Shown here: piece by piece, positions 1-64,000 of the stretch
How positions within the stretch are numbered: position 1 is the stretch's first letter
Layout: the number at the start of each line of letters is the position of its first letter
Source: Neophaeotheca triangularis
Lineage: Eukaryota
Direction of reading: 5' to 3'
Assembly (NCBI GenBank): GCA_054600435.1
Contig: BAAIJX010000034.1
Coordinates: forward strand, 62,001 to 126,000
DNA length: 64,000 bases
Program-made: the position numbers and the translations under genes
The notes under the pieces: model-generated
The model's input: the letters and a program-made list of their open reading frames with translations, nothing else
What the model was told of the DNA's origin: nothing
Database searches by the model: none

Positions 1-905
1 CGCCGGCTCGTCCGTGGTCTGCTGCTATCCCCAGGCACTCCATTGAATCGTGTTATCGAATTCGGCGAACTACTTTCCTCGGCGCAGCTTGGCTGCGCAC
101 CGGACGTTTCATCCGCTGGCTCTCATGTCTCGGTCTCGACTCGCTGTTCTTGACCATCGACCACGGGCTCTTGAAGGGCCGGTGGTCCATTCGCCCCGAG
201 ATTTTGCGGCAGACGGTCGGACAGACTGGAAAAGCGCAACCGTGACTGGAGGAACCGTGGGGGTTGGCGAACAGCCATGCAAGTGGTTCTGTATACAATG
301 CAATATCACATCAGAACTGGGCCAATAGCAGGACGAACTAGAGTATGTGCAGATGCCAGACGGGCGGTATAGGTCATCACTTCCCAGTCAAAGGCGCACA
401 TTTGCACTACAAAAAGCAAGCTACGTCTAATATGGACACGTGCTATTGTCATCGTCTGACTTCACTTGCCGAATTTTTCCACGACGTTTCCCGAACCTCC
501 CTGCCCGCGTCCTGTTCTCAAGACTGGCCCTTGTCTCGCACGATGAGAAAAAATTCTCTCAATCGCGCAAATGATACCTTAAACCCAGGCGCCTCGAGAC
601 GGCTACGTCGGAAGAGAAGAACTTGCTTATCCCCGGATCTTGGCTCAAGGCGTACGCCACAAACCTGGACAATCTACATCCTCCGTACCCCAACGCCGGG
701 AACTGCTTTTGCAAGCTTCCACACACTCATTTCAAGACGGCTACGAGCGTGGGAAACCTCCTCACAAATGCACTTTGAAGATGGCCAGAGGTAGAGCAGA
801 ACTCACGACGCTCGTCACGTTCTCTTCAATGAGGAAGGACTAGTGAAGTGCCTCAACATTGTCCTGCAATTAGCATATCCTCTCTAGCTTGCCCGTCTTA
901 GACAT

Positions 906-3070
906 CTAATACGTGTACCGGAAAAACGATGCATTGTCCCCCATCAACCTCTCCGCCGCCCTCTCGTCCGCAGTATACTCGCTAGGCGGCTTGTGCTCGC
1001 GATCGCGCCGAGCGTTCTCCCGACGGTAGTAAATCGTCATGATGGCCGAGAGCACCGTGCTCATCCCGATGCAGCCTACGATTATGGAATACCCTTGAAT
1101 ATACCTCGGAGCCGTATCGGGGAGGTAGATAAAGGAGGCGAGGATGCCGCCCAGGTTGCCGAACCCCACATGCATGGCTTGTAGAGGTTAACGAACGTTC
1201 CAGGGGTTGAGGTAGATGTATCAGGACTTACCGATGCCAACTCCGCGTTTTGTCGAGCCGCCGTTGTTGTTCCCTTGCCAAGCGACTCCCTGGGGTACTG
1301 TGAACTCATCAGCAAGAGCACTCTCTGATGTGTGTAAAGAATAGGATACGAACCGTTGGGGAAGATGCCGCTAGCGTACAGAAATGCGCCAGCGTACTTG
1401 ATGTTGTTGTTTGTTGAAGCTAGGAGCATAACGACGCCGGTGAGAGCGAGCAGGTTCGAGCCGATCATGAAAACGCCGCGTTGCTTCATGCGGTCCGCTA
1501 CCCAACAAAAGCTGATGCAGCAGGCGCAGGCTACGACGTAGGGTGGGACGGACATTAATTGCGCTTGCTCGTTGGTGTAGCCTGAGTTCTGTTAGGGGCA
1601 ATCCTTCCATGAGATGCCTAGTGTAGTTGCTTGGATGTTGGCCTACCTAGGCTTGCCACTACCGAGGGTAAGAACATGGATAGGGAGTACAGCGGGGCGT
1701 AGACTCTGTCGTGGCTGTCAGCAGAAACTCTATTCAGGAGTGCACAACGATCAGTGGACTTACCCGATAGTGATGAACATATGGACCTTGAAGGGTGTTA
1801 GCTGAAATGCGGCAGACTTGTGAGTGGTCTTGGAGTCTTACCCAAATTTTCCAGTCTTTGACCGCGTCCCAGAAAAATTGCATGTCGAAATGGTCGGCAA
1901 GCGACGCTCGGTCTTCTTCGAGGCGGCGAACCACCTCATCACGCTCGTCCTGTGTAAGAAACTTTGCTGTGCTCGGGTAGTCGCTAAGGTAGAAGAAAGC
2001 GAAAATTGCTGAAACCGTATTAGCAAACAAGTGAGGGTGAGAGGCGGACGTCGGAAGCGACTCACCAACCAAGAAGGTAATGATGCCCTGTTTATTCCCA
2101 AAGTGTCAGCATGTGCGCTCTACTAAGCCTCTATGAGTGGGCTAAAATCCCGTACCTCAATGATGAAAATCCAAGACCAGCCAGCCAAGCCAGCTATTCC
2201 GTCCATTTCGACCAGTCCACGGGCTAGAAGACCTCCGAAAGCACCAGCAGCAGTAGCAGCGGAGAAGAAGATCGCAGTCCTGAAGCCAACCTCATGTCGC
2301 CGGTACCACATGGTGATGCTGCGTGGCCTGTTAGCCGGATCTCTGAGCCAATTAGGTAGATGGTCGAGCAGGACATACTAGTAAGTGACGCCAGGGAACA
2401 AGCCACCTTCAGCAAGACCGAGAAAGAAACGGGCTGCAAGAATGCCGTCGTAGTTCTGCACGATTCCCATGAGCGTGCAGACCAGACCCCAGGCTAGAAG
2501 AAGAAAAATCGTAAGATCTCAAATTTCTCAACCCTGCTTCAAGACCGCGTGTTTTGCTCACCTAACATTATTGAAGGCAACCAGATTGAGGGTCTGAAAC
2601 GCTTCATAGCGAGATTACTGGGCACCTCAGCGGCCACGTACGGGGGGAAGAATATGGCGACGGCAATCTGCGGTGCGGTTAGTGCCGATGGCAGTTTAGA
2701 AGAGGCAGCAGCGAGGTCTCACGTTATACTGGAGTCCCTCTAGTCCCAAGCTCTCCTCGAGGCCGGCGAGACGGGCTATTCGATGCCGTATTAGTTCTTC
2801 TCTTTAACGGCGAGTCCCTCGAAGAGGAAGGTCCTCACCATTGCCGATATTGGAGCGATCGAGGAAACTGAGCAGGTAGAGCAAGGACAAGAAAGGAAGC
2901 AAGCGAATGTCGAGTTTACGCAGCAATTTTGTTGTCCTCGCGTTGTCGAAGCCACTGTTGCTGCGAGTGAGGACATGCTCTTTGCGTTCGACATCCCCCT
3001 TTTCATTATTGTTGACATAGGTGTCGGGGTCAGAGGACGAGTCGTCGATCGTGTCGTTGTGGAAGGCCAT
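906..3070 (-). CDS. MFS transporter, allantoate/nicotinate permease (Dal5/Tna1-like ACS family), about 11 introns
   Basis: Spliced exons give KLLRKLDIRLLPFLSLLYLLSFLDRSNIGNARLAG, EVPSNLAMKRFRPSIW, RFFLGLAEGGLFPG, WYRRHEVGFRTAIFFSAATAAGAFGGLLA and GWSWIFIIEG, ending GDNASFFRYTY*. Example introns are 2838-2776, 2722-2668 and 2561-2494, each with a GTGAG donor and YAG acceptor. Confidence 0.92.
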
Positions 3071-5222
3071 CGTGCAAACGGAATGGAAGCAGTCAAAAGA
3101 GAATATGTAAGAGCGACGACAATCCGCTCCGGCGAAGGATAATCAACCTCTACATATATAGTCCAGTATCCCGGACATGGGTAAACTTTGAGGGGGAGCA
3201 GCGACGTTCCCCAGACATCCCCAGACTCTTTCCCCCGGATCTCCCCCACGGCGAAACGTCCATTGAGCGACAAACCGCGAGCCTTTGATCCGGTGCTAGA
3301 GCCATTTGGACGATTCCGTGGTGGAAGGGGAGATCTAAAAGATCCAAGGAGATCTAGCCAGGCGCGACGCTGACATTGCCAAGTGTCCAAGGCTCTACCA
3401 CGTCGTCTTGGTGTCGGTGGCGTCGTCTTCGCATCACGCTGAGCGGCATTATAGCGGATCAAAGCAATTATGACACAGGGAGACGCCAGGTCTGAGCATA
3501 CAGAATGTCCCAGACTTTAGTAGAGATGAAAGCTGCGTAGAGGCAGTGTGATGAGCAGCATTACGCCGTTGACTAAGTCAGAAGTAGGGTAAGTCATGTG
3601 CGCGGGTGTATACTGTATACCGTGTGGAGAGAGACTCAAGAGAGATGGCCGGGATGGCCGGGGTGCTCAAGGTTTTGCGAGGCTTTCTACCAAGACTTTC
3701 GCCAAGGGCTCGCAGCAGCTTCGTCGCGGACGACCACCTGTACGCATCATGAAGCTCGGTCAAGTCAAGTACCCAATGGCGACAACCACTCGCTTCTTGA
3801 CATCCGCTCCGCCGTAGACGGGAGGTTTGAGTCTGTCCCCGAGAGTTTGTACCCGGTAGGTTACGGTAGTAGTCTCGCCGGGTAGATTAGCGTGACCACG
3901 TGGCCGAAAGAGGTCTTGACAGAGGACTGACATCTTCTTACTTGTAGCAATTGCGCAACTATCTAAGATCCGGCAGTCGAAGGAAGAGGAGCATTAGACT
4001 CTTTCGTTGTGCTTAAAATATCTGCTAATAACGTAGAGGCAATGATATATATGAGACTATAAAGCTAAGAGAAGCGAGCTAAACAGTGCCTTTTATCGCA
4101 AGTGAGCGAGCATTCGACGTCTATGGAAGCACACCCGTGCATAAGGGAGTCCTACCGGTGTATCACGCTTCGATTAAACGAGCACTACTGCCGTCCCAGA
4201 TCATCATCAATTCTACAAGAGTGTCCTGGATTGCCTAATACGCCGCTTAATAGCTTAGCACTCATAAATTGCCTTGATCCATAGAAGATCGCGGCGCGAT
4301 AGAGTTGATTTTGTCATCCCACGGGCCGGCAACAGTGCTCTCGCCTTCATCAACCTCGAGACCCAAGACCCTCACAATTCTGGCAAGCCGCGCCCGCGCA
4401 TGAACGGTTGGAGTTAGTAGCGGCCTCGCCCACGCATTCCCTATCGTTCTCTGTCTGCCGCGTCTCGTATTCATGCCGTATTCATCTGGAACATGCTCGA
4501 GCGCGAGTCTAGCTGAGTGACCGATGGTCTAGTGGTCCTCAGCGCGCCATTGCTCGCAGCTGACCATTCTCGAATCATCCTGGAGCGAGAACACACTGCA
4601 GACGAGGCTCGCCGGCTTGTTGTTCTAACATTTAACTCTGGCTTGATCACGGCCAATGCGAAGCCGAGGAGAATGATTGCTGCAATGATTGCATGCATAA
4701 CTGTTGTTTTCATGGGCCAGAACGAGAAATTGCGCAATTGAAATAGAGTGATAGCTTACGGTTGGAACGTCGAGTGCACAACTTTGTAACTGGGAGCTCT
4801 TTTAGATTGTCTCGTCGAGTCGTGCCGCTTTTCTATCTTTTTGGCAAGCACACACGTCCTGACCAGGCGAAGGTGGAATTCGACTTCAATACGCCGCTTC
4901 ATAGAAGGTACCGATCTTGACTTGGCCGATCGATCGGACCCGAATTGTCATTTCTCTTCCAGGCCCGTCTCATGGTCAAGCAGCGGATCCAATCGTCTCA
5001 ATGTTCATAGCCATAGGCGGCTTCATGAATTAAGTCGCAGAGTATGACGAGGGGAAAAGCGGATCAGCACCCTCATAGCATTCAATCGGGGGACCTAGTG
5101 GAATACTGACGGTTCTGTTCGACTACCGTCGCTAATCAAGGAAGCAAAGATGCCGCCATCGTGTCGTTGCGACAACCCGCTTGGGTTGGGAACGGGCAGT
5201 CTCTTGGTTACACTAGTCTTAT

Positions 5223-6015
5223 ACTGCTCATGTCTCCGCTCAGTTCGGCGAGCAGCCAGGTGACTGCCCGGCCACACCGAGTGGCATATCCACAGGGGGT
5301 CCCGTTCCTAAATGCCTAGGAACATTCCTCGAGGCCGCAGCGCTCTTGAAGTCCTAGTCGGCGAGTGATCTTGCCCCACCCAACAATTGCCGTTACACCT
5401 CTGACAACCTTTAGCACGAAGAACCGGAGAGCCTGACTTTCCTGCTGGCGGCAAGTTTGGCGTCGTTATTGACGATCTTCTGATCAGCAACTTGACCGGT
5501 ATCTTGCCCGACTCTCGCACACATCCCATACAGTACCCAGCTAGCGGTAAGTCTGCTCTGCCGATTCCTACCTCTCTTCTCAGGTCAATCCATCTGACTT
5601 CCGGCAGCTTCCCTCTTCAGCCCACTCACCGGCGCGCGCGACGTCGGCAGCCGCCTCACAGCCCATATCAGACGGTACCGGATCAAAACTTCGTCCTCGT
5701 CGGCTACTCACAGCGCGCGGTAGTTATCCGCCGCGCCGTCCAGAACCTGCTGGCAGCCGTCTAGGACACGATCGTCGCGTTCATCGGCTACGGCGATCCG
5801 GCTCGTGCCCGTGGCAACGAGGACAATCTGCCTGGCAGTCTGGGAGAGCGCCAGTTGCAGATCGGTAGCTGATACGCCCGACTCAGATCCTGTTTGCGAT
5901 AGCAAGAGCCGCGGTTGCACATATATACTACCATGTGGTCTATTAGCAGCAGCAATATATCGACGAGGGTGAAAACTTAATCGTTCAGCAGTTCAATGCT
6001 TTTAGGTCTTCTTAG
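5223..6015 (+). pseudogene. Degraded cutinase / CE5 esterase pseudogene
   Basis: Reconstruction across introns 5361-5414 and 5547-5607 gives SALEVLV|ARRTGEPDFPAGGKFGVV..HPIQYPAS|..GARDVGSRL..PDQNFVLVGYSQR..FIGYGDP..DPVC..YYHVVY. These match the cutinase motifs ARGT-E, YPA, GYSQG, FGDP, DxxC and the catalytic His in the right order. Several frameshifts, an in-frame TAG at 5762 and GYSQG changed to GYSQR. The start position is uncertain. Confidence 0.85.
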
Positions 6016-6235
6016 GAAAGGGTTTTAAAGTTCCAAAGGATATCGAAGCTAATAAACGCTATGTTCTATATTTCTACCTCTTCTACGTCACGTAGGTATA
6101 AAGTGCGGGGGATCCATTTGGTATCCATCCCCGTGAACATTCACATATCTTTAACCCCCCTCCCCCACCATCGAAACATACAGACTCCTTGATCTATCGC
6201 CCTTGCCACATAACGACACCACGTTCCGACCAAAA

Positions 6236-6910
6236 ATGTCTCCTTCTCAACCCCTCACACTCCACGCCCACTCCACCGGCCCCAATCCCTTCAAAGTCGC
6301 CATCCTCCTCGAAGCCCTCTCACTCCCATACACAGTGAAACTCTGGACCTTCGCCGACGACGCCCACGGAGTCAAAGGCTCCAACTTCCTCTCCATCAAC
6401 CCCAATGGCCGCGTGCCCGCGCTTCAAGACCCAAACACCAACATCACCAGCTGGGAAAGCATGGCTTGCATCAACTACCTACTGAGGGTCTACGACAGCG
6501 AGAACAAATTCGGCGCAAACCCGCAGGCGGGCGAAAAGGCCAAGGTCGAGATCGAGCAGTGGGTTAGCTTCTTGGTCAGCACCCTGGGCCCGATGCTTGG
6601 ACAGTGCAATTGGTTCCGTAACTACCATGCCGTCAAGAACGACGATGCCTACAACAGATACCAATCGCAGGCGTACAGGTGTTTTGGGGTTTTGGAAGGG
6701 CAGTTGAAGTCTCACAATGGCGAGTGGATTGTTGCGGGTGACAGTTTCAGCATTGTGGATATGCATTTTGAGCCCTGGATGAGGCAGCATGAGTTTGCCG
6801 GGCTGTCGCTGGATGAGTATCCCAAGGTCAAGGCGTGGTTGGAGAGGGTTCAGGGTCTGCCCGAAGTGGCGAAGGCGTATGAAAAGGTCAAGTCTGGTGA
6901 GGAGGCGTGA
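6236..6910 (+). CDS. Glutathione S-transferase (Ure2p/GST-nu-like)
   Basis: Motifs TGPNPFKVAILLEAL, INPNGRVPALQD, WESMACINYL and FSIVDMHFEPW. Intronless; ATG at 6236 in an AAAATG context. Confidence 0.93.
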   Translation: MSPSQPLTLHAHSTGPNPFKVAILLEALSLPYTVKLWTFADDAHGVKGSNFLSINPNGRVPALQDPNTNITSWESMACINYLLRVYDSENKFGANPQAGEKAKVEIEQWVSFLVSTLGPMLGQCNWFRNYHAVKNDDAYNRYQSQAYRCFGVLEGQLKSHNGEWIVAGDSFSIVDMHFEPWMRQHEFAGLSLDEYPKVKAWLERVQGLPEVAKAYEKVKSGEEA

Positions 6911-7411
6911 GAAGGGCTTGTTATCTAAATAGGATGCGAGGGATGTCAAATTATGGATACAAGATAGATTAGAAGCCATGACCAGACGTTGACGAAGCGT
7001 TGTCCAAGAGCCATCATTCTGCAAAGTGACGAGGACGCCGCTCATTACTGTTGGCAGCTGATGAAGGACACCAAAGCGGTCTTCAAGCATTGGCGCGAAG
7101 TGTTTGGCAATCGCTAATTGGCGATGGCGCTGACCGTGGGCTGCTTCTGTCTTCCATCAAATTCTCTAGCTGTTATTGGTGAGGCTTCGAGCGTTCTGTC
7201 TCGAAAACCCGATTCACCTTCCGCTATCTATGGCCCTCGTAGCTCGAGAACCAAAAGAACATTAAAGCTCAAAGCAGTTGACGGGGTTTACATGAAATAC
7301 CTGGACTTTGGTAGTACGTTGAGATACTCATAATCTATGCGAAGCGTGGTCCCACTAGGAACCGATTGGCATGATGCACCATCTGGTATGGTTTCCGAAA
7401 CCTCACACCGC

Positions 7412-8944
7412 TCAAGCATCCATCATAGTATCATCCCCACCCACCGCACTTGCACCAACCGCAGCCTCAGCAACAACCCCCCTCCCCCTGCCCTCAAGCA
7501 ACTCTCTCCTCACCTCGGGCCCAATCTCCTTATGGCCCCTCACTAACAACAAATCCAACAGCGCCTCACGCTGGTCCTCCGTAATCTCGTTCTTGTATCT
7601 CTGCGCAAAAGCCAGCAAGCACTGATGCCAGAGCACCGGTAGCTTGCCTTTGACAGCGCTCTTGCTGTTCGGGCCCGTGAGGGGCGTCGGCGCCGTGCCA
7701 CCCATGCTCACGTCAGTCCCTGTGTCTGTAGCACGGAAGCGCAGGAAGTGAAAAACTAGCGCGTCAACCACGCGGTAGGGGAGCGCATATTTCTTCTCCA
7801 GAAGCGTGCGGATTAAAATGTTGCAGCCGCCCGCCGATTCGGGGTCGTGTTGCATTTGCTCGGCGGAGATCTCGCACAAGCGGTAGAGTGCTGTTGCAGA
7901 GTGTAGGACGGGGATGCTGACGCGGGCTAGCACGGAAGCAACAATGGTCGCTTCCCGCAGCGTGCAAGTTCCAGAGCCGACTAGGGGGAAGAGGAAACCG
8001 CGGAAGAAGGCTGCGGGCTTGTAGAGGGATTTCTTGAGCGCTTTGTACAAGTGCACGTTGAGCTTTTTGCTTTCGTGGATGTCTTCACGCACTCGTGGGA
8101 GGAGAATGTCGGTGCAGTAGGCTTGGGCGAGTGCGGGGCGAGAAGAGGTGAAGAGCTTGGTCGCTTCGTAGCAGGCGTTCGGGGTCCAGGATTCGGGGCG
8201 CGTAATTGATAGGAGGATGTCCCATTGGGGGAGGGTAGGGAGGATCTTGAAGGGTTTGGGCAGTTTGCCAGACTTGTAGCGCGAGAGGAGTAGGCCGACT
8301 TGAGTGTAAACTTCTACAACTTTGGCGGGGAGCTCTACTGCGTCGTCTGGGTGGTCAGGCTCTTGCGCTGCCGGTGGAAAGCCAGATGCAGCTGCTTGAT
8401 CCTGGGCTTCTTGGGCGGCGATCTTTTCGAGGATGAGATCTGCGAGGTTTGTGCCTGGACCTTGTGATTCTTCGTCTTCTGCGCCGCTTGGTTGTAGGAG
8501 TGTTGCAGGATCAAATGAAGGATTGAACTTGTTGAAAGTGGCCAGGTCGTCCGGGTCCACTTCTATCTCCTCGACCTCTTCTTCGTCTGAGCCCCATGCC
8601 TCCTCATTGTCAAAATCGCCACCATCCTCAGCTCCGTCCTGGCCCTCGTCCTCTTCTCCTCCAATCGGAAACCTCGATTCGAAATCAAACGCCGGGTTGG
8701 GCGCGGTCGGTTTTTGCGCATTCGCCTCTGCCTCCGCTTCCGCTGCCAAATCCTGGCCTAGATCTAGGATGCGCCTCGAAGATTTGCTGTCTATGTAGCC
8801 TTCGCCATTGGTTTCGCCATCGTGACTCTGCTTTCTCTTCTTGGTCGGCTTCTGCGTGAGGGTCGTGTCCGTGGGCGAGTACTCCTCTCCAAGCGGGTTG
8901 TGTCTACGCTCGGTGCGTACCGATTTCTTCTCTGATTTGGGCAT
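7412..8944 (-). CDS. ENP1: Bystin / 40S pre-rRNA processing factor Enp1
   Basis: Bystin motifs LLSRYKSGKLPKPFKILP, KLNVHLYKALKKSLYKPAAFFRG, KKYALPYRVVDALVFHF and LPVLWHQCLLAFAQRYK. 510 aa, no intron. Confidence 0.96.
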   Translation of the reverse strand: MPKSEKKSVRTERRHNPLGEEYSPTDTTLTQKPTKKRKQSHDGETNGEGYIDSKSSRRILDLGQDLAAEAEAEANAQKPTAPNPAFDFESRFPIGGEEDEGQDGAEDGGDFDNEEAWGSDEEEVEEIEVDPDDLATFNKFNPSFDPATLLQPSGAEDEESQGPGTNLADLILEKIAAQEAQDQAAASGFPPAAQEPDHPDDAVELPAKVVEVYTQVGLLLSRYKSGKLPKPFKILPTLPQWDILLSITRPESWTPNACYEATKLFTSSRPALAQAYCTDILLPRVREDIHESKKLNVHLYKALKKSLYKPAAFFRGFLFPLVGSGTCTLREATIVASVLARVSIPVLHSATALYRLCEISAEQMQHDPESAGGCNILIRTLLEKKYALPYRVVDALVFHFLRFRATDTGTDVSMGGTAPTPLTGPNSKSAVKGKLPVLWHQCLLAFAQRYKNEITEDQREALLDLLLVRGHKEIGPEVRRELLEGRGRGVVAEAAVGASAVGGDDTMMDA

Positions 8945-9277
8945 TTTGTCGGCGACGTCAATAATTTACTGGGGACGTTGTTGGTGCTGTCGCAAGAAAG
9001 TGCTAGGAGGTGGTGGATCTATCGCGATCCATGTCCCGAGGCGATAAGAGAAAAATGTCTCGCTATCGCTATCGCCGAGTGGGTCGAAATCTTGGCGGTA
9101 GTCCAAGTGAGGCTCGGGCCGTCTCCAGAAGCAGCGCTGTGAGTGCCGGGAGCTCTTGCACGCGTCGAGCTCCAACAAAGTCCCGTCCTGGCGTCTGCCT
9201 CAATCAGAAAACCACTATATAATTTATTGTGTCCCTGGACAAGCAGCAGCTTGATCCAAATAGATACCTCTGAGAAT

Positions 9278-11074
9278 ATGGCAGACCCAAAGGCGTCCTC
9301 GCAATCACCGGCTCCAGCAGCGACACTGCCGTCCGAACACACGCCTTACGTTCCATCCCCGCTCAACCCTGATGCTGCTCCCCGCCAACCCTCGAAGACG
9401 CCGGCACCGCCGGTACAACGAGAGCAGCGAGAGAAGAAAGAGACGCTGAAGAAGCGAGAGAGCGCGGTGGGCGCCGGTGGCAGCGGTGGTAGCGGAGGCG
9501 GCGGATCTAGCACGTTGGGCAAACGAAAGGCCAATGCAACAACAGCACATCCGTCACCCCAGCGGTTCAACATCCCCCAACCGCAGCCCGCAGATTTCAG
9601 AGCGCCGAGGGAAGATCAGATGACCCACCATGAGCCTCTACCTTTTGTGACCCCGGATGGCGAGCAGGAACTCTTCAAGCCGTTGGATCTGGCCGAAAAC
9701 AAGCGTGGTTACAGATACACCCGTGCTATTGCCGACCCTGAGTTTCCTCATAAGCAATTCTACCGCTCGACTTCTCCGCCTCCTCACGGCGCGCGTTTTA
9801 GTTTCGAGGACGCAGACAAGTGGATGCACTTCACCACCAACGCTCTCCTCACCACCAACGAAAAGGGATGGCGCATGACGCGTGCAAATGTATGCGCCAG
9901 AGAAGGCACGCTCTACTACGAAGTCAAGATTCACCGCGGCGTCCCGTCTATAGGCCCTAATACAGAAGCAGTTGGACCTCAACCGCACGTTCGCTTTGGC
10001 TGGGCCAGGAGAGAGGCACCGCTGGACGCACCCGTAGGCTACGATGGGTACAGTTACGGCGTCACAGATATCAGATTTGAGACGATGCATCGCTCGCGAC
10101 CAGGACGCTTCTTCCACGCCAAAAAGGCCGCAAAGACCAAATCAGCAAAAGCAGCTATGGCACCACCGCAGCCTGTCAACCTTGCACCCGAAGACTCGAA
10201 TGTGAAAGAAGGCGATATAATCGGCGTCGAGCTCCAACTCCCCTCCCTCGCTCTCCACCAGAAAATTGTCAGCGGCGTCTACAACCCAGCTGTAGAGCGC
10301 AGCGACGGCTTCGACGAGACTAAAGTCCCCCTCGAGCCCGGCGCCGAAAACCAAGACGTCATCCGTGACCGCATTCCCGTAGCTTACAAGGGAAACAACT
10401 ACTTCGAAACCCTCGACCACGTTGCTTCCAAACCCATGGAAAGCTACGCGGACCGCACAGCGAACCTCTCCTCCCTCCCCAACCAAACTTCCCAATTCAC
10501 CAAGGATGCGATCAAAACCGCTCCCAACCCCAACCACGACGTTCCCGCTCTGCGAACTCTCCCCCACTCCGCCATGCGCGTCTACAAGAACGGCAAACTC
10601 ATTGGAACCGCTTTCGAGAACCTTCTCTCTTTCCTCCCCCAAGCCAGCGCCCCCAGCAAGACAATGGGTGCTCGCGAGGGTTTTGACGACGGCATGGTCG
10701 GCTACTACCCCGCCGTCTCCTGCTTCCACGGTGGCATCGCCGAAGTAAATTTCGGCGACTCCGAGACGGGCTTCTGGATGCCCCCGGCTCATTTGCGACC
10801 TACACCCCACGCGCGCTCCAAGGCTAAAGAGTTGGAGGATGGGGACGTGGTGATGGTGGAAGCTGGTGGTAGGGCTGAGGGGGCCAAAGGTTGGGTGCCG
10901 GGCAGGATCGCGAGAGCGGTGGGTGAGCGGTATAAAGAGCAGGTTGCTGAGGATATTGTTTGGGATTTGGTCGATGAAGTGGATTTCTTCGTGCAGGATG
11001 GGGGATTTGGAAGTCAGGCTGGGGCGGGGGCCGATACCGTGGGTGGTGCCAGGAGGGTTAAGATGGAGGAGTAG
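9278..11074 (+). CDS. ASH2: COMPASS/Set1C subunit Ash2/Bre2 (SPRY domain)
   Basis: KGWRMTRANVCAREGTLYYEVKI, HVRFGWARREAPLDAPVGYDGYSYG, YYPAVSCFHGG..VNFG and a C-terminal ERYKEQVAEDIVWDLVDE (Sdc1/DPY30-binding segment). First ATG at 9278. Divergent from ENP1. Confidence 0.9.
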   Translation: MADPKASSQSPAPAATLPSEHTPYVPSPLNPDAAPRQPSKTPAPPVQREQREKKETLKKRESAVGAGGSGGSGGGGSSTLGKRKANATTAHPSPQRFNIPQPQPADFRAPREDQMTHHEPLPFVTPDGEQELFKPLDLAENKRGYRYTRAIADPEFPHKQFYRSTSPPPHGARFSFEDADKWMHFTTNALLTTNEKGWRMTRANVCAREGTLYYEVKIHRGVPSIGPNTEAVGPQPHVRFGWARREAPLDAPVGYDGYSYGVTDIRFETMHRSRPGRFFHAKKAAKTKSAKAAMAPPQPVNLAPEDSNVKEGDIIGVELQLPSLALHQKIVSGVYNPAVERSDGFDETKVPLEPGAENQDVIRDRIPVAYKGNNYFETLDHVASKPMESYADRTANLSSLPNQTSQFTKDAIKTAPNPNHDVPALRTLPHSAMRVYKNGKLIGTAFENLLSFLPQASAPSKTMGAREGFDDGMVGYYPAVSCFHGGIAEVNFGDSETGFWMPPAHLRPTPHARSKAKELEDGDVVMVEAGGRAEGAKGWVPGRIARAVGERYKEQVAEDIVWDLVDEVDFFVQDGGFGSQAGAGADTVGGARRVKMEE

Positions 11075-11749
11075 GACAGCGCCCTGCATTCGCGCGATGT
11101 TGGCTGCATTGTCCGAGTCGCTATCAAAGATCGTGGACTATTTTGACTCCTTGGAACGACTCGAAACATGCTTGTCTGATCATCGAAATCGATCGTCAAC
11201 TCCAGCATCTCTGCGCCCACATTTTCTTAATCACCGCGTAGGGGCTCTTTCCCTATCAAACACTATCCTCGCTGTTTCCATCTCGATTGCTCGCCACGAA
11301 ATACTAGCGTTAGGCCTCGCCCTTGCCCCCGGCCTGATCGATCAGAACATCATCGAGCAGTATCATTCTCTTGATTGCTTGGTCCAACAACGAGCTGGTC
11401 TCTTGCCTTTCTATTCTGTCTGGTGGAGCGGCTAGCATTTTCCCCCAAGCATAAGTGCGGAGCGAGGCGCGGGAATTGCTGCATATGGCAGCGACTTTGA
11501 AATCGCGATTGACACCGTTATCGACGAAGTGAACGGGTGCGACGGCTACGAAGGAGCGAAGCGAGGAACTGCATTGGGGTAAGCGGGCGAGTAAGGCACC
11601 TGATGTCCGCTTACATGTCCGCTTACCGCGACAGCCGATCCGAACGATGAAACATTGAAGACGCAGTAAATATCCTTTCGTCTGAAGAAACGCAAGAGTC
11701 CAACTGTTCTACCTACCTGCAGTGCTTACATATTTTTCGCTCCTTAGCA

Positions 11750-12362
11750 ATGGGCCAAACGAACAGTACTAGCGACCGCACGGCTGCGCATCGTACGCTG
11801 TCTGGCATTCTCCCGCCCTTACAAAAGATGGAATACAATGAGAGTTGGATGAACGTTGATAAGGGATGGAAAGTCTTTAGTGATGTTCAAGACAGAGACC
11901 AGTTCATCGGTCAGTAATCGGTCATGCAGCTATCCCCGACCGTGATGCTTCTCGATGACAAGAATAAGTCATGTGAGCACCAGGGTGCGGTGCGATGTTA
12001 GTGCTAACGAAGCAAAACCGGCAGACGCTCTCCTCACCGTTGCAACCGGAAACGGCGCTCTCTCGCTGCCTGACCTCGTCCGGAACCACTCATTCAAGCT
12101 GCTGTACTCCCGCCAGCCCGTCGACGGTTCCGCGCATAAAACGGTCGCAGCTCTGGTAGCTATCGATGACAACGGCACTGTTCGGGCGAAGATCGAGCCG
12201 AAAGAGGGAGGTGTAGATCAACGAGAGGCTTTTGTTAAGTTCAGAGAGCATGTGGAAGTTCGGCTAGGTGAGATTCTGAGGGATGTAAGAGGGGAGATGG
12301 GAGGCGGAGCCAAGGACGAAGCACCGCCGAGCTATGGTGAAGTGGGAGGGAAGAAGGCATAG
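11750..12362 (+). CDS. Small hypothetical protein (about 165 aa, one intron) with an N-terminal MGxxxS motif and a C-terminal PPxY motif
   Basis: ATG at 11750 (MGQTNSTSDR...). Intron 11910-12024 (GTCAGT..GCTAAC..CAG) joins in frame to the 11955-12362 ORF (..DQFI-D-ALLTVATG..DEAPPSYGEVGGKKA*). Confidence 0.7.
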
Positions 12363-12885
12363 GCGAGTGCGGTTGCGGCCACCCCGGTCAAGGGCTGCTT
12401 CTCGGGTTGGCAGCACATCTGAATTGATTCTTCACGAGTCGTGACTCCAATCGACTAACAACGCATTTGGTTTGAATTGTAAGATCAGCTAAATCAGAAG
12501 AACAAATTTACTCACTCGTGCGCAGAACGCGCAGCAGGTACCAGCGCCCAAGCAGCTACAACGAGATTCCTTCCTCACCGGTGAAGCGTCTGCGCGAATC
12601 AGAAGGTTGCATGGCTTCATATACTAAGCGAGACGCGCCAGCCTTCAGCCGTATGCACTTCGCCTGAGCTGGCACAGCAGAGCTCTGGGCATGATGTTCA
12701 AAGACACTGATGGGACTGCTGCTATCCTGGAGACTTCTACTTCTGCAGTCGTCGACTCTGTTCAGCTCTGCCGACTTTCTGCTCCGACGACTCTGCTTTG
12801 AAGAGAGCGCGCTTCCATATCTTATGGCCTCCGTTACCCGCCGTCATCTACTCCAAGGGAAAGCGACTCCAAGGATTCGCGCGCT

Positions 12886-15800
12886 ATGGAAGATTCAAGG
12901 GCACCAAGGGAGCAAGCCCCATCCCCACTCCAGAATACCAGCTGGTCCAGGCGCTCGTCGGTGGTATCGGATCTCGACGAGACCCAAACTGGGCTCTTGA
13001 GCGAATCTACCGCAAGCCGTCATCGTAGCGCGCAAACCTCGCAAGCAAGCTACCTGCCTGAACTACCATTCAGCAGCTTTGACTTCGACGACGACGCTAG
13101 CGACATCGCGAGCGGCTCAAAGTCTCGAGAGTACGCGCGCGGCAACCACCAGGAATACTCAAACCCTGTTCACCCTACGTTTACGAGCTCTCACCTCGGC
13201 GACACCCATGGGGGTGCTCTTGGCCCTGCCGCTTCATCTCACGATGCAGTTCAGCTTCAGCCTTCCGACCCGAACCGACGCTCGTCAACGACAACGTTTA
13301 CAAGCAGCGACCAGATCGACCAATCTAGGCTCGATCAGCTTCTCCCAGTCTCGAAAAACAAGGAGCAACACTCCGATTTACCCAAGTATTGGAATCCTTT
13401 CTGGCTACGAAAATGTACCCTGCTCGCTTTGGCAGCATTGTTCGCCAGCTTTGCTGCTGCGCTGATTGTGCTCTGGCAGATGAACGAATCACTCAATGGC
13501 TTTCGTCTAACTGTTTCCACGAACCACTATGCTCGGACCTACGGACCGACTGCTGTCCTGACCGTAGTACTCAGCTTCTGGCGTCAGGTCGACTACCATT
13601 GTAAGATGTTGCAGCCCTGGCACAATCTACGAAGAGGCCCAACGGACGCCGACCGCAGTTTGCTGCTTGACTATCTTTCGCCTATACATCTTACGAGTTT
13701 GTATCGAGCGGCGCGCTACAAGAATGGACCCGTCGTGGCGACCATCTTGGGATTCTTGATACTCAAGGTGGTTAACCTTTTTTCTACTGGTCTTCTTGAC
13801 CTTGCGCCTGTGTCCGTATTCGAGCCGTATCCCGTCACGTTCACGACGAAGTTCGATCCAAACAGTATCTGGGATACTGCAGGACATGCTGAAGTCAGAG
13901 TGTCTTCAAACTCCAACCCCAGGGCGGCGTACGACAACATATCATCGTCACCAGTCCACGCCTATGTCAACTCGTTGGAGGAGAACACTGTGGCCACTGC
14001 GGGCATCAAAGAAAAGATTGCTTTCCAGTCATTTCAATCCGCCCCCGGGTCTGACCTTACCAGTATCTCCGTAGCAGGGCTTTCACTCATCCCCAATATA
14101 TCGTGCGAAATCGCAACGTCAACACCACAATTGGGCGGGAGTAATCAGCTACTAGTCCGGCTTGACAGCGCTACGTGCCTCCTTGGAGCAGACGACTTGT
14201 TTGTCATGCGGGCCCAATACTGCGGAGGTCCGGCGCCATGTCGTCCGCCGGATTACTCAGACCGTATGAAGCACAACGTTTGGCGGGTCAATTGCTCCGA
14301 TACCGATGATTCACTGGAGGAATCAAGCGAGGTTGATGCTAGTACACCGTACGACCTGCGTTTCGCAATGATGGTCAGCGACTTGCGTCGAATGAATTTG
14401 ACCTTTGATCTCTCAGCCGAAAACTCGGATTCACCCCCCAACCAAATGGCATGGGACGAATTGACGAAAGTCCAAATGTCCGCCGTAATCTGTAAGATTG
14501 ACTATTGGATGCAGTTGTATGAAATACAGCGAGATTTCACGGACAACACTTACGACGTGAGCCCAATCCCATCGGAACCACGGCGGCACTTTGCCAATCT
14601 TACGGGCCTCATGTTTGGGGAGCTGGTTTATGCGGCTATCGATGCAGCAGACAGCTTCGCTATCGTCGGGGACGATGATACATCACCCCTTATTCCACTT
14701 CTTCCACGGATCCTGGACGGAGAGCAATCGATGGAACGTCTCCTTGAGCCCGAGGTTCTGCGGTCAACCGCAATCCAGACATGGTCCAGGATTGGCGCCC
14801 ACTTTGCTCACGAAAACTTCTTCTTGAGAGATGGCGGTGTCGAAGTGATGGGCAACGCAACACGGGTCGAAGACAGGCTTCTCATCAGAGCGGCTTCCCT
14901 CTGGACAATGGTAGCGGGACTTCTGGTGGTCACTGCACTCTCACTATGCCTCGCTTTTGCAGCGCCTCGCGACAGTGTGCTGAGAGACCCAGGTCTGATC
15001 TCTTCAGATGCTGTTGTCTTAGCTTCGAGTCCAAGTCTCCAAAGTTTTCTGATGCGAGCCGGCACGGGCGATCTGCGCACAAGCCAGATCCGCGCTCTGC
15101 TTCATGACTGGAGGTTCTGTACGCGTGTCGACGAGGTAATGATTGTGAATTGTCTACACAATGAACAATCTGGGAGGTCTGAGACGCCCAAGCAAAAGTC
15201 ACGAGACTGGGTTCCATTTCCTGCCAGACATGATATCATGCTCCTGACCTTGGCTTTACCACTCGTTACAACGATCGTTTTGGAGATTTTGTATCGTGTG
15301 TCATTCGACAACAAGGGTTTGGTGGACGTCTCCGGATTCGAAAACGAAGCTTCGTACCTTTCGCGCTATAGCTCTGCGCTGGTTGCTCTGCTAGTCGCGA
15401 CTTGTTTCAACAATCTTGATTTTACGACCGCTTCTTTCACGCCGTTTGATTTGCTGCAGAGGGGCAGGGCACCTGCTAACAGAAGCATGAACCTTCGTAT
15501 CCTTGGGGCGCTTCCACCCGCAGCGCTGTTGCGGTCGATGCGGAGTAGGCACGCGGGTTCATACTTCTCAGGTACCGCCGGCACCATTGGCAGTGTTCTC
15601 ACCATGGTCGCCTCCGGTCTATGGGTCGTGGATAGAACAGTGATCGTCAACCAGCCCGTAGCGGCTTCGCTGTCCAGTAAATGGGATCTTGGGTGGACAA
15701 ACAGCTCACGATCCGGAGACAATGGAGCGGGAGTCCTGTTTGACCGGATACAACACGGCAGTGCGAGCAATCCGACAAGTATCCATAATTCAACGGTAAT

Positions 15801-17343
15801 CCCGGATATCATGATCATGGAACCGCCGGCAGACTTTTCCGTCGAGTTTGACAACCATTCTAGCGTCGCTCCTTTCGCGTCCACGCGAAACTATACCTTC
15901 TCAGTGGACGGCTTGCGCCCGTATCTCAGCTGCCAAACTATCGAGGACGAGCACACGGCACTATCCCGTGAATACGAACCCGGGAGGGATGTCAGACTGG
16001 TTGTGGAAGCCTTTCCACCGGTCCCTTTTAGCTGCCAGCGTGCTGAATCGGGTCGGACGACCACTAATTACACCTTCAAATCCGTCCATATCGTTGCTGA
16101 AAACGAATCTTCGTCCCATTCAGCATATCTTGGAAGATTCTACGACCTTCACTTGGGACCATTTGAAGGGTCTTTTGGTGACGCGGGGGGCATAGTGCCA
16201 GAATTCGGCGAACATGAGTTCAATATTCCTCTTCGAGACAACCCAGCAGGGTGCCCCACAATCGGCGCCTTTTTGACCCGAGTCTCGCATGACACAATGG
16301 ATTTTGAAGACGTCACCGCGATACTTTGCTCGCAAATGATACAGCAGGTGCAAGTTAGCGTGTTGTACAATGCTCTAGACCCGAAAAACCCAACGCCAAG
16401 CATAGAGACAGCTCCGGAAATCATGGAGAACTCGGCCAGGAACCTCACGAATGGTACTGATGGCATCGAAACATTCCCGTTTCGAGTTCAGACGTACCTT
16501 CAAAAAGACGGGAGTAGCACTATCGGTAACCTAACGAACTTCGTTGGTTCGACCGAGGGTTCTCTTGATGGATTCATGGATCATCTCATCCATAGTCCAA
16601 ACAGCACTGCGGCAATTGACTTGGTCGGCGACGCCAATGAAGATAAGTTTATCGATGCTGTGAGCAATCTGTATGCTAAGTACATGTGTCTTGTGATCGA
16701 CATGCGATTTCGCACATCGGTCGCTGGAGACGAGATTGCTGCGGTAGAGGGTGACGAAGGTTATTTGGTTGGCACTGCGGAAGCTTTCTCGTCGAGATTG
16801 CAGCTGAATTATGCATCCAAGCTTACGATACAGATAATGTTGGGTGTCATGAATTTACTCGGAGCGTGCACATATCTGCTTTCCAATTTGAGAGGTAGTC
16901 TTCCGAGAAAACCGACTTCAATCGGGAGTCGCATGGCTCTGCTGGCCGGGTCGGATGTTTGCGATGAGCGGAAAGGACTGTTGCCGCCAGAGGCTGTGCG
17001 CATGAGCGACAAGGAGCTTGACAGGATGTTTGACGGGTGGTTTTTCAGTCTGGGGTGGTGGAAACGATCTATGACGAGCCTCGACCGAGACACAGCCAGC
17101 GAAGGAGAAGGTGCTCGTGATGCTCTTCACGAGCGAACAAATTCTGGCAATGCCGACAGCGCAATAGACAGAGAAGATCTTCTGCGGGACGGCGGATCTG
17201 GCAGGAAGGCTGTTGTCGAAAAGGTGGAGGAACTGGACCGTGGGAGATTTGGTATCGACGTTGGCATCCCAGAGAAGCTAGGTTTCCGCGAAACGAAGCG
17301 ATGGGTTTTGCGACGAAGATTCGCGCGAAAGAGCGATGCTTGA
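12886..17343 (+). CDS. Large multi-pass membrane protein with tandem DUF3433-type repeats
   Basis: 1485-aa intronless ORF with two related modules (YWNPFWLR..TM..YGPTAVLTVV..WRQVDY..LQPW..L.RGP..ADRSLLLDY and WVPF..TM..RYSSALV..NLDF..FTPFDLLQRG.APA.RSMNL), many N-x-S/T sites, and a C-terminal LPRKPTSIGSRMALLAGS..FSLGWW..FGIDVG. Confidence 0.75.
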   Translation: MEDSRAPREQAPSPLQNTSWSRRSSVVSDLDETQTGLLSESTASRHRSAQTSQASYLPELPFSSFDFDDDASDIASGSKSREYARGNHQEYSNPVHPTFTSSHLGDTHGGALGPAASSHDAVQLQPSDPNRRSSTTTFTSSDQIDQSRLDQLLPVSKNKEQHSDLPKYWNPFWLRKCTLLALAALFASFAAALIVLWQMNESLNGFRLTVSTNHYARTYGPTAVLTVVLSFWRQVDYHCKMLQPWHNLRRGPTDADRSLLLDYLSPIHLTSLYRAARYKNGPVVATILGFLILKVVNLFSTGLLDLAPVSVFEPYPVTFTTKFDPNSIWDTAGHAEVRVSSNSNPRAAYDNISSSPVHAYVNSLEENTVATAGIKEKIAFQSFQSAPGSDLTSISVAGLSLIPNISCEIATSTPQLGGSNQLLVRLDSATCLLGADDLFVMRAQYCGGPAPCRPPDYSDRMKHNVWRVNCSDTDDSLEESSEVDASTPYDLRFAMMVSDLRRMNLTFDLSAENSDSPPNQMAWDELTKVQMSAVICKIDYWMQLYEIQRDFTDNTYDVSPIPSEPRRHFANLTGLMFGELVYAAIDAADSFAIVGDDDTSPLIPLLPRILDGEQSMERLLEPEVLRSTAIQTWSRIGAHFAHENFFLRDGGVEVMGNATRVEDRLLIRAASLWTMVAGLLVVTALSLCLAFAAPRDSVLRDPGLISSDAVVLASSPSLQSFLMRAGTGDLRTSQIRALLHDWRFCTRVDEVMIVNCLHNEQSGRSETPKQKSRDWVPFPARHDIMLLTLALPLVTTIVLEILYRVSFDNKGLVDVSGFENEASYLSRYSSALVALLVATCFNNLDFTTASFTPFDLLQRGRAPANRSMNLRILGALPPAALLRSMRSRHAGSYFSGTAGTIGSVLTMVASGLWVVDRTVIVNQPVAASLSSKWDLGWTNSSRSGDNGAGVLFDRIQHGSASNPTSIHNSTVIPDIMIMEPPADFSVEFDNHSSVAPFASTRNYTFSVDGLRPYLSCQTIEDEHTALSREYEPGRDVRLVVEAFPPVPFSCQRAESGRTTTNYTFKSVHIVAENESSSHSAYLGRFYDLHLGPFEGSFGDAGGIVPEFGEHEFNIPLRDNPAGCPTIGAFLTRVSHDTMDFEDVTAILCSQMIQQVQVSVLYNALDPKNPTPSIETAPEIMENSARNLTNGTDGIETFPFRVQTYLQKDGSSTIGNLTNFVGSTEGSLDGFMDHLIHSPNSTAAIDLVGDANEDKFIDAVSNLYAKYMCLVIDMRFRTSVAGDEIAAVEGDEGYLVGTAEAFSSRLQLNYASKLTIQIMLGVMNLLGACTYLLSNLRGSLPRKPTSIGSRMALLAGSDVCDERKGLLPPEAVRMSDKELDRMFDGWFFSLGWWKRSMTSLDRDTASEGEGARDALHERTNSGNADSAIDREDLLRDGGSGRKAVVEKVEELDRGRFGIDVGIPEKLGFRETKRWVLRRRFARKSDA

Positions 17344-19039
17344 TTATCTTTCGAGGTACCGCGATAAAGAGGATCAGCTGGAATTCTGCCCCCTGTGCAG
17401 AAACGATCGGTGGTTTGCGCAGGCATTCTTTTCAACTGTCTTTACGGATCCTGGAGCAGTGTAGGCACGCGAGTACAGAGCGTCGGGGCAAGACGAGGGT
17501 TCTCGGCAAGGTATCGCATTGCGTGCAGATGGGGCCGACTGCCTGACTGTGTGATGGCGTGTGTGACTCTCGAGTCTTGACTGGGTTGAGTAGCTAAGTT
17601 ATTGAGTTGATACTGACTTGTGTTCGCCGACCTACAGGTCGCTCGTGATTTAACGTTAGTCATCTACGACTTTTCCTCCCCCTGATCGGGGAACTCAACA
17701 CAAGATGCGCACTCCCGCACAGGTCCAACGTTCTCTGAACTCATGACCAGCTCTAACGCGAAGTACTCTTGTAGACGGTCAAATATATTCGTCTCGGGTA
17801 CCCTCAGCGGCTTACCCCACGAGAATTGGAATGATTTTGTGGATATCCCATGCCGACGTTGATTCCAAGCTCCTTATAGCCAGCAGGGTTTTTCCTAAAA
17901 GTCTCGGCCTCCGTGCCTAGGTTCTGGGCACCACGAGAACTAAGGCCTTGGCGTGGTAAGAACCCTAAGATTTAGGCTTGTTCCTGAGCCTGGTAGGCTT
18001 AGGTAGGTTGTCTCCTCATCTTATTACTACTCGCATAGCTGCCGCAGCCGTGCCCCGTGAAATTCTTGTCCTGAAGGAAAATCGATAGACAAAGGTCTCG
18101 AGTGACACGGGTATCAAAGACCTTTCGCTAACCAATGTTCGGCTTCTCACATCTTTCTGCGATGAGTATGTTGTCTTTTGGAAGACGGCCGAAGATGAAG
18201 TAGTAGAGTTGGAACCCGGAATGCCAGTTGCGGAAGATGTTTATCGCCCGCCGGAACCTAGCCAATTATGAAGTAATACCCGATGGCGTTAGTTACCGCC
18301 AGAACCCGGTTTACGCCTTACGCCGATGTTACGATACACGGATGGGGATGTGAATGTGGAGGCGCGGGCAAGACTTTTCAGCCCGTGGGCAACATGTGGG
18401 TTGCCCACTTTCACTCAGCAAAACTTACGAGCGGCGCGCGGTTCCCACAGCATGCTCCACTTCCAAGGAGGATGTCGGACTTTGAGGGAAAGATTTGGTA
18501 AAGACACGGAAGACTTAAAGCAAAAAAGGCAAAAAGTGATGCAATCTGTCACTGACAGTGTCGGCAAAGTCCCCAAGTATCGTAACGGAATGCGTTCGAC
18601 GCGGCTCGTCCGTCGAAAAAGGCTCAATTGATCTCGGAACGGCTATTGAAAGGAACATGCTGCTAGCCATGGTTTTGCGCTCACGGGCAGGCGGTAATGG
18701 CCACGACGATGCTACCACATGGCGCAGTAGCGACGAGAGCGTGCTTCTCGGTGCTTGTACCGCGATTTCACAAGCACGTGGTCAAGGCCTCGTGCGGCTT
18801 CAACCTTGGTAGAAAGTTGGGGACCCCATGCGTGACCGTGGCAGAACACCGGGCTCCTAACAAGTTCCGAGAATAAGGGGTCTAAAGGGCGTACATTTAA
18901 GATGTTAGGGTGCGCCTCTATACTCGTCTTCAGACTCGACTCTCTTTCAGCTATCGAGTTCTACTCCATCCTCACCAAATACGTCGCGCGGGCCTCCCTA
19001 TCTTGGCTCTACGCCCTCACCCCTCTAAACACTTTCACC

Positions 19040-20799
19040 ATGGCGGGCGGTGCAGCTCTCAACATCTTCTCCATGAAGTCGGCGGGAATGCCCAAGCAGG
19101 TACTTAACTGGCGACTCTGGCTTGCTGTGTTCACATTCGGTCTTCTTGGTGCTGCCCGAGGTGTAGACGAAGGACTCATCACTGGCGTTTTCAACACGGA
19201 TGCTTTCAAAGAGCACCTCGGTATCGAGAATCTCAGCGCTTCGGAGCTCGCAGACGTCAAGGGCAACGTCTCCTCCATGGTCCAGCTTGGCAGCATCCCA
19301 GGAGCTCTGCTGTAAGTAACTCGATGTAAGTCTTGTTCGAGGGTGGTATACTGACCTCTACGTAGCGCTTTCTTCGCCTGCGACTACCTTGGCCGCGTGT
19401 GGGCAACACGTCAACTGTGCGTCCTATGGCTCATTGGCATTGCCATCATGATGGGAAATAACGGCAGCATGGCCGCTGTGTATTTCGGTCGCTTCCTTGC
19501 AGGGATTGGCATTGGCGAGACTGTCGTCGTCGGTCCCGTTTACCTGTCCGAAATTGCCCCAGCGCCCATTCGTGGGCTGTGTACTTGCGCTTTCACTGGA
19601 TCCGTCTACCTCGGCATTTTGATTGCATACTTCGCCAACTATGGCTGCGAAGTCAATATGGGAGATGTACCTGCTCGATGGGTAAGCCGAAGGCACTTGA
19701 GAACCTTCTTGCGACATACTGACACCGTTGTCAGCTTGTACCAACTTCAGTCCACATCATGTTCGGCGTCGTCGTTCTTCTCATGTCCCTTACAGCCATC
19801 GAATCTCCGCGCCACCTTATCCGAGTCGGCAAACACGAGGATGCACTAAAGGCGATGGCCAAGCTCCGTGGCATGGAAACCACCGACCCGTACGTTCTCC
19901 GTGAAATCCAGGAAATTGAGGCATCCTATCAGCACGAACAAGAGGCCACCCTTGGCATCGGCTGGAAAGGTACGGTTAAGGAAATCTTCACGATCCGGCG
20001 CAACTCCTACCGACTCTTCTTGACAAACCTTGCGCAACTACTCGCCTGCTGGTCAGGCGGCTCTAGCATCACCGTATACGCCGCGGACCTCTTCGCAATC
20101 GTCGGGATTGATGGCGAGGAACAGGCTCTTCTCTCGACTGCCATCTTCGGTGTCGTGAAATTCGTCGCTTCGGTCGTGTGCGCTCTCTTTCTCGTGGACA
20201 CCCTCGGTCGCAAGCGCTCGCTAGTCATTGGCATAACGCTCCAGACGATCGCTTTCTTCTACGTCGCCATCTTCCTCAACATCGTTCCGATCGCGAAGAA
20301 TCCGGATTATCAGGTCACCGCTTCGGAGCAAGCAGCCTCAACCGGCGCCATCGCTATGATATACATCAGTGGCTGCGGGTGGGCATTAGGATGGAATAGC
20401 GGACAGTATTTGCTCTCTAGCGAGCTGTTCCCGCTCCGCATTCGTGCCGTCTGCTCGTCCATCACGATGGCGATGCATTTCATCGGCCAGTACACCACCA
20501 ACAAAGCCCTGCCTAGCATGCTGCTCTTCGACGGAGGTCTCACGCCTTCTGGCACCTTCTACTTCTTCGGCACAATGTCCATCATCGGCGGCATCTGGGT
20601 GTGGCTGTGCGTTCCGGAAGCCGCCGGTCGCAGTCTGGAGAGCATTGACAAGCTCTTTGATCTACCTTGGTACAAGATCGGGTTGTACGGAAGATCGATT
20701 GCCGAGCAGTACGATCGGGAGATGGAGATGGAGATGGACGAGGTCGATGAGCAGAAGCAGGGTAACAAGGGCCCTCATGTTGTACATACTGAAGGTTGA
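19040..20799 (+). CDS. MFS sugar porter, quinate permease (QutD)-like
   Basis: LNWRLWLAVFTFGLLGAARGVDEGLI, GRFLAGIGIG, PVYLSEIAPAPIRG, ESPRHL, VDTLGRKRSL, SELFPLRIR and VPEAAGRSLE. Introns 19312-19365 and 19682-19734 restore the frame. Confidence 0.92.
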
Positions 20800-21529
20800 G
20801 ATCTAGGGTGTAGTATAGTGGAAAGATCGTAGTGATTTCCTAGTGGCCAAGCAATCGTTTCTAGACTCTAGTACAAGTCAAGTCCGGTTCGGTTCAAGTA
20901 AAATTCAAGGTAACGTATTTAACTACCGAGTAGGGCATACTACCGAGTAGGGTAATTTTTCTACCCTTCCAACTAGGATTTATTATAACAAGAGCAATTT
21001 TAAAAAAAAAAATGTAGTGCAGTACAGCTCATTACAACAATATAGCTCCACAATTGTATTCTGCGGGGACCAAGCAAGCAGACTTCTTCTTCCGCCTCCA
21101 CATGCGGTACATGCTGCTTCTTCACAATCACAACAACCTGTGAAGACCCGGGCTTCCAACGAAACTTGCATACGAGCCCCAATCCAATCCTGTCGTCGTC
21201 ATTCGCTGTTGGTAAGTCGGCGTTTTTGATGCTACCGCGAAAGCGATCCAGTGTTAAGGTTGTATCAGCGAGATCGGCAATGGAATACAAGTCTAGCGTC
21301 ATACCGGGTGAGGAGTACCTTGTCTTGTCCATCTGGAGACGGACAAATTATTCTGCGTCTGTACAATTCCAAGTCCGTCTTGGGAGACCCGCACGCATAA
21401 CGTTATAGCCTGCCTCACCAGTCAAGATTGAGGCGCAAGTCTTATATATTCCAAGCTCTCGGAACAAGATGTCGGCGTTCTTGTACACTCTTCACTTTCT
21501 TTCATTGTTTTCGGAAGATATCTACCACC

Positions 21530-22923
21530 ATGATCACCAAAAGATACTCTGCCTGGGCTACGACCCTAATTCCCCTTCTTGCCTCTACTACCCTGGCAGC
21601 ACCGGCTGCTCGAGGCGATCCAAAGTCTAGAACCTGTACGGTGAAATCGTCAGACAGCAAGGAAGACGACACGCCAGCTATCCATTCCGCCTTTGAAGAC
21701 TGCTCCAACGGCGGCACTGTACTTTTCGAACATGGCGTCGACTACAACGTTTGGACACCTGTGGAAGCCACAGACCTCACGGACGTCACCATATCCGTAA
21801 AGGGTAACCTCCATCTGCCGAAAAACATATCCTATGTGCAAGGAATTGTCGCCGATCAAGACCTCCACGATTGGTTCTCCTTTGACGGCACCAACCTCAA
21901 CTACGAAGGCACAGGCGACATCAACAACGGCTGGATCTATTCCTACGGCCAGCAATGGTGGGATGCCAACCCCCCGGGCGAGACGGGCATTGACGACCGA
22001 CCACACCTAATGGCCTTGGACGTCAACGGCTGCAGCATCAGCCACTTCAAATCGCGCAAACCCATAGCCTGGGGTCTCATGATCAACGGCCAGGACGTCA
22101 CAATCACCGACACCATCATCGACGCCGAAAGCACGGGCGGCTTCCCCTTCAACACCGACGGCATCGGCATCAAAGCCCGCAACGTCTCCATCGACAACTT
22201 CAGCATCAACAACGGCGACGACGCCATCGCCGTGACCAGCGGCGCCAACAACGTCCGCGTCTCCCACGGCGCCATCGGCTACCAATCCCACGGCCTCTCC
22301 ATCGGCAGCCTCGGCAGCAACCAGGCCCGTTTCGCAAACGTCACCGACATCCACTTCGACGACATCACCGTCAGCGACGCCCTGTACGCTTCGCGCATCA
22401 AGACCTGGCAGGGCGGCCAGGGCATCGCCGAGGACATTACCTGGAGCAACATCTTCGTCTACAACGTCACTTTCCCCATTTTCGTCACGCAGACGTACAT
22501 CGATCAAGGCAATGCCGGTGACGAGCGGCCTAACAACAGCTCGGTGATCATGAAAGGTCTGGAGTGGAGGAACTTCACCGGCTCAGTCAATACCTTCCAG
22601 CCGGGAGACGGGAGCTGCGTGACCGATGTACGTATCCAACCAAGCCCCTGCCACCAATCCCATACTCGACGAATGACTGCTGACACCCAAACTAGCCCTG
22701 CTGGTACGACGTCGGCCTCCCCGACCTGCAGCACACTGAAGCCGTCATCATCGAGTGCAACACCGACGACTCCTGTTCTGACTTCGTTTTGGAAAATATC
22801 CAGCTCTTCCCGCAGAGTCTAGAAGCGCCTTCGCAGATTTGTTTCAATGCCACGGCCGGGTCGAATCCGGAATTGGGGATTGACTGCAGGAATGGCACGT
22901 TCGTTGCCAGTGAGTACCTGTAG
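21530..22923 (+). CDS. pgxC: Secreted GH28 exo-polygalacturonase (PgxC-like)
   Basis: Signal peptide [23 protein letters not shown]. All four GH28 motifs are present (NTDG, GDD, SHG, RIK). Intron 22628-22696 (GTACGT..CTGAC..TAG) leads to [29 protein letters not shown], which resembles the Aspergillus PgxC C-terminus. Stop TAG at 22921-22923. Confidence 0.88.
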
Positions 22924-23045
22924 GCTTTGCTTGATGGTTCTATAGAGTTATATTACTCCAATTAAAATTAATGCCACCGGTAAGGAGGGTTTAGGCCCTC
23001 CCTGAGATTGTTTGCCACTGTACCGATCACACGACTTCCGTCTTT

Positions 23046-25061
23046 TCACTCCGCAGGCCATTCCTTGAAATACCACGGTTCCTTGCCCTCGTAGAGTTTG
23101 CCCGGGAGCTCAAAGGGAGGCTTGACCCGATCATTGAAAACGTCCATGTTCGGTAATGGAAAGCTGCTGACCGCCGCCTTGGGCCTTTCCACCACTGTAG
23201 ACTCCTCCCCATCATCTTCGCTCTCCGTCTCGGAATCTTCAATCTTTGCCTTGGCTTTCGCCGCAGCCTCCGCTGACTCTTTCTTTTCGCCATCTGCCTC
23301 TTCATCCTCACTCTCGGTCTCATCAGGGTCACGCTCCACCACCTCCTTCAGCGTTCCCCCGGGTCCATGCCGTGCATCCATCGCAGCTTGACCGAAACGA
23401 ACGGGCAGCAAGACGCCGCACTCCCAATTCCGGCAATTGACCCTCCACTGCTTCGTCTTCTTATCAAGCACTAGTTTTCCCCAAGCACTCTCGCTCATGT
23501 TCGCGCTTCCCACATACGCCCATGCCACAGCTTCGCCGGCGTCCTCTCCACTCTTCTCATCACCGACCAGTCGATGGCCCCTCGCGTAGAGAATTTTGTT
23601 GTGACTGAGCAGGCCCTTACGCGTGGAGGTGTATTCCCGGAAGCAGCTCCTTGGGAAATTGTGCGCTTCGAACCACTTGCGGCTGAGACAGATAGTCCCT
23701 ACCGCTCCGGCATTTGAGGCTCGCACAGTGTCGTAAGTCGGGAAGTAGATTCGCAATTTCTCGCGCATTTCGATGCTCTCCTTCAACCGTTGCTCTGGCT
23801 TCGATGAACCTTTGAAGAAATTGTTCTTCGCATTTACTGCTGCTTCGGCGGACTGTGTGATCATGTCTGTGCCGCGAGCGGCAGAATGGACTGAGCGTAG
23901 GAAGTCGTCGTTAAGAGAGCCGATTGAGGACGCTGCGAAGTCGATTTGAAGATTGCTAGCGGTTTGTAGGTTCAGATGTCGCACAGCGCGAGCGAGACCG
24001 GGGACACCTGTACGTTGCGCCTCGGTGCCGTGAAGTATGCCACCAATAGCGTGGACAAATGCCATGTCTACTGTTGCTGAGAAGTCAAATTTAAGAACTC
24101 CTGCGAGGACGTCTTCGTCTAGACCCTGCTTTTCGAGGAAGAAGACAAGTTCTTTTCCAAACGCAGTGAGGTCGTCCACGCATTGGGAAGTCTCGCGACG
24201 CGGTAAGTCGAGCACGAAGACGCTGTTTTCCATAACCCCTGACTCGCCCCAGTCAAAATCTAAAAGATTGGCCGTAGGTATCGCGATTCGCATTTTGTCG
24301 GGGTGAAAGAGGAGCATGAGTTTTGAGTGCATGCAATTCGTTTGACCTTCCATGGGTGGGAAGCACAATCTCAAGTAAGAACGAGCGGGCTCGGTTTCTT
24401 CAAGCATTTGCTTCCTGAGCTCTGCTTCTTTCGCTTGCATGATGAAAACGCATTTGGTCTTGCCGCCTTGTATGGGCGTCTTTAGCTTACCAAGGACCCA
24501 ATCCATATCCCATTGAAAAGCTGATAGAACTGCTGTCTTGAGAGTGTTTGTTTCGAGGACTTCCTCCAGCTTGATGTCATCGCCAGTACGTTCATAACCA
24601 AAAGCCCACGTCTTTTTGACAACGCCGCGAGGATACTTGATACCAGCACTCCCTTCATTACTTGGCTTGGACGGAACACCTGATGTCCGAAGTCTATCGT
24701 TTGCAGCATTGGCAGCAGCGGATTTGCGTTCTTTCTGGTCGCCCTGGACGGTCGTTGAAAACGTTCTGAGCTGGGCACCGCTTGGAAAGCTCGTAGTATC
24801 TGTATCAAGCTTCGGCGCTTTACGAGATGATGGCGCAGGAGGCGTAATTGAACGCTCCCGCTTCTTCGCTTGCCTTGCCAGGCGCTCCTCCTCCATAGCC
24901 TTGCGGTTCAAGCCAAGCAGAGACATTGTTGATGGTGCTGCTGGGGGTGCAGTGGTGCTCGTATTCGGCTCCTCATCAAAAGCTCCCTTCGGACTGCTTT
25001 CCGCGAGAGACAATGCAATGGCCCTCTTGACATCCTCGTCCTCGGAATCGGCAGCGGACAT
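23046..25061 (-). CDS. TDP1: Tyrosyl-DNA phosphodiesterase 1 family protein with an N-terminal ubiquitin-interacting motif
   Basis: Two PLD-superfamily HxK motifs (CMHSKLMLL and LSHNKILY), WAYVGSANMSESAWG, NWECGVLLP and a terminal PW motif. UIM-like EDEDVKRAIALSLAES at the N-terminus. ATG at 25061. Confidence 0.88.
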   Translation of the reverse strand: MSAADSEDEDVKRAIALSLAESSPKGAFDEEPNTSTTAPPAAPSTMSLLGLNRKAMEEERLARQAKKRERSITPPAPSSRKAPKLDTDTTSFPSGAQLRTFSTTVQGDQKERKSAAANAANDRLRTSGVPSKPSNEGSAGIKYPRGVVKKTWAFGYERTGDDIKLEEVLETNTLKTAVLSAFQWDMDWVLGKLKTPIQGGKTKCVFIMQAKEAELRKQMLEETEPARSYLRLCFPPMEGQTNCMHSKLMLLFHPDKMRIAIPTANLLDFDWGESGVMENSVFVLDLPRRETSQCVDDLTAFGKELVFFLEKQGLDEDVLAGVLKFDFSATVDMAFVHAIGGILHGTEAQRTGVPGLARAVRHLNLQTASNLQIDFAASSIGSLNDDFLRSVHSAARGTDMITQSAEAAVNAKNNFFKGSSKPEQRLKESIEMREKLRIYFPTYDTVRASNAGAVGTICLSRKWFEAHNFPRSCFREYTSTRKGLLSHNKILYARGHRLVGDEKSGEDAGEAVAWAYVGSANMSESAWGKLVLDKKTKQWRVNCRNWECGVLLPVRFGQAAMDARHGPGGTLKEVVERDPDETESEDEEADGEKKESAEAAAKAKAKIEDSETESEDDGEESTVVERPKAAVSSFPLPNMDVFNDRVKPPFELPGKLYEGKEPWYFKEWPAE

Positions 25062-25595
25062 CTTATTGAAAGTGACGAGCCGACGTACTAATAAAGCGCA
25101 AGAACCCAGTACCTGACGGTCTACCGTTGAAGTCAGAGGCCTTGTATGCCTTGTCAACATGTATGGGTGACTGTCTTGAACGTCAACAAACACTTAGGAA
25201 GGTAGAGGGAAGCTGAAGCCGAGTCGAGTAGTAGAAAGTACGCCGGGCTGGAGTCCGTAACATTCAGTGACCGGGAGCAAGGTCGTGTGATTTGCTAGCT
25301 CCGCCTCGACTTGGGACAGTCACCGGAGCGCAAACACGGGATAATGTCAAGGTAAGGTACTAGTTAGTACCTAAGAAGGGTACTAGTAATATTATTGTAT
25401 TGTTGATTAGGCGCATTTGAAGCAACGCCTGGATGCAGCTACAAGACCCCTGAGCTCGACACCGAACCCGAGACCGAACCGGAGGAGCAGGGCAAAGCAC
25501 GGACTCTATCAAAAAGCAACGGCGTCCGTTAGAGACACCGAAAAGCTCCACTCCTCCTCCACTTCAACCTCGCAAGAAGCAAAAAAGATATCAAA

Positions 25596-25714
25596 AGATG
25601 CAGCAGGTGGGATTCCCACGTGGTCACCCACCGTAGTACTAATCACCCGCTTCAGTGCTTAAGTTCTCGAGAGCGGACGGGATCGACTGTATACACTGAG
25701 CTCTGGCCGCATCT
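25596..25714 (-). rRNA. 5S rRNA gene (dispersed copy, 119 nt)
   Basis: The minus strand reads AGATGCGGCCAGAGCTCAGTG...GATCCCGTCCGCTC...TTAAGC...TTAGTACTACGGTGGGTGACCACGTGGGAAT...GCTGCATCT. Helix I (AGAUGCGGC/GCUGCAUCU), helix II (GCUCAGUG/CACUGAAGC), loop C and loop E are intact. It is followed by T4 and T6 terminators, with TATATA at about -25 to -30. Confidence 0.95.
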
Positions 25715-26231
25715 GGATGACACTGAGAACTTTTGCAATATATACTCTTTCAACAATGCCTCCTTGAAGTAGGAGCCAAGTTACGAGCATTATGGCGCCC
25801 TCTAGCCTTTCACCTGTCATCTTGGACGACCTGAGCTTCAAATACTTTCTCACGCTTTCAGAATGCGAGCTATCCTTCCTGGACCAACATACGACACGAA
25901 TCTTGTCGTCCGGGTGCCGTTCCGCCAAGTCTGACTGAATGTCTTTAAGCCTCTTCTGCTGTGACTGCTCTCTAGATTCTTCTCGCGGCGTCAAGCTCGG
26001 CCAGAAAGCCGTGGTCGCTGTCACAGCAGGAGGTTGCAGTGCTCATCCCCGATCACGAATCGATCGCACTTCGCCGGGCAAAGAGTTTCTGTAATTGCTG
26101 CCGAGTAGACGGCGAACCGTTCCCACCGTAAGAAAGCACGAGAATGGAATCAATTCTACTTGGAAGGCTAGTGTAGAACCAAGTGTAATGACACCGTTGC
26201 AAGTGTTGGAAAGGATTCCATCATGTCGATG

Positions 26232-27202
26232 CTAATAAGTTTTCGGCCAACCCGCCAACGTCAACGTCAATTCATTGTTCTTGATTATCTCATCCTTCAT
26301 CGCAGCCAACTCATCAACGTCCCAATGGGCCCACAGGTACCGCCCACCAGTCCAGTCCGCCTGAGTAGAAGCCAGCCACACCGCAAACGCAGCGGGCAAA
26401 CTCACTATCAGAAGATGTTAGCAAAGGCAAAGCCATCCTCTCAGCCAAACGAGGCGAAACTCACAATCATCCATCTTCATCGTTGCTCCACTGATGGCAT
26501 TCATCTCTGTCTCCAAAACCCCCGGATGCATCGACACAACCCTGACCCCCTTATCCTTCGCCTCTGTCTGCAAAGCCCCAATCAAACTCGCCAACGCCGC
26601 CTTGGAAGTCAAATACGCCGAGGAACCAGGCACAACAAGCCCCACATGCGCCATAGCCGTATTCACAGAAACAAAAACCGCGCCCTCAGCAGCTCTATTC
26701 GCCATAAAAGCCTGCCAAAGCAACACGGTGCCCTTTACATTGACCTCGTAGCCGCGCCACCAGGTTTCAGGTCGGCCATCTCCGTTTCCGCCGGTGTAGG
26801 AAAGGACCCAGCATTCGCGACAACAACATCCACGGCCCCGAAACGCCGCTTCACCTCCGCAAAAACCTCCTTCAACCGTCCCGCATCCACCACGTCGGCG
26901 GCGAAACTCAGCACTTCTGTCTTAGTCCCGTCCCGAGCAGCGGCGTTCTCCAAGTCTTTCTTGGTTTCCTGGAGTTTTTGCTCCCTGCGTCCAAGGATCA
27001 CGACAGTCTTGGCGCCGGCGGTTACGAAGGCGGATGCAATGTGTCGCCCTACTCCCGAACCGCCGCCGGTTATGAGGATGACTTTGTCTTTGGCGGAGAG
27101 AGCCGGGTTGGAGGGGGATATGGAGGGGTAGGCGCCCCGGTGCACGGTGCGGGTGTAGTAGGGCCATTCCCAATCTACGGCCGGGGAAGCGGTGGAGGAC
27201 AT
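26232..27202 (-). pseudogene. Short-chain dehydrogenase/reductase with a single-base frameshift (pseudogene or sequence error)
   Basis: TGGGSGVG (Rossmann fold), ANAG, YLTSK (YxxxK), MHPG and a last exon ..[26 protein letters not shown]. The frame breaks at about 26770 (GAC CT GAA ACC TGG TGG). One intron at about 26465-26405. Confidence 0.8.
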
Positions 27203-28181
27203 GGTTAGCAAGTCAACCTGGGTAGGTAGGATATGGAGCGCCGGAATCGAATCAGTAAGGTTAGGTGATGGGATTGAAAGGGATTGGAGTATGTTTCACG
27301 GAAGGGGTGATGGCCCTTTATAGCACGCTCCATGTCAGCGTAGCGGTAGCAATATGCTGGGTTATTGTTGTGGTTTGTCAGGCACTGTAAGCGGCATCCC
27401 ACTGTACACCAAACTCCCGTGACATGTGGCAAAAACATGTCCCCTTATCTGTTAAGTCCGCACACCGCCCCGCCGTCAGACGCCCTGGACCAAAATGCGC
27501 GCTTACTACCAGTCAGCTTGGACAGATCTGGGCTCCCGCTCATCACAAATCCAACAAGAGCCAAGGAAGACCAGGGGCATAGAGCTCCCCGGCTTCAGTA
27601 CCTACAGTAGGCACTATGTTACCGCCAGCTCGAAAGAGGAACACCGGCAACATACTGTACGTTACCTTAGTCCTAGCAGCAACGCCGTCGACGAAGACAT
27701 GTCTGGTTCAAGCTCTTGAGACTCGCAAGATGTTTGCGTAGGTAAGCCGCGTCGTGGTTAGACCGATAGAAGGCATTTCACGCGGCCATCTATTGGTTTC
27801 CAATGGAAGCTGGAGGTTTGATAGGGGGCGCAGTCTGACTCAGCTTCCAGACACTGCGGCAGATTCATTCCCAGTAGAGAACCTCCACTATCTTATTGGT
27901 GGTTGCATGTCGATTCGGGCATGAGCATAGCTTGAGCATGGTTTTAGATGCGGCTAGTGGGTGCGATGGACAGCTGATGTAAGTTTGGATCTCTGAAAGG
28001 CGAAGGGGCCATTGATTATGCACGGGTGAATTCTAAACTAGAATACTTCCGTCTCAAGTATTTCACTCCAAGCTCATAGGGTATCATGCAAATATACACA
28101 TATCTCAGCAAGCCCCCCTCGAGCTCAGCCAGCGCCTTGTAGCAGCAAACCACCTACCCCCTCCTTCCCGCACACTGTTTC

Positions 28182-30314
28182 CTAAAATCTTCCCTGCTTA
28201 CTATCCCGAGCACTAGCAACAGTGGCCCTGAACTCCTTCCACAGATTCGCCACCACATTCTCTTTCTCCATACGATCCACAATCCGATTAGCCTCCTTAC
28301 GTCTCTTCTTAGTACTCCAGCGGTCTCGCTCGACGACTTTCGCAGCTCTATCGTAGCCCTTGCCAATCAGCCAGGTCATGACGAATTCATTGAGAGCGTA
28401 CCGCCAATGTTGCAGACTGTGTGCGGTTTCCGAGTTGGCTTTGCAAAATTTGCCAACGTAGTAGATGGTATTTGCGGGAGCAATTTCGATGCCTTGGGCG
28501 TCGTAGGCGGGTTGGTCATCGGGGTTGGGTTTGCCGGCGGAGTTTGTGCTCTCCGAGTCGGAATCGGAGTCGGAGTCGTCCTCGTCGTTGTCACCGCCCA
28601 CGTCTTCCAGAGTGTGTCGGTTGTAGGGTTTGCCTTGAAATTGTATCTCGAAAGTCGCCGGGTGTCCAGAGCGGTTGCAGGCGTCGCAGTGGTCGTTCAT
28701 AAAGTGCTCTGGATTGTGGCGGTCGATTTCCACAATGGCAATCTCGGGTCTTGCTCGTAGCTGTTTCGTGTATTCGGGAGTCCAGGCTGCGGACGTGAAT
28801 TTGGAGCCTGCGAGGCCGCGAACTTCGTCGTCGAGTTTGCGGAACGTGAGCTCGTAAATTTCGTCATCCATTTGAAAGGCTGGGTTGATCTTCTTTTGCA
28901 CCATGAATTCTACGGCGAATTTGAAGAGCTCTTTGGGCTTCATGGAGGCGTAGCGGGTGAAGGCTAAGGGAATGCCTTTTGGCACGCCGAGATCGTTCTC
29001 TTCGTCTTCGTCTACTAGGAACTCAGCGTCCTCGTCCTCCTCCCTGAAGAATTCGCGGCTGCTGGTAGGCTTCGGCGGGATGGTGGCTTCGGCCTCGCTG
29101 TCCTCATCTTCGTCCTCGACTTCTGCGCCACCATCATCGTGATCCTCGCCATCGTCGGGATAGCCAATCACTCCATCCTCCTCTTCATCATCTTCAATGA
29201 CAACCGGCTCATCGGGCTGTTTCGTTCGCTTGCGCTTGAGCTTCTCCAAAGCACTTTGCCTTGCGTTCTTCGCGGCCGATTGCGTGTTGCGAGGTGCTCT
29301 TCTCTCCGAATCGCTTTCCTCCTCACTCGGCGCAAGGAAATCAAGATCCTCGTTGAGTTCCTCCTGCTCTTGCTGAGTCAAAACACGGCGTGGGCGCTGG
29401 AGCTTGCGACGTCCCGGAGTCTTTGGCACCTCATCTTCTTCGTCGTCGTCGTCTTCTCCATCTTCATCGTCGTTTTCAGGGACTTCTGAGGCTTTGCGCT
29501 TCCGCGGCTGCTCGATAACTTGCACTTCATCATCGCTGTCGATAGCCCGAGGAGGCGAAGAGCTAACAAAGCTACTTTCTCTCGCTTGCTGAGCGCGCTG
29601 ACGCCGCTGTTTACCAGACGTAGTAGGCATGGCATCCTCGCTGTCTTCGTCATCATTATCGATAACCTGGGGCTTGCTCTTGACTGCTATTACTTCGTCC
29701 TCGTCCTCATCGTCTTCAATCGCGGACGGCCTTTGCTGTGAGCGAGTAACACGTCCTTTCGACTTGCCACCCTTGTTCTTTCCTCTTTTCTCGCCCTTCT
29801 TCGTTTGCGCTTGTGGTGCCATTTTGTCTGGTGATGGTAGTTCCTCTGACTCGTCGCTCGAACCTTTGGTGGATTTGGATTTGCCAAACATTCGCTGCGA
29901 AGACTTTGGCGCCGTGGGCGAAGAGACGTTGATCGAGGACCCAGGTGCGTCGTGGGTCCCAGCAAACTTCAGTTGCTGCTGCTTGCCTTTACGCCGCTTG
30001 GAACTGAAGGCCCCTCCACGCTTTTGAGTAGACTCCAGTGGTTCACTGTCACTATCGCTGCTGATTTCAGCGGGCTTCCCATTCTGCTCGACTGTTCCTG
30101 CAGGCGTTGGCATAGGTGCACGAAGGCTGTGAGGGACGTCATCGTTCACTCCACTTTGGACTTTGCGCTTCTTCACCGGGCTGGCGCCATCGAAGGTGAC
30201 CATGGCAGCGCGATCTTGGATTTGCTTCGGATATCCCTGAGCTGCTGGCGACGAAGAAGGGACCGGACTGAAGCCAAGCTGTGTCTGCCGCTTTCGTTTT
30301 AAGTTTCGAGCCAT
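28182..30314 (-). CDS. DUF4211 / CCDC82-like acidic nuclear protein
   Basis: Long acidic/basic disordered N-terminus followed by a conserved-looking domain: FKFAVEFMVQKKINPAF..FRKLDDEV..SKFTSAAW..CDACNRSGHPA..VGKFCK..HSLQHW. Confidence 0.75.
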   Translation of the reverse strand: MARNLKRKRQTQLGFSPVPSSSPAAQGYPKQIQDRAAMVTFDGASPVKKRKVQSGVNDDVPHSLRAPMPTPAGTVEQNGKPAEISSDSDSEPLESTQKRGGAFSSKRRKGKQQQLKFAGTHDAPGSSINVSSPTAPKSSQRMFGKSKSTKGSSDESEELPSPDKMAPQAQTKKGEKRGKNKGGKSKGRVTRSQQRPSAIEDDEDEDEVIAVKSKPQVIDNDDEDSEDAMPTTSGKQRRQRAQQARESSFVSSSPPRAIDSDDEVQVIEQPRKRKASEVPENDDEDGEDDDDEEDEVPKTPGRRKLQRPRRVLTQQEQEELNEDLDFLAPSEEESDSERRAPRNTQSAAKNARQSALEKLKRKRTKQPDEPVVIEDDEEEDGVIGYPDDGEDHDDGGAEVEDEDEDSEAEATIPPKPTSSREFFREEDEDAEFLVDEDEENDLGVPKGIPLAFTRYASMKPKELFKFAVEFMVQKKINPAFQMDDEIYELTFRKLDDEVRGLAGSKFTSAAWTPEYTKQLRARPEIAIVEIDRHNPEHFMNDHCDACNRSGHPATFEIQFQGKPYNRHTLEDVGGDNDEDDSDSDSDSESTNSAGKPNPDDQPAYDAQGIEIAPANTIYYVGKFCKANSETAHSLQHWRYALNEFVMTWLIGKGYDRAAKVVERDRWSTKKRRKEANRIVDRMEKENVVANLWKEFRATVASARDSKQGRF

Positions 30315-30861
30315 GATGGGAGCAAAGTGGTATGTGATGTATTCTCAAGCGAGCATACTTCTCTGCACAGCAATCCGGCCCGGCTAGAGGTCGAAGCGAC
30401 GGTGACTGTGGTGTCGTGTGAGGTGAAGTCGTCGGTGGAGTGAGAAAAGAGAAAGGAAGTGGCGCTGCCTCCGGAGGTACCAACTACTTCTTCAAGCAGC
30501 AGTCGCGTGAACGTCGCGTCGCTCTGTAAGGTACCTAGGAGCCTTAGGTTAACTAGATTAGATGCCTTATCAAAGTCTTATCTTATCTTATCGCAGACCA
30601 ATGACGCAGCGGTAAACACCACCCGCCCCCGCCCTGCACCTGGAGGCTGCCGCTTTCCTTGCTTTCAAACATCTCTACCTAGATTGCTCTATTCGATTGC
30701 TCTTGACGTGCGACAGATGTCCAACTCTCACCAGCTCCACTATAAGAATCGCAAGCAGTCATTTCTCTGTCTCTGTCTCTGTCACCTCCAGTTGATCTCG
30801 CACACAATCGCCCTTACCATCCCTTACATCGCAGAGCAAATCCTACCTTACCTAGGCAGCC

Positions 30862-33201
30862 ATGGCCTCACAGAAGCATACAGGTCTCCTGGACCTCCCA
30901 ATTGACATTCTTCTCATCATCTTCCCCTATCTTGATGCCTCAAGCTTCCTCCACCTCACCGCAACCTGCAGAGATCTCCGCAATCCCAATATCCTCTTCG
31001 AACCCTCGTTCTGGTCCGTCGCATTAAAAACATCCTTCCGTGTCCCGAACCAACCCGTAGTCCAGCATGACGGCGAAAGATCCTACAAACTCTTCAAACG
31101 CATGTCCACCCAGAGCAGGATATACACATGGGGTAACAATGAGAAAGGTTGTCTGGGCCATTCTTGGGAAGATCGAGCATCCATTGTTGCAAATACCCCG
31201 CCAGCTCTGAGGAGAGCGAGGGCGATGCGTGGTCGCCACGTCAGCTGGCCCGCCGAGATGAGGGAATGCGAGATGATGGGAGTCGTGTCGGATCTGCAGT
31301 GCGGCGGATGGTCCACTACCATGCTTACTGCGAAAGGAGCAGTTTGGAGTGTCGGGACTATGGACGGGCTCTCGGGAGGTCAAGTGGTAGGGAGACGCCA
31401 TTACAGCGGCCAAAAGATCGCGCCTCACCCAACTCCCCTACAATACCCGCCGGGTTTCGTACATCCGAACGAGCGCTACGAGCCCAGCACGGCTATCAAG
31501 CAGATCAGTGTGGGCAGATCGCATGTTCTAGGGCTTGCGGACAGTGGGAGAATATGGAGTTGGAGAAATATCGAGCAGGCTGCCTTGAATGTGAAATTCA
31601 TCGATCATGATATCAGCGAGAATGGCAAGGGCGGCAATGGTACCGTGAAAAAGGTAGTCGCTGGCTGGAACAAAAGTGCCGCTTTAATTGATGGATCTGG
31701 CATAGTGCTTTGGCACCCTTTGCGTCGAGATCAGGAAGAAACGGAAATCGAAGATGCTGCTTTGGTGCTCGAAAGTGCTGTAGTGAGCAGAACCAACTGC
31801 AGAAGGAGGGGCAATAACCAAAGAGGAGAGGGGCAAAATGGCGGTGAACAAGACGAAGATTGGTTGGCCGAGACGGTAGGTGAAGTACAGAACTTCGTCC
31901 TTCTCGAGCATATTTTGGTCTTCTGCACCTCGCTTGGCAAAGTGTTTGCCTGCCGTATCAACTGGGATGGCCGCCAGCGCACTAGCGAACCAGTAGAACT
32001 ACCACTTACGGACCCCGACCCCGCCTCTGAACCAGAGCAGCCCGGAAAGGCGGAAACTGCCAACCCTGCTTTCGCAACAGACGTCCAGGGCTCCTTTCAG
32101 CGCTTCGCAGTCTTCCTCGGCTCGGGAGCAGTCCTCACCGCCGACCAAGACCGCGTCACTGCCTTCCTCGACTCGAACCAGATGCAACAACCCCTCTTCA
32201 GCCGTATCCCCGCATTGCAGCACAAGCAAGTCATCAGCGTCGCCTTCGGCGATTGGCACTATCATGCCCTCCACGCGCCGGGCTACATCACATCGTACGG
32301 CAACGAACCACAGGCCTGCGGCGCGCTAGGTCTGGGCGGCCACGGCGACCCCGAAGGCAGGTTGCGAGGAATAAGATACCGCAACATGGGCGGGGACGGA
32401 TACCTCGTCCCTCACGGTTACACGGAGGGGAGGCGCGTATGGTTTGAAGAGCAGAAGAAGTCTTGGGTCAAGTTCTTGACGAGCGGCGGGAAGGATCCGG
32501 GCGAGGCACAGGAGAGGCTAAGGATGGCTATAGGAAGTCCCGAGATCAGATGTCAGGGGGAGGTCAGCGAGTGGATCGAACAGGAGGGAAGAGATTGGGT
32601 CGCCAAGTTCAGCCTGCAAGAGCACGACGAGGATGGCTTGGGTCCGTACTTTGCCCTGAGCGTGGCGGCTGCCGGGTGGCATTCAGGCGCGCTAGTGTTG
32701 AAGAATAGCAAACTAGCCGACAAGATCGAACAAGCGTGCGAAGTCCTCGATCCAGCCGCTGCATTCAAAAGCAGCGCCGGCGGCAGTAGCAGTCGAAACA
32801 GGAATAACGAAGGTCAGCCCACCGCTCTCCACTCCCTCCTTACAGCCACAACCTCCACCCTCTCCGACTACGCCCGCTGGTTCCTAGGCTCACCTCCCTA
32901 CTCTTCCGCAGTTTCTAATCCAGTTCAAGATCCCTACGCAGATCCCAACGCCGCTTACAACAATATCATGGGACCCGCTCCCGTGCAACCGCAACCGCAA
33001 ACTGCAAGTTTCCGCCGCAATACTCTGCCCATCAATTACGGCGCCAGTCCCCGCGACGGGGTCAAGTATGTGTGGGCTGAGGACTCTTTCCCTCGACTCA
33101 GGCTCGCTGATGGTACCGAGATGCCCGGGGAGGTGGAGTTTGACGGGTGGAGGTACCCGAGGCCGGAGTGGGATTTGGATGTTTCTGCCGTGGGGATTTG
33201 A
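30862..33201 (+). CDS. SAF1: F-box protein with RCC1-like repeats (Saf1/Pof9-like SCF substrate adaptor)
   Basis: N-terminal F-box LLDLPIDILLIIFPYLD..L..TCR. RCC1-type repeats IYTWGNNEKGCLG, LQCGGWSTTML, ISVGRSHVLGL, VAFGDWHYHAL and VAAAGWHSGAL. Confidence 0.82.
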   Translation: MASQKHTGLLDLPIDILLIIFPYLDASSFLHLTATCRDLRNPNILFEPSFWSVALKTSFRVPNQPVVQHDGERSYKLFKRMSTQSRIYTWGNNEKGCLGHSWEDRASIVANTPPALRRARAMRGRHVSWPAEMRECEMMGVVSDLQCGGWSTTMLTAKGAVWSVGTMDGLSGGQVVGRRHYSGQKIAPHPTPLQYPPGFVHPNERYEPSTAIKQISVGRSHVLGLADSGRIWSWRNIEQAALNVKFIDHDISENGKGGNGTVKKVVAGWNKSAALIDGSGIVLWHPLRRDQEETEIEDAALVLESAVVSRTNCRRRGNNQRGEGQNGGEQDEDWLAETVGEVQNFVLLEHILVFCTSLGKVFACRINWDGRQRTSEPVELPLTDPDPASEPEQPGKAETANPAFATDVQGSFQRFAVFLGSGAVLTADQDRVTAFLDSNQMQQPLFSRIPALQHKQVISVAFGDWHYHALHAPGYITSYGNEPQACGALGLGGHGDPEGRLRGIRYRNMGGDGYLVPHGYTEGRRVWFEEQKKSWVKFLTSGGKDPGEAQERLRMAIGSPEIRCQGEVSEWIEQEGRDWVAKFSLQEHDEDGLGPYFALSVAAAGWHSGALVLKNSKLADKIEQACEVLDPAAAFKSSAGGSSSRNRNNEGQPTALHSLLTATTSTLSDYARWFLGSPPYSSAVSNPVQDPYADPNAAYNNIMGPAPVQPQPQTASFRRNTLPINYGASPRDGVKYVWAEDSFPRLRLADGTEMPGEVEFDGWRYPRPEWDLDVSAVGI

Positions 33202-34549
33202 GGGCGAGGGTGAGGGGAGGGGAGTATGTTTGCATTTTGAGTTGAAAGTGTCCCGCATTAGGTAGGTTTAGCATGGAGTAAGGGGCGCTGGGATGAGGGA
33301 GAAGTGCAAGACCCGCAACGAATGATGAAGACGAAGTTTCCAATGTACATTTCCGTGCCGTGCTTTCCTCTGGCGGGCAGAGAGCGAGGTGATCCAAGAC
33401 GCGCAGAGCCCCCCGTGCTATTTCCTTCACAATCAGCGTTTAGCTTTCGAAACTGTTTCCAAGTTCATCCTACCTCATTCACGCTATAAACCACATCGTC
33501 AACCTGAAAGTGGCAACTACACGACCCCACTGAAAACTCAAGCCCTAATAAACCCCGAATTACCAACTTATGGGATATCATCCCAAAGGCCCTCCCTCCC
33601 TAGACACTACTCGCCTAGGTAACCTTAACTCAACCAAACCAGACTCTTTTTCGCTCGAAGGACCGTGTAGCGATCCCCCCCCCCAAAGCAAGGCAAACTC
33701 CAACTCCAACTCCAACCCTAAACCGAAAAAAATACCCCTGAAGACTTAGGTACTAGTATTTATACGTGCAAGATTTGCCGCTAATGGCAACAGCGACAGC
33801 GACAGCGACGGCAACACATCACCATTCCCACTTCCACAAAAGAATGAGTGGTAGCATAGTTAGAGCCACGGAGAGTGACGAGACTAGGGGGTCCACAATG
33901 GACGAAGCATTAGAATTGGAAGAAGCAAGAGAGTGCTGACATCAAAAGACGATCGAATGCATGAAAGCGTGAGGAAGGAAGTTAGTAAGAGTTGTAGCTT
34001 TCAGCTGGCCATCTGACAGCAGCCCTTCCCTTCACCCTCGTCCTCGCCCTCGCCCTCGCCCTGACCCCCGCCCTACCTCGAAGACTCTGCGACTCACTCT
34101 ACCGCGAAGGAGCTACAGCTACAACTTCATCATCATCATAAGACAATACCCTCCCGCCCTCTTCTCCCTCGTCCTCATCCTCATCCTCCTGCCGCTATCT
34201 AGCGCAAAAGTCGGAAAGCAAAGAGCGACCGAGCTCCGTGCAGTGAGCAAAGCGGAAGCCAGCTAGGAAGTGAGACCAGACCAGCCCGGCCGTGTCTTGT
34301 CTTGTCTTATCCCGCTGTGACATGATGGCATCCATCTGCCGATCCTGCGGTACGGGCGTCGTTCGGAGTCTTGTGTGTTTCTTCATCGCTGGTGGCTCAC
34401 TGTAGCGAGTCCGCACTTCGTGGTTCGCAGTTCGCAATTTAAACCGTGGCTTTGTTTATACATGACCCATCTCGAGAGGCACTTTTTTCCCCCGGGAGGG
34501 AAAACGGAAGGAGGGCAAATGAAAAGTGCATTGCATTGCACACTCGTCA

Positions 34550-35741
34550 TCAGCGCAGAATCTGCCGTCTACATGGGATTCGTGTCGTTAGCTCAGCTCA
34601 GGGCACAGAAAAATAAAACGCTCTTGTCACTCTTCAACACCGGCAACACCGCCCCTCAAGGAGAGGGGAAAACTCACCTCCGCAATATTGCTTCAAGCGT
34701 GAGAGCACTGAGATCGGCGTCGTCGGGGAGAGCATCGACGATGGGAACAATGTCGGCGAATTTCTCGCCGTCCTGGTAGGCGATGAGGGCGGGAACACCG
34801 GCGGGCTCCATTTCCGCGTCTTGGTAGTGCAATTTGATGAATTTGGTGGATGGGTGTTTGCTAGCGAGGGTGCGGAAGCAAGATTCGATGGCGAGGGAGA
34901 CGTCGGACTGGACGGCAAGCATTTAGTGGGAGCGCTGGATAAGCTTTATGGGGGATGGTTGATTTCTTCTTTTTCGTTTGACGGGTGACGGAAAAATGAG
35001 GAGACTCACCATGTCGTCGTAAATGTAGACGACGACGACTGTGCCCGGCCCACTGCCGTCGACAGCTTCCAGATATCCTTCGCCGTCCACACTCGCCAAC
35101 TGCCCGAACCTCCTACCGCCCGTACTCCTGCTCCCACCCAGAAACCTCCCATTACTGCTCCCACCGTTGCCCAAATCCATCACGCTTTGCATCTCCCTCA
35201 ACCTCTTCCCCCTCCACTCGCGCAAAAACGCCTCATCGCCCTCCCCCAGCTCCTCAAGCTCATCCACCTCCCCCTCCCCTTCCCTCCCCAGCCCCAATCC
35301 ATCCAGCCTCTTCCCCACAACCTCGCGCTCCCCGAAAGTCATGTCCCCCAATCTGTCCCCGACATCTCGACTCGCGAATCCGCCATTGCCGTTCCCATTC
35401 CCATTCCTGTGTGCCTGCTGCAAACTAACCCTCCGGTCTTCCCTGCGCGCATCGCGGAAATTCTGCGCATCGGCTATAACCCCCTTGGGCCCAGTGTTGG
35501 CCTCATACCTAGTCGTAGGGATGGTGGCAGTGGAGCGGGAAGTCGAGTAGCTCGGGCGGGGCAGAGCGGGGCTGGAGTCGCGGATTGTAGTTGTGGTGTT
35601 TCCGTCATCGTCATCGTCGTCGGAGAGGTTGAGGAAGGATTGTGAGTCCGAGTTTGTGTCGGAGGGATGGCGCCGGTGGTTGGTTTGTTGGGCATTGCGC
35701 TGCATGAGCGTGTTGTATTCGTCCTGGGCGGGGGTGGCCAT
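34550..35741 (-). CDS. phnA: Phosducin-like protein PhLP1 (PhnA/BDM-1 type, G-beta-gamma chaperone)
   Basis: Signature ANTGPKGVIADA, FLREWRGKRLREMQ and a thioredoxin-like C-domain VVVYIYDD|SDVS..KFIKLHY..GVPALIAYQDGEKFA. Introns 35009-34908 and 34677 to about 34569; the last exon is RQILR*. Confidence 0.9.
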
Positions 35742-37035
35742 TGTTGCGGTCGTTGGGTGGTGGTGGTGGTGGTGGTGGGTGAGGTGGGAGGCTTGGTCGA
35801 TTGCTTTTTTGCTGGAGGGCTCGAGGTCAAGAAAAGGGAGGTACGGCGGGGGTGGTTGCTGCTGTTGTCCGGACGGTGAGTGCTTGAGCCAGCAGCTTGA
35901 GTGGATACTAGCTAAGCTGGTGAAGAGTGCTGTCGCGGACAAGTATTTGTGCCTCTTGTTAGGAGGAAAAGAAGAAAGAGAGAAAGAAAGATGAATGGAG
36001 GGAGAAGTGCTAGACAACAAGCTGTGTCATGCAAGCCCTACGAGATGAGCCTCGCTCGTAGTACCTCTAGTAAGGATCAATATTCGGTAGCTTCCACCAA
36101 GTCAAGTCAAGTCAAGACTCAAGACTCAAGAAGTACAAGCAATAATAAATTAGCGACAGCACGCTTTCGTTGGTCTCCAAGTCATTCATTCTCACACTGC
36201 CGATGTTTCAGAAAGAAGAACGACTGCTTCATCAGCTGCAGGAGAGGAGAGGAGGGGGTTAGGTCCGGTGGAACAAGCAAAAGCAAAGAAGCTTCAGCTC
36301 AGCCAGCAGTTGATAAGTCAGGTCAGCAGAGTCAAGTCATGCGGGCCCATGTACGAGCTGCGCCGGCCGGCAGAAAAAGGGGTACCTTGACGTATAATAA
36401 AATAAGTGCAAGATTCATGCAGGTACATACATGTGCAGTAGTAACTTTTATTACGGCTAGCAGCCATACCGGTATATTAGTTATTATTGTCAATACCCCT
36501 TGTCGAGTACACACAAGCAATAATACCTAATACTGCGCGTGAATGTGAGTGATGGATGCATGTATACACACACACCCAGAACATCAACCCCCCTCCTCAC
36601 TATATCCACTTCTCACACACATTGAACGAACCATCGGGGAAGAGCCCAGCTCCAACAAACACCAGTCCCAAGCACTACCTACTACCTACCTACTACCTAC
36701 CTACCTACCTCACTTAACGCGCGTCATCGCCCCTAGGCAAGAAGCCTCAACTCCCCCTATCCCAACCCCTGCTCCAGGTCAAGACAGACCGACTTCCATT
36801 CGCAAACGTTCGCAGCAGGAGAGAGACACACCTAGACACAGACCTTATCCACCGCTCGCTGCTGCATTTTAATAAAACTACCTATCTACCTACCTACCTA
36901 CCTACCTACCCAATACAGACCCAGACCGCCGTGCCGGGAACCAACGACTTGGAATTGCCTGAGGTGCGAGTCGGAGTGGATTGGAAAGGTCATCCGGGGC
37001 GTGACTGATTAGGTAGCAGCAGCGGCAGCAGTAGT

Positions 37036-37038
<3 letters not shown>

Positions 37039-37068
<30 letters not shown>

Positions 37069-37080
37069 AAGAAGAAGAAG
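37039..37080 (+). repeat. (AAG)14 microsatellite; (CTAC)n tracts at about 36673-36710 and 36878-36910
   Basis: Perfect trinucleotide run read directly, in the intergenic region between the phosducin-like and G-beta genes. Confidence 0.95.
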
Positions 37081-38082
37081 AGGAATTATTGAAACAGCGA
37101 TATTTTATTCCTCCCAAGTAACACAATCCATACCGGTTCAATGCCCTACTATGCCGTTCTGATGCCATGCCATCCCGAACCATCCCAACACAGCAGAGCA
37201 TAGCATACCACAGTGCGAATTCAAGCAAAGACACGAGCACGAGCTCGACAGTCGCAATACCACTTGAAAACAAACCCTCCTGCCGCCCATTTTTCAGCAG
37301 ATGCACACATCATAAGCCTGGACTGAACTGAGCCGAGCTGAGCTGACCAGATGTGAAGAAAACGAACAAATAAATGCTACAAGGGTCTGCATCTTTCTCT
37401 CTTTTCCCCCTCACAATTCTTTTTCTCCACCCTCTTACTCAGCCAACGGCCCAACTCGAACTGTCGAAGATTAAAGTTGTGACCCTGCCTTCGCCTCTCA
37501 AGTTCCGCAAATTGCTCATCTTACCTCCCTCGCCTTGCGCGAACCCCCTCCGCCTCCTCCACATCCTCGGCCGGTCTGCCACAGCTACTGCCCGTGCCGC
37601 TTGCCCCTGAAACTCGGAATCCGCCGCCTGCTCGCCCGCACGCTCGCCTGCCTGCCATCCATCGGGAGAGAGAAAAAGAAGCAGTCTTCACGCTAGACAG
37701 ACCGACTGTCACAAAATGAAAATTTCGAAAGGGGAAAGGCTCGCCCGCTCGCTCTGCTCTATTAGGCCCAAGGAGTCTTTTAACAATTCCCCGCGTCGCC
37801 GGAGAGAAAAAGGGAAAAGCCTGTTGGAAGAAATGGGGTATCGCTCCGCGTTCTGTGTCGAATGATCTGGAGCTAGAAAGGTTGGAAACTTGGGTTTTTG
37901 CGCCGTGCTGGTGACTTGGTCGTGGTTGTAAGGGTAGTTGTAGTTGTAGTAGTGGTGGTGGTGGTAGTTTTACATTAGTCTTTCTTTTTTCGGGTCCTCC
38001 GCAGCTGCGAGTCTGGAGAATTCAAGTGGGGGCGTAGTGCGGCATTCGCTCGAGTGGATGTCAATGTGGATGCGCGAATGGC

Positions 38083-39420
38083 CTACCAAGCCCAGATGCG
38101 GAGCTGTATGCATGTGTTAGCGGATGCTATGCTTGATGCAAGAGCCCACGTGACTTACCATTGAATCCCAAGATCCTGTACACAATGACATGGCATCGTT
38201 GCTGACGCCCAGGCAGCTAACTCTGTTGTCATGTCCTTGCAGCGTGCCAACACGCTCTCCTCGCAGCACGTCCCAGACCTACAAGGAAAGCGACTGTCAG
38301 CTCGTGGGTACGTCGCGGATCGCCGTTAAAGAACTCACCTTGCACTCGAAATCATCGTAACCGGCAAAGAGTAACCTTCCGGAGACGGAAAAGGCAACAG
38401 AGGTGATGCCGCACACGGGCTCCCCGATCTGTGTAACATGTGTCAGTACGGTCGCACAATGCCAACGCATAACTACCAGAACGGGCAAATTGTTGTGGTA
38501 CTCACAGTGTAGTTCTGCAGCTCGCGATCAGCACGGATGTCGAAGAGACGGCACGAGGCATCGTCTGAGCCGGTGCCGAAAGCGTTGCCGCTGGGGAAGA
38601 ATTGGATCGCGTTGATGTCCGAGTCGTGCGCAGCAAACGTCTGACAGCACTTTTGCTGCCGAATATCCCACAGCTTCGCAAAAGCATCGCATGCACCTGA
38701 AACGAACTGATTGTTGTCGAGTGGGTTTATGCTCAAGCTCATGACATCCCCCAAATGGTCTGCAAACTCGGTGACCTTTTGGCCCGTCTCAATGTCCCAC
38801 AGTACGCACGTCATATCGCCAGAGGAAGTAAGGATGCGCCTGTCATTGATGAAGCGACAGCAGCTGAGGTAACCCGAGTGCCCGCTAAGCTCTCGCGCGA
38901 CTCGTGTCGGGCCTTCTCGCGCCGACAGGTTGTAGATGGAGCAGATGTTGTCGAGACCGCCACAAGCCACGTAGTTGCCGCTTGGTGAGTACGCGCATGT
39001 CATGACCCATGATGACCGCAAAGGGATGGCATGCACTTTGTTGGTGGTGTACGCGTCCCAGATGATGAGCTTGCCATCTTGGGAGGCCGAAACAAGATGT
39101 CTCCGATCGGTAGACCAGTGCATTGCGTAGATTTTGGCAAGATGGCCTTTGAGGGTGCGCTTCGTTCTCATCTGCGTCCTCGGTAGTGCTTCTGTGCGTT
39201 GTCGGGCGACATCACGAACTGTGGCGGATGGAAGTAAGCTGCAATGAACAATACCAAAGGACCGGCGCGAAGCTACTCGTCGCTATCTGCCACGAGATGA
39301 GATCTACTTACGCGTTGTGTCAGCCAGCTCATCTTTCTTGCGCTTTATCCTGTCCTTGAGTGCCTCTGCATCGCGCCGGGCGACTGCTATCCGCTGCTGA
39401 ATGCCCTCCGTATCCGCCAT
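38083..39420 (-). CDS. sfaD: Heterotrimeric G-protein beta subunit (SfaD/GNB-1)
   Basis: N-terminal coiled coil [26 protein letters not shown].., then WD40 repeats [42 protein letters not shown] and [11 protein letters not shown], ending LRIWAW*. Four introns with canonical sites. Confidence 0.97.
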
Positions 39421-41616
39421 TGGTGCTCCGTGGTGGTTCTTCTTGTGATGGCGTCAACGCTCGTCGCCGACCTCAATGGGTCACCGATCAGCCGATGCCG
39501 TCGTATAGCAAGGGTGGAAGGGGGTGAAGCTGTGATTGAACGAGTGACAAATGTACAGCTTGCGCTCCAATCCGGCAACAGACGATGGCAAACCACAAAT
39601 CCCTGTGATGTGAGGCGCAGGCGACGAGGAACGTGATTAGCTCGTCGGGGGGTTGGTGGTGACGGTGCTCCTCCAGCCCGTGGCCCGTGGCTAGCTCCGG
39701 TCGCGATATGCGTGTGCGGGAGCTGGCGGTGCAGTTGGTCTGCCTGCCTGTCTGCCTGCCTGGCTGTCTGTCGGCGATGGGTAATGGAGGAGGAGGAGAA
39801 GAAGATGGTGGTGGTGGTGGTGGTGGTGGTGTTCGTAGTAGTAGTGTTGTGGTAGTGGTGGGTGAGGTAAGTTTACGGGGAGTTGGAGGTCTGTGAGAGA
39901 GAACCGCCCTGGACGAGCCCCCGGCCGCTCTCTGCTTTCCCAAGCGGCAGGAGCTAGGCCGTTTTGGGAGCCACTACCTTTGGGTTTAGCATTCGGTTTG
40001 GTGCCCCACGTGATGATCTCCTCTCGAGAACTGCCCAGGTGCTAGGTCTCTCCAAGGACTTTACTCGTTGTTATGAGGTAGGTAGTAGCATCCAACTATA
40101 TACCTTATCTCCTACAAAGACGTACGAATGGGTGTGTTGGTGCGCCGTTCCACCAACAGGACCTGAACAAACCTGTTCCTGCTCCTCCACCTATGCCTTG
40201 GCTTATGGTCTCTCGATAGGAGGTACTACTACTTACAGTAGATAGTCAACGTTTCCTCGTTGATTATTTGAGCAGCGGCTCGATCCAATACTAGACCCGC
40301 AGCTCATCTCCTCTCGAATCATGACACCTCCACCCCGTCCAACCCAACCCTTCGATGCAACCATGCCTCGGTACCTTGCACAACGATATCGATGTTCTTT
40401 CTTACGAGCCAATTCTGGCCTCTCCGGCCACCAACGCTCGAACCTGCATACCAGCACCAGGCACCTGCATCGTTTCACAAGGCCACTGCAGATTTCCGAG
40501 AGATCAACAATGTCATTCTGCCTGTTTCGAAGCGTGATCTTCAAAGCCGTATTCGCATGTGGAATTGTCGTCGCGTCGAATATTATACAGCACTCGTCCA
40601 ATACCACGGCCTGTAAGTACTTGACAAGCATCGCGGGCGGCCACTTCAGTCATCCTCTACCAACCAAGTCTAAGTGTCTACGCATTGAAATGTGTACATA
40701 GTACGCTTTTACCCGGTGATTCGTTGTTAGGTCCCTTAGTCAGAAATCTGCAAAACTGCTGGAGACGCTTCTGTCTATCATGGGTTTGGCTGTCGTGTCA
40801 CACGCAATGGGCAGCTTTCAGTAACAGTGCATTTCATGCGAAAATTCGGGCTATTTTCAACCTTGCATCTATTGAAAGCATGTAGGGAATTCTGAATATC
40901 CCGGGTATCGACACTGCACTCTGCTCCGTAGCTGCAAATAGCAAACGCATCCGGTTTTCGTCGTGTCGTTCTAGCGAGTGCGTTAATGGCTTCAGGCGAG
41001 CTTACCAAACCCACTTCGCTCCTGGAAGAGATGATGTTGGATTTAGTGGACCACGAGTAGGAGGAAAGGCACACTCATTTTGTCTGTTGGAGCCGTCCAT
41101 GTGTGGCCAAACGTTTTCATGAGGTAAAAGCAAGATACTGGGAGCGTCGATGACAAGGATATTATGAAAAGCCTAGTGGCCCGATTGCTCTTGGATGGTG
41201 GTTCCGTCCTTTTGAAGCGTACAAGGGCAGATGGCAAGAATGAAGTGTATAGCACAGCAGCAAATGGGCTCGGAGAGCGTGCACCTGAAGGTGGTCGTGT
41301 GGGTCGTCCGCGCAAGTATAGCAACTGCTCACATATACTTCCAAGTGCATCCACCAACCGAACCCGTAAAACTGCGAGACGCTGGCAAAGGCGGAAATAT
41401 CACAAACAAGCCTTGAGGTCGGGCATTGTGAGAAAAGACAGGCAGCAACAGCGAGCTCGAAAGGGCCATGTCGTTCGCCAGGGTATGCATTGTCCGCAGC
41501 TATCTCATTTGTACGGCCGAAGGCGAAGTGTCTTCCTCCCATAGAACGCCAGTACGAGATCGCAACCACTGCCTCATCCCATTTCTCCTCCCCAGCTCCC
41601 CGTTTCCATTTTCCAT

Positions 41617-41980
41617 CTATCGGTGCTGTTCGGCAAGAGTCAGCCAAACCCGCCCGTCTCCTGCCTTTCAGTTTGCGGACTGAACTCACCTTGGAGAAAC
41701 CGATGTCAGTGCTCTTCTCGCGGAAGCATTGACGGCAGATGTTCAGGCCGTATTTGCGGATGAGACCGGCCTTGTGGGTGCAGACGCGGCTGTGGAAGGA
41801 AGTGTATTGTCAGCCTTTTTTGGTCCTCGCTATTGTCCTTGCCATTTCGCTCGCTACCCGGATCCTTCCATCTCTTTCTAAAATTCTCTCCAGCGTGTTG
41901 CACGGGCTGCAAACTCACCATCCACGGGCGCCCTTGCCGTAGGTGCGCGGGCGCGAGTACCAGACGGATTCGTGAGACAT
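41617..41980 (-). CDS. RPS29: 40S ribosomal protein S29 (uS14)
   Basis: Exons 41980-41919 ([20 protein letters not shown]), 41789-41690 ([34 protein letters not shown]) and 41625-41617 (HR*). Not in the ORF track because the exons are short. Confidence 0.96.
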
Positions 41981-42504
41981 GTTGGCGGTTGATTCGTGGG
42001 CTTCGAGGAGAGGTGGTGGAAGCTGCGAATCTCGTCAATCTCGTAGTTCAATACGACCGTATCGATTTGGCATACCTGTTGGCGGGTTGTTGTCGTCGGT
42101 ACCGGATGTCTGTTGAAGGCGCACTTTCCCTCTCCGCTTGGGCATTTTCGATGCGCCGAAGTTCAAAGTGAGTTGGACCGTGTCCGCCAAGCGAATGCTA
42201 ACCCGATGAGGAAACATGATTGGGCCGAGGGACGTCCCATCTTCCAGAAGACCTTCGATTCACGTTTCGTTCTTAACAGTAAAATCGTGTTGATAACCAA
42301 ATTGAAGAACGTGAAATAATTGAAGGAGGAGATACAACCTCAAAGCGACCTGACTTGCCTTGCATACTACCCGCCGAGACCTACCAGGGTGTTGGCGATC
42401 AACCGTGGTATCAAGCTCACCACCTTGATGGCATCTTTGAACTGAACACCCGTGACACTCCATCAAAACAATCCTGCGCCAGTGGCGCCCTCGCAATAGC
42501 AATA

Positions 42505-42953
42505 ATGGTAACTAAACCTGCACCACCCACCAATACGAAACCTACTCCCATCTAACCAAAGCCCCGCCCCCTCCACAGTCCCGCGACTCCACCCACACCC
42601 ATCTTCACCTGCACGCCTCCTCACAAGCCGACCTCCTCGAAGCCTTTACAAACGCGCAATCCAAATTGCCCGCGGAAACCATCGACGTGCCGCCTCACCA
42701 CCAGCCCCTCAATCCCGAAGACGAAGACGATATTGTGCCGGACCAGCACGCCGCTTTCGGGATCCAGCGGGCTACGCAGCAGAGGCAGCAGAGGCGGAGG
42801 GAAGGGTGGCGGGATTGGGGGTTAGGGGGTTTCTTGACTGAGGGGCCGCCTAAGAAGGAGGGAGGAGGCGGGGTGCGTGTTCCAGGTGCTGGGGGGTTCG
42901 GTGCGGGGTTCGGGGGGTCTGGGGCTGCAAGTGGGAGCTCGATGCCCAGGTGA
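42505..42953 (+). CDS. APC13: Anaphase-promoting complex subunit Apc13 (Swm1)-like
   Basis: ATG alone in exon 1, intron 42508-42578 (GTAACT..CTAAC..CAG), then SRDSTHTHLHLH..ADLLEAF..LPAETIDVPPHHQPLNPEDEDDIVPDQHAAFGI..WRDWGL, which is the fungal Apc13 pattern. Confidence 0.78.
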
Positions 42954-43698
42954 ATGGGGTGGGGTGGAGGATGAGAGTTTGCATGGGATCTCTCTTTTGT
43001 CGAGCGAGGCGTTGGGCCGGCTTGGGCGCTTTTATCTGGTGGACTACTTCACATTTTCCACGCCGTGATGCCCTGACCTTGGGTGGCATGCTTGAGGCTT
43101 TGCATTATCACATTTTGTGAGCATGGTTGGGATAACGAACTGTAAAGCTCCTATCGAGCAAGAGAAGCACTTGATAATACCACCCGTTGCTCGAGCCCTA
43201 GTAATTAAGAAGGTCGGCATCCATGACTGTTTAGACTCGCTCAATACCCTCACCGATGACCCTTCCTCGTGACCAGACCTAATCCATCTCCTCTTCCCGC
43301 AAAACTAGTGCACATCGTCTATGGGGTGGGAAACGACCTCGGGATTATTCGTTGGTCTTCCTTCGTCGCAAATAAGCGGACCTGGGGCTGGATGTGGTAA
43401 TGGGAGACGCTTACGACTTCGAATCGCCGTCACTGCTCAGTTTTTGATAGCGAATCCAGCTCTTGTGAGATCATGCAAGGAATGAGTGTCAGGTTGAAAC
43501 GTCAGAGGATAGCAGGACGAACAAGCGATGGTAGGAGAGCAACAGGGCGTGCCACTTATCTCGCTGCCGGCGTTGTTGGATCATTCTCATTAAAGATCGT
43601 TCTACGATGTAGCAGGGCAGAGGGTCCCAGCCACTTTCCTCCCATCTATCTCATACTGTCCAGCTCATTCCTCCAACTCTCACGATTAATCTTCAAGT

Positions 43699-44864
43699 CT
43701 AAAGCTCCTCCTTTGGCGCCTCAGCCTTCTCCAATTGCTCTTTGACAAAGACGTTCAAGATGTTGCTCCTGCTCTTCAAATCATCCACCTTCTCCGGCGC
43801 CAACCCACCCTTCTTGACAATCCCCTGCAACCTCGCAAGCTCCTTCTCTACGTACTCTTCGTTATCCGCCGCCTTCTTAGCGACCTTGGCGTAATACTCC
43901 GCGTACTTGCCCTTGGCGCCCGCAACAGCCCCTTCGAACTGCTTCTGCGCTTCAGCGCCACCTTCCTTCAACCCAGCCACGAGATCGCTGAGAGCGGGAA
44001 TCGTGCCCGCAAGCGCATCGAGTTCGCCGCCCGGCATGCGGTGCGTGCCTGCTTGCTTGTTGATGAAGCTGACCAGGTTTTGCTCGTTGCGGCCTGAGTC
44101 GTAAGGAATTGCGGTTTTAGAGCCCGCGGGGTAATACTTGATGGTCGGGTAGCCGGTGATGCCGGCGGCTTTGGCCGTGGCTTTGCTGTTGGCGGATTCG
44201 CAGTCGACTTTGCCCACAAGTACCGAGGGCTCGTTTTGGTAGGTGAGGGCTAGCTTCTCCCATACGGGTGCGAGTTGCTTGCAGTCTGTAAGAGTGTCAG
44301 GGGGAGGGGGTTTCAAAGGAATCGTCTGTGAATAAAGAGGGTGGAGCGAAACTCACGGCCACACCATGGCGCAGTGAAAGCGACGATAACATCGGCGTCC
44401 CCACCAACCTTCTCCTCAAAAGACGTATCATTCAACATCTCAACCTGACTAGGCACCTTGCTAATCCTGGGCTTCACACCCGTCTGCTCAGTCACGAAAT
44501 TGGCCAAACTGTCCAAGTCCCGTCCACTCTTGTAATCAACCGGCTCCTTGCTCTTGCCATCAAACCACTTGATAGTGGGAAAGCCGTTGATACCGTACTT
44601 GGTCCCCAGAGACCTGTGCTCGTCGGCGTCGACTTTGGCGATTGTCACTTTGTCCTTTTGCGATTCGAATTGCGTGGCGAGTTCCTCGTAGACGGGGGCG
44701 AGGTTTTTGCAGTGGCCGCACCAGGGCGCGAAGAACTCGACGAGCGCCGGTTTGCCGCTTTCGTGCACGATGCTGTCGAAGTTTGAGGGAATGAGGTCGA
44801 CGACTGCGCCGGCGGAGGCGCCGAGCGCGAGTGCGGAGGTCACAAATGCTGAGAGGCGGACCAT
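43699..44864 (-). CDS. tigA: Protein disulfide isomerase, TigA/ERp38 type (two thioredoxin domains plus an ERp29-like C-domain)
   Basis: Signal peptide, FFAPWCGHCKNL, and a second APWCG|HCK split by an intron (about 44356-44286). Helical C-domain YVEKELARL..RSNILNVF; C-terminal KEEL. Confidence 0.93.
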
Positions 44865-45270
44865 TTCTGCTGTGTTTTGCTTGAGTTAGGTGGTTGTAGA
44901 TTGAATGTTTCTGAGAGAGGGAGAGGGTGACGTCGCTGCTGATATATGTAGGGTGCCCAGTGGAAACTCTGCCGAGGCAAGTTGGGAGTGAACAGCTTTC
45001 AGCAACGGGCGTATATCTCCAAAGTTGCCTCAATAAAGTTAATTACGGCGAGATGTAACGTGAAGAATCGTGATGAGCAATAATCTTTGTTGACGCATGT
45101 TTCATTGCACCTTCGCTAATCTCTTCCATTTAAAGCATCCAATGTTGCAGCCACGTCGGGCGGGTATCTATAATGTTCACGAAAGCAACAAACGCCATCA
45201 GCAGAAACCATACTCCTCAACCTTCACCATCCACACGAGCCTCCTAACCTCCATTTGAATCCATCTTCCT

Positions 45271-48200
45271 TTAGCCCTCTTCCCCTCCTCCCTCCAAAAG
45301 CTCCCCGACAACCTCTCCTTCCATCACCTCTCCCTTCGGCAACCAAGTCCTGACCTCTGGCACCATACACAAATACCACCACTCACTAGCCCTCCACCCA
45401 CCAAGCCAAACCCCCCACTCATCCACGCTCCCCTCACCCCACCTCTCCGCCAACCCCGTCTGCTCCAGCCATCCCAAGACCATCTCAATCTCAAATACCC
45501 ACGCCTTCTCCTTGTGCGACTTCTCAATCTCCTTGGCCGAGATACCCGGTCTGTAGACGAGCAAGTGCAGGAAACTGCGCAGACACTGCTCCCAGCGCTC
45601 GGGCAAGAAGTTGCCAAAAATGTCCATCCACATGGGGATGCGCGAGCCAGGTTCGTTGAGGTGCGGGTGCGGTTTAGTCGGGATTGGCACGTTGGAAACC
45701 AGCGGGTGCTCGGTTGTGAAAGCGTCGGTCTTGACGTAGTGCACTGGCTGGTTGAAGCGGGACTTGTCGACGCCGCGGGTGCTGTAGTTTTCGTCCGTGT
45801 AGGGCCACTGCGTGAGTTTTGGGTAGGGGGCGTAGAAGTCGTCGTTGCGGGCGGGTAGCTGTGGGACAGGTTTGATGTGACCTTGGGCCACCATGTTGGT
45901 TAAAACGAGCATTTCCGTGTCGCTGACGGTGGTTTTAAGGGAGAGGTAGTCCTCCTTCTCGAAATGCTCGAGAATCTTCGAACGGTCGTTGGCGACCGTC
46001 GGAAGGTACTCGGTTTCGGGCACATTGCGTACACCGTGCGGCCAGCGTTTGAACAGCGAGTTGGCGTATTCGGTGAAGAGGAAGTTTCTGCCAGGCACCT
46101 TCCTCCCCTTCTTGCCATGTTTGATCATTCTCCCACCACTGTCACCGAGTTCCGTCGTTACGCGATCGATTGTGGCGTTCCCGAATAGCGACATCTTAGC
46201 CGCCACCTCTTGAGGAGAATGCTTCGCCCAGACCTCATCTGTGCAGAGGACGGAAGCGCGGAACCACGTCTTGGCCAAAATGAGCGAGTCACCCTTCTCC
46301 GGCGCCAGCTTCGTGCCATAGACATAATGACCCAGTGCCTCTCTTCTGGTCTTCATAGTATGCACATTGAACTGCACCTCGCGGGAAACTTCCCACGTCT
46401 CAGCACGCTGGGTTACCTCAAACCCGCGCTCTAAATCGGCTCTAAACGCAGGCAGATCGACAGCTTCTTCGGAAGTCTTGACAGGCGCCTCCTCGTGGGT
46501 GACCTCGACCTTGACATTTTTCTCGAACCATTCCACCAGCCCCTTCCAATCGCTATTCTCGACGTTCACGAAATCCACCAGCGGCGTCTCATCTTTCTCG
46601 TAAGCTTCCAAGAACACCTTTTGGAACTCATCGTGCATCTTGTAGAAGCGCGTTTCATACACCTGCTTGATGTTGTCCCAGCGTCGACGCAAGAAATTGG
46701 GGTCATATCTCGACCGCATAGCAATAGCGACGAGTCGCCAATTGTGGTTCATGGTGACTCCACCAAAGAGCGCGCGAGAGATGGTCATGCAGATCATCAA
46801 GCGATCCTGCTCTATGAAGTCCTTGGCCGCGTGGCGGTCGCTGCGCTTGAATTTCGAAGGGCGGTCGCGCTCGGCGTAGAGGTCAGCCAGGTTATGGATG
46901 AATGGTTTCGTCGCGGCTACCCTCCTGGATGGGTTTTGCTTGGGCGTCTTCGACTTGTAGATGGAAGGTTTCTTTGGCGCTGCTTTGAGGCTTGCGACGC
47001 GAGGGTGAGGGGCCGCTTTGAAGGACGCTTTGTTTTTCCTGGGTTTTGCGGCTGGGCGTGGAGGCACAAAAGCATCCGGGTCCTCATCCAAAGCTCTCTC
47101 ATTGTTGTCGTCGGGATCCATGACGCTAGTGTAGGCGAAGTCCTCGTCGTGCTGGCCAATGGGCATGCTTCGCAGTTGTCCAAAGTCTTGAGGCGTCTCC
47201 GTGTGAATCTCCCACAAAGGCTTGCTCTCACCCGTCTCGGTGTACACCTCGTTCTCCGGCGTGTCCAGATCAATGACTCGGCCTTCGAGATCAGCAAGCT
47301 CTCGCTCATGCTTGCCGGTCAAGACGTGGTTGACAAAAGGTGTAGAATCGCCGGTGTGGAGGAGGCAACCACCCTGGAACAAGTTGCGCTCCCAAGTTGC
47401 AACTCGATCGACGTCACGGTCGAATTTGTACTGTCTATTCTCATCAGGGTGGGCAGCAACGTGGTGGAGTCTGGTCGCCCTCTTCAGGATATCCTCGATC
47501 CCTTCGATGGGACGCTGGACGAGGCTCTTGTAGTGCGAGAGAGGAAGCTTCTCAGTGTTGAACTCCCGCATATGCATTTCAGCTTTGGCTGCATAGGCCT
47601 CAGCTCTGGTGGTGATGCTGACGCCGACAGTTCCAAAGGTCCCGCTGCTCATATGGGCCATGACATCGTTATCGTGAACGCAATACTCCTTGGGTTCAAA
47701 CCAGTCGATCTCGACCTCTTCAAGCTCCTGCTGTTGCAGCCGGAACCACTCGTCTTTGATCGCTCTCTGCATCTCCTCGCGTGCACGCATGGTGAGCACG
47801 CCATTCTTGCGATATCGCCGGTTTCTGTTAAGGAGGGAGGGGAGCTCGTTAGAATTTGGTTTGATGACAGCCGTGACTTTCACAGGCGCAAGAGGGTGGA
47901 AAACTTCGAACCTTTTCTTGCCTTTATCCGGACCAGATTGCCACGCGGGCATCTCGCCAGGCACTGTCGCTGCGTCCCTCTTGGAACGCCTCTTGGTAGA
48001 CTTGCCGCCCGCTTTGCCAAGCTTACGTTTGCTGGCTTGTTCCAGTTGACCGAACTCTCTGTGCTTGCTTGAGAGCTGCTGGGCCATGTTAGTGTTTGCG
48101 AGGATATTCGGCATCTCACCTAAACTGTTGTTCGAGAAGCTTGCATCGACGGCAGAGTCAGGATCTTCAGTCTCCCATCCGTTCCTTGCCGCTCTTCCAG

Positions 48201-51200
48201 CAGCCTTCTTGCCCTTTTTGCCGCGCTTGCGAGGATTACCTGGCAAGCGGCCATGGCTGTTGTAGGCCCTGCGCCAGCTGATGTTCTCGGGAGTATCATG
48301 TTCGTAATTTCCAAGTTGAAATTGCATGCGGAAGTTCGCGAGTTCTGACGGGACATCCTCCTCCTCTATCTCGTCGTCTGAGTCTTCGAACACCACCTTT
48401 GGTTTGGGTATTTGTTTCTTCCTGCCAGCCGGTAGTGGTGCTCCAGCTGTACGCTTGACGACAACGCCTTCCTCTTCGGGATATTCGTCCTTCCAGCGAC
48501 CATGAGTGGACATGTGCTCGGCTTCCGATCCGTTTGGTTGATTGGACTTATCGACCATTTGAACACTGGCAGCCAGGTCCTTCGGATTCGCATACACGTC
48601 ACGGTGTAGCATTTCAGGCGGTACGCCCGCTTCTGGTGGCAAGTAAAGAGAAGGGTAGCTGTCCATCATCTTGCCCTGCAAAGCCAGAACCTTGGGATCA
48701 TTGGCGTCGATGTCTGGAAGCGCAAGGATCGAGTGCTCTTGCACCTTACCCGTGCTCCTAGTATTGAACCGAAAGACCATGCGTTTGATGTTCCCAGAAC
48801 TGATCAGGTATTTGACCGATTTGAAGACAGTCGCACGGTCTGGTATCTCGCCAGGCCCGTACTGTTGCCACGCTCGAACGAACGGGAACCACATCTCGTT
48901 TCTTCCGGGAAAGACGCCATTGGTCTTGGCTAGGGTGTCCAGAATAATTTTAACACGGCGGTGACCAATCAAACCACGCTTGTGTCCTGCAATAGATGCT
49001 TGGGCGTCTTTTGGATCCATCTCTTGTATCTCGGGTGCAGTAACAGCCGTAGTGTTCTGATAGCGTAGCGGTTCTTGCGCGGACTCGACTGCATTTGTCG
49101 TCTGAACCAGCGTTTGTTCAACCGAGGGCTGTTCCGATTCATGAGGTTCGACAGTAGACGCATCGGTGGCCTCGGTTGTTGTAGGGGCCTCGTTGGGAGC
49201 ATCGCCATTGACAAGAGGCGTCTTATCCCTGGGAGTACTGACCTCGCCAACAGCGGCAGACTGCCGCGTCTTATCTTGAGTAGCCTCGTCCGCGGGCACC
49301 CAGACATAAGGACTGTCCGCGCTCCGCTCTTCAACACTAATCTTACCCTTACCGCCTCCCTCTTCTTCTTCTTCTTCTTCTTCTTCTTCTTCTTCTTCTA
49401 CCTCCTCCTCATCACTATCCCCAACAAGCACCGAACTCCTCTCCTCTCCCCTCCCAGCCCTCAAACCAGTACTAATCCTACTGCGCCTGATCTTCGTAGC
49501 CTTAGCACCAACCGAGTAATCCTTGCCATGCACGAGCGGCCTCGCAGCGGGCGCCGGTACACTAGGCGTGCGCTTCACGGGCTCCTGCGCCTGGAACCAA
49601 GGAAGCTGGCGCAAGTTCTCTGTCTTGACGACCGCGATCAGAGCTCTGCGCGGTCTGCCGCGATGAAAGTGGAATTCATTCTTGGTAGCAGCCGCACCTG
49701 GTGGGTTGATGTAGACGCCCGGGCGCGAGCGCGCGAGGAGCTCGGCTTCAATTTGCGCGACACGGGACTCGATAGAATTAGACGGCTCGCCAGTCGTAGG
49801 AGGCTCTGGCTCTGTTTCCGTGTTGGCCTTGTTGGTGTCTGCTCGAGGCCTTGTACTGCCCTGATGGAGAGCGTGCACAGGGGTGACGGCAGGCGAGTCG
49901 CCGTCGAAGGCTGCCATGAGCGTGCTCGTGGGGCTTGGGTCGCGGACAGAAGGCAATGCAGCAGCAACGGCTTCAGCGTGGCGCTTTTTCGCTTCTGCTT
50001 CCGCTTTGGTTGGGCGACCTCGACCTCGGCTTTTTGGTAGCGGCGGCAAGACAGTAGGAGTAGTCATGAACAGCGAGGTATCTGCCTCAGACCCAGGAGG
50101 TGTGCCCTCGTCTTGGGTTGCCTCAGCGTCCTTGCGGCGTTTACGTTCCGCCGCTTCTGCCTTGGTCGGACGACCTCGCTTCTTCGGTATCAAGCTGGCC
50201 CCTGCTGACAAGGACGTTGGCAAGGCATCATCTGCGTCCGATTCGGCTGGCGTGTTCTCGGCGTAGTAGGCCTCTGCCTCTTCCTGCCTCTTTCTTTCCT
50301 CCACCATAGCCTTGGTGGGACGACCTCTCTTCTGCACAGCGGGGGGCGCCGGAGTAATAGAAATTTCCGAGGCTGGCCCTTTCTCGCCAGAGTCGATTAC
50401 GACCTCCTGTGACAACGAGCTTTTGCCAAGCATTTGAGGACGAGGGCTTTGATCGGACATTACATCTGCCGTAGAAGTATCAATGGCTCCCGAAGCTGAA
50501 CTGGCGTGTTGCTCCGCCACCGCAGTAGTAGTGTCCATAGCAGAAGTTTCGGTCTCATGCTCCGTGTCCACCTCCGTCTGTTGTGACGCTTCTTCCTCCC
50601 TCTGTTTACGCTCCGCCAGATCCTTCTTGCTGGGCCGACCCCGCTTCTTCGGCAGGGGAGGCGGGGCCATGCTCGTCGGTGGTAAGGGGTTCTTGCGTGG
50701 CCTACCTCGTCTGCGAGGAACTGGTGGTGGACCCATGGGTGTAGAAATGCCAGAGGGTGCAGGGGACGAAGTGGCGGAGCGGGTATCGCCGAGGAAGGAA
50801 CGTGTGCTCGAAAACAGACCAACCAGATCGTTACTATCGGGCTCAGTAGTTTGTACAGCCTTTTGACCAGGTGTCTGGGCCTGATCCTCGCCGTTCTCTT
50901 CATGACTGTGATCCTTGTCTCCTTCCATGCGGGCGGCTTTGTTGGCTCCTTCATCGTCGGTGAAACTGGCATCTTCGAATGTCCTTTTCTTCTTGACCTC
51001 CTCGGCTGCAGCAATTCTCTCCGCAATCTTCCTCGCATTCTTGGCGAAGTCCGTCTCAGCCATACCTTGAACATTTGGAGTCACGCTGACAATAGTGCCA
51101 GTCCGTCCACCCTCAGGCTTCTGCTTCTTAAGACCGCCGAGCTTGGCACCAGGCTTTTGCCTTTGTTTCTTCTGATGGGCATTGATAGGCGTGAAAGTAC

Positions 51201-53117
51201 CAGGTGTACTAGGCCTTGTGGGTTCCGGTATGACTCTGGCAGAAGAAGGGCGACCGGAGGCGGGAAAATGAGTGTTATTCAAGACCGAGGGTTTGCCTCC
51301 CATAGTCCGCGCCATGTGGGACCTGGCATCTTTTCGAAGGGCGTCACTGTAGGGCGCGCTCAGACTCACCAAGTCGGCGCGCCCCTCAGTGTCGGCAAAG
51401 AGCCAGGCTGGCGGCAAAACAAATCCATAGTCATCAAGCTCTGCCTCTGGTTGTGCGGCTGCGGCTTTCTTCTGCTCCTGCTCTTCGGTCTTCTCCTTTG
51501 TCTTCGGTCCGCTTCTTGCGAGCTCTTGCACGGCGCTCCACATGGCATCGCCAGCCTCAACTGCCTTGTCGAAGTTGTGCCTAGTGCGGTAGACATAGTG
51601 ACTCGTTTTTCCAGTCATGGATGTATCGCGGATAATGCCGAGATGCCTGAGGTGCACCGGCTGAGAAGTCTCACCGACTTCCGTGAGGCGAACCATGAGC
51701 TCGTCAAGAGGCCTGCGGAAGAAGGATCCGAAAGATTGCTTCTGGAGCTCCATGGAGGTCATGCCTTTGGGACCAGCAGAATCGATGAGGTTGTACATGA
51801 GGTTAGGATAGGGCAAGTCGGGTGTCCACTGCGGGTGAACGCGGCCATCGAGAGCATCAAGGTCGAGCTCTTCTGCATCGTCAACACTGCCCGCATCATC
51901 CCAGGGGTCGTCACCCTCAGGATCGAGAGTCGCATCAGCATCATGTCCTTGCTCGTCCCTTACGCCCTTAACTAGAGCATTGCCTGTCTTGGTCTGTGTG
52001 CTTGTCTGCATCTTCGCAAAGGCGACCTCATCAAGCGGAGTGGGTTCGCGAACGAGTTGCAGGCAACGCGAGAGCCCCAGTTTTGCGCCTTTGGGCAAAT
52101 CGGATTCTTCGTAAACAGCTTTCGCTTTGAGGCGGCGAACACAGCCAGACTTGCAGAGCCGCCGAATACACCTCACGTAAGCTCTGGTTTCCCAGCGCTT
52201 GCCCTGGATGCCAAGGCCTCTGCGAATGTCGTCAAAAGCGATGATGCGTTCGTTGGCTTTGAGGAGCCTGATTGTCTCCTTGAACCAAACATCGTAGAAG
52301 ATGGTATTGCCGCTGCCCGCTGATTCTCCCACGCTTTGCATCCGGTCCGAGGTTGGCGCAGGGGCTTCATCGGCGAACCTAGCCAGCCTCAAGAAGCTCG
52401 TCTTCTGCCCACCGCCGAGAGCAGGGACTTTGGTGATGTAACCTTTCTCAGCGAGATGGTCGGTACGACGCGGAAGGGAACGCTTGTCCTGGCCGGAAGC
52501 TGCGAGCAAATCAGGCTGAAGCAAGCCATTGCGACCGTGGCGAGCGATGATCTCTAGCAACTTGAACTCCAGGTTTGGGATGAGGCGGTTGTCGACACCA
52601 TGGCCAGTGATTGCCTGCCAGACACTCTCATCTGAGAGTCGCATGTGTTGACTCGGTGGAGAAGGTAGGGGGACTTGATCACCAGGCTGTGTGGAGGCGG
52701 CTTCGTCGGTTGGAGGATGGGTGAAGACAATGGTGCGCGAATCGGCCGCAAGCCAACCCCAGACCTTTGCAACATACTTGTCGTCTATGTTCGGGGTGCC
52801 TGAAGGTAGAGCAGTGGAAAACAGGGAGTCCAGCTCATCGGCAGGAGGCGAGGCTTGCTTGTGGGCGTTTTGCGACTTGGAAAAATCACAAATGAGTTCG
52901 CGCAATTTCGTATGATCAACGCCTATGCAATTTGTCAGTCTCTGATGATTGGTAAGAGGTATGAATGTTTTTGTTGTTTTTCTGAAGATTCGAACCGACG
53001 CAACTGCTTTCCATTGCAGAGCGTGGCGCGGAATTGCAAAAAAAGCTCACCTTCAGTGCCGGCCACTGCCAGGTCAGACAGTAGCCGCTTCAACAGCTCA
53101 TCCAGATTCAGTGCCAT
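45271..53117 (-). CDS. TFC3: RNA polymerase III transcription factor TFIIIC B-block-binding subunit (Tfc3/Sfc3/tau138), about 2570 aa with AT-hooks
   Basis: Exon 1 at 53117-53051 (MALNLDELLKRLLSDLAVAGTEG), intron to 52923. B-block domain VWQAITGH..LEFKLLEIIA..GLLQPDL..SGQDKRSLPRRTDHLAEKGYITK; Sfc3-type C-terminus RIPMWMDIFG..W..LVYRPG..WRASEWWY. Confidence 0.88.
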
Positions 53118-53653
53118 TTTTTTGTCATCTTCTAGTGATTTGTCGCAATGCGTGAAGGGAATGGGTAGTGGAGAGAGTTGTAGCGCAACAGGTTAAGCAG
53201 GCAACGCTGCGATTCGAACGTGAGTCCGGGATGTGTCGTATCGAAGTGTCGTCGTACAGGTACCTCCTAGATGTAACTGTCGTTGGTCGTGGTATTGCCT
53301 CTGATTTGCTCGCGGGAGTTGAGTGGAGAAGCTGGACGCGTTGTCAAAAGTCGTGGGAACTTTGTGGTCCGTGCCGGCTACTGCCAAGCAAATCACGTGG
53401 AAGTGCTGTCTACCTTAGCCTACCTAGGTAGCTGAACATCATTCAATCATTATCGTTATTCCTCTGCGCGCTCGAGGCTCGAGCTGCTGAAAGGACACTG
53501 AAACGAACAATTACACAGCACTGCGGAAGAAGATCAATAGCATAGTTGAACTAGCATACACCCGTCACCAGATCGTTAGGCGGTAGAAAATAAAAGCGCC
53601 GTCTACAAAACGCCATGATGTTTCCCATGAGCCAAAAGCAAATCTCATCGAAT

Positions 53654-56600
53654 TCAGTCCCCAAGTACACTCTCACGTTCAGCATCCTCAACCCCAGCCA
53701 TAGCCTCATCGCCATCGCCATCGCCATCGATCCCTTGTCCCTGTCCTTCCCCCTCCCCCTCCCCCTCCCCGTCAACCTCCAACTCCTTGCTCACAATAGC
53801 CTCTTCCTCATCCACAATCTCATCCTCATCCTCCTCATCCTCAACAACAACCTCCCGGCTCTTCGCCGCGAGCACCCTCTTCCCAGCCTTAGCCTTCCCC
53901 CTCGCATCACCCGCACTAACTCCCTTCGCCTTCTTTCCCTTTCCCTTAGCCCCGCCCAAGAATCTACCCTGCTCCAAAAACCCACAGACCTCTCTAAAAT
54001 TGCCCCCCAGCCTCTGCGTATTCCGCCTCACTCGCGCCTTCACAGCCTCGCTGTCTGTAAAAACATCGGCGAAAATCGCGTGGATAAATTTGCCGGTGAG
54101 TGTGCAAAGCCCCTCTTCTGCGAGAAGCGTCTGGAGCAGTTTGCGCTCCCGACGGCCAGCGGCGCCCTGAGATTGCGAAGTCTGGGTAGCTTGTTGGGTA
54201 GGCTCGTCGTCTTCAGAGGCGGACTCGTTATCGGAGGAGTCGAAGGGGTCGGCGTGAATGTCCTCTTCTTCCTCCTCTTCTGCGGCGTCCTCGGCATCGG
54301 AACCGTTGGCTTTGTTCTTGCCGCGACGGGTATGAATGGGTGCTTCTTCGAGTTTCTTGCCGCTGAGCGCGGCATATTTCTTCTCCGTTGCCGCAAAGAC
54401 TTTGATCAGGAGTTTCACTGTTGGCGGTTCGAAGGCCATCGTCAGCACCGTGTAATCGTCACTCATGCCCTCTTTGGGCTGTAGATCTCTCAAAATGGCT
54501 GCCGAGGAGTATAGTTCCAACAGGTTTCCTGCGAGGGCTGAGCAGACGTCGTCCTGGGATTTACGGCTCTCAAGGGCAGAAGTGAGGTTCGCGACGTAAG
54601 CATCACGGCGTCCTGCGAGGGTTTCGATTTCAGATTCGGCAATGTCGGTTGTGCCAGTCTGTACGCGGTCAATGATAGATTTGAGTTGCCAGCGGAAGTA
54701 GAAGAGTGCGGCTTCGGAGGCGCGACGGGCGATTTCATCTTCGAGAGCCGTGTCGGAGTGGTCAAGTGTTGTGTCTGTGGGGATTGCGCGGCGGATTAGG
54801 CCGACAGTAAACTCGATGCCCCCTGTGTAGGTAGTATCGGTGCTTTTGTCGCTGGCAGAGATGGCAGGATCGTTCAGGGCCGAGGTGCAGTCGCATACGG
54901 AGGAGAGGCGGATAACGCGGAGCAGGTTGTTGGAGAGAGCTATGAGGGCGTCGGTCTCCAAAGAGCCTCGCACGGCGACGTTGGGCGCTTCGAGGAGCTC
55001 GGCGAGGTTGTTAACGACGTCTTCCCAGAGACTGGTGAGCTTCTCCTCCGTTAGATCATCTAGTTCGCCGTAGCTCTTTGCGTGGAGGATGGCGCCACTA
55101 GCCGGGCCGAGAACTTCATCTGTGCTGTGGGAAATGAATTGCTGCTTGATATGGTCAAGAAGCGTGCCATAGGCTGTCGCGTCTTGATGCAGCTCTTCTA
55201 GCGATGGGAGGTTGAGAGTGTTCTCCAATCGCAGTACTGCACCGGCCGAGCTTGGAGTGTCGCCAAACTTCTTCAAAAGCTTCGGAATGAGAGCAGCAAG
55301 ATGTCGAGCAGATTCCTCTTGCTCCTCCTGTAGCTGCGCCTTTTGCTTCTTGCTGAGTTTGCTCTTCGACGATGCAGCCTTGTCGGCGAAGTCGGTCAGT
55401 GTACGCTTCACACTCGCGCTCAGTACCTCCAACAAGACGCTCTCTTCTTTCTCGGTAAGCACACACTCATGCTTGAACATGGAAAAGGTATCGTTGGAAA
55501 CACCGTTCGAGCGCGCCAATGAGTGATCAAAGAGAAGATAACCCGCGAGCACTTGCCACTCCTTTACCTCATCAACGTAGTTGTAGAGCGAGTCTGCGGC
55601 TAGCGTGAAACGAGACTCGAGACCAGTAGCATGAAGAGCGAACGAAGGATCGCCTCGTGTACGCTCAATCTGATGAGGCAAGGCCTCTTCACCGTCGTAC
55701 GACTGCAGCATCTCTGCCAGACACTTGAAGCTCAGCCAATCCATTTGTGGCGTCTCGTAATTGTCTTCGCCCACCTCCGGCAGGGCTTCGCGAAGAGCTT
55801 CCTCACCACCGAGATCATCGAGTTTGCCGTTGTATGTGTCTTTGATACTTTCGGCGAAAAAGCCAGCCACGGCCTTGCGCACTTTGACGTCCGAGTCGAA
55901 GATCAACCGACCTACTGCGTCGATATCGTCTGGCTCTATGAGGCCATTCTCGCGCAGCAGATCGAGTAGCTCGACACCCGAAGCGCGCACGTTGGACTCC
56001 GAGTCGGAAGTTGCAATCTCAACGATCCGTGTCCTGAATCGCTCCGTGAAAGTCTTCAGCCCAGCCAGCTTTTCGCTGTCCTTGTAGATTCTTTGCAGTT
56101 GCTTAACGACCTCTGCTCTCGTTAGATGTGAAGCGTCGCTGAGAACCCAGCCCATGTAACGGAGATGGGTCCCATCGAAGAAGACCGCTGGCAAGATCAT
56201 GATCCAGTCACCGAGCGCGGCCATGCAATCGCGTCTTATCGCGGGATCAATGTCGCGGTATCGATGAATAAAGACCGTCTCAAACCAGTCTTTGATCAGA
56301 GCTTCGTAGAACTCCTGCAGTAAACCAGCATCGTGAGCCTTCTGCTGGAAGTCCTTGACGCGAGCCTTGTTCACAGTCTTTTTCTTCGCCTCTGAATCGG
56401 CGTGTTGCTGGATTGTTGCCGCGTCATCTGTGCGCTCTCTTGCAAGATGACACAATCCGGTAATGATGCTGAGCGAGACTACCGTAGCCGTATGCCTAAA
56501 CCCTCGGTTTGCTGCAGAAGACATGGCCGACGTCCAGACCTGAACATTCTCGAGCAACTCTGAGTTCTCAAAGAGCAAGTTCGCGGCGTGCAGGGTCTTG

Positions 56601-57301
56601 AGGAGGGTTTGTAGAAAACTTGAGACCGAATCTTTAAAGGCAGCAGCTCCCTTGCCCTTTGCGATGAGTGGGTAGTCCGTTGGATTCGAGGCCTGGTATT
56701 CCTCCTGTATCTCCTCAAGCTTGTTCGTGGCGCCATCAGGATCCTCAATATCGTGGTCTGTGACCTTGCTGTCGCATCCGGCGCATTTCAGAATAAAATT
56801 TATGACATCGCCCATGGCGTGCGCTTCGTGCTCTTGAAACTGCGCCAACCACGTCGCCGCCACATCCTCCATCTTACGTCCACTTGCAAAGACTTCGGCA
56901 TACAGTCCTCCAGCTTCTCGCGCGTCGGTTCCGGCCAACGCTTTCGCGGTCTTAGGCGCTCTCTTCTTCCCGCCAGTTGTTCTGAGAGGTAATGCTGTGG
57001 TCGCAATCGTCTTGGCCTTCTTCTGAGCCGGCTTCTTCGCCGTGCTCTTCTTTTGCTTTCGGGCTTTTGCGCGCTTCTCGCGTAGCTCTTCCTCGTCGGC
57101 TTCCTCCTCTTCCGAGACTTCGTCTTCCTCGGAAACGTAATCCTCCGGCATCGCGCGATCACCATCTACATCCGCGTCGCGCTTGCGCTTGCCGTTGGCG
57201 AAGGGGCTGGTCGCGTACATGGTCTCTGGTGCTTTGCGCACGCGGCCGGACGCGCGCGGCGCCTTCGTCGCATCGATTTCGGCTTGTGGAGACGAAGACA
57301 T
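53654..57301 (-). CDS. SCC3: Cohesin subunit Scc3/Psc3 (STAG domain)
   Basis: DYPLIAKGK, SSAANRGFRHTAT, VFIHRYRDIDPAIRRDCMAALGDW, FFDGTHLRYMGWVLSD and FTERFRTRIVEIA. 1215 aa, no intron. Confidence 0.95.
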   Translation of the reverse strand: MSSSPQAEIDATKAPRASGRVRKAPETMYATSPFANGKRKRDADVDGDRAMPEDYVSEEDEVSEEEEADEEELREKRAKARKQKKSTAKKPAQKKAKTIATTALPLRTTGGKKRAPKTAKALAGTDAREAGGLYAEVFASGRKMEDVAATWLAQFQEHEAHAMGDVINFILKCAGCDSKVTDHDIEDPDGATNKLEEIQEEYQASNPTDYPLIAKGKGAAAFKDSVSSFLQTLLKTLHAANLLFENSELLENVQVWTSAMSSAANRGFRHTATVVSLSIITGLCHLARERTDDAATIQQHADSEAKKKTVNKARVKDFQQKAHDAGLLQEFYEALIKDWFETVFIHRYRDIDPAIRRDCMAALGDWIMILPAVFFDGTHLRYMGWVLSDASHLTRAEVVKQLQRIYKDSEKLAGLKTFTERFRTRIVEIATSDSESNVRASGVELLDLLRENGLIEPDDIDAVGRLIFDSDVKVRKAVAGFFAESIKDTYNGKLDDLGGEEALREALPEVGEDNYETPQMDWLSFKCLAEMLQSYDGEEALPHQIERTRGDPSFALHATGLESRFTLAADSLYNYVDEVKEWQVLAGYLLFDHSLARSNGVSNDTFSMFKHECVLTEKEESVLLEVLSASVKRTLTDFADKAASSKSKLSKKQKAQLQEEQEESARHLAALIPKLLKKFGDTPSSAGAVLRLENTLNLPSLEELHQDATAYGTLLDHIKQQFISHSTDEVLGPASGAILHAKSYGELDDLTEEKLTSLWEDVVNNLAELLEAPNVAVRGSLETDALIALSNNLLRVIRLSSVCDCTSALNDPAISASDKSTDTTYTGGIEFTVGLIRRAIPTDTTLDHSDTALEDEIARRASEAALFYFRWQLKSIIDRVQTGTTDIAESEIETLAGRRDAYVANLTSALESRKSQDDVCSALAGNLLELYSSAAILRDLQPKEGMSDDYTVLTMAFEPPTVKLLIKVFAATEKKYAALSGKKLEEAPIHTRRGKNKANGSDAEDAAEEEEEEDIHADPFDSSDNESASEDDEPTQQATQTSQSQGAAGRRERKLLQTLLAEEGLCTLTGKFIHAIFADVFTDSEAVKARVRRNTQRLGGNFREVCGFLEQGRFLGGAKGKGKKAKGVSAGDARGKAKAGKRVLAAKSREVVVEDEEDEDEIVDEEEAIVSKELEVDGEGEGEGEGQGQGIDGDGDGDEAMAGVEDAERESVLGD

Positions 57302-57709
57302 GTCGCCAATTTCTTCCTAAATACCGGTGCTACGCGATATAGACGAGTATTAGATCGCGAATAGTTGAGCGCGTCTTTAAAGCGGTGGAAGCGGGGCGAA
57401 AGCTGCGCATTCAACCTCAGGAGCAGTCTACAGGCGCTGCTAGGTTTCGATCAAAACAGTGACGCTCAAAAAGGCGGATGTTGTAAGATGAATGAATGGA
57501 GGCATATATTCGAGCGTTTTAAACAAACGGAAGTCGCGTCGTCTCTATCGGTCGCGGTCTCCCCACTTCTGTCTACACTGCCTGACGAGATCTTATCTTA
57601 TCTCATCTAATCGCAACCTCATCTCCAGACGAATCCTCCGCTGACTTCACTTCGTCCGAAAAAGGCTCTGCCCAATCCAGTAACAATAATTGTGCTGCAA
57701 CCGCCCAGA

Positions 57710-58693
57710 ATGCCTCACAAACACACAAGAGGAAAAACGCGAGACGCGAAGAAGTACGCTCTGCCCGTCAACCGAGCTTGCAACCCACCAACTAACCCTA
57801 TTTCCCCAAGCTACAACCTCCCCCCAGACGAAGTAGCAAAACCGCTCCCCGTCAAGCAAGCAGCGAGTAAAGCCCCCGAAGATGGCAGCAAAAAGCCCGC
57901 CAAGAAGCGCAAACGTGCCAACGGTCCCGAAGACGACACGCCTCAGGCGTTCAAACGTCTGATGCAGTACCAAAGCGGCAAGAGACTGCCGTCCGGCCTG
58001 GACAACGGCGAGAAGCCCAAACGCAAGAAGAGCGAGAAAAGTCACAAAGCTCCCGATACCAAACCAACTCCCGATAAAGCGCGCGCGGCGGCGGAGGGTG
58101 CTACGGCAGCCGCGGCTCCGAGGATTCAACCTGGGGAGAAAATGTCGGAGTTTTCTGCTAGAGTCGACCAGGCGTTGCCGGTTAGTGGGTTGTCGAGGAA
58201 GCGGAAGAGCGGGGTTGAGGGGATCAAGGAGCGGCGGACAAAAACGGAGAAGCGTATGCATAAGATGTATGATCAGTGGCGGGAGGAGGAGGCTAAGCGT
58301 AAGGAGCGAGCGGAAGAAGCCGAAGAGCAGGCTGAGGAGGAGGAGGCGGAGCTTGAGACTGAGTTGGGCGGTCAGCAGGTTTCGCTCCCTGAGGGCAAGC
58401 GTGCGAAGAGGAAGCGCATGATTGGCGAGCAGAAGGAGGACGATGAGGACCCTTGGGCGCGGCTGAAGTTGGAGAGAGGTGGGCCTAGGGGTTTGCATGA
58501 TGTGGTGCAGGCGCCGCCGGAGATGAAACATGTGCCCAGGGAAAAGTTTAAGACGTTCAAGGGGGCGAAAGTGGATGTTGCTGATGTGCCGGCGGCGAGT
58601 GGAAGTTTGAAACGCAGGGAGGAGCTCGGGGAGGCGAGAAAGGATGTTATTGAGAGGTATAGGGCTATGATGAGGCAGGGTGGGGGGCAGTAG
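57710..58693 (+). CDS. Conserved basic nuclear/nucleolar protein (UPF0653 / CCDC137-like)
   Basis: MPHKH..YNLPP..AKPLP, DDTPQAFKRLM, RIQPGEKMSEFSARVDQALP, LHDVVQAPP and ARKDVIERYRAMM. Probable 57-nt intron at 57754-57810. Confidence 0.7.
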   Translation: MPHKHTRGKTRDAKKYALPVNRACNPPTNPISPSYNLPPDEVAKPLPVKQAASKAPEDGSKKPAKKRKRANGPEDDTPQAFKRLMQYQSGKRLPSGLDNGEKPKRKKSEKSHKAPDTKPTPDKARAAAEGATAAAAPRIQPGEKMSEFSARVDQALPVSGLSRKRKSGVEGIKERRTKTEKRMHKMYDQWREEEAKRKERAEEAEEQAEEEEAELETELGGQQVSLPEGKRAKRKRMIGEQKEDDEDPWARLKLERGGPRGLHDVVQAPPEMKHVPREKFKTFKGAKVDVADVPAASGSLKRREELGEARKDVIERYRAMMRQGGGQ

Positions 58694-58975
58694 GTAGGTT
58701 GAGAGGTCGCAGGACTGCTCATCTCTTGTTCTTTGGCCAGTTTTTCTTTCTGAAGACCTTCATGATCCCGTTTAGTACAGTATAAATGTGGTCATTTCAC
58801 AATGCCCAGAAGTAAGACGGTTTAGAAGGCAAAATGCTTGAAAGCATTGCTTCATTGGGGGTATCTTAGGGGCCAATGGATGCTTCAGCAGACCTAGCAC
58901 CGCGAGGTTCTGGTCGCTGGTGTACTGCATCGGAGCAGCACGGAGCAAAGAAAGGCCGTGGCGTCGACGACACGC

Positions 58976-59482
58976 CTAATCCTCATCCTCGTCAGCGGCC
59001 TCTGTGCCACCGACGACCGCATCCTCCATCTCCTCGTCCTCCTCGTCTTCCTCCGTCACCTTCTCGGCCGACTTCTTCCCCTTCTTGGGGGTGGCCTTCC
59101 CCCCTTTCCCCTTCCCTTTCTTGGTGGCGGGAGTCTCGTCCCCGTCACCCTCCTCCTCGTCGTCCCCCTCCGCAGCCGCCGAGCGCTTTTTCCCCTTGGC
59201 GGAAGCTGCCTTCTTCTTCGGCTTCGGGGTGCTGGTGGCAGCCCCGTCGTCATCGTCATCTTCCTCGGCCTCCTCCGCATCCACCCCGGCACCCTCCTTC
59301 GCAATCTTCTTCTTGAGCGAACGCCAGGCGTTGGACGCCGAGCGGGTGTTCGTGAACGCCATCTCGGAGGCCAACTTCACGAAATCGACCTCAGGCTCCG
59401 TCTTGTAGCATTGCAAGACCTTGGCCAAGATCTTGACTTCACGGTCCGTGAACGCAATGGTTTTCTGCTGCTTGGGTGCCAT
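58976..59482 (-). CDS. Small putative chromatin protein: Myb/SANT-like N-domain with a Lys/acidic low-complexity tail
   Basis: FTDREVKILAKVLQCYKTEPEVDFVKLASEMAFTNTRSASNAWRSLKKKI is a helix-turn-helix-like fungal motif, followed by TPKPKKK/TPATKK/TPKK repeats and D/E runs. ATG at 59482. Confidence 0.65.
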   Translation of the reverse strand: MAPKQQKTIAFTDREVKILAKVLQCYKTEPEVDFVKLASEMAFTNTRSASNAWRSLKKKIAKEGAGVDAEEAEEDDDDDGAATSTPKPKKKAASAKGKKRSAAAEGDDEEEGDGDETPATKKGKGKGGKATPKKGKKSAEKVTEEDEEDEEMEDAVVGGTEAADEDED

Positions 59483-60280
59483 TGTGATGCTGGTTGTGAT
59501 TCTGGTGGGAAAAAGCTGTGAAGATGTCAGCAAATCTATGTGACGTTTCACACCAAGGTAGGTGAAGAATCAGGTGAAGTTTCGCTTACGTTGTGGTGAA
59601 GTGGAGGCGGGTTTTCTTTCAAGGAAGAAGATGTCAGTATATACTTTTCACTTGCTAGTGTCGTATAGCACGGCGGCGTCATGCGAAAGAGCATTGCATA
59701 CTTGTTGTCGGAGTAGTGGATATAGTGTGGGATGTCGAAATTGAGTAGGTGGAGGTTGCGAAAGATCCCAGGCTGGTAGTATTGGCCGCCTTGTGTGGGA
59801 GAGATGTTGGTGTGGTGTTGATGTAGTATTGGAAGATGTAGAAGGTTAATAAAGGCTTGGAGACGTGGTGGTAGTTGGTGGTGGAAGGAGGTGGGTGTTG
59901 TTGGTGTGTTATGGAAAGGAGAAGAAGTTGGTAGGAGCCAGGAGCCAAAGATATAGTTTCCAAACGGCGCTAGTGGAAGTTCACGTGGATGCGCTATTGT
60001 GAATGCGGCTACGGTGGAACTCTCTGGAACCGCAGCCTCAGGCCCTTGAGGTATACTTGAGGACTTGCCAGCAGGATGCGAGGTGAGGCAAAGGACGCTT
60101 GAAGACCGCCAGTGAAGTGCGGGGCGAGCTAAGGTAAGTAACCCCTGAAGTCCCGTTTTGAGACTACCGGTGAGGTACGAGGCGAGGTGAAGTGATTCTC
60201 AGCCCTTACCCCTTACTAAGGCATCAATCACTTGGACCTTCACTCCAGACTATAAATATAGCTCATTGCCCACCACCTTC

Positions 60281-60523
60281 GGCCTCACGGTCAAGTGGTC
60301 AATTTGGGAGTTCGTTTCGCTCGCCGAGGGTCATGGGTCTTTAGCTACTTCGGGCACACAAAGCTAAAGTTGTGCGTTCGAGCCGCAGCGCGCGCAATAC
60401 CTTCAATGGTTCTGAGAAGCTAGAGTCCATTGGGGGACTTTAGTGGGATTGGGGTCGTGCTGCGCTTTCTTCGCAGTCGGGTCTCGGCATTGGAGGGTCG
60501 TCTACTGACGGCTATAGCTTTTT
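60281..60523 (+). ncRNA. Candidate RNA polymerase III-transcribed structured ncRNA of unknown class
   Basis: TATAAATA at 60251-60258, A-box-like CGGTCAAGTGG at 60288-60298, B-box GTTCGAGCC at 60376-60384, T5 runs at 60519-60523 and 60527-60531. Five nested helices, with the 5' end pairing to the 3' end. Confidence 0.6.
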
Positions 60524-60813
60524 GTATTTTTGTGGCCGGGTAATGCTTTATGGCCCTGTTTGTAGCTGTGTCTAGCTGTGCCTCTTTGATATCCTTTTGC
60601 TCGAGGTTCGATCATTGGGCGTGTATCCACCGTGAAGCCGGGGTCTTTTGTCGCCAAAATTCAGGGGTCGCAAGTAGTCGGCTCCGTGGTAACACTACTT
60701 TCGATCCGCTTTCGGTAACCCTGGGTACTCTCTTTGGAAATTCGAGCAGCGTTTTGGATATTTTCGGCTTATTTTGCTCTTCCATTGCTTGCCTGCATAA
60801 TGTTCCATCTCAA

Positions 60814-61887
60814 TTACTTCAAACATAAGAGCGCCCTCTCCCCAAAGCCCGCCTCGACGCTTCCCTCCTCAACAAGCATATCTCTAACCCACTGCCTCCC
60901 GACCTCTACACTCGGAGCACCAAACTTGACCACGACGCAACCCCTCAAACTCGCCGCAGTCCAGAGCACGCCCTCCTTCGCCTCCCACCTCTGCCTCTCA
61001 GTCCGCCACTTCTCCCGTGGCGAGGGAACAACCTCGAAATCATCCTCACCACTGCCACTACCCGAACGACTCGTACCACCAGACGCAAACCCCCTCCCAC
61101 CTAATCTAGGCAAAAGCTGAAACTCCCTCATGAAAAACTGCCCCAACAACTCGACCAACGGCCCATGCAAGATCAACGTCCCAAAAACCTCCAGCGAATA
61201 CATCCGGTCCGCCAACATCCCCTTGGGACCGTCCCTCGCATCAAGAGACACATTATCCCTCAGCAACAGCCTTCTCCCCCCACCACCTCCCCCTTCCGCA
61301 ACAACCCAAACCTCATTCAAACTCCCATACCGCCAAAACCCCCACTCCTCCCCCCTAGCTGCCCGCCCAGAAGAAACCCAGTCCAGCACACAAACACTCG
61401 CGCCCCCACCACCACCGCCACCAGCCACCACCGGGACTTCCCAAACCTGCCTCTGCTCAAACGAACTACACTCAAACGGCTGCACCGGATCCGGCAAATA
61501 GCAAACCCCGGCGCCCCTTTCCAGCCGCGTAGTCATAACCTGCCGGCTCAAAACTTCTGCATCGGCAGTCTTGAAAATTTTCGTCGAGCCCTGCGTCAGC
61601 AACACTAGCCGCGTAGAGCTCTCGAGGTGCAGGGATAGATTTAGCGTGTCTGAGGCTACGATGCCGCCGCCGTAGGTTAGGAGGTAGATTGTGTGGATTA
61701 GGGTTTTGGGCGCTGGTTCTTGGTCACGATTGGTGGAAGTCGTGAGGGCTGTGGGTGCGGGCGCGATCAGTTTGAGGGGGTATTGGTATTTGAGAGTTTT
61801 GAGGCGGGGGGTGTTGGGCGGAAGGAGGGCGAGGTGGATGGTTCCTTCGCCTGGGGTGATGGAGGGGACGCTGAAAGGGTTCGGCAT
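60814..61887 (-). CDS. ureD: Urease accessory protein UreD
   Basis: LKYQYPLKLIAP, YLLTYGGGIVASD, LLTQGSTKIFK, YLPDPVQPF..F.Q.Q and LDWVSSGRAARGEEW. Confidence 0.94.
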   Translation of the reverse strand: MPNPFSVPSITPGEGTIHLALLPPNTPRLKTLKYQYPLKLIAPAPTALTTSTNRDQEPAPKTLIHTIYLLTYGGGIVASDTLNLSLHLESSTRLVLLTQGSTKIFKTADAEVLSRQVMTTRLERGAGVCYLPDPVQPFECSSFEQRQVWEVPVVAGGGGGGGASVCVLDWVSSGRAARGEEWGFWRYGSLNEVWVVAEGGGGGGRRLLLRDNVSLDARDGPKGMLADRMYSLEVFGTLILHGPLVELLGQFFMREFQLLPRLGGRGFASGGTSRSGSGSGEDDFEVVPSPREKWRTERQRWEAKEGVLWTAASLRGCVVVKFGAPSVEVGRQWVRDMLVEEGSVEAGFGERALLCLK

Positions 61888-62980
61888 GATTTGGACAGTT
61901 CTGAGCTTTGCGCTTTATTCTGCGGATGGTGATTGTGGTGGTTGGCGGTTCCACATGGCCGATCCCGCTAGAGTTATCGCGCGTTTGCCTCAGTGGCGAT
62001 GGCCTTGCTCTTCGTCCTGGGTGTACGGTAGTTTTCCGAGTTTATTGCTCCAAGACCGAAACTCCCGCAGACGAACATGGGCCTCTGGAATCAATTCCTC
62101 AAGGCCTCGTCATCGACCACCCACGCCCGCCCAAGACTCGCGCAACCAAAACTATCTCTTCGCTCTGCGTGTCTACCAAGCGGAAAAAGCCTGCCTGCTG
62201 CCAACAAAGTCCAATTTCAAGTCCAGGTGACGAAGCATCCGACAAACCCGTTTTTCAAATCTGCTCGTCCGCAGTCCGATCTGATGATCCGAGTATTCTC
62301 GCAAAATTACAGAAGCAGAAGTGGACGTACTTAGATAAAATACAGAAGCAACCCTTCCCAAAGCGGAAGCCATGTCGTCTCATTTGGCTTTGGACTGAGT
62401 CTTGGCGCGTACTGCTACATCGGGACATCAGGACATCAAGCTACTCTACCTTGCTATATAAATCGAACGGTCTTAACAGCTACCACAGCATAGATATCTC
62501 GACGGGTATTCCTAGCCAGCTTACCTTATGCTGTTAAGGAAAGTGATTTACTGGTGTAGCAAGGTAATGGCAGTGGTAGCGGCAAATCACTCAAGCAAGA
62601 AGAAACATGCGGTAGTTGTCATAGTAAAGAGACCTTTTGCTTTTTCATACAGGTCGTGAATAGTAAAAGAATACACAGAAGCTAGCATCCGCGTGTCATG
62701 CCAAAGAAAGCAGCACCAGGTCTGGAGATTCTGTCGACGCTGGCCGTCCACCAGTACCCCTAGCCCGACGAAACCCTGCTGTACGGCCCTCTCTCTCTCT
62801 CTCTCTCTCCTCACGAAACAAGACGACAACCCAAAAACGCCGCGCCAGCTTGCATAACGCATCGAACCAAACCATCCAAGCCAAACCCGCGACACGCAAA
62901 AGCCACAGTGGCGGGAACCCACACTCAAACAAAACACCTCAAATCAGTCCCAACCCCCCTAACCCGATCAAACCCAAACC

Positions 62981-64000
62981 CTAATAAGTATCCCCGACTC
63001 CCTCCCCGCCGTCTCCCAGATCATCCGTCCAACCCCCCTCACTAACCTCCCCCTCTTCAACACTCCTCACCCTCTTTCCGCCACCCCCTTGACCCTCATA
63101 ACTCAGCCTTTTCCCAGCTTGCTTCAAACCGTCATAATATCTCCGCTGCGGCTCAACTTCGAGCACGGATTCCTCACCATCGGTGTACGTCTCCCAGTTC
63201 TCGCTGCTGCTGGCCGGGTACGAGGTATTGCTGGAAGTGTTTGAGATTTGTCGGTTGGTGCTCGAGGACGAGGGCGGCGCCATGGGGTATTTGGACTGGG
63301 AGGGCGCGTAGGAGGAGGCGGTTGTTGGGCGTGAAGAGGTCGTCGTCGTGGACTGGGAGGTTACCGAGTCTTGGGAGAGATTGGAACGAGCTGGATGGGG
63401 GCGGGAGGGTGGTGGGGGCATGGCGTTGAAGACGGTTTGCGCGAAGGGGTGGGTGTGCGGATTGTTGCGGTATTTGGGTTGTGAGTGAGGTGTTTCCGAG
63501 TAGGGGTCTTCGGACTCGGCGTGGCGAATTACGCTTACGGATCGCGAGGGGTCGGTTTCGAGGCTGTTTTCTTTGTAGAAGGGGTTGGGGGTTGGGGTTG
63601 GCGGGATGAAGAGGTCTTTCATTTTTGGTGGAGGTGCGATGGCGGCGTGTGGTCTGTTACTTCCTGGTGGCGCCATACGGCTTCCTCCGCGGATTGTGCT
63701 GTTGAGGTCCTGGCTGCGGGTCTTGCTGTGTTGCAGGGTGTTGGCACTGTAGTGGCCGGCGGCTGCGGTTTGTGGGCGGTGAATGGTACGTTCGGGGGAA
63801 TTGTTGCCGTCACGCAGGTTGCTCATCGGGAGGCGAGAAGCTGTTGGTAGTTTGGATGGGCTAGTTCGCCCGGCACTCGCTGCTGAGACGGATGAGCCCA
63901 TGACCGAGCTGGACATGGTGGATGCGGACATGGGTGGTCCACGCATGGTGTTGGCGGTGGGAGTCTTACTCCGTTGTGGTGGTGGAGGACCGCGCATTGT
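62981..64000 (-). CDS. 3' part of a gene continuing beyond the window; likely the disordered tail of the microtubule bundler Ase1/PRC1/MAP65
   Basis: Open frame to the window edge. S/P/T-rich tail with RSKTP, APPPKMKDLF, RQISNTSS and SSENWETYTD, which resemble filamentous-fungal Ase1 tails. The diagnostic domain lies outside the window. Confidence 0.55.
   Translation of the reverse strand, partial: TMRGPPPPQRSKTPTANTMRGPPMSASTMSSSVMGSSVSAASAGRTSPSKLPTASRLPMSNLRDGNNSPERTIHRPQTAAAGHYSANTLQHSKTRSQDLNSTIRGGSRMAPPGSNRPHAAIAPPPKMKDLFIPPTPTPNPFYKENSLETDPSRSVSVIRHAESEDPYSETPHSQPKYRNNPHTHPFAQTVFNAMPPPPSRPHPARSNLSQDSVTSQSTTTTSSRPTTASSYAPSQSKYPMAPPSSSSTNRQISNTSSNTSYPASSSENWETYTDGEESVLEVEPQRRYYDGLKQAGKRLSYEGQGGGGKRVRSVEEGEVSEGGWTDDLGDGGEGVGDTY

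What the first reader, a model, noticed from the sequence alone, without database searches (positions are those of the whole stretch)
60251..60531. Unassigned ~240-nt Pol III-type structured RNA gene between the Myb-like gene and ureD
Seen in sequence: TATAAATA lies exactly 30 nt before G60281. An A-box-like 11-mer (CGGTCAAGTGG, one mismatch to TRGYNNARNGG) sits at +8, a B-box (GTTCGAGCC) sits in a T-arm-like hairpin (TGCG-TTCGAGC-CGCA), and two T5 runs follow. Between them the plus strand folds in nested fashion: GGCC/GGCT and GTC(A)AGTGG 60290-98 with CTACTGAC 60502-09 close the ends; GCCGAGG 60323-29 with TCTCGGC 60482-88; side hairpin CTTTAGCT 60339-46 with AGCTAAAG 60362-69; GCAGCGCG 60385-92 with CGTGCTGC 60456-63 (this competes with the B-box hairpin); apical CCTTCAATGG 60400-09 with CCATTGGGGG 60427-36. 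The G-U pairs favour the plus strand. Established: TATA, internal A/B boxes and an oligo-T terminator form the promoter layout of fungal Pol III genes such as SRP RNA, and Neurospora milRNA precursors are Pol III products. It is not a tRNA (no acceptor stem after the T-arm). I cannot find the SRP Alu/helix-8 motifs, U6 ACAGAGA, RNase P/MRP CR-I/CR-V, or box C. Inference: an undescribed Pol III ncRNA, a milRNA precursor or a tRNA-derived SINE head. The end-closing bulged stem loosely recalls Y/vault RNAs, which is speculative.
Basis: partly seen in the sequence, partly recalled or inferred. Interest (0 to 1): 0.78.

Follow-up and report, generated by a model that had tools for sequence, protein, structure and literature searches.

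The report
Possible unassigned Pol III RNA gene
A 240-base stretch downstream of a fungal urease accessory gene carries all the signals of a small-RNA gene read by RNA polymerase III, but it matches no known RNA family and there is no evidence yet that it is transcribed or conserved.

Summary
The promoter-like layout is rarer than chance. TATAAATA at -30, an A-box with one mismatch at +8, GTTCGAGCC 88 nt later and two T5 runs occur together once in the window. They occur together in 1 of 1000 dinucleotide shuffles. The window's real 5S rRNA gene has the same layout: TATATAT starting exactly at -30, then T4 and T6.

The claimed nested fold is not supported. The z-score is -0.90, and the end-closing stems and the T-arm have about zero pair probability. 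A more stable local hairpin (60259-60347) straddles the presumed start site. The G-U strand bias is a composition effect that runs 750 nt further left.

No Rfam family matches on either strand in five scans, and ARAGORN finds no tRNA. SRP, U6, RNase P and snoRNA motifs are absent on the plus strand. No genome, homologue or RNA data could be obtained.

Verdict: a credible but unproven stand-alone Pol III unit of unassigned family (about 0.4). Almost as likely (about 0.38) it is ordinary intergenic DNA: the ureD 3' end plus the neighbour's upstream region.

The parts
60251..60258 (+). TATAAATA, presumed TFIIIB/TBP site at -30
   Evidence: Read. It is one of 13 TATAWAW sites in the window on both strands. 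The 5S gene has TATATAT starting at -30.
60281..60523 (+). Presumed Pol III transcript, about 240 nt, from G60281 to the first T5 run. Inferred, not shown.
   Evidence: Position is inferred from the TATA box and the T5 run. C is at -1 and G at +1. There is no T4 run inside before 60519. No ORF exceeds 63 codons. No Rfam hit.
60288..60298 (+). A-box-like CGGTCAAGTGG, 10 of 11 to TRGYNNARNGG
   Evidence: This is a weak element on its own: 305 sites with at most 1 mismatch occur in the window on both strands.
60373..60387 (+). B-box GTTCGAGCC (60376-60384) in a T-arm-like hairpin, 4-bp stem and 7-nt loop TTCGAGC
   Evidence: It is the only one of 20 GTTCRANNC matches in the window with a stem of at least 4 bp. 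Shuffles give a mean of 1.04 such sites per window. The hairpin has pair probability 0.000 in the full-length ensemble.
60519..60531 (+). Two T5 runs (60519-60523 and 60527-60531), presumed Pol III terminator. On the minus strand this is an A-rich tract 283-297 nt past the ureD stop codon.
   Evidence: For comparison, the 5S gene ends in T4 then T6.
60259..60347 (.). Imperfect inverted repeat or hairpin: 19 bp in three blocks, arms 60259-60283 and 60323-60347. It straddles the presumed start site.
   Evidence: z is -3.29 on plus and -3.96 on minus, with 0 of 200 shuffles as stable on either strand. Background: 4 of 639 100-nt windows reach z <= -3.3.
60400..60513 (+). Three consecutive hairpins in the 3' half: 60400-60436, 60438-60495 and 60496-60513
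   Evidence: Folding 60396-60520 plus gives MFE -48.7, z -3.39, 0 of 200 shuffles. The minus strand gives z -2.72, 1 of 200. I chose the boundaries after seeing the fold.
60260..60577 (.). Cluster of seven AGCT tetramers, with TATAGCT at 60257-60263 and again at 60513-60519
   Evidence: Seven in 330 nt is the maximum of the whole window and is found only here. The share of 330-nt windows with at least 6 is 0.0046.
60432..60442 (-). UAAAGUCCCCC, 9 of 10 to the RNase MRP CR-I consensus as I recall it. A possible partner GGGACUU lies at 60154-60148.
   Evidence: (pair I3, 13 nt, 85% complementary). No Rfam RNase_MRP or RNaseP_nuc hit at E <= 10.

Best explanation
The plus strand 60251-60531 is a stand-alone RNA polymerase III transcription unit of the fungal hybrid type. 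TBP/TFIIIB would sit on TATAAATA at -30. TFIIIC would bind the internal A-box (+8) and the B-box (+96, in a T-arm-like hairpin). Transcription would start at G60281 and stop in the T5-GTA-T5 terminator. The product would be a non-coding RNA of about 240 nt with a U-tail. It belongs to no described family. Its most stable parts are three hairpins in the 3' half. What is shown: the sequence signals, their rarity, and the absence of coding potential or of any known RNA family. What is inferred: transcription, the polymerase, the RNA ends and any function. The most likely function is a lineage-specific small RNA, or a small-RNA precursor like the Pol III-made milRNA precursors of Neurospora.
For: The composite (TATA, A-box, B-box, T5) is found once in the real window, at 60251/60288/60376/60519, and in 1 of 1000 shuffles. 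The only certified Pol III gene in the window is 5S rRNA at 25595-25714 minus (89.6 bits). It has TATATAT starting exactly 30 nt before its +1 and ends in T4 then T6, which is the same geometry. The B-box is the only one of 20 in the window that sits in a hairpin of at least 4 bp with a 7-nt loop. No T4 run lies inside the presumed transcript. No ORF exceeds 63 codons in six frames. The 3' half folds better than 200 of 200 shuffles on the plus strand. Neurospora milR loci are Pol III units with T-stretches, TATA-like elements and, in some, putative A and B boxes (PMC3547838, passages).
Against: The presumed RNA as a whole folds no better than shuffles (z -0.90). Moving the 5' end to 60257 improves z to -2.26 on plus and -2.43 on minus, because a hairpin at 60259-60347 straddles the presumed start. 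That fits a DNA-level or minus-strand feature better than an RNA starting at 60281. The structure signals are about equal on both strands. The A-box is a weak element (305 near-matches). The number of B-boxes equals the shuffle expectation, 20 against 20.3. I defined the composite after seeing the candidate, and shuffles under-represent real T-runs. On the minus strand the T5 runs and the TATA box read as A-rich and UAUAUUUAUA elements downstream of ureD, which are plausible polyadenylation signals (inference). There are no Rfam hits. No conservation or expression data exist.
Confidence: 0.4

Rival explanations
1. There is no dedicated RNA gene. The stretch is ordinary intergenic DNA between two minus-strand genes: the 3' UTR and polyadenylation region of ureD, plus the distal upstream region of the Myb-like gene. 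The Pol III-like motifs co-occur by chance. The hairpins are a by-product of a cluster of palindromic AGCT motifs, which may be protein-binding sites.
For: Both flanking genes are on the minus strand: ureD at 60814-61887 (Pfam UreD 1e-52) and the Myb-like gene at 58976-59482. The full-length fold has z -0.90. The local hairpins score about equally on both strands, and one of them straddles the presumed start site. The AGCT cluster is the densest in the window. The G>C skew continues 750 nt to the left. There are 305 near-matches to the A-box, and B-boxes occur at the shuffle expectation. On the ureD sense strand the T5 runs and the TATA box read as A-rich and UAUAUUUAUA elements 283-566 nt past the stop codon (read; their role is inferred). 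No Rfam family matches.
Against: The four-element composite appears in 1 of 1000 shuffles and only here in the real window. Its geometry copies that of the window's 5S gene. The B-box sits in a canonical T-arm-like hairpin. No T4 run lies inside the presumed transcript.
Confidence: 0.38
2. The TATA box drives a Pol II non-coding transcript on the plus strand, convergent with and partly antisense to ureD. It could be an lncRNA or an independently transcribed small RNA. The A and B boxes and the T-runs would then be incidental.
For: TATAAATA 30 nt upstream of a C/G start is equally a Pol II core promoter. Downstream ORFs are short; the longest ATG ORF is 92 aa at 60550-60828 with no Pfam match.
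Against: It does not account for the A-box, B-box and T5 composite. No C/D or H/ACA box layout is present: no RUGAUGA with at most 1 mismatch, and ACA occurs only at 60356 and 60358, far from any plausible 3' end. No snRNA or snoRNA family matches in Rfam.
Confidence: 0.1
3. The stretch is a retroposed or decayed Pol III-derived element: a low-copy SINE or a tRNA-related relic inserted downstream of ureD.
For: It has internal A and B boxes and a T-arm-like hairpin. A 7-nt direct repeat, TATAGCT, lies at 60257-60263 and 60513-60519 and brackets the unit. Fungal tRNA-related SINEs with 4-14 bp target duplications exist (PMC5063351, search listing and abstract start only).
Against: A-to-B spacing is 88 nt, against about 30-60 nt in tRNA-derived heads (recalled). 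There is no D-arm or acceptor complement (read; ARAGORN found none). There is no A-rich or simple-repeat tail. There is no second copy in 64 kb. The well-placed TATA box would have to be a coincidence of the insertion site.
Confidence: 0.06
4. The real gene is on the minus strand. It would be an RNase MRP/P-like RNA of about 400 nt (roughly 60520 to 60100) with a CR-I-like UAAAGUCCCCC and a P4-like partner.
For: UAAAGUCCCC at 60442 on the minus strand is 9 of 10 to the MRP CR-I consensus as I recall it. A complementary GGGACUU lies about 280 nt downstream (pair I3). A 9-bp pairing joins 60512-60504 to 60113-60105 (read).
Against: There is no RNase_MRP or RNaseP_nuc hit at E <= 10 in scans covering 59400-61000 and 60060-60560 on both strands. 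No GARAR loop sits in the right place. About 32 nt separate the P4-like strand from the closing strand, unlike known MRP RNAs (recalled). I noticed the motifs post hoc, and each could occur by chance.
Confidence: 0.03

Closest known systems
Fungal Pol III genes with an upstream TATA plus internal A and B boxes: S. cerevisiae SCR1 (7SL), RPR1, SNR52, and the TATA-dependent Pol III genes of S. pombe (recalled; Hamada et al. 2001 and Dieci et al. 2002 were not read here)
   Same: TATA at about -30, an A-box close to the start, a B-box tens of nt further on, an oligo-T terminator, and a product of a few hundred nt.
   Different: The product matches none of these RNAs. Rfam is negative. UGUAAU, GGAGCA, CR-I and the C box are absent on the plus strand. 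Transcription is not shown.
The 5S rRNA gene of the same window (25595-25714, minus strand)
   Same: A TATA element starting exactly 30 nt before +1, pyrimidine at -1 and purine at +1, and two closely spaced T-runs as terminator.
   Different: 5S uses a type-1 internal promoter and is a certified family member (89.6 bits). The candidate has type-2 style boxes and no family.
Neurospora crassa milRNA loci transcribed by Pol III (PMC3547838, passages read)
   Same: Short non-coding units in a filamentous ascomycete with a T-stretch terminator, TATA-like elements and, in some, putative A and B boxes. They are lineage-specific and absent from Rfam.
   Different: Those loci are defined by sequenced small RNAs and Pol III ChIP or inhibitor data, and none exist here. 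The candidate's hairpins (15 bp; about 22 bp, rich in G-U) are not clean miRNA-like duplexes.
tRNA genes and the T arm
   Same: The A-box lies at the tRNA position-8 register relative to the presumed 5' end. The B-box is a 7-nt TTCGAGC loop closed by G-C with a 4-bp stem.
   Different: There is no D stem, no anticodon arm and no acceptor complement. A-to-B spacing is 88 nt. ARAGORN finds no tRNA in the window.
Y RNAs and bacterial YrlA (tRNA-mimicking Y RNAs; PMC4201824, search listing and abstract start only) and vault RNAs
   Same: They are Pol III products (in eukaryotes) in which the 5' and 3' ends can pair. YrlA combines a closing stem with a T-arm-like module.
   Different: No Y_RNA, YrlA or Vault hit at E <= 10. 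The closing stem has about zero ensemble probability. Length is about 240 nt against about 100. Whether this fungus has Ro60 could not be checked, since no genome is held.

Membership tests
Pol III type-2/TATA hybrid transcription unit | TATA element about 30 nt upstream of the start | tested here: met
   TATAAATA at 60251-60258, 30 nt before G60281. The 5S gene has the same offset.
Pol III type-2/TATA hybrid transcription unit | Internal A-box (TRGYNNARNGG) and B-box (GTTCRANNC), with oligo-T termination and no internal terminator | tested here: met
   A-box 10 of 11, B-box exact, T5 twice, no internal T4 run. The composite appears in 1 of 1000 shuffles.
Pol III type-2/TATA hybrid transcription unit | Actual transcription by Pol III, with TFIIIC and TFIIIB occupancy | not testable with these tools
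   No RNA holder was listed. The one run laid consists of low-depth contigs of unknown kind.
tRNA | Cloverleaf with acceptor, D, anticodon and T arms | tested here: not met
   ARAGORN finds 0 genes in the window. There is no tRNA hit in Rfam at E <= 10. Only a T-arm-like hairpin is present.
SRP (7SL) RNA | Alu-domain UGUAAU motif and the helix-8 GNAR loop with GGAGCA-type loops. The S domain is canonical throughout Ascomycota (PMC4605306, passages). | tested here: not met
   No SRP family reaches E <= 10. TGTAAT and GGAGCA are absent on the plus strand even with 1 mismatch (motifs recalled).
Nuclear RNase P / RNase MRP RNA | CR-I and CR-V forming P4, a P3 domain, and a match to RF00009 or RF00030 | tested here: not met
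   Plus strand: no CR-I with at most 1 mismatch. Minus strand: a CR-I-like 9 of 10 and a 7-bp partner, but no Rfam hit at E <= 10.
U6 snRNA | ACAGAGA box and a match to RF00026 | tested here: not met
   No ACAGAGA with at most 1 mismatch on either strand. No Rfam hit.
C/D or H/ACA snoRNA (including an SNR52-type Pol III snoRNA) | C box RUGAUGA with D box CUGA and a terminal stem; or hairpin, ANANNA, hairpin, then ACA 3 nt from the 3' end | tested here: not met
   No C box with at most 1 mismatch. ACA occurs only at 60356 and 60358, more than 150 nt from the T-runs. No snoRNA family at E <= 10 inside 60275-60530.
SINE | Many dispersed copies, target-site duplications, and an A-rich or LINE-derived tail | tested here: inconclusive
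   There is one copy in the 64-kb window, and no genome is held. A 7-nt direct repeat TATAGCT brackets the unit. No A-rich tail is present.
milRNA precursor | A hairpin that yields discrete small RNAs of about 19-25 nt | not testable with these tools
   No small-RNA data are available. The candidate hairpins lie at 60400-60436 and 60438-60495.
Y RNA / vault RNA | Conserved end-closing stem with the Ro-binding bulged helix (Y), or a vault RNA match | tested here: not met
   No Rfam hit. The closing stems have a mean pair probability of 0.000.

The most novel reading that the evidence does not exclude
This is the founding member of an undescribed family of Pol III-transcribed structured RNAs of about 240 nt in filamentous ascomycetes. 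It would be driven by a TATA, A-box and B-box promoter, and its B-box doubles as a tRNA-like T-arm. It would be a lineage-specific small RNA outside the tRNA, 5S, U6, 7SL and RNase P set. Its role could be as a small-RNA precursor or, far less likely, as a Y/YrlA-like RNA with a tRNA-mimic module.
Probability: 0.3. Interest if true: 0.65.

Novelty: new member of a known kind. Interest (0 to 1): 0.4.

Why it matters
Outside tRNA, 5S, U6, 7SL and RNase P RNA, very few Pol III products are known in filamentous fungi. The Neurospora milRNA loci are the main exception. A verified extra Pol III gene with a clean TATA, A-box, B-box and T-run architecture would add to that short list. It would give a compact native Pol III promoter and terminator pair for this fungal lineage, and an RNA of unknown function to study. 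If it is only a chance composite, it is a useful caution. A full set of Pol III consensus elements can arise in the AT-rich and T-rich signals of a convergent gene end, and hand-drawn nested helices in G+U-rich sequence are not evidence of structure.

Tried and rejected
The window's own genome is not held, so copy number and the presence of canonical SRP, MRP or Ro60 genes could not be checked.

Sequencing runs: no RNA holder was listed. The only run, X1, is of unknown kind. Its Logan contigs come from a close relative at low depth. They cover parts of 60314-60916 and none of 59510-60313. Contigs of unknown kind cannot show a transcript, its strand or its ends, so nothing is concluded from them.

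Metagenome scan with the UreD protein: 91 pattern matches, 0 confirmed relatives.

blastn of window 60101-60700 against all 120 loci gave only the seed plus or minus a few bases. The best hit was 42.8 bits over 23 nt, and the longest was 46 nt at 80% (I inspected the top 40 of 141 rows). So 0 of 120 loci are homologues.

The search of earlier findings by place, by sequence and by words gave nothing that bears on this locus.

A full-text search for the 18-mer found 0 papers.

Rfam was run with gathering thresholds on the whole window and with E <= 10 on four sub-windows. The only hits were the 5S gene and a chance-level sR2 hit at 59558-59611 (E 7.4).

SRP, RNase P, MRP, U6 and C/D or H/ACA readings of the plus strand were rejected on motifs.

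A MITE reading was rejected by eye, because the ends next to the TATAGCT repeats are not inverted repeats.

Searching the protein databases with the short intergenic ORFs was considered and not run. None has a start codon and a length that a gene caller would report.

PMC2566860 (passages) held nothing relevant on Neurospora TATA elements.

Full report
SETTING. The window is ascomycete DNA. The nearest protein-atlas clusters of the UreD protein are Ascomycota. No whole genome is held for it. The finding lies in a 1.3-kb gap between two genes that are both on the minus strand. One is ureD, CDS 60814-61887 (Pfam UreD, E 1e-52). The other is a small acidic protein, CDS 58976-59482, with a sub-threshold Myb-like match (PF22980, E 0.014; frame). 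The stretch is therefore downstream of ureD and far upstream of the Myb-like gene. A plus-strand transcript would be convergent with ureD.

THE OBSERVATION. All coordinates are correct:
- TATAAATA at 60251-60258.
- G60281 lies 30 nt after its first T.
- CGGTCAAGTGG at 60288-60298, with one mismatch to TRGYNNARNGG.
- GTTCGAGCC at 60376-60384, inside TGCG/TTCGAGC/CGCA.
- T5 at 60519-60523 and at 60527-60531.
All seven listed helices consist of standard pairs.

IS THE PROMOTER LAYOUT MORE THAN CHANCE? I scanned both strands for the following composite: TATAWAW; then an A-box with at most 1 mismatch starting 33-60 nt after the start of the TATA element; then GTTCRANNC 30-120 nt later; no T5 before it; and a T5 within 400 nt after it. 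The real window has exactly one hit, the candidate. Only 1 of 1000 dinucleotide-preserving shuffles had any hit, whether the whole window or 1-kb blocks were shuffled.

There are caveats. I wrote the definition after seeing the candidate. Shuffles under-represent real T-runs. TATA elements and T-runs concentrate in intergenic DNA. From the real element counts (13 TATAWAW, 20 B-boxes, 305 near-A-boxes and 88 T5+ runs on both strands) I estimate 0.004-0.01 chance composites per window (inference).

The B-box is the only one of the 20 in the window with a flanking stem of at least 4 bp. Shuffled windows nevertheless contain 1.04 such sites on average. This adds roughly a twenty-fold factor per B-box and is not proof.

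An internal positive control helps. The window's only certified Pol III gene is 5S rRNA (25595-25714 minus, 89.6 bits). It has TATATAT starting exactly 30 nt before its first base, C at -1 and a purine at +1, and it ends in T4 then T6. The candidate copies that geometry. The presumed transcript has no internal T4 run and no ORF above 63 codons in any frame.

IS THE STRUCTURE MORE THAN CHANCE? The 60281-60520 plus strand folds at -85.7 kcal/mol against -81.5 for shuffles (z -0.90; 38 of 200 shuffles are as good). The minus strand gives z -1.11. In the ensemble both end-closing stems and the T-arm have probability 0.000. Only GCAGCGCG/CGTGCTGC (0.49) and the apical stem (0.60) survive. The large energy gap between the strands is equally present in the shuffles. 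The G>C skew continues through 59500-60250, so the argument that G-U pairs favour the plus strand reflects composition only.

Two local features do stand out:
- An imperfect 19-bp hairpin at 60259-60347 has z -3.29 on plus and -3.96 on minus, with 0 of 200 shuffles on either strand.
- Three consecutive hairpins lie in 60396-60520. On plus, z is -3.39 with 0 of 200 shuffles. On minus, z is -2.72 with 1 of 200.
For background, 4 of 639 non-overlapping 100-nt windows of this sequence reach z <= -3.3. With about 50 overlapping windows examined, each feature is unusual but not compelling.

The first hairpin straddles the presumed start site. Moving the 5' boundary to 60257 improves z to -2.26 on plus and -2.43 on minus. 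That argues against an RNA beginning at 60281 owning this helix. The region also holds the densest AGCT cluster of the whole window: seven in 330 nt, a unique maximum. TATAGCT occurs at both edges, at 60257 and at 60513. Palindromic tetramers generate helices on both strands alike, which may explain part of the fold signal.

WHAT IT IS NOT. There is no tRNA (ARAGORN, 0 genes). There is no Rfam family at gathering thresholds other than 5S. Nothing relevant reaches E <= 10 in four sub-window scans on both strands. On the plus strand the following are absent even with one mismatch: C box, U6 ACAGAGA, SRP UGUAAU, GGAGCA, and RNase P or MRP CR-I. ACA occurs only internally (the motifs are recalled). 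Ascomycete SRP RNAs keep a canonical S domain (PMC4605306, passages), so a hidden SRP RNA is unlikely.

I raised one rival myself. The minus strand carries UAAAGUCCCC, which is 9 of 10 to the MRP CR-I, with a complementary GGGACUU about 280 nt downstream. Rfam gives no MRP or P hit at E <= 10 over 59400-61000, and the spacing is wrong. I give this reading 0.03.

COMPARATIVE AND EXPRESSION EVIDENCE. None could be obtained. Details are under Tried and rejected.

MECHANISM AND ODDS. The best single reading (0.40) is a stand-alone Pol III unit. TFIIIB would sit on the TATA box and TFIIIC on the A and B boxes. Transcription would start at G60281 and end in the double T5. The product would be a U-tailed non-coding RNA of about 240 nt and of unassigned family, structured mainly in its 3' half. 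It is closest in kind to the fungal TATA-plus-internal-promoter genes (SCR1, RPR1, SNR52; recalled) and to the lineage-specific Pol III milRNA loci of Neurospora (PMC3547838).

Nearly as likely (0.38) is that there is no gene. On the ureD sense strand the T5 runs and the TATA box read as A-rich and UAUAUUUAUA elements 283-566 nt past the stop codon. These are plausible polyadenylation signals. The fold signals are strand-symmetric and tied to an AGCT motif cluster.

The smaller rivals are a Pol II non-coding transcript from the same TATA box (0.10), a low-copy SINE or tRNA-related relic bracketed by TATAGCT (0.06), and the minus-strand MRP-like RNA (0.03).

VERDICT. The structural part, and the Y/vault analogy built on it, do not hold. 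The Pol III interpretation is reasonable but unproven. Interest is moderate (0.4). A Northern blot or a single BLAST against the full genome and its relatives would settle it.

Noticed in passing
window 25595-25714 (-), flanks to 25744 and 25575: A 5S rRNA gene (Rfam 89.6 bits). TATATAT starts exactly 30 nt upstream of +1, and the terminator is T4 then T6. It served as an internal control for Pol III gene geometry in this genome.
   Followed up: yes
window 60259-60347: An imperfect 19-bp inverted repeat in three blocks, with z -3.3 on plus and -4.0 on minus. It lies immediately after the TATA box and encloses the A-box. It could be a DNA-level palindrome, a minus-strand RNA hairpin, or chance.
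   Followed up: partly
window 60257-60580: The densest AGCT cluster of the window, with seven sites. It includes TATAGCT at 60257 and 60513, and a tandem pair TAGCTGTG / TAGCTGTG at 60563-60581. It may be a cluster of protein-binding sites. The binding factor is unknown.
   Followed up: partly
window 60190-60233 (-): A perfect 8-bp stem, AAGTGATT/AATCACTT (pair I6). On the minus strand it encloses a C-box-like UUGAUGC and a CUGA. It resembles a miniature C/D-box layout, but at about 44 nt it is too short for a snoRNA.
   Followed up: no
window 59548-60198 (-): A 216-codon frame with no stop codon in the 'intergenic' region upstream of the Myb-like gene. It has no long ATG ORF and no Pfam match. 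It is probably a by-product of the C-rich, G-poor composition of that strand.
   Followed up: partly
window 53654-57301 (-): A large ORF encoding a cohesin SCC3/STAG-family protein (Pfam STAG, SCD and HEAT_SCC3-SA domains).
   Followed up: no
window 57611-58693 (+): A lysine- and arginine-rich ORF of about 330 aa with no significant Pfam match. The only hit is Mor at E 0.012, below the family cutoff. It is convergent with the Myb-like gene.
   Followed up: no
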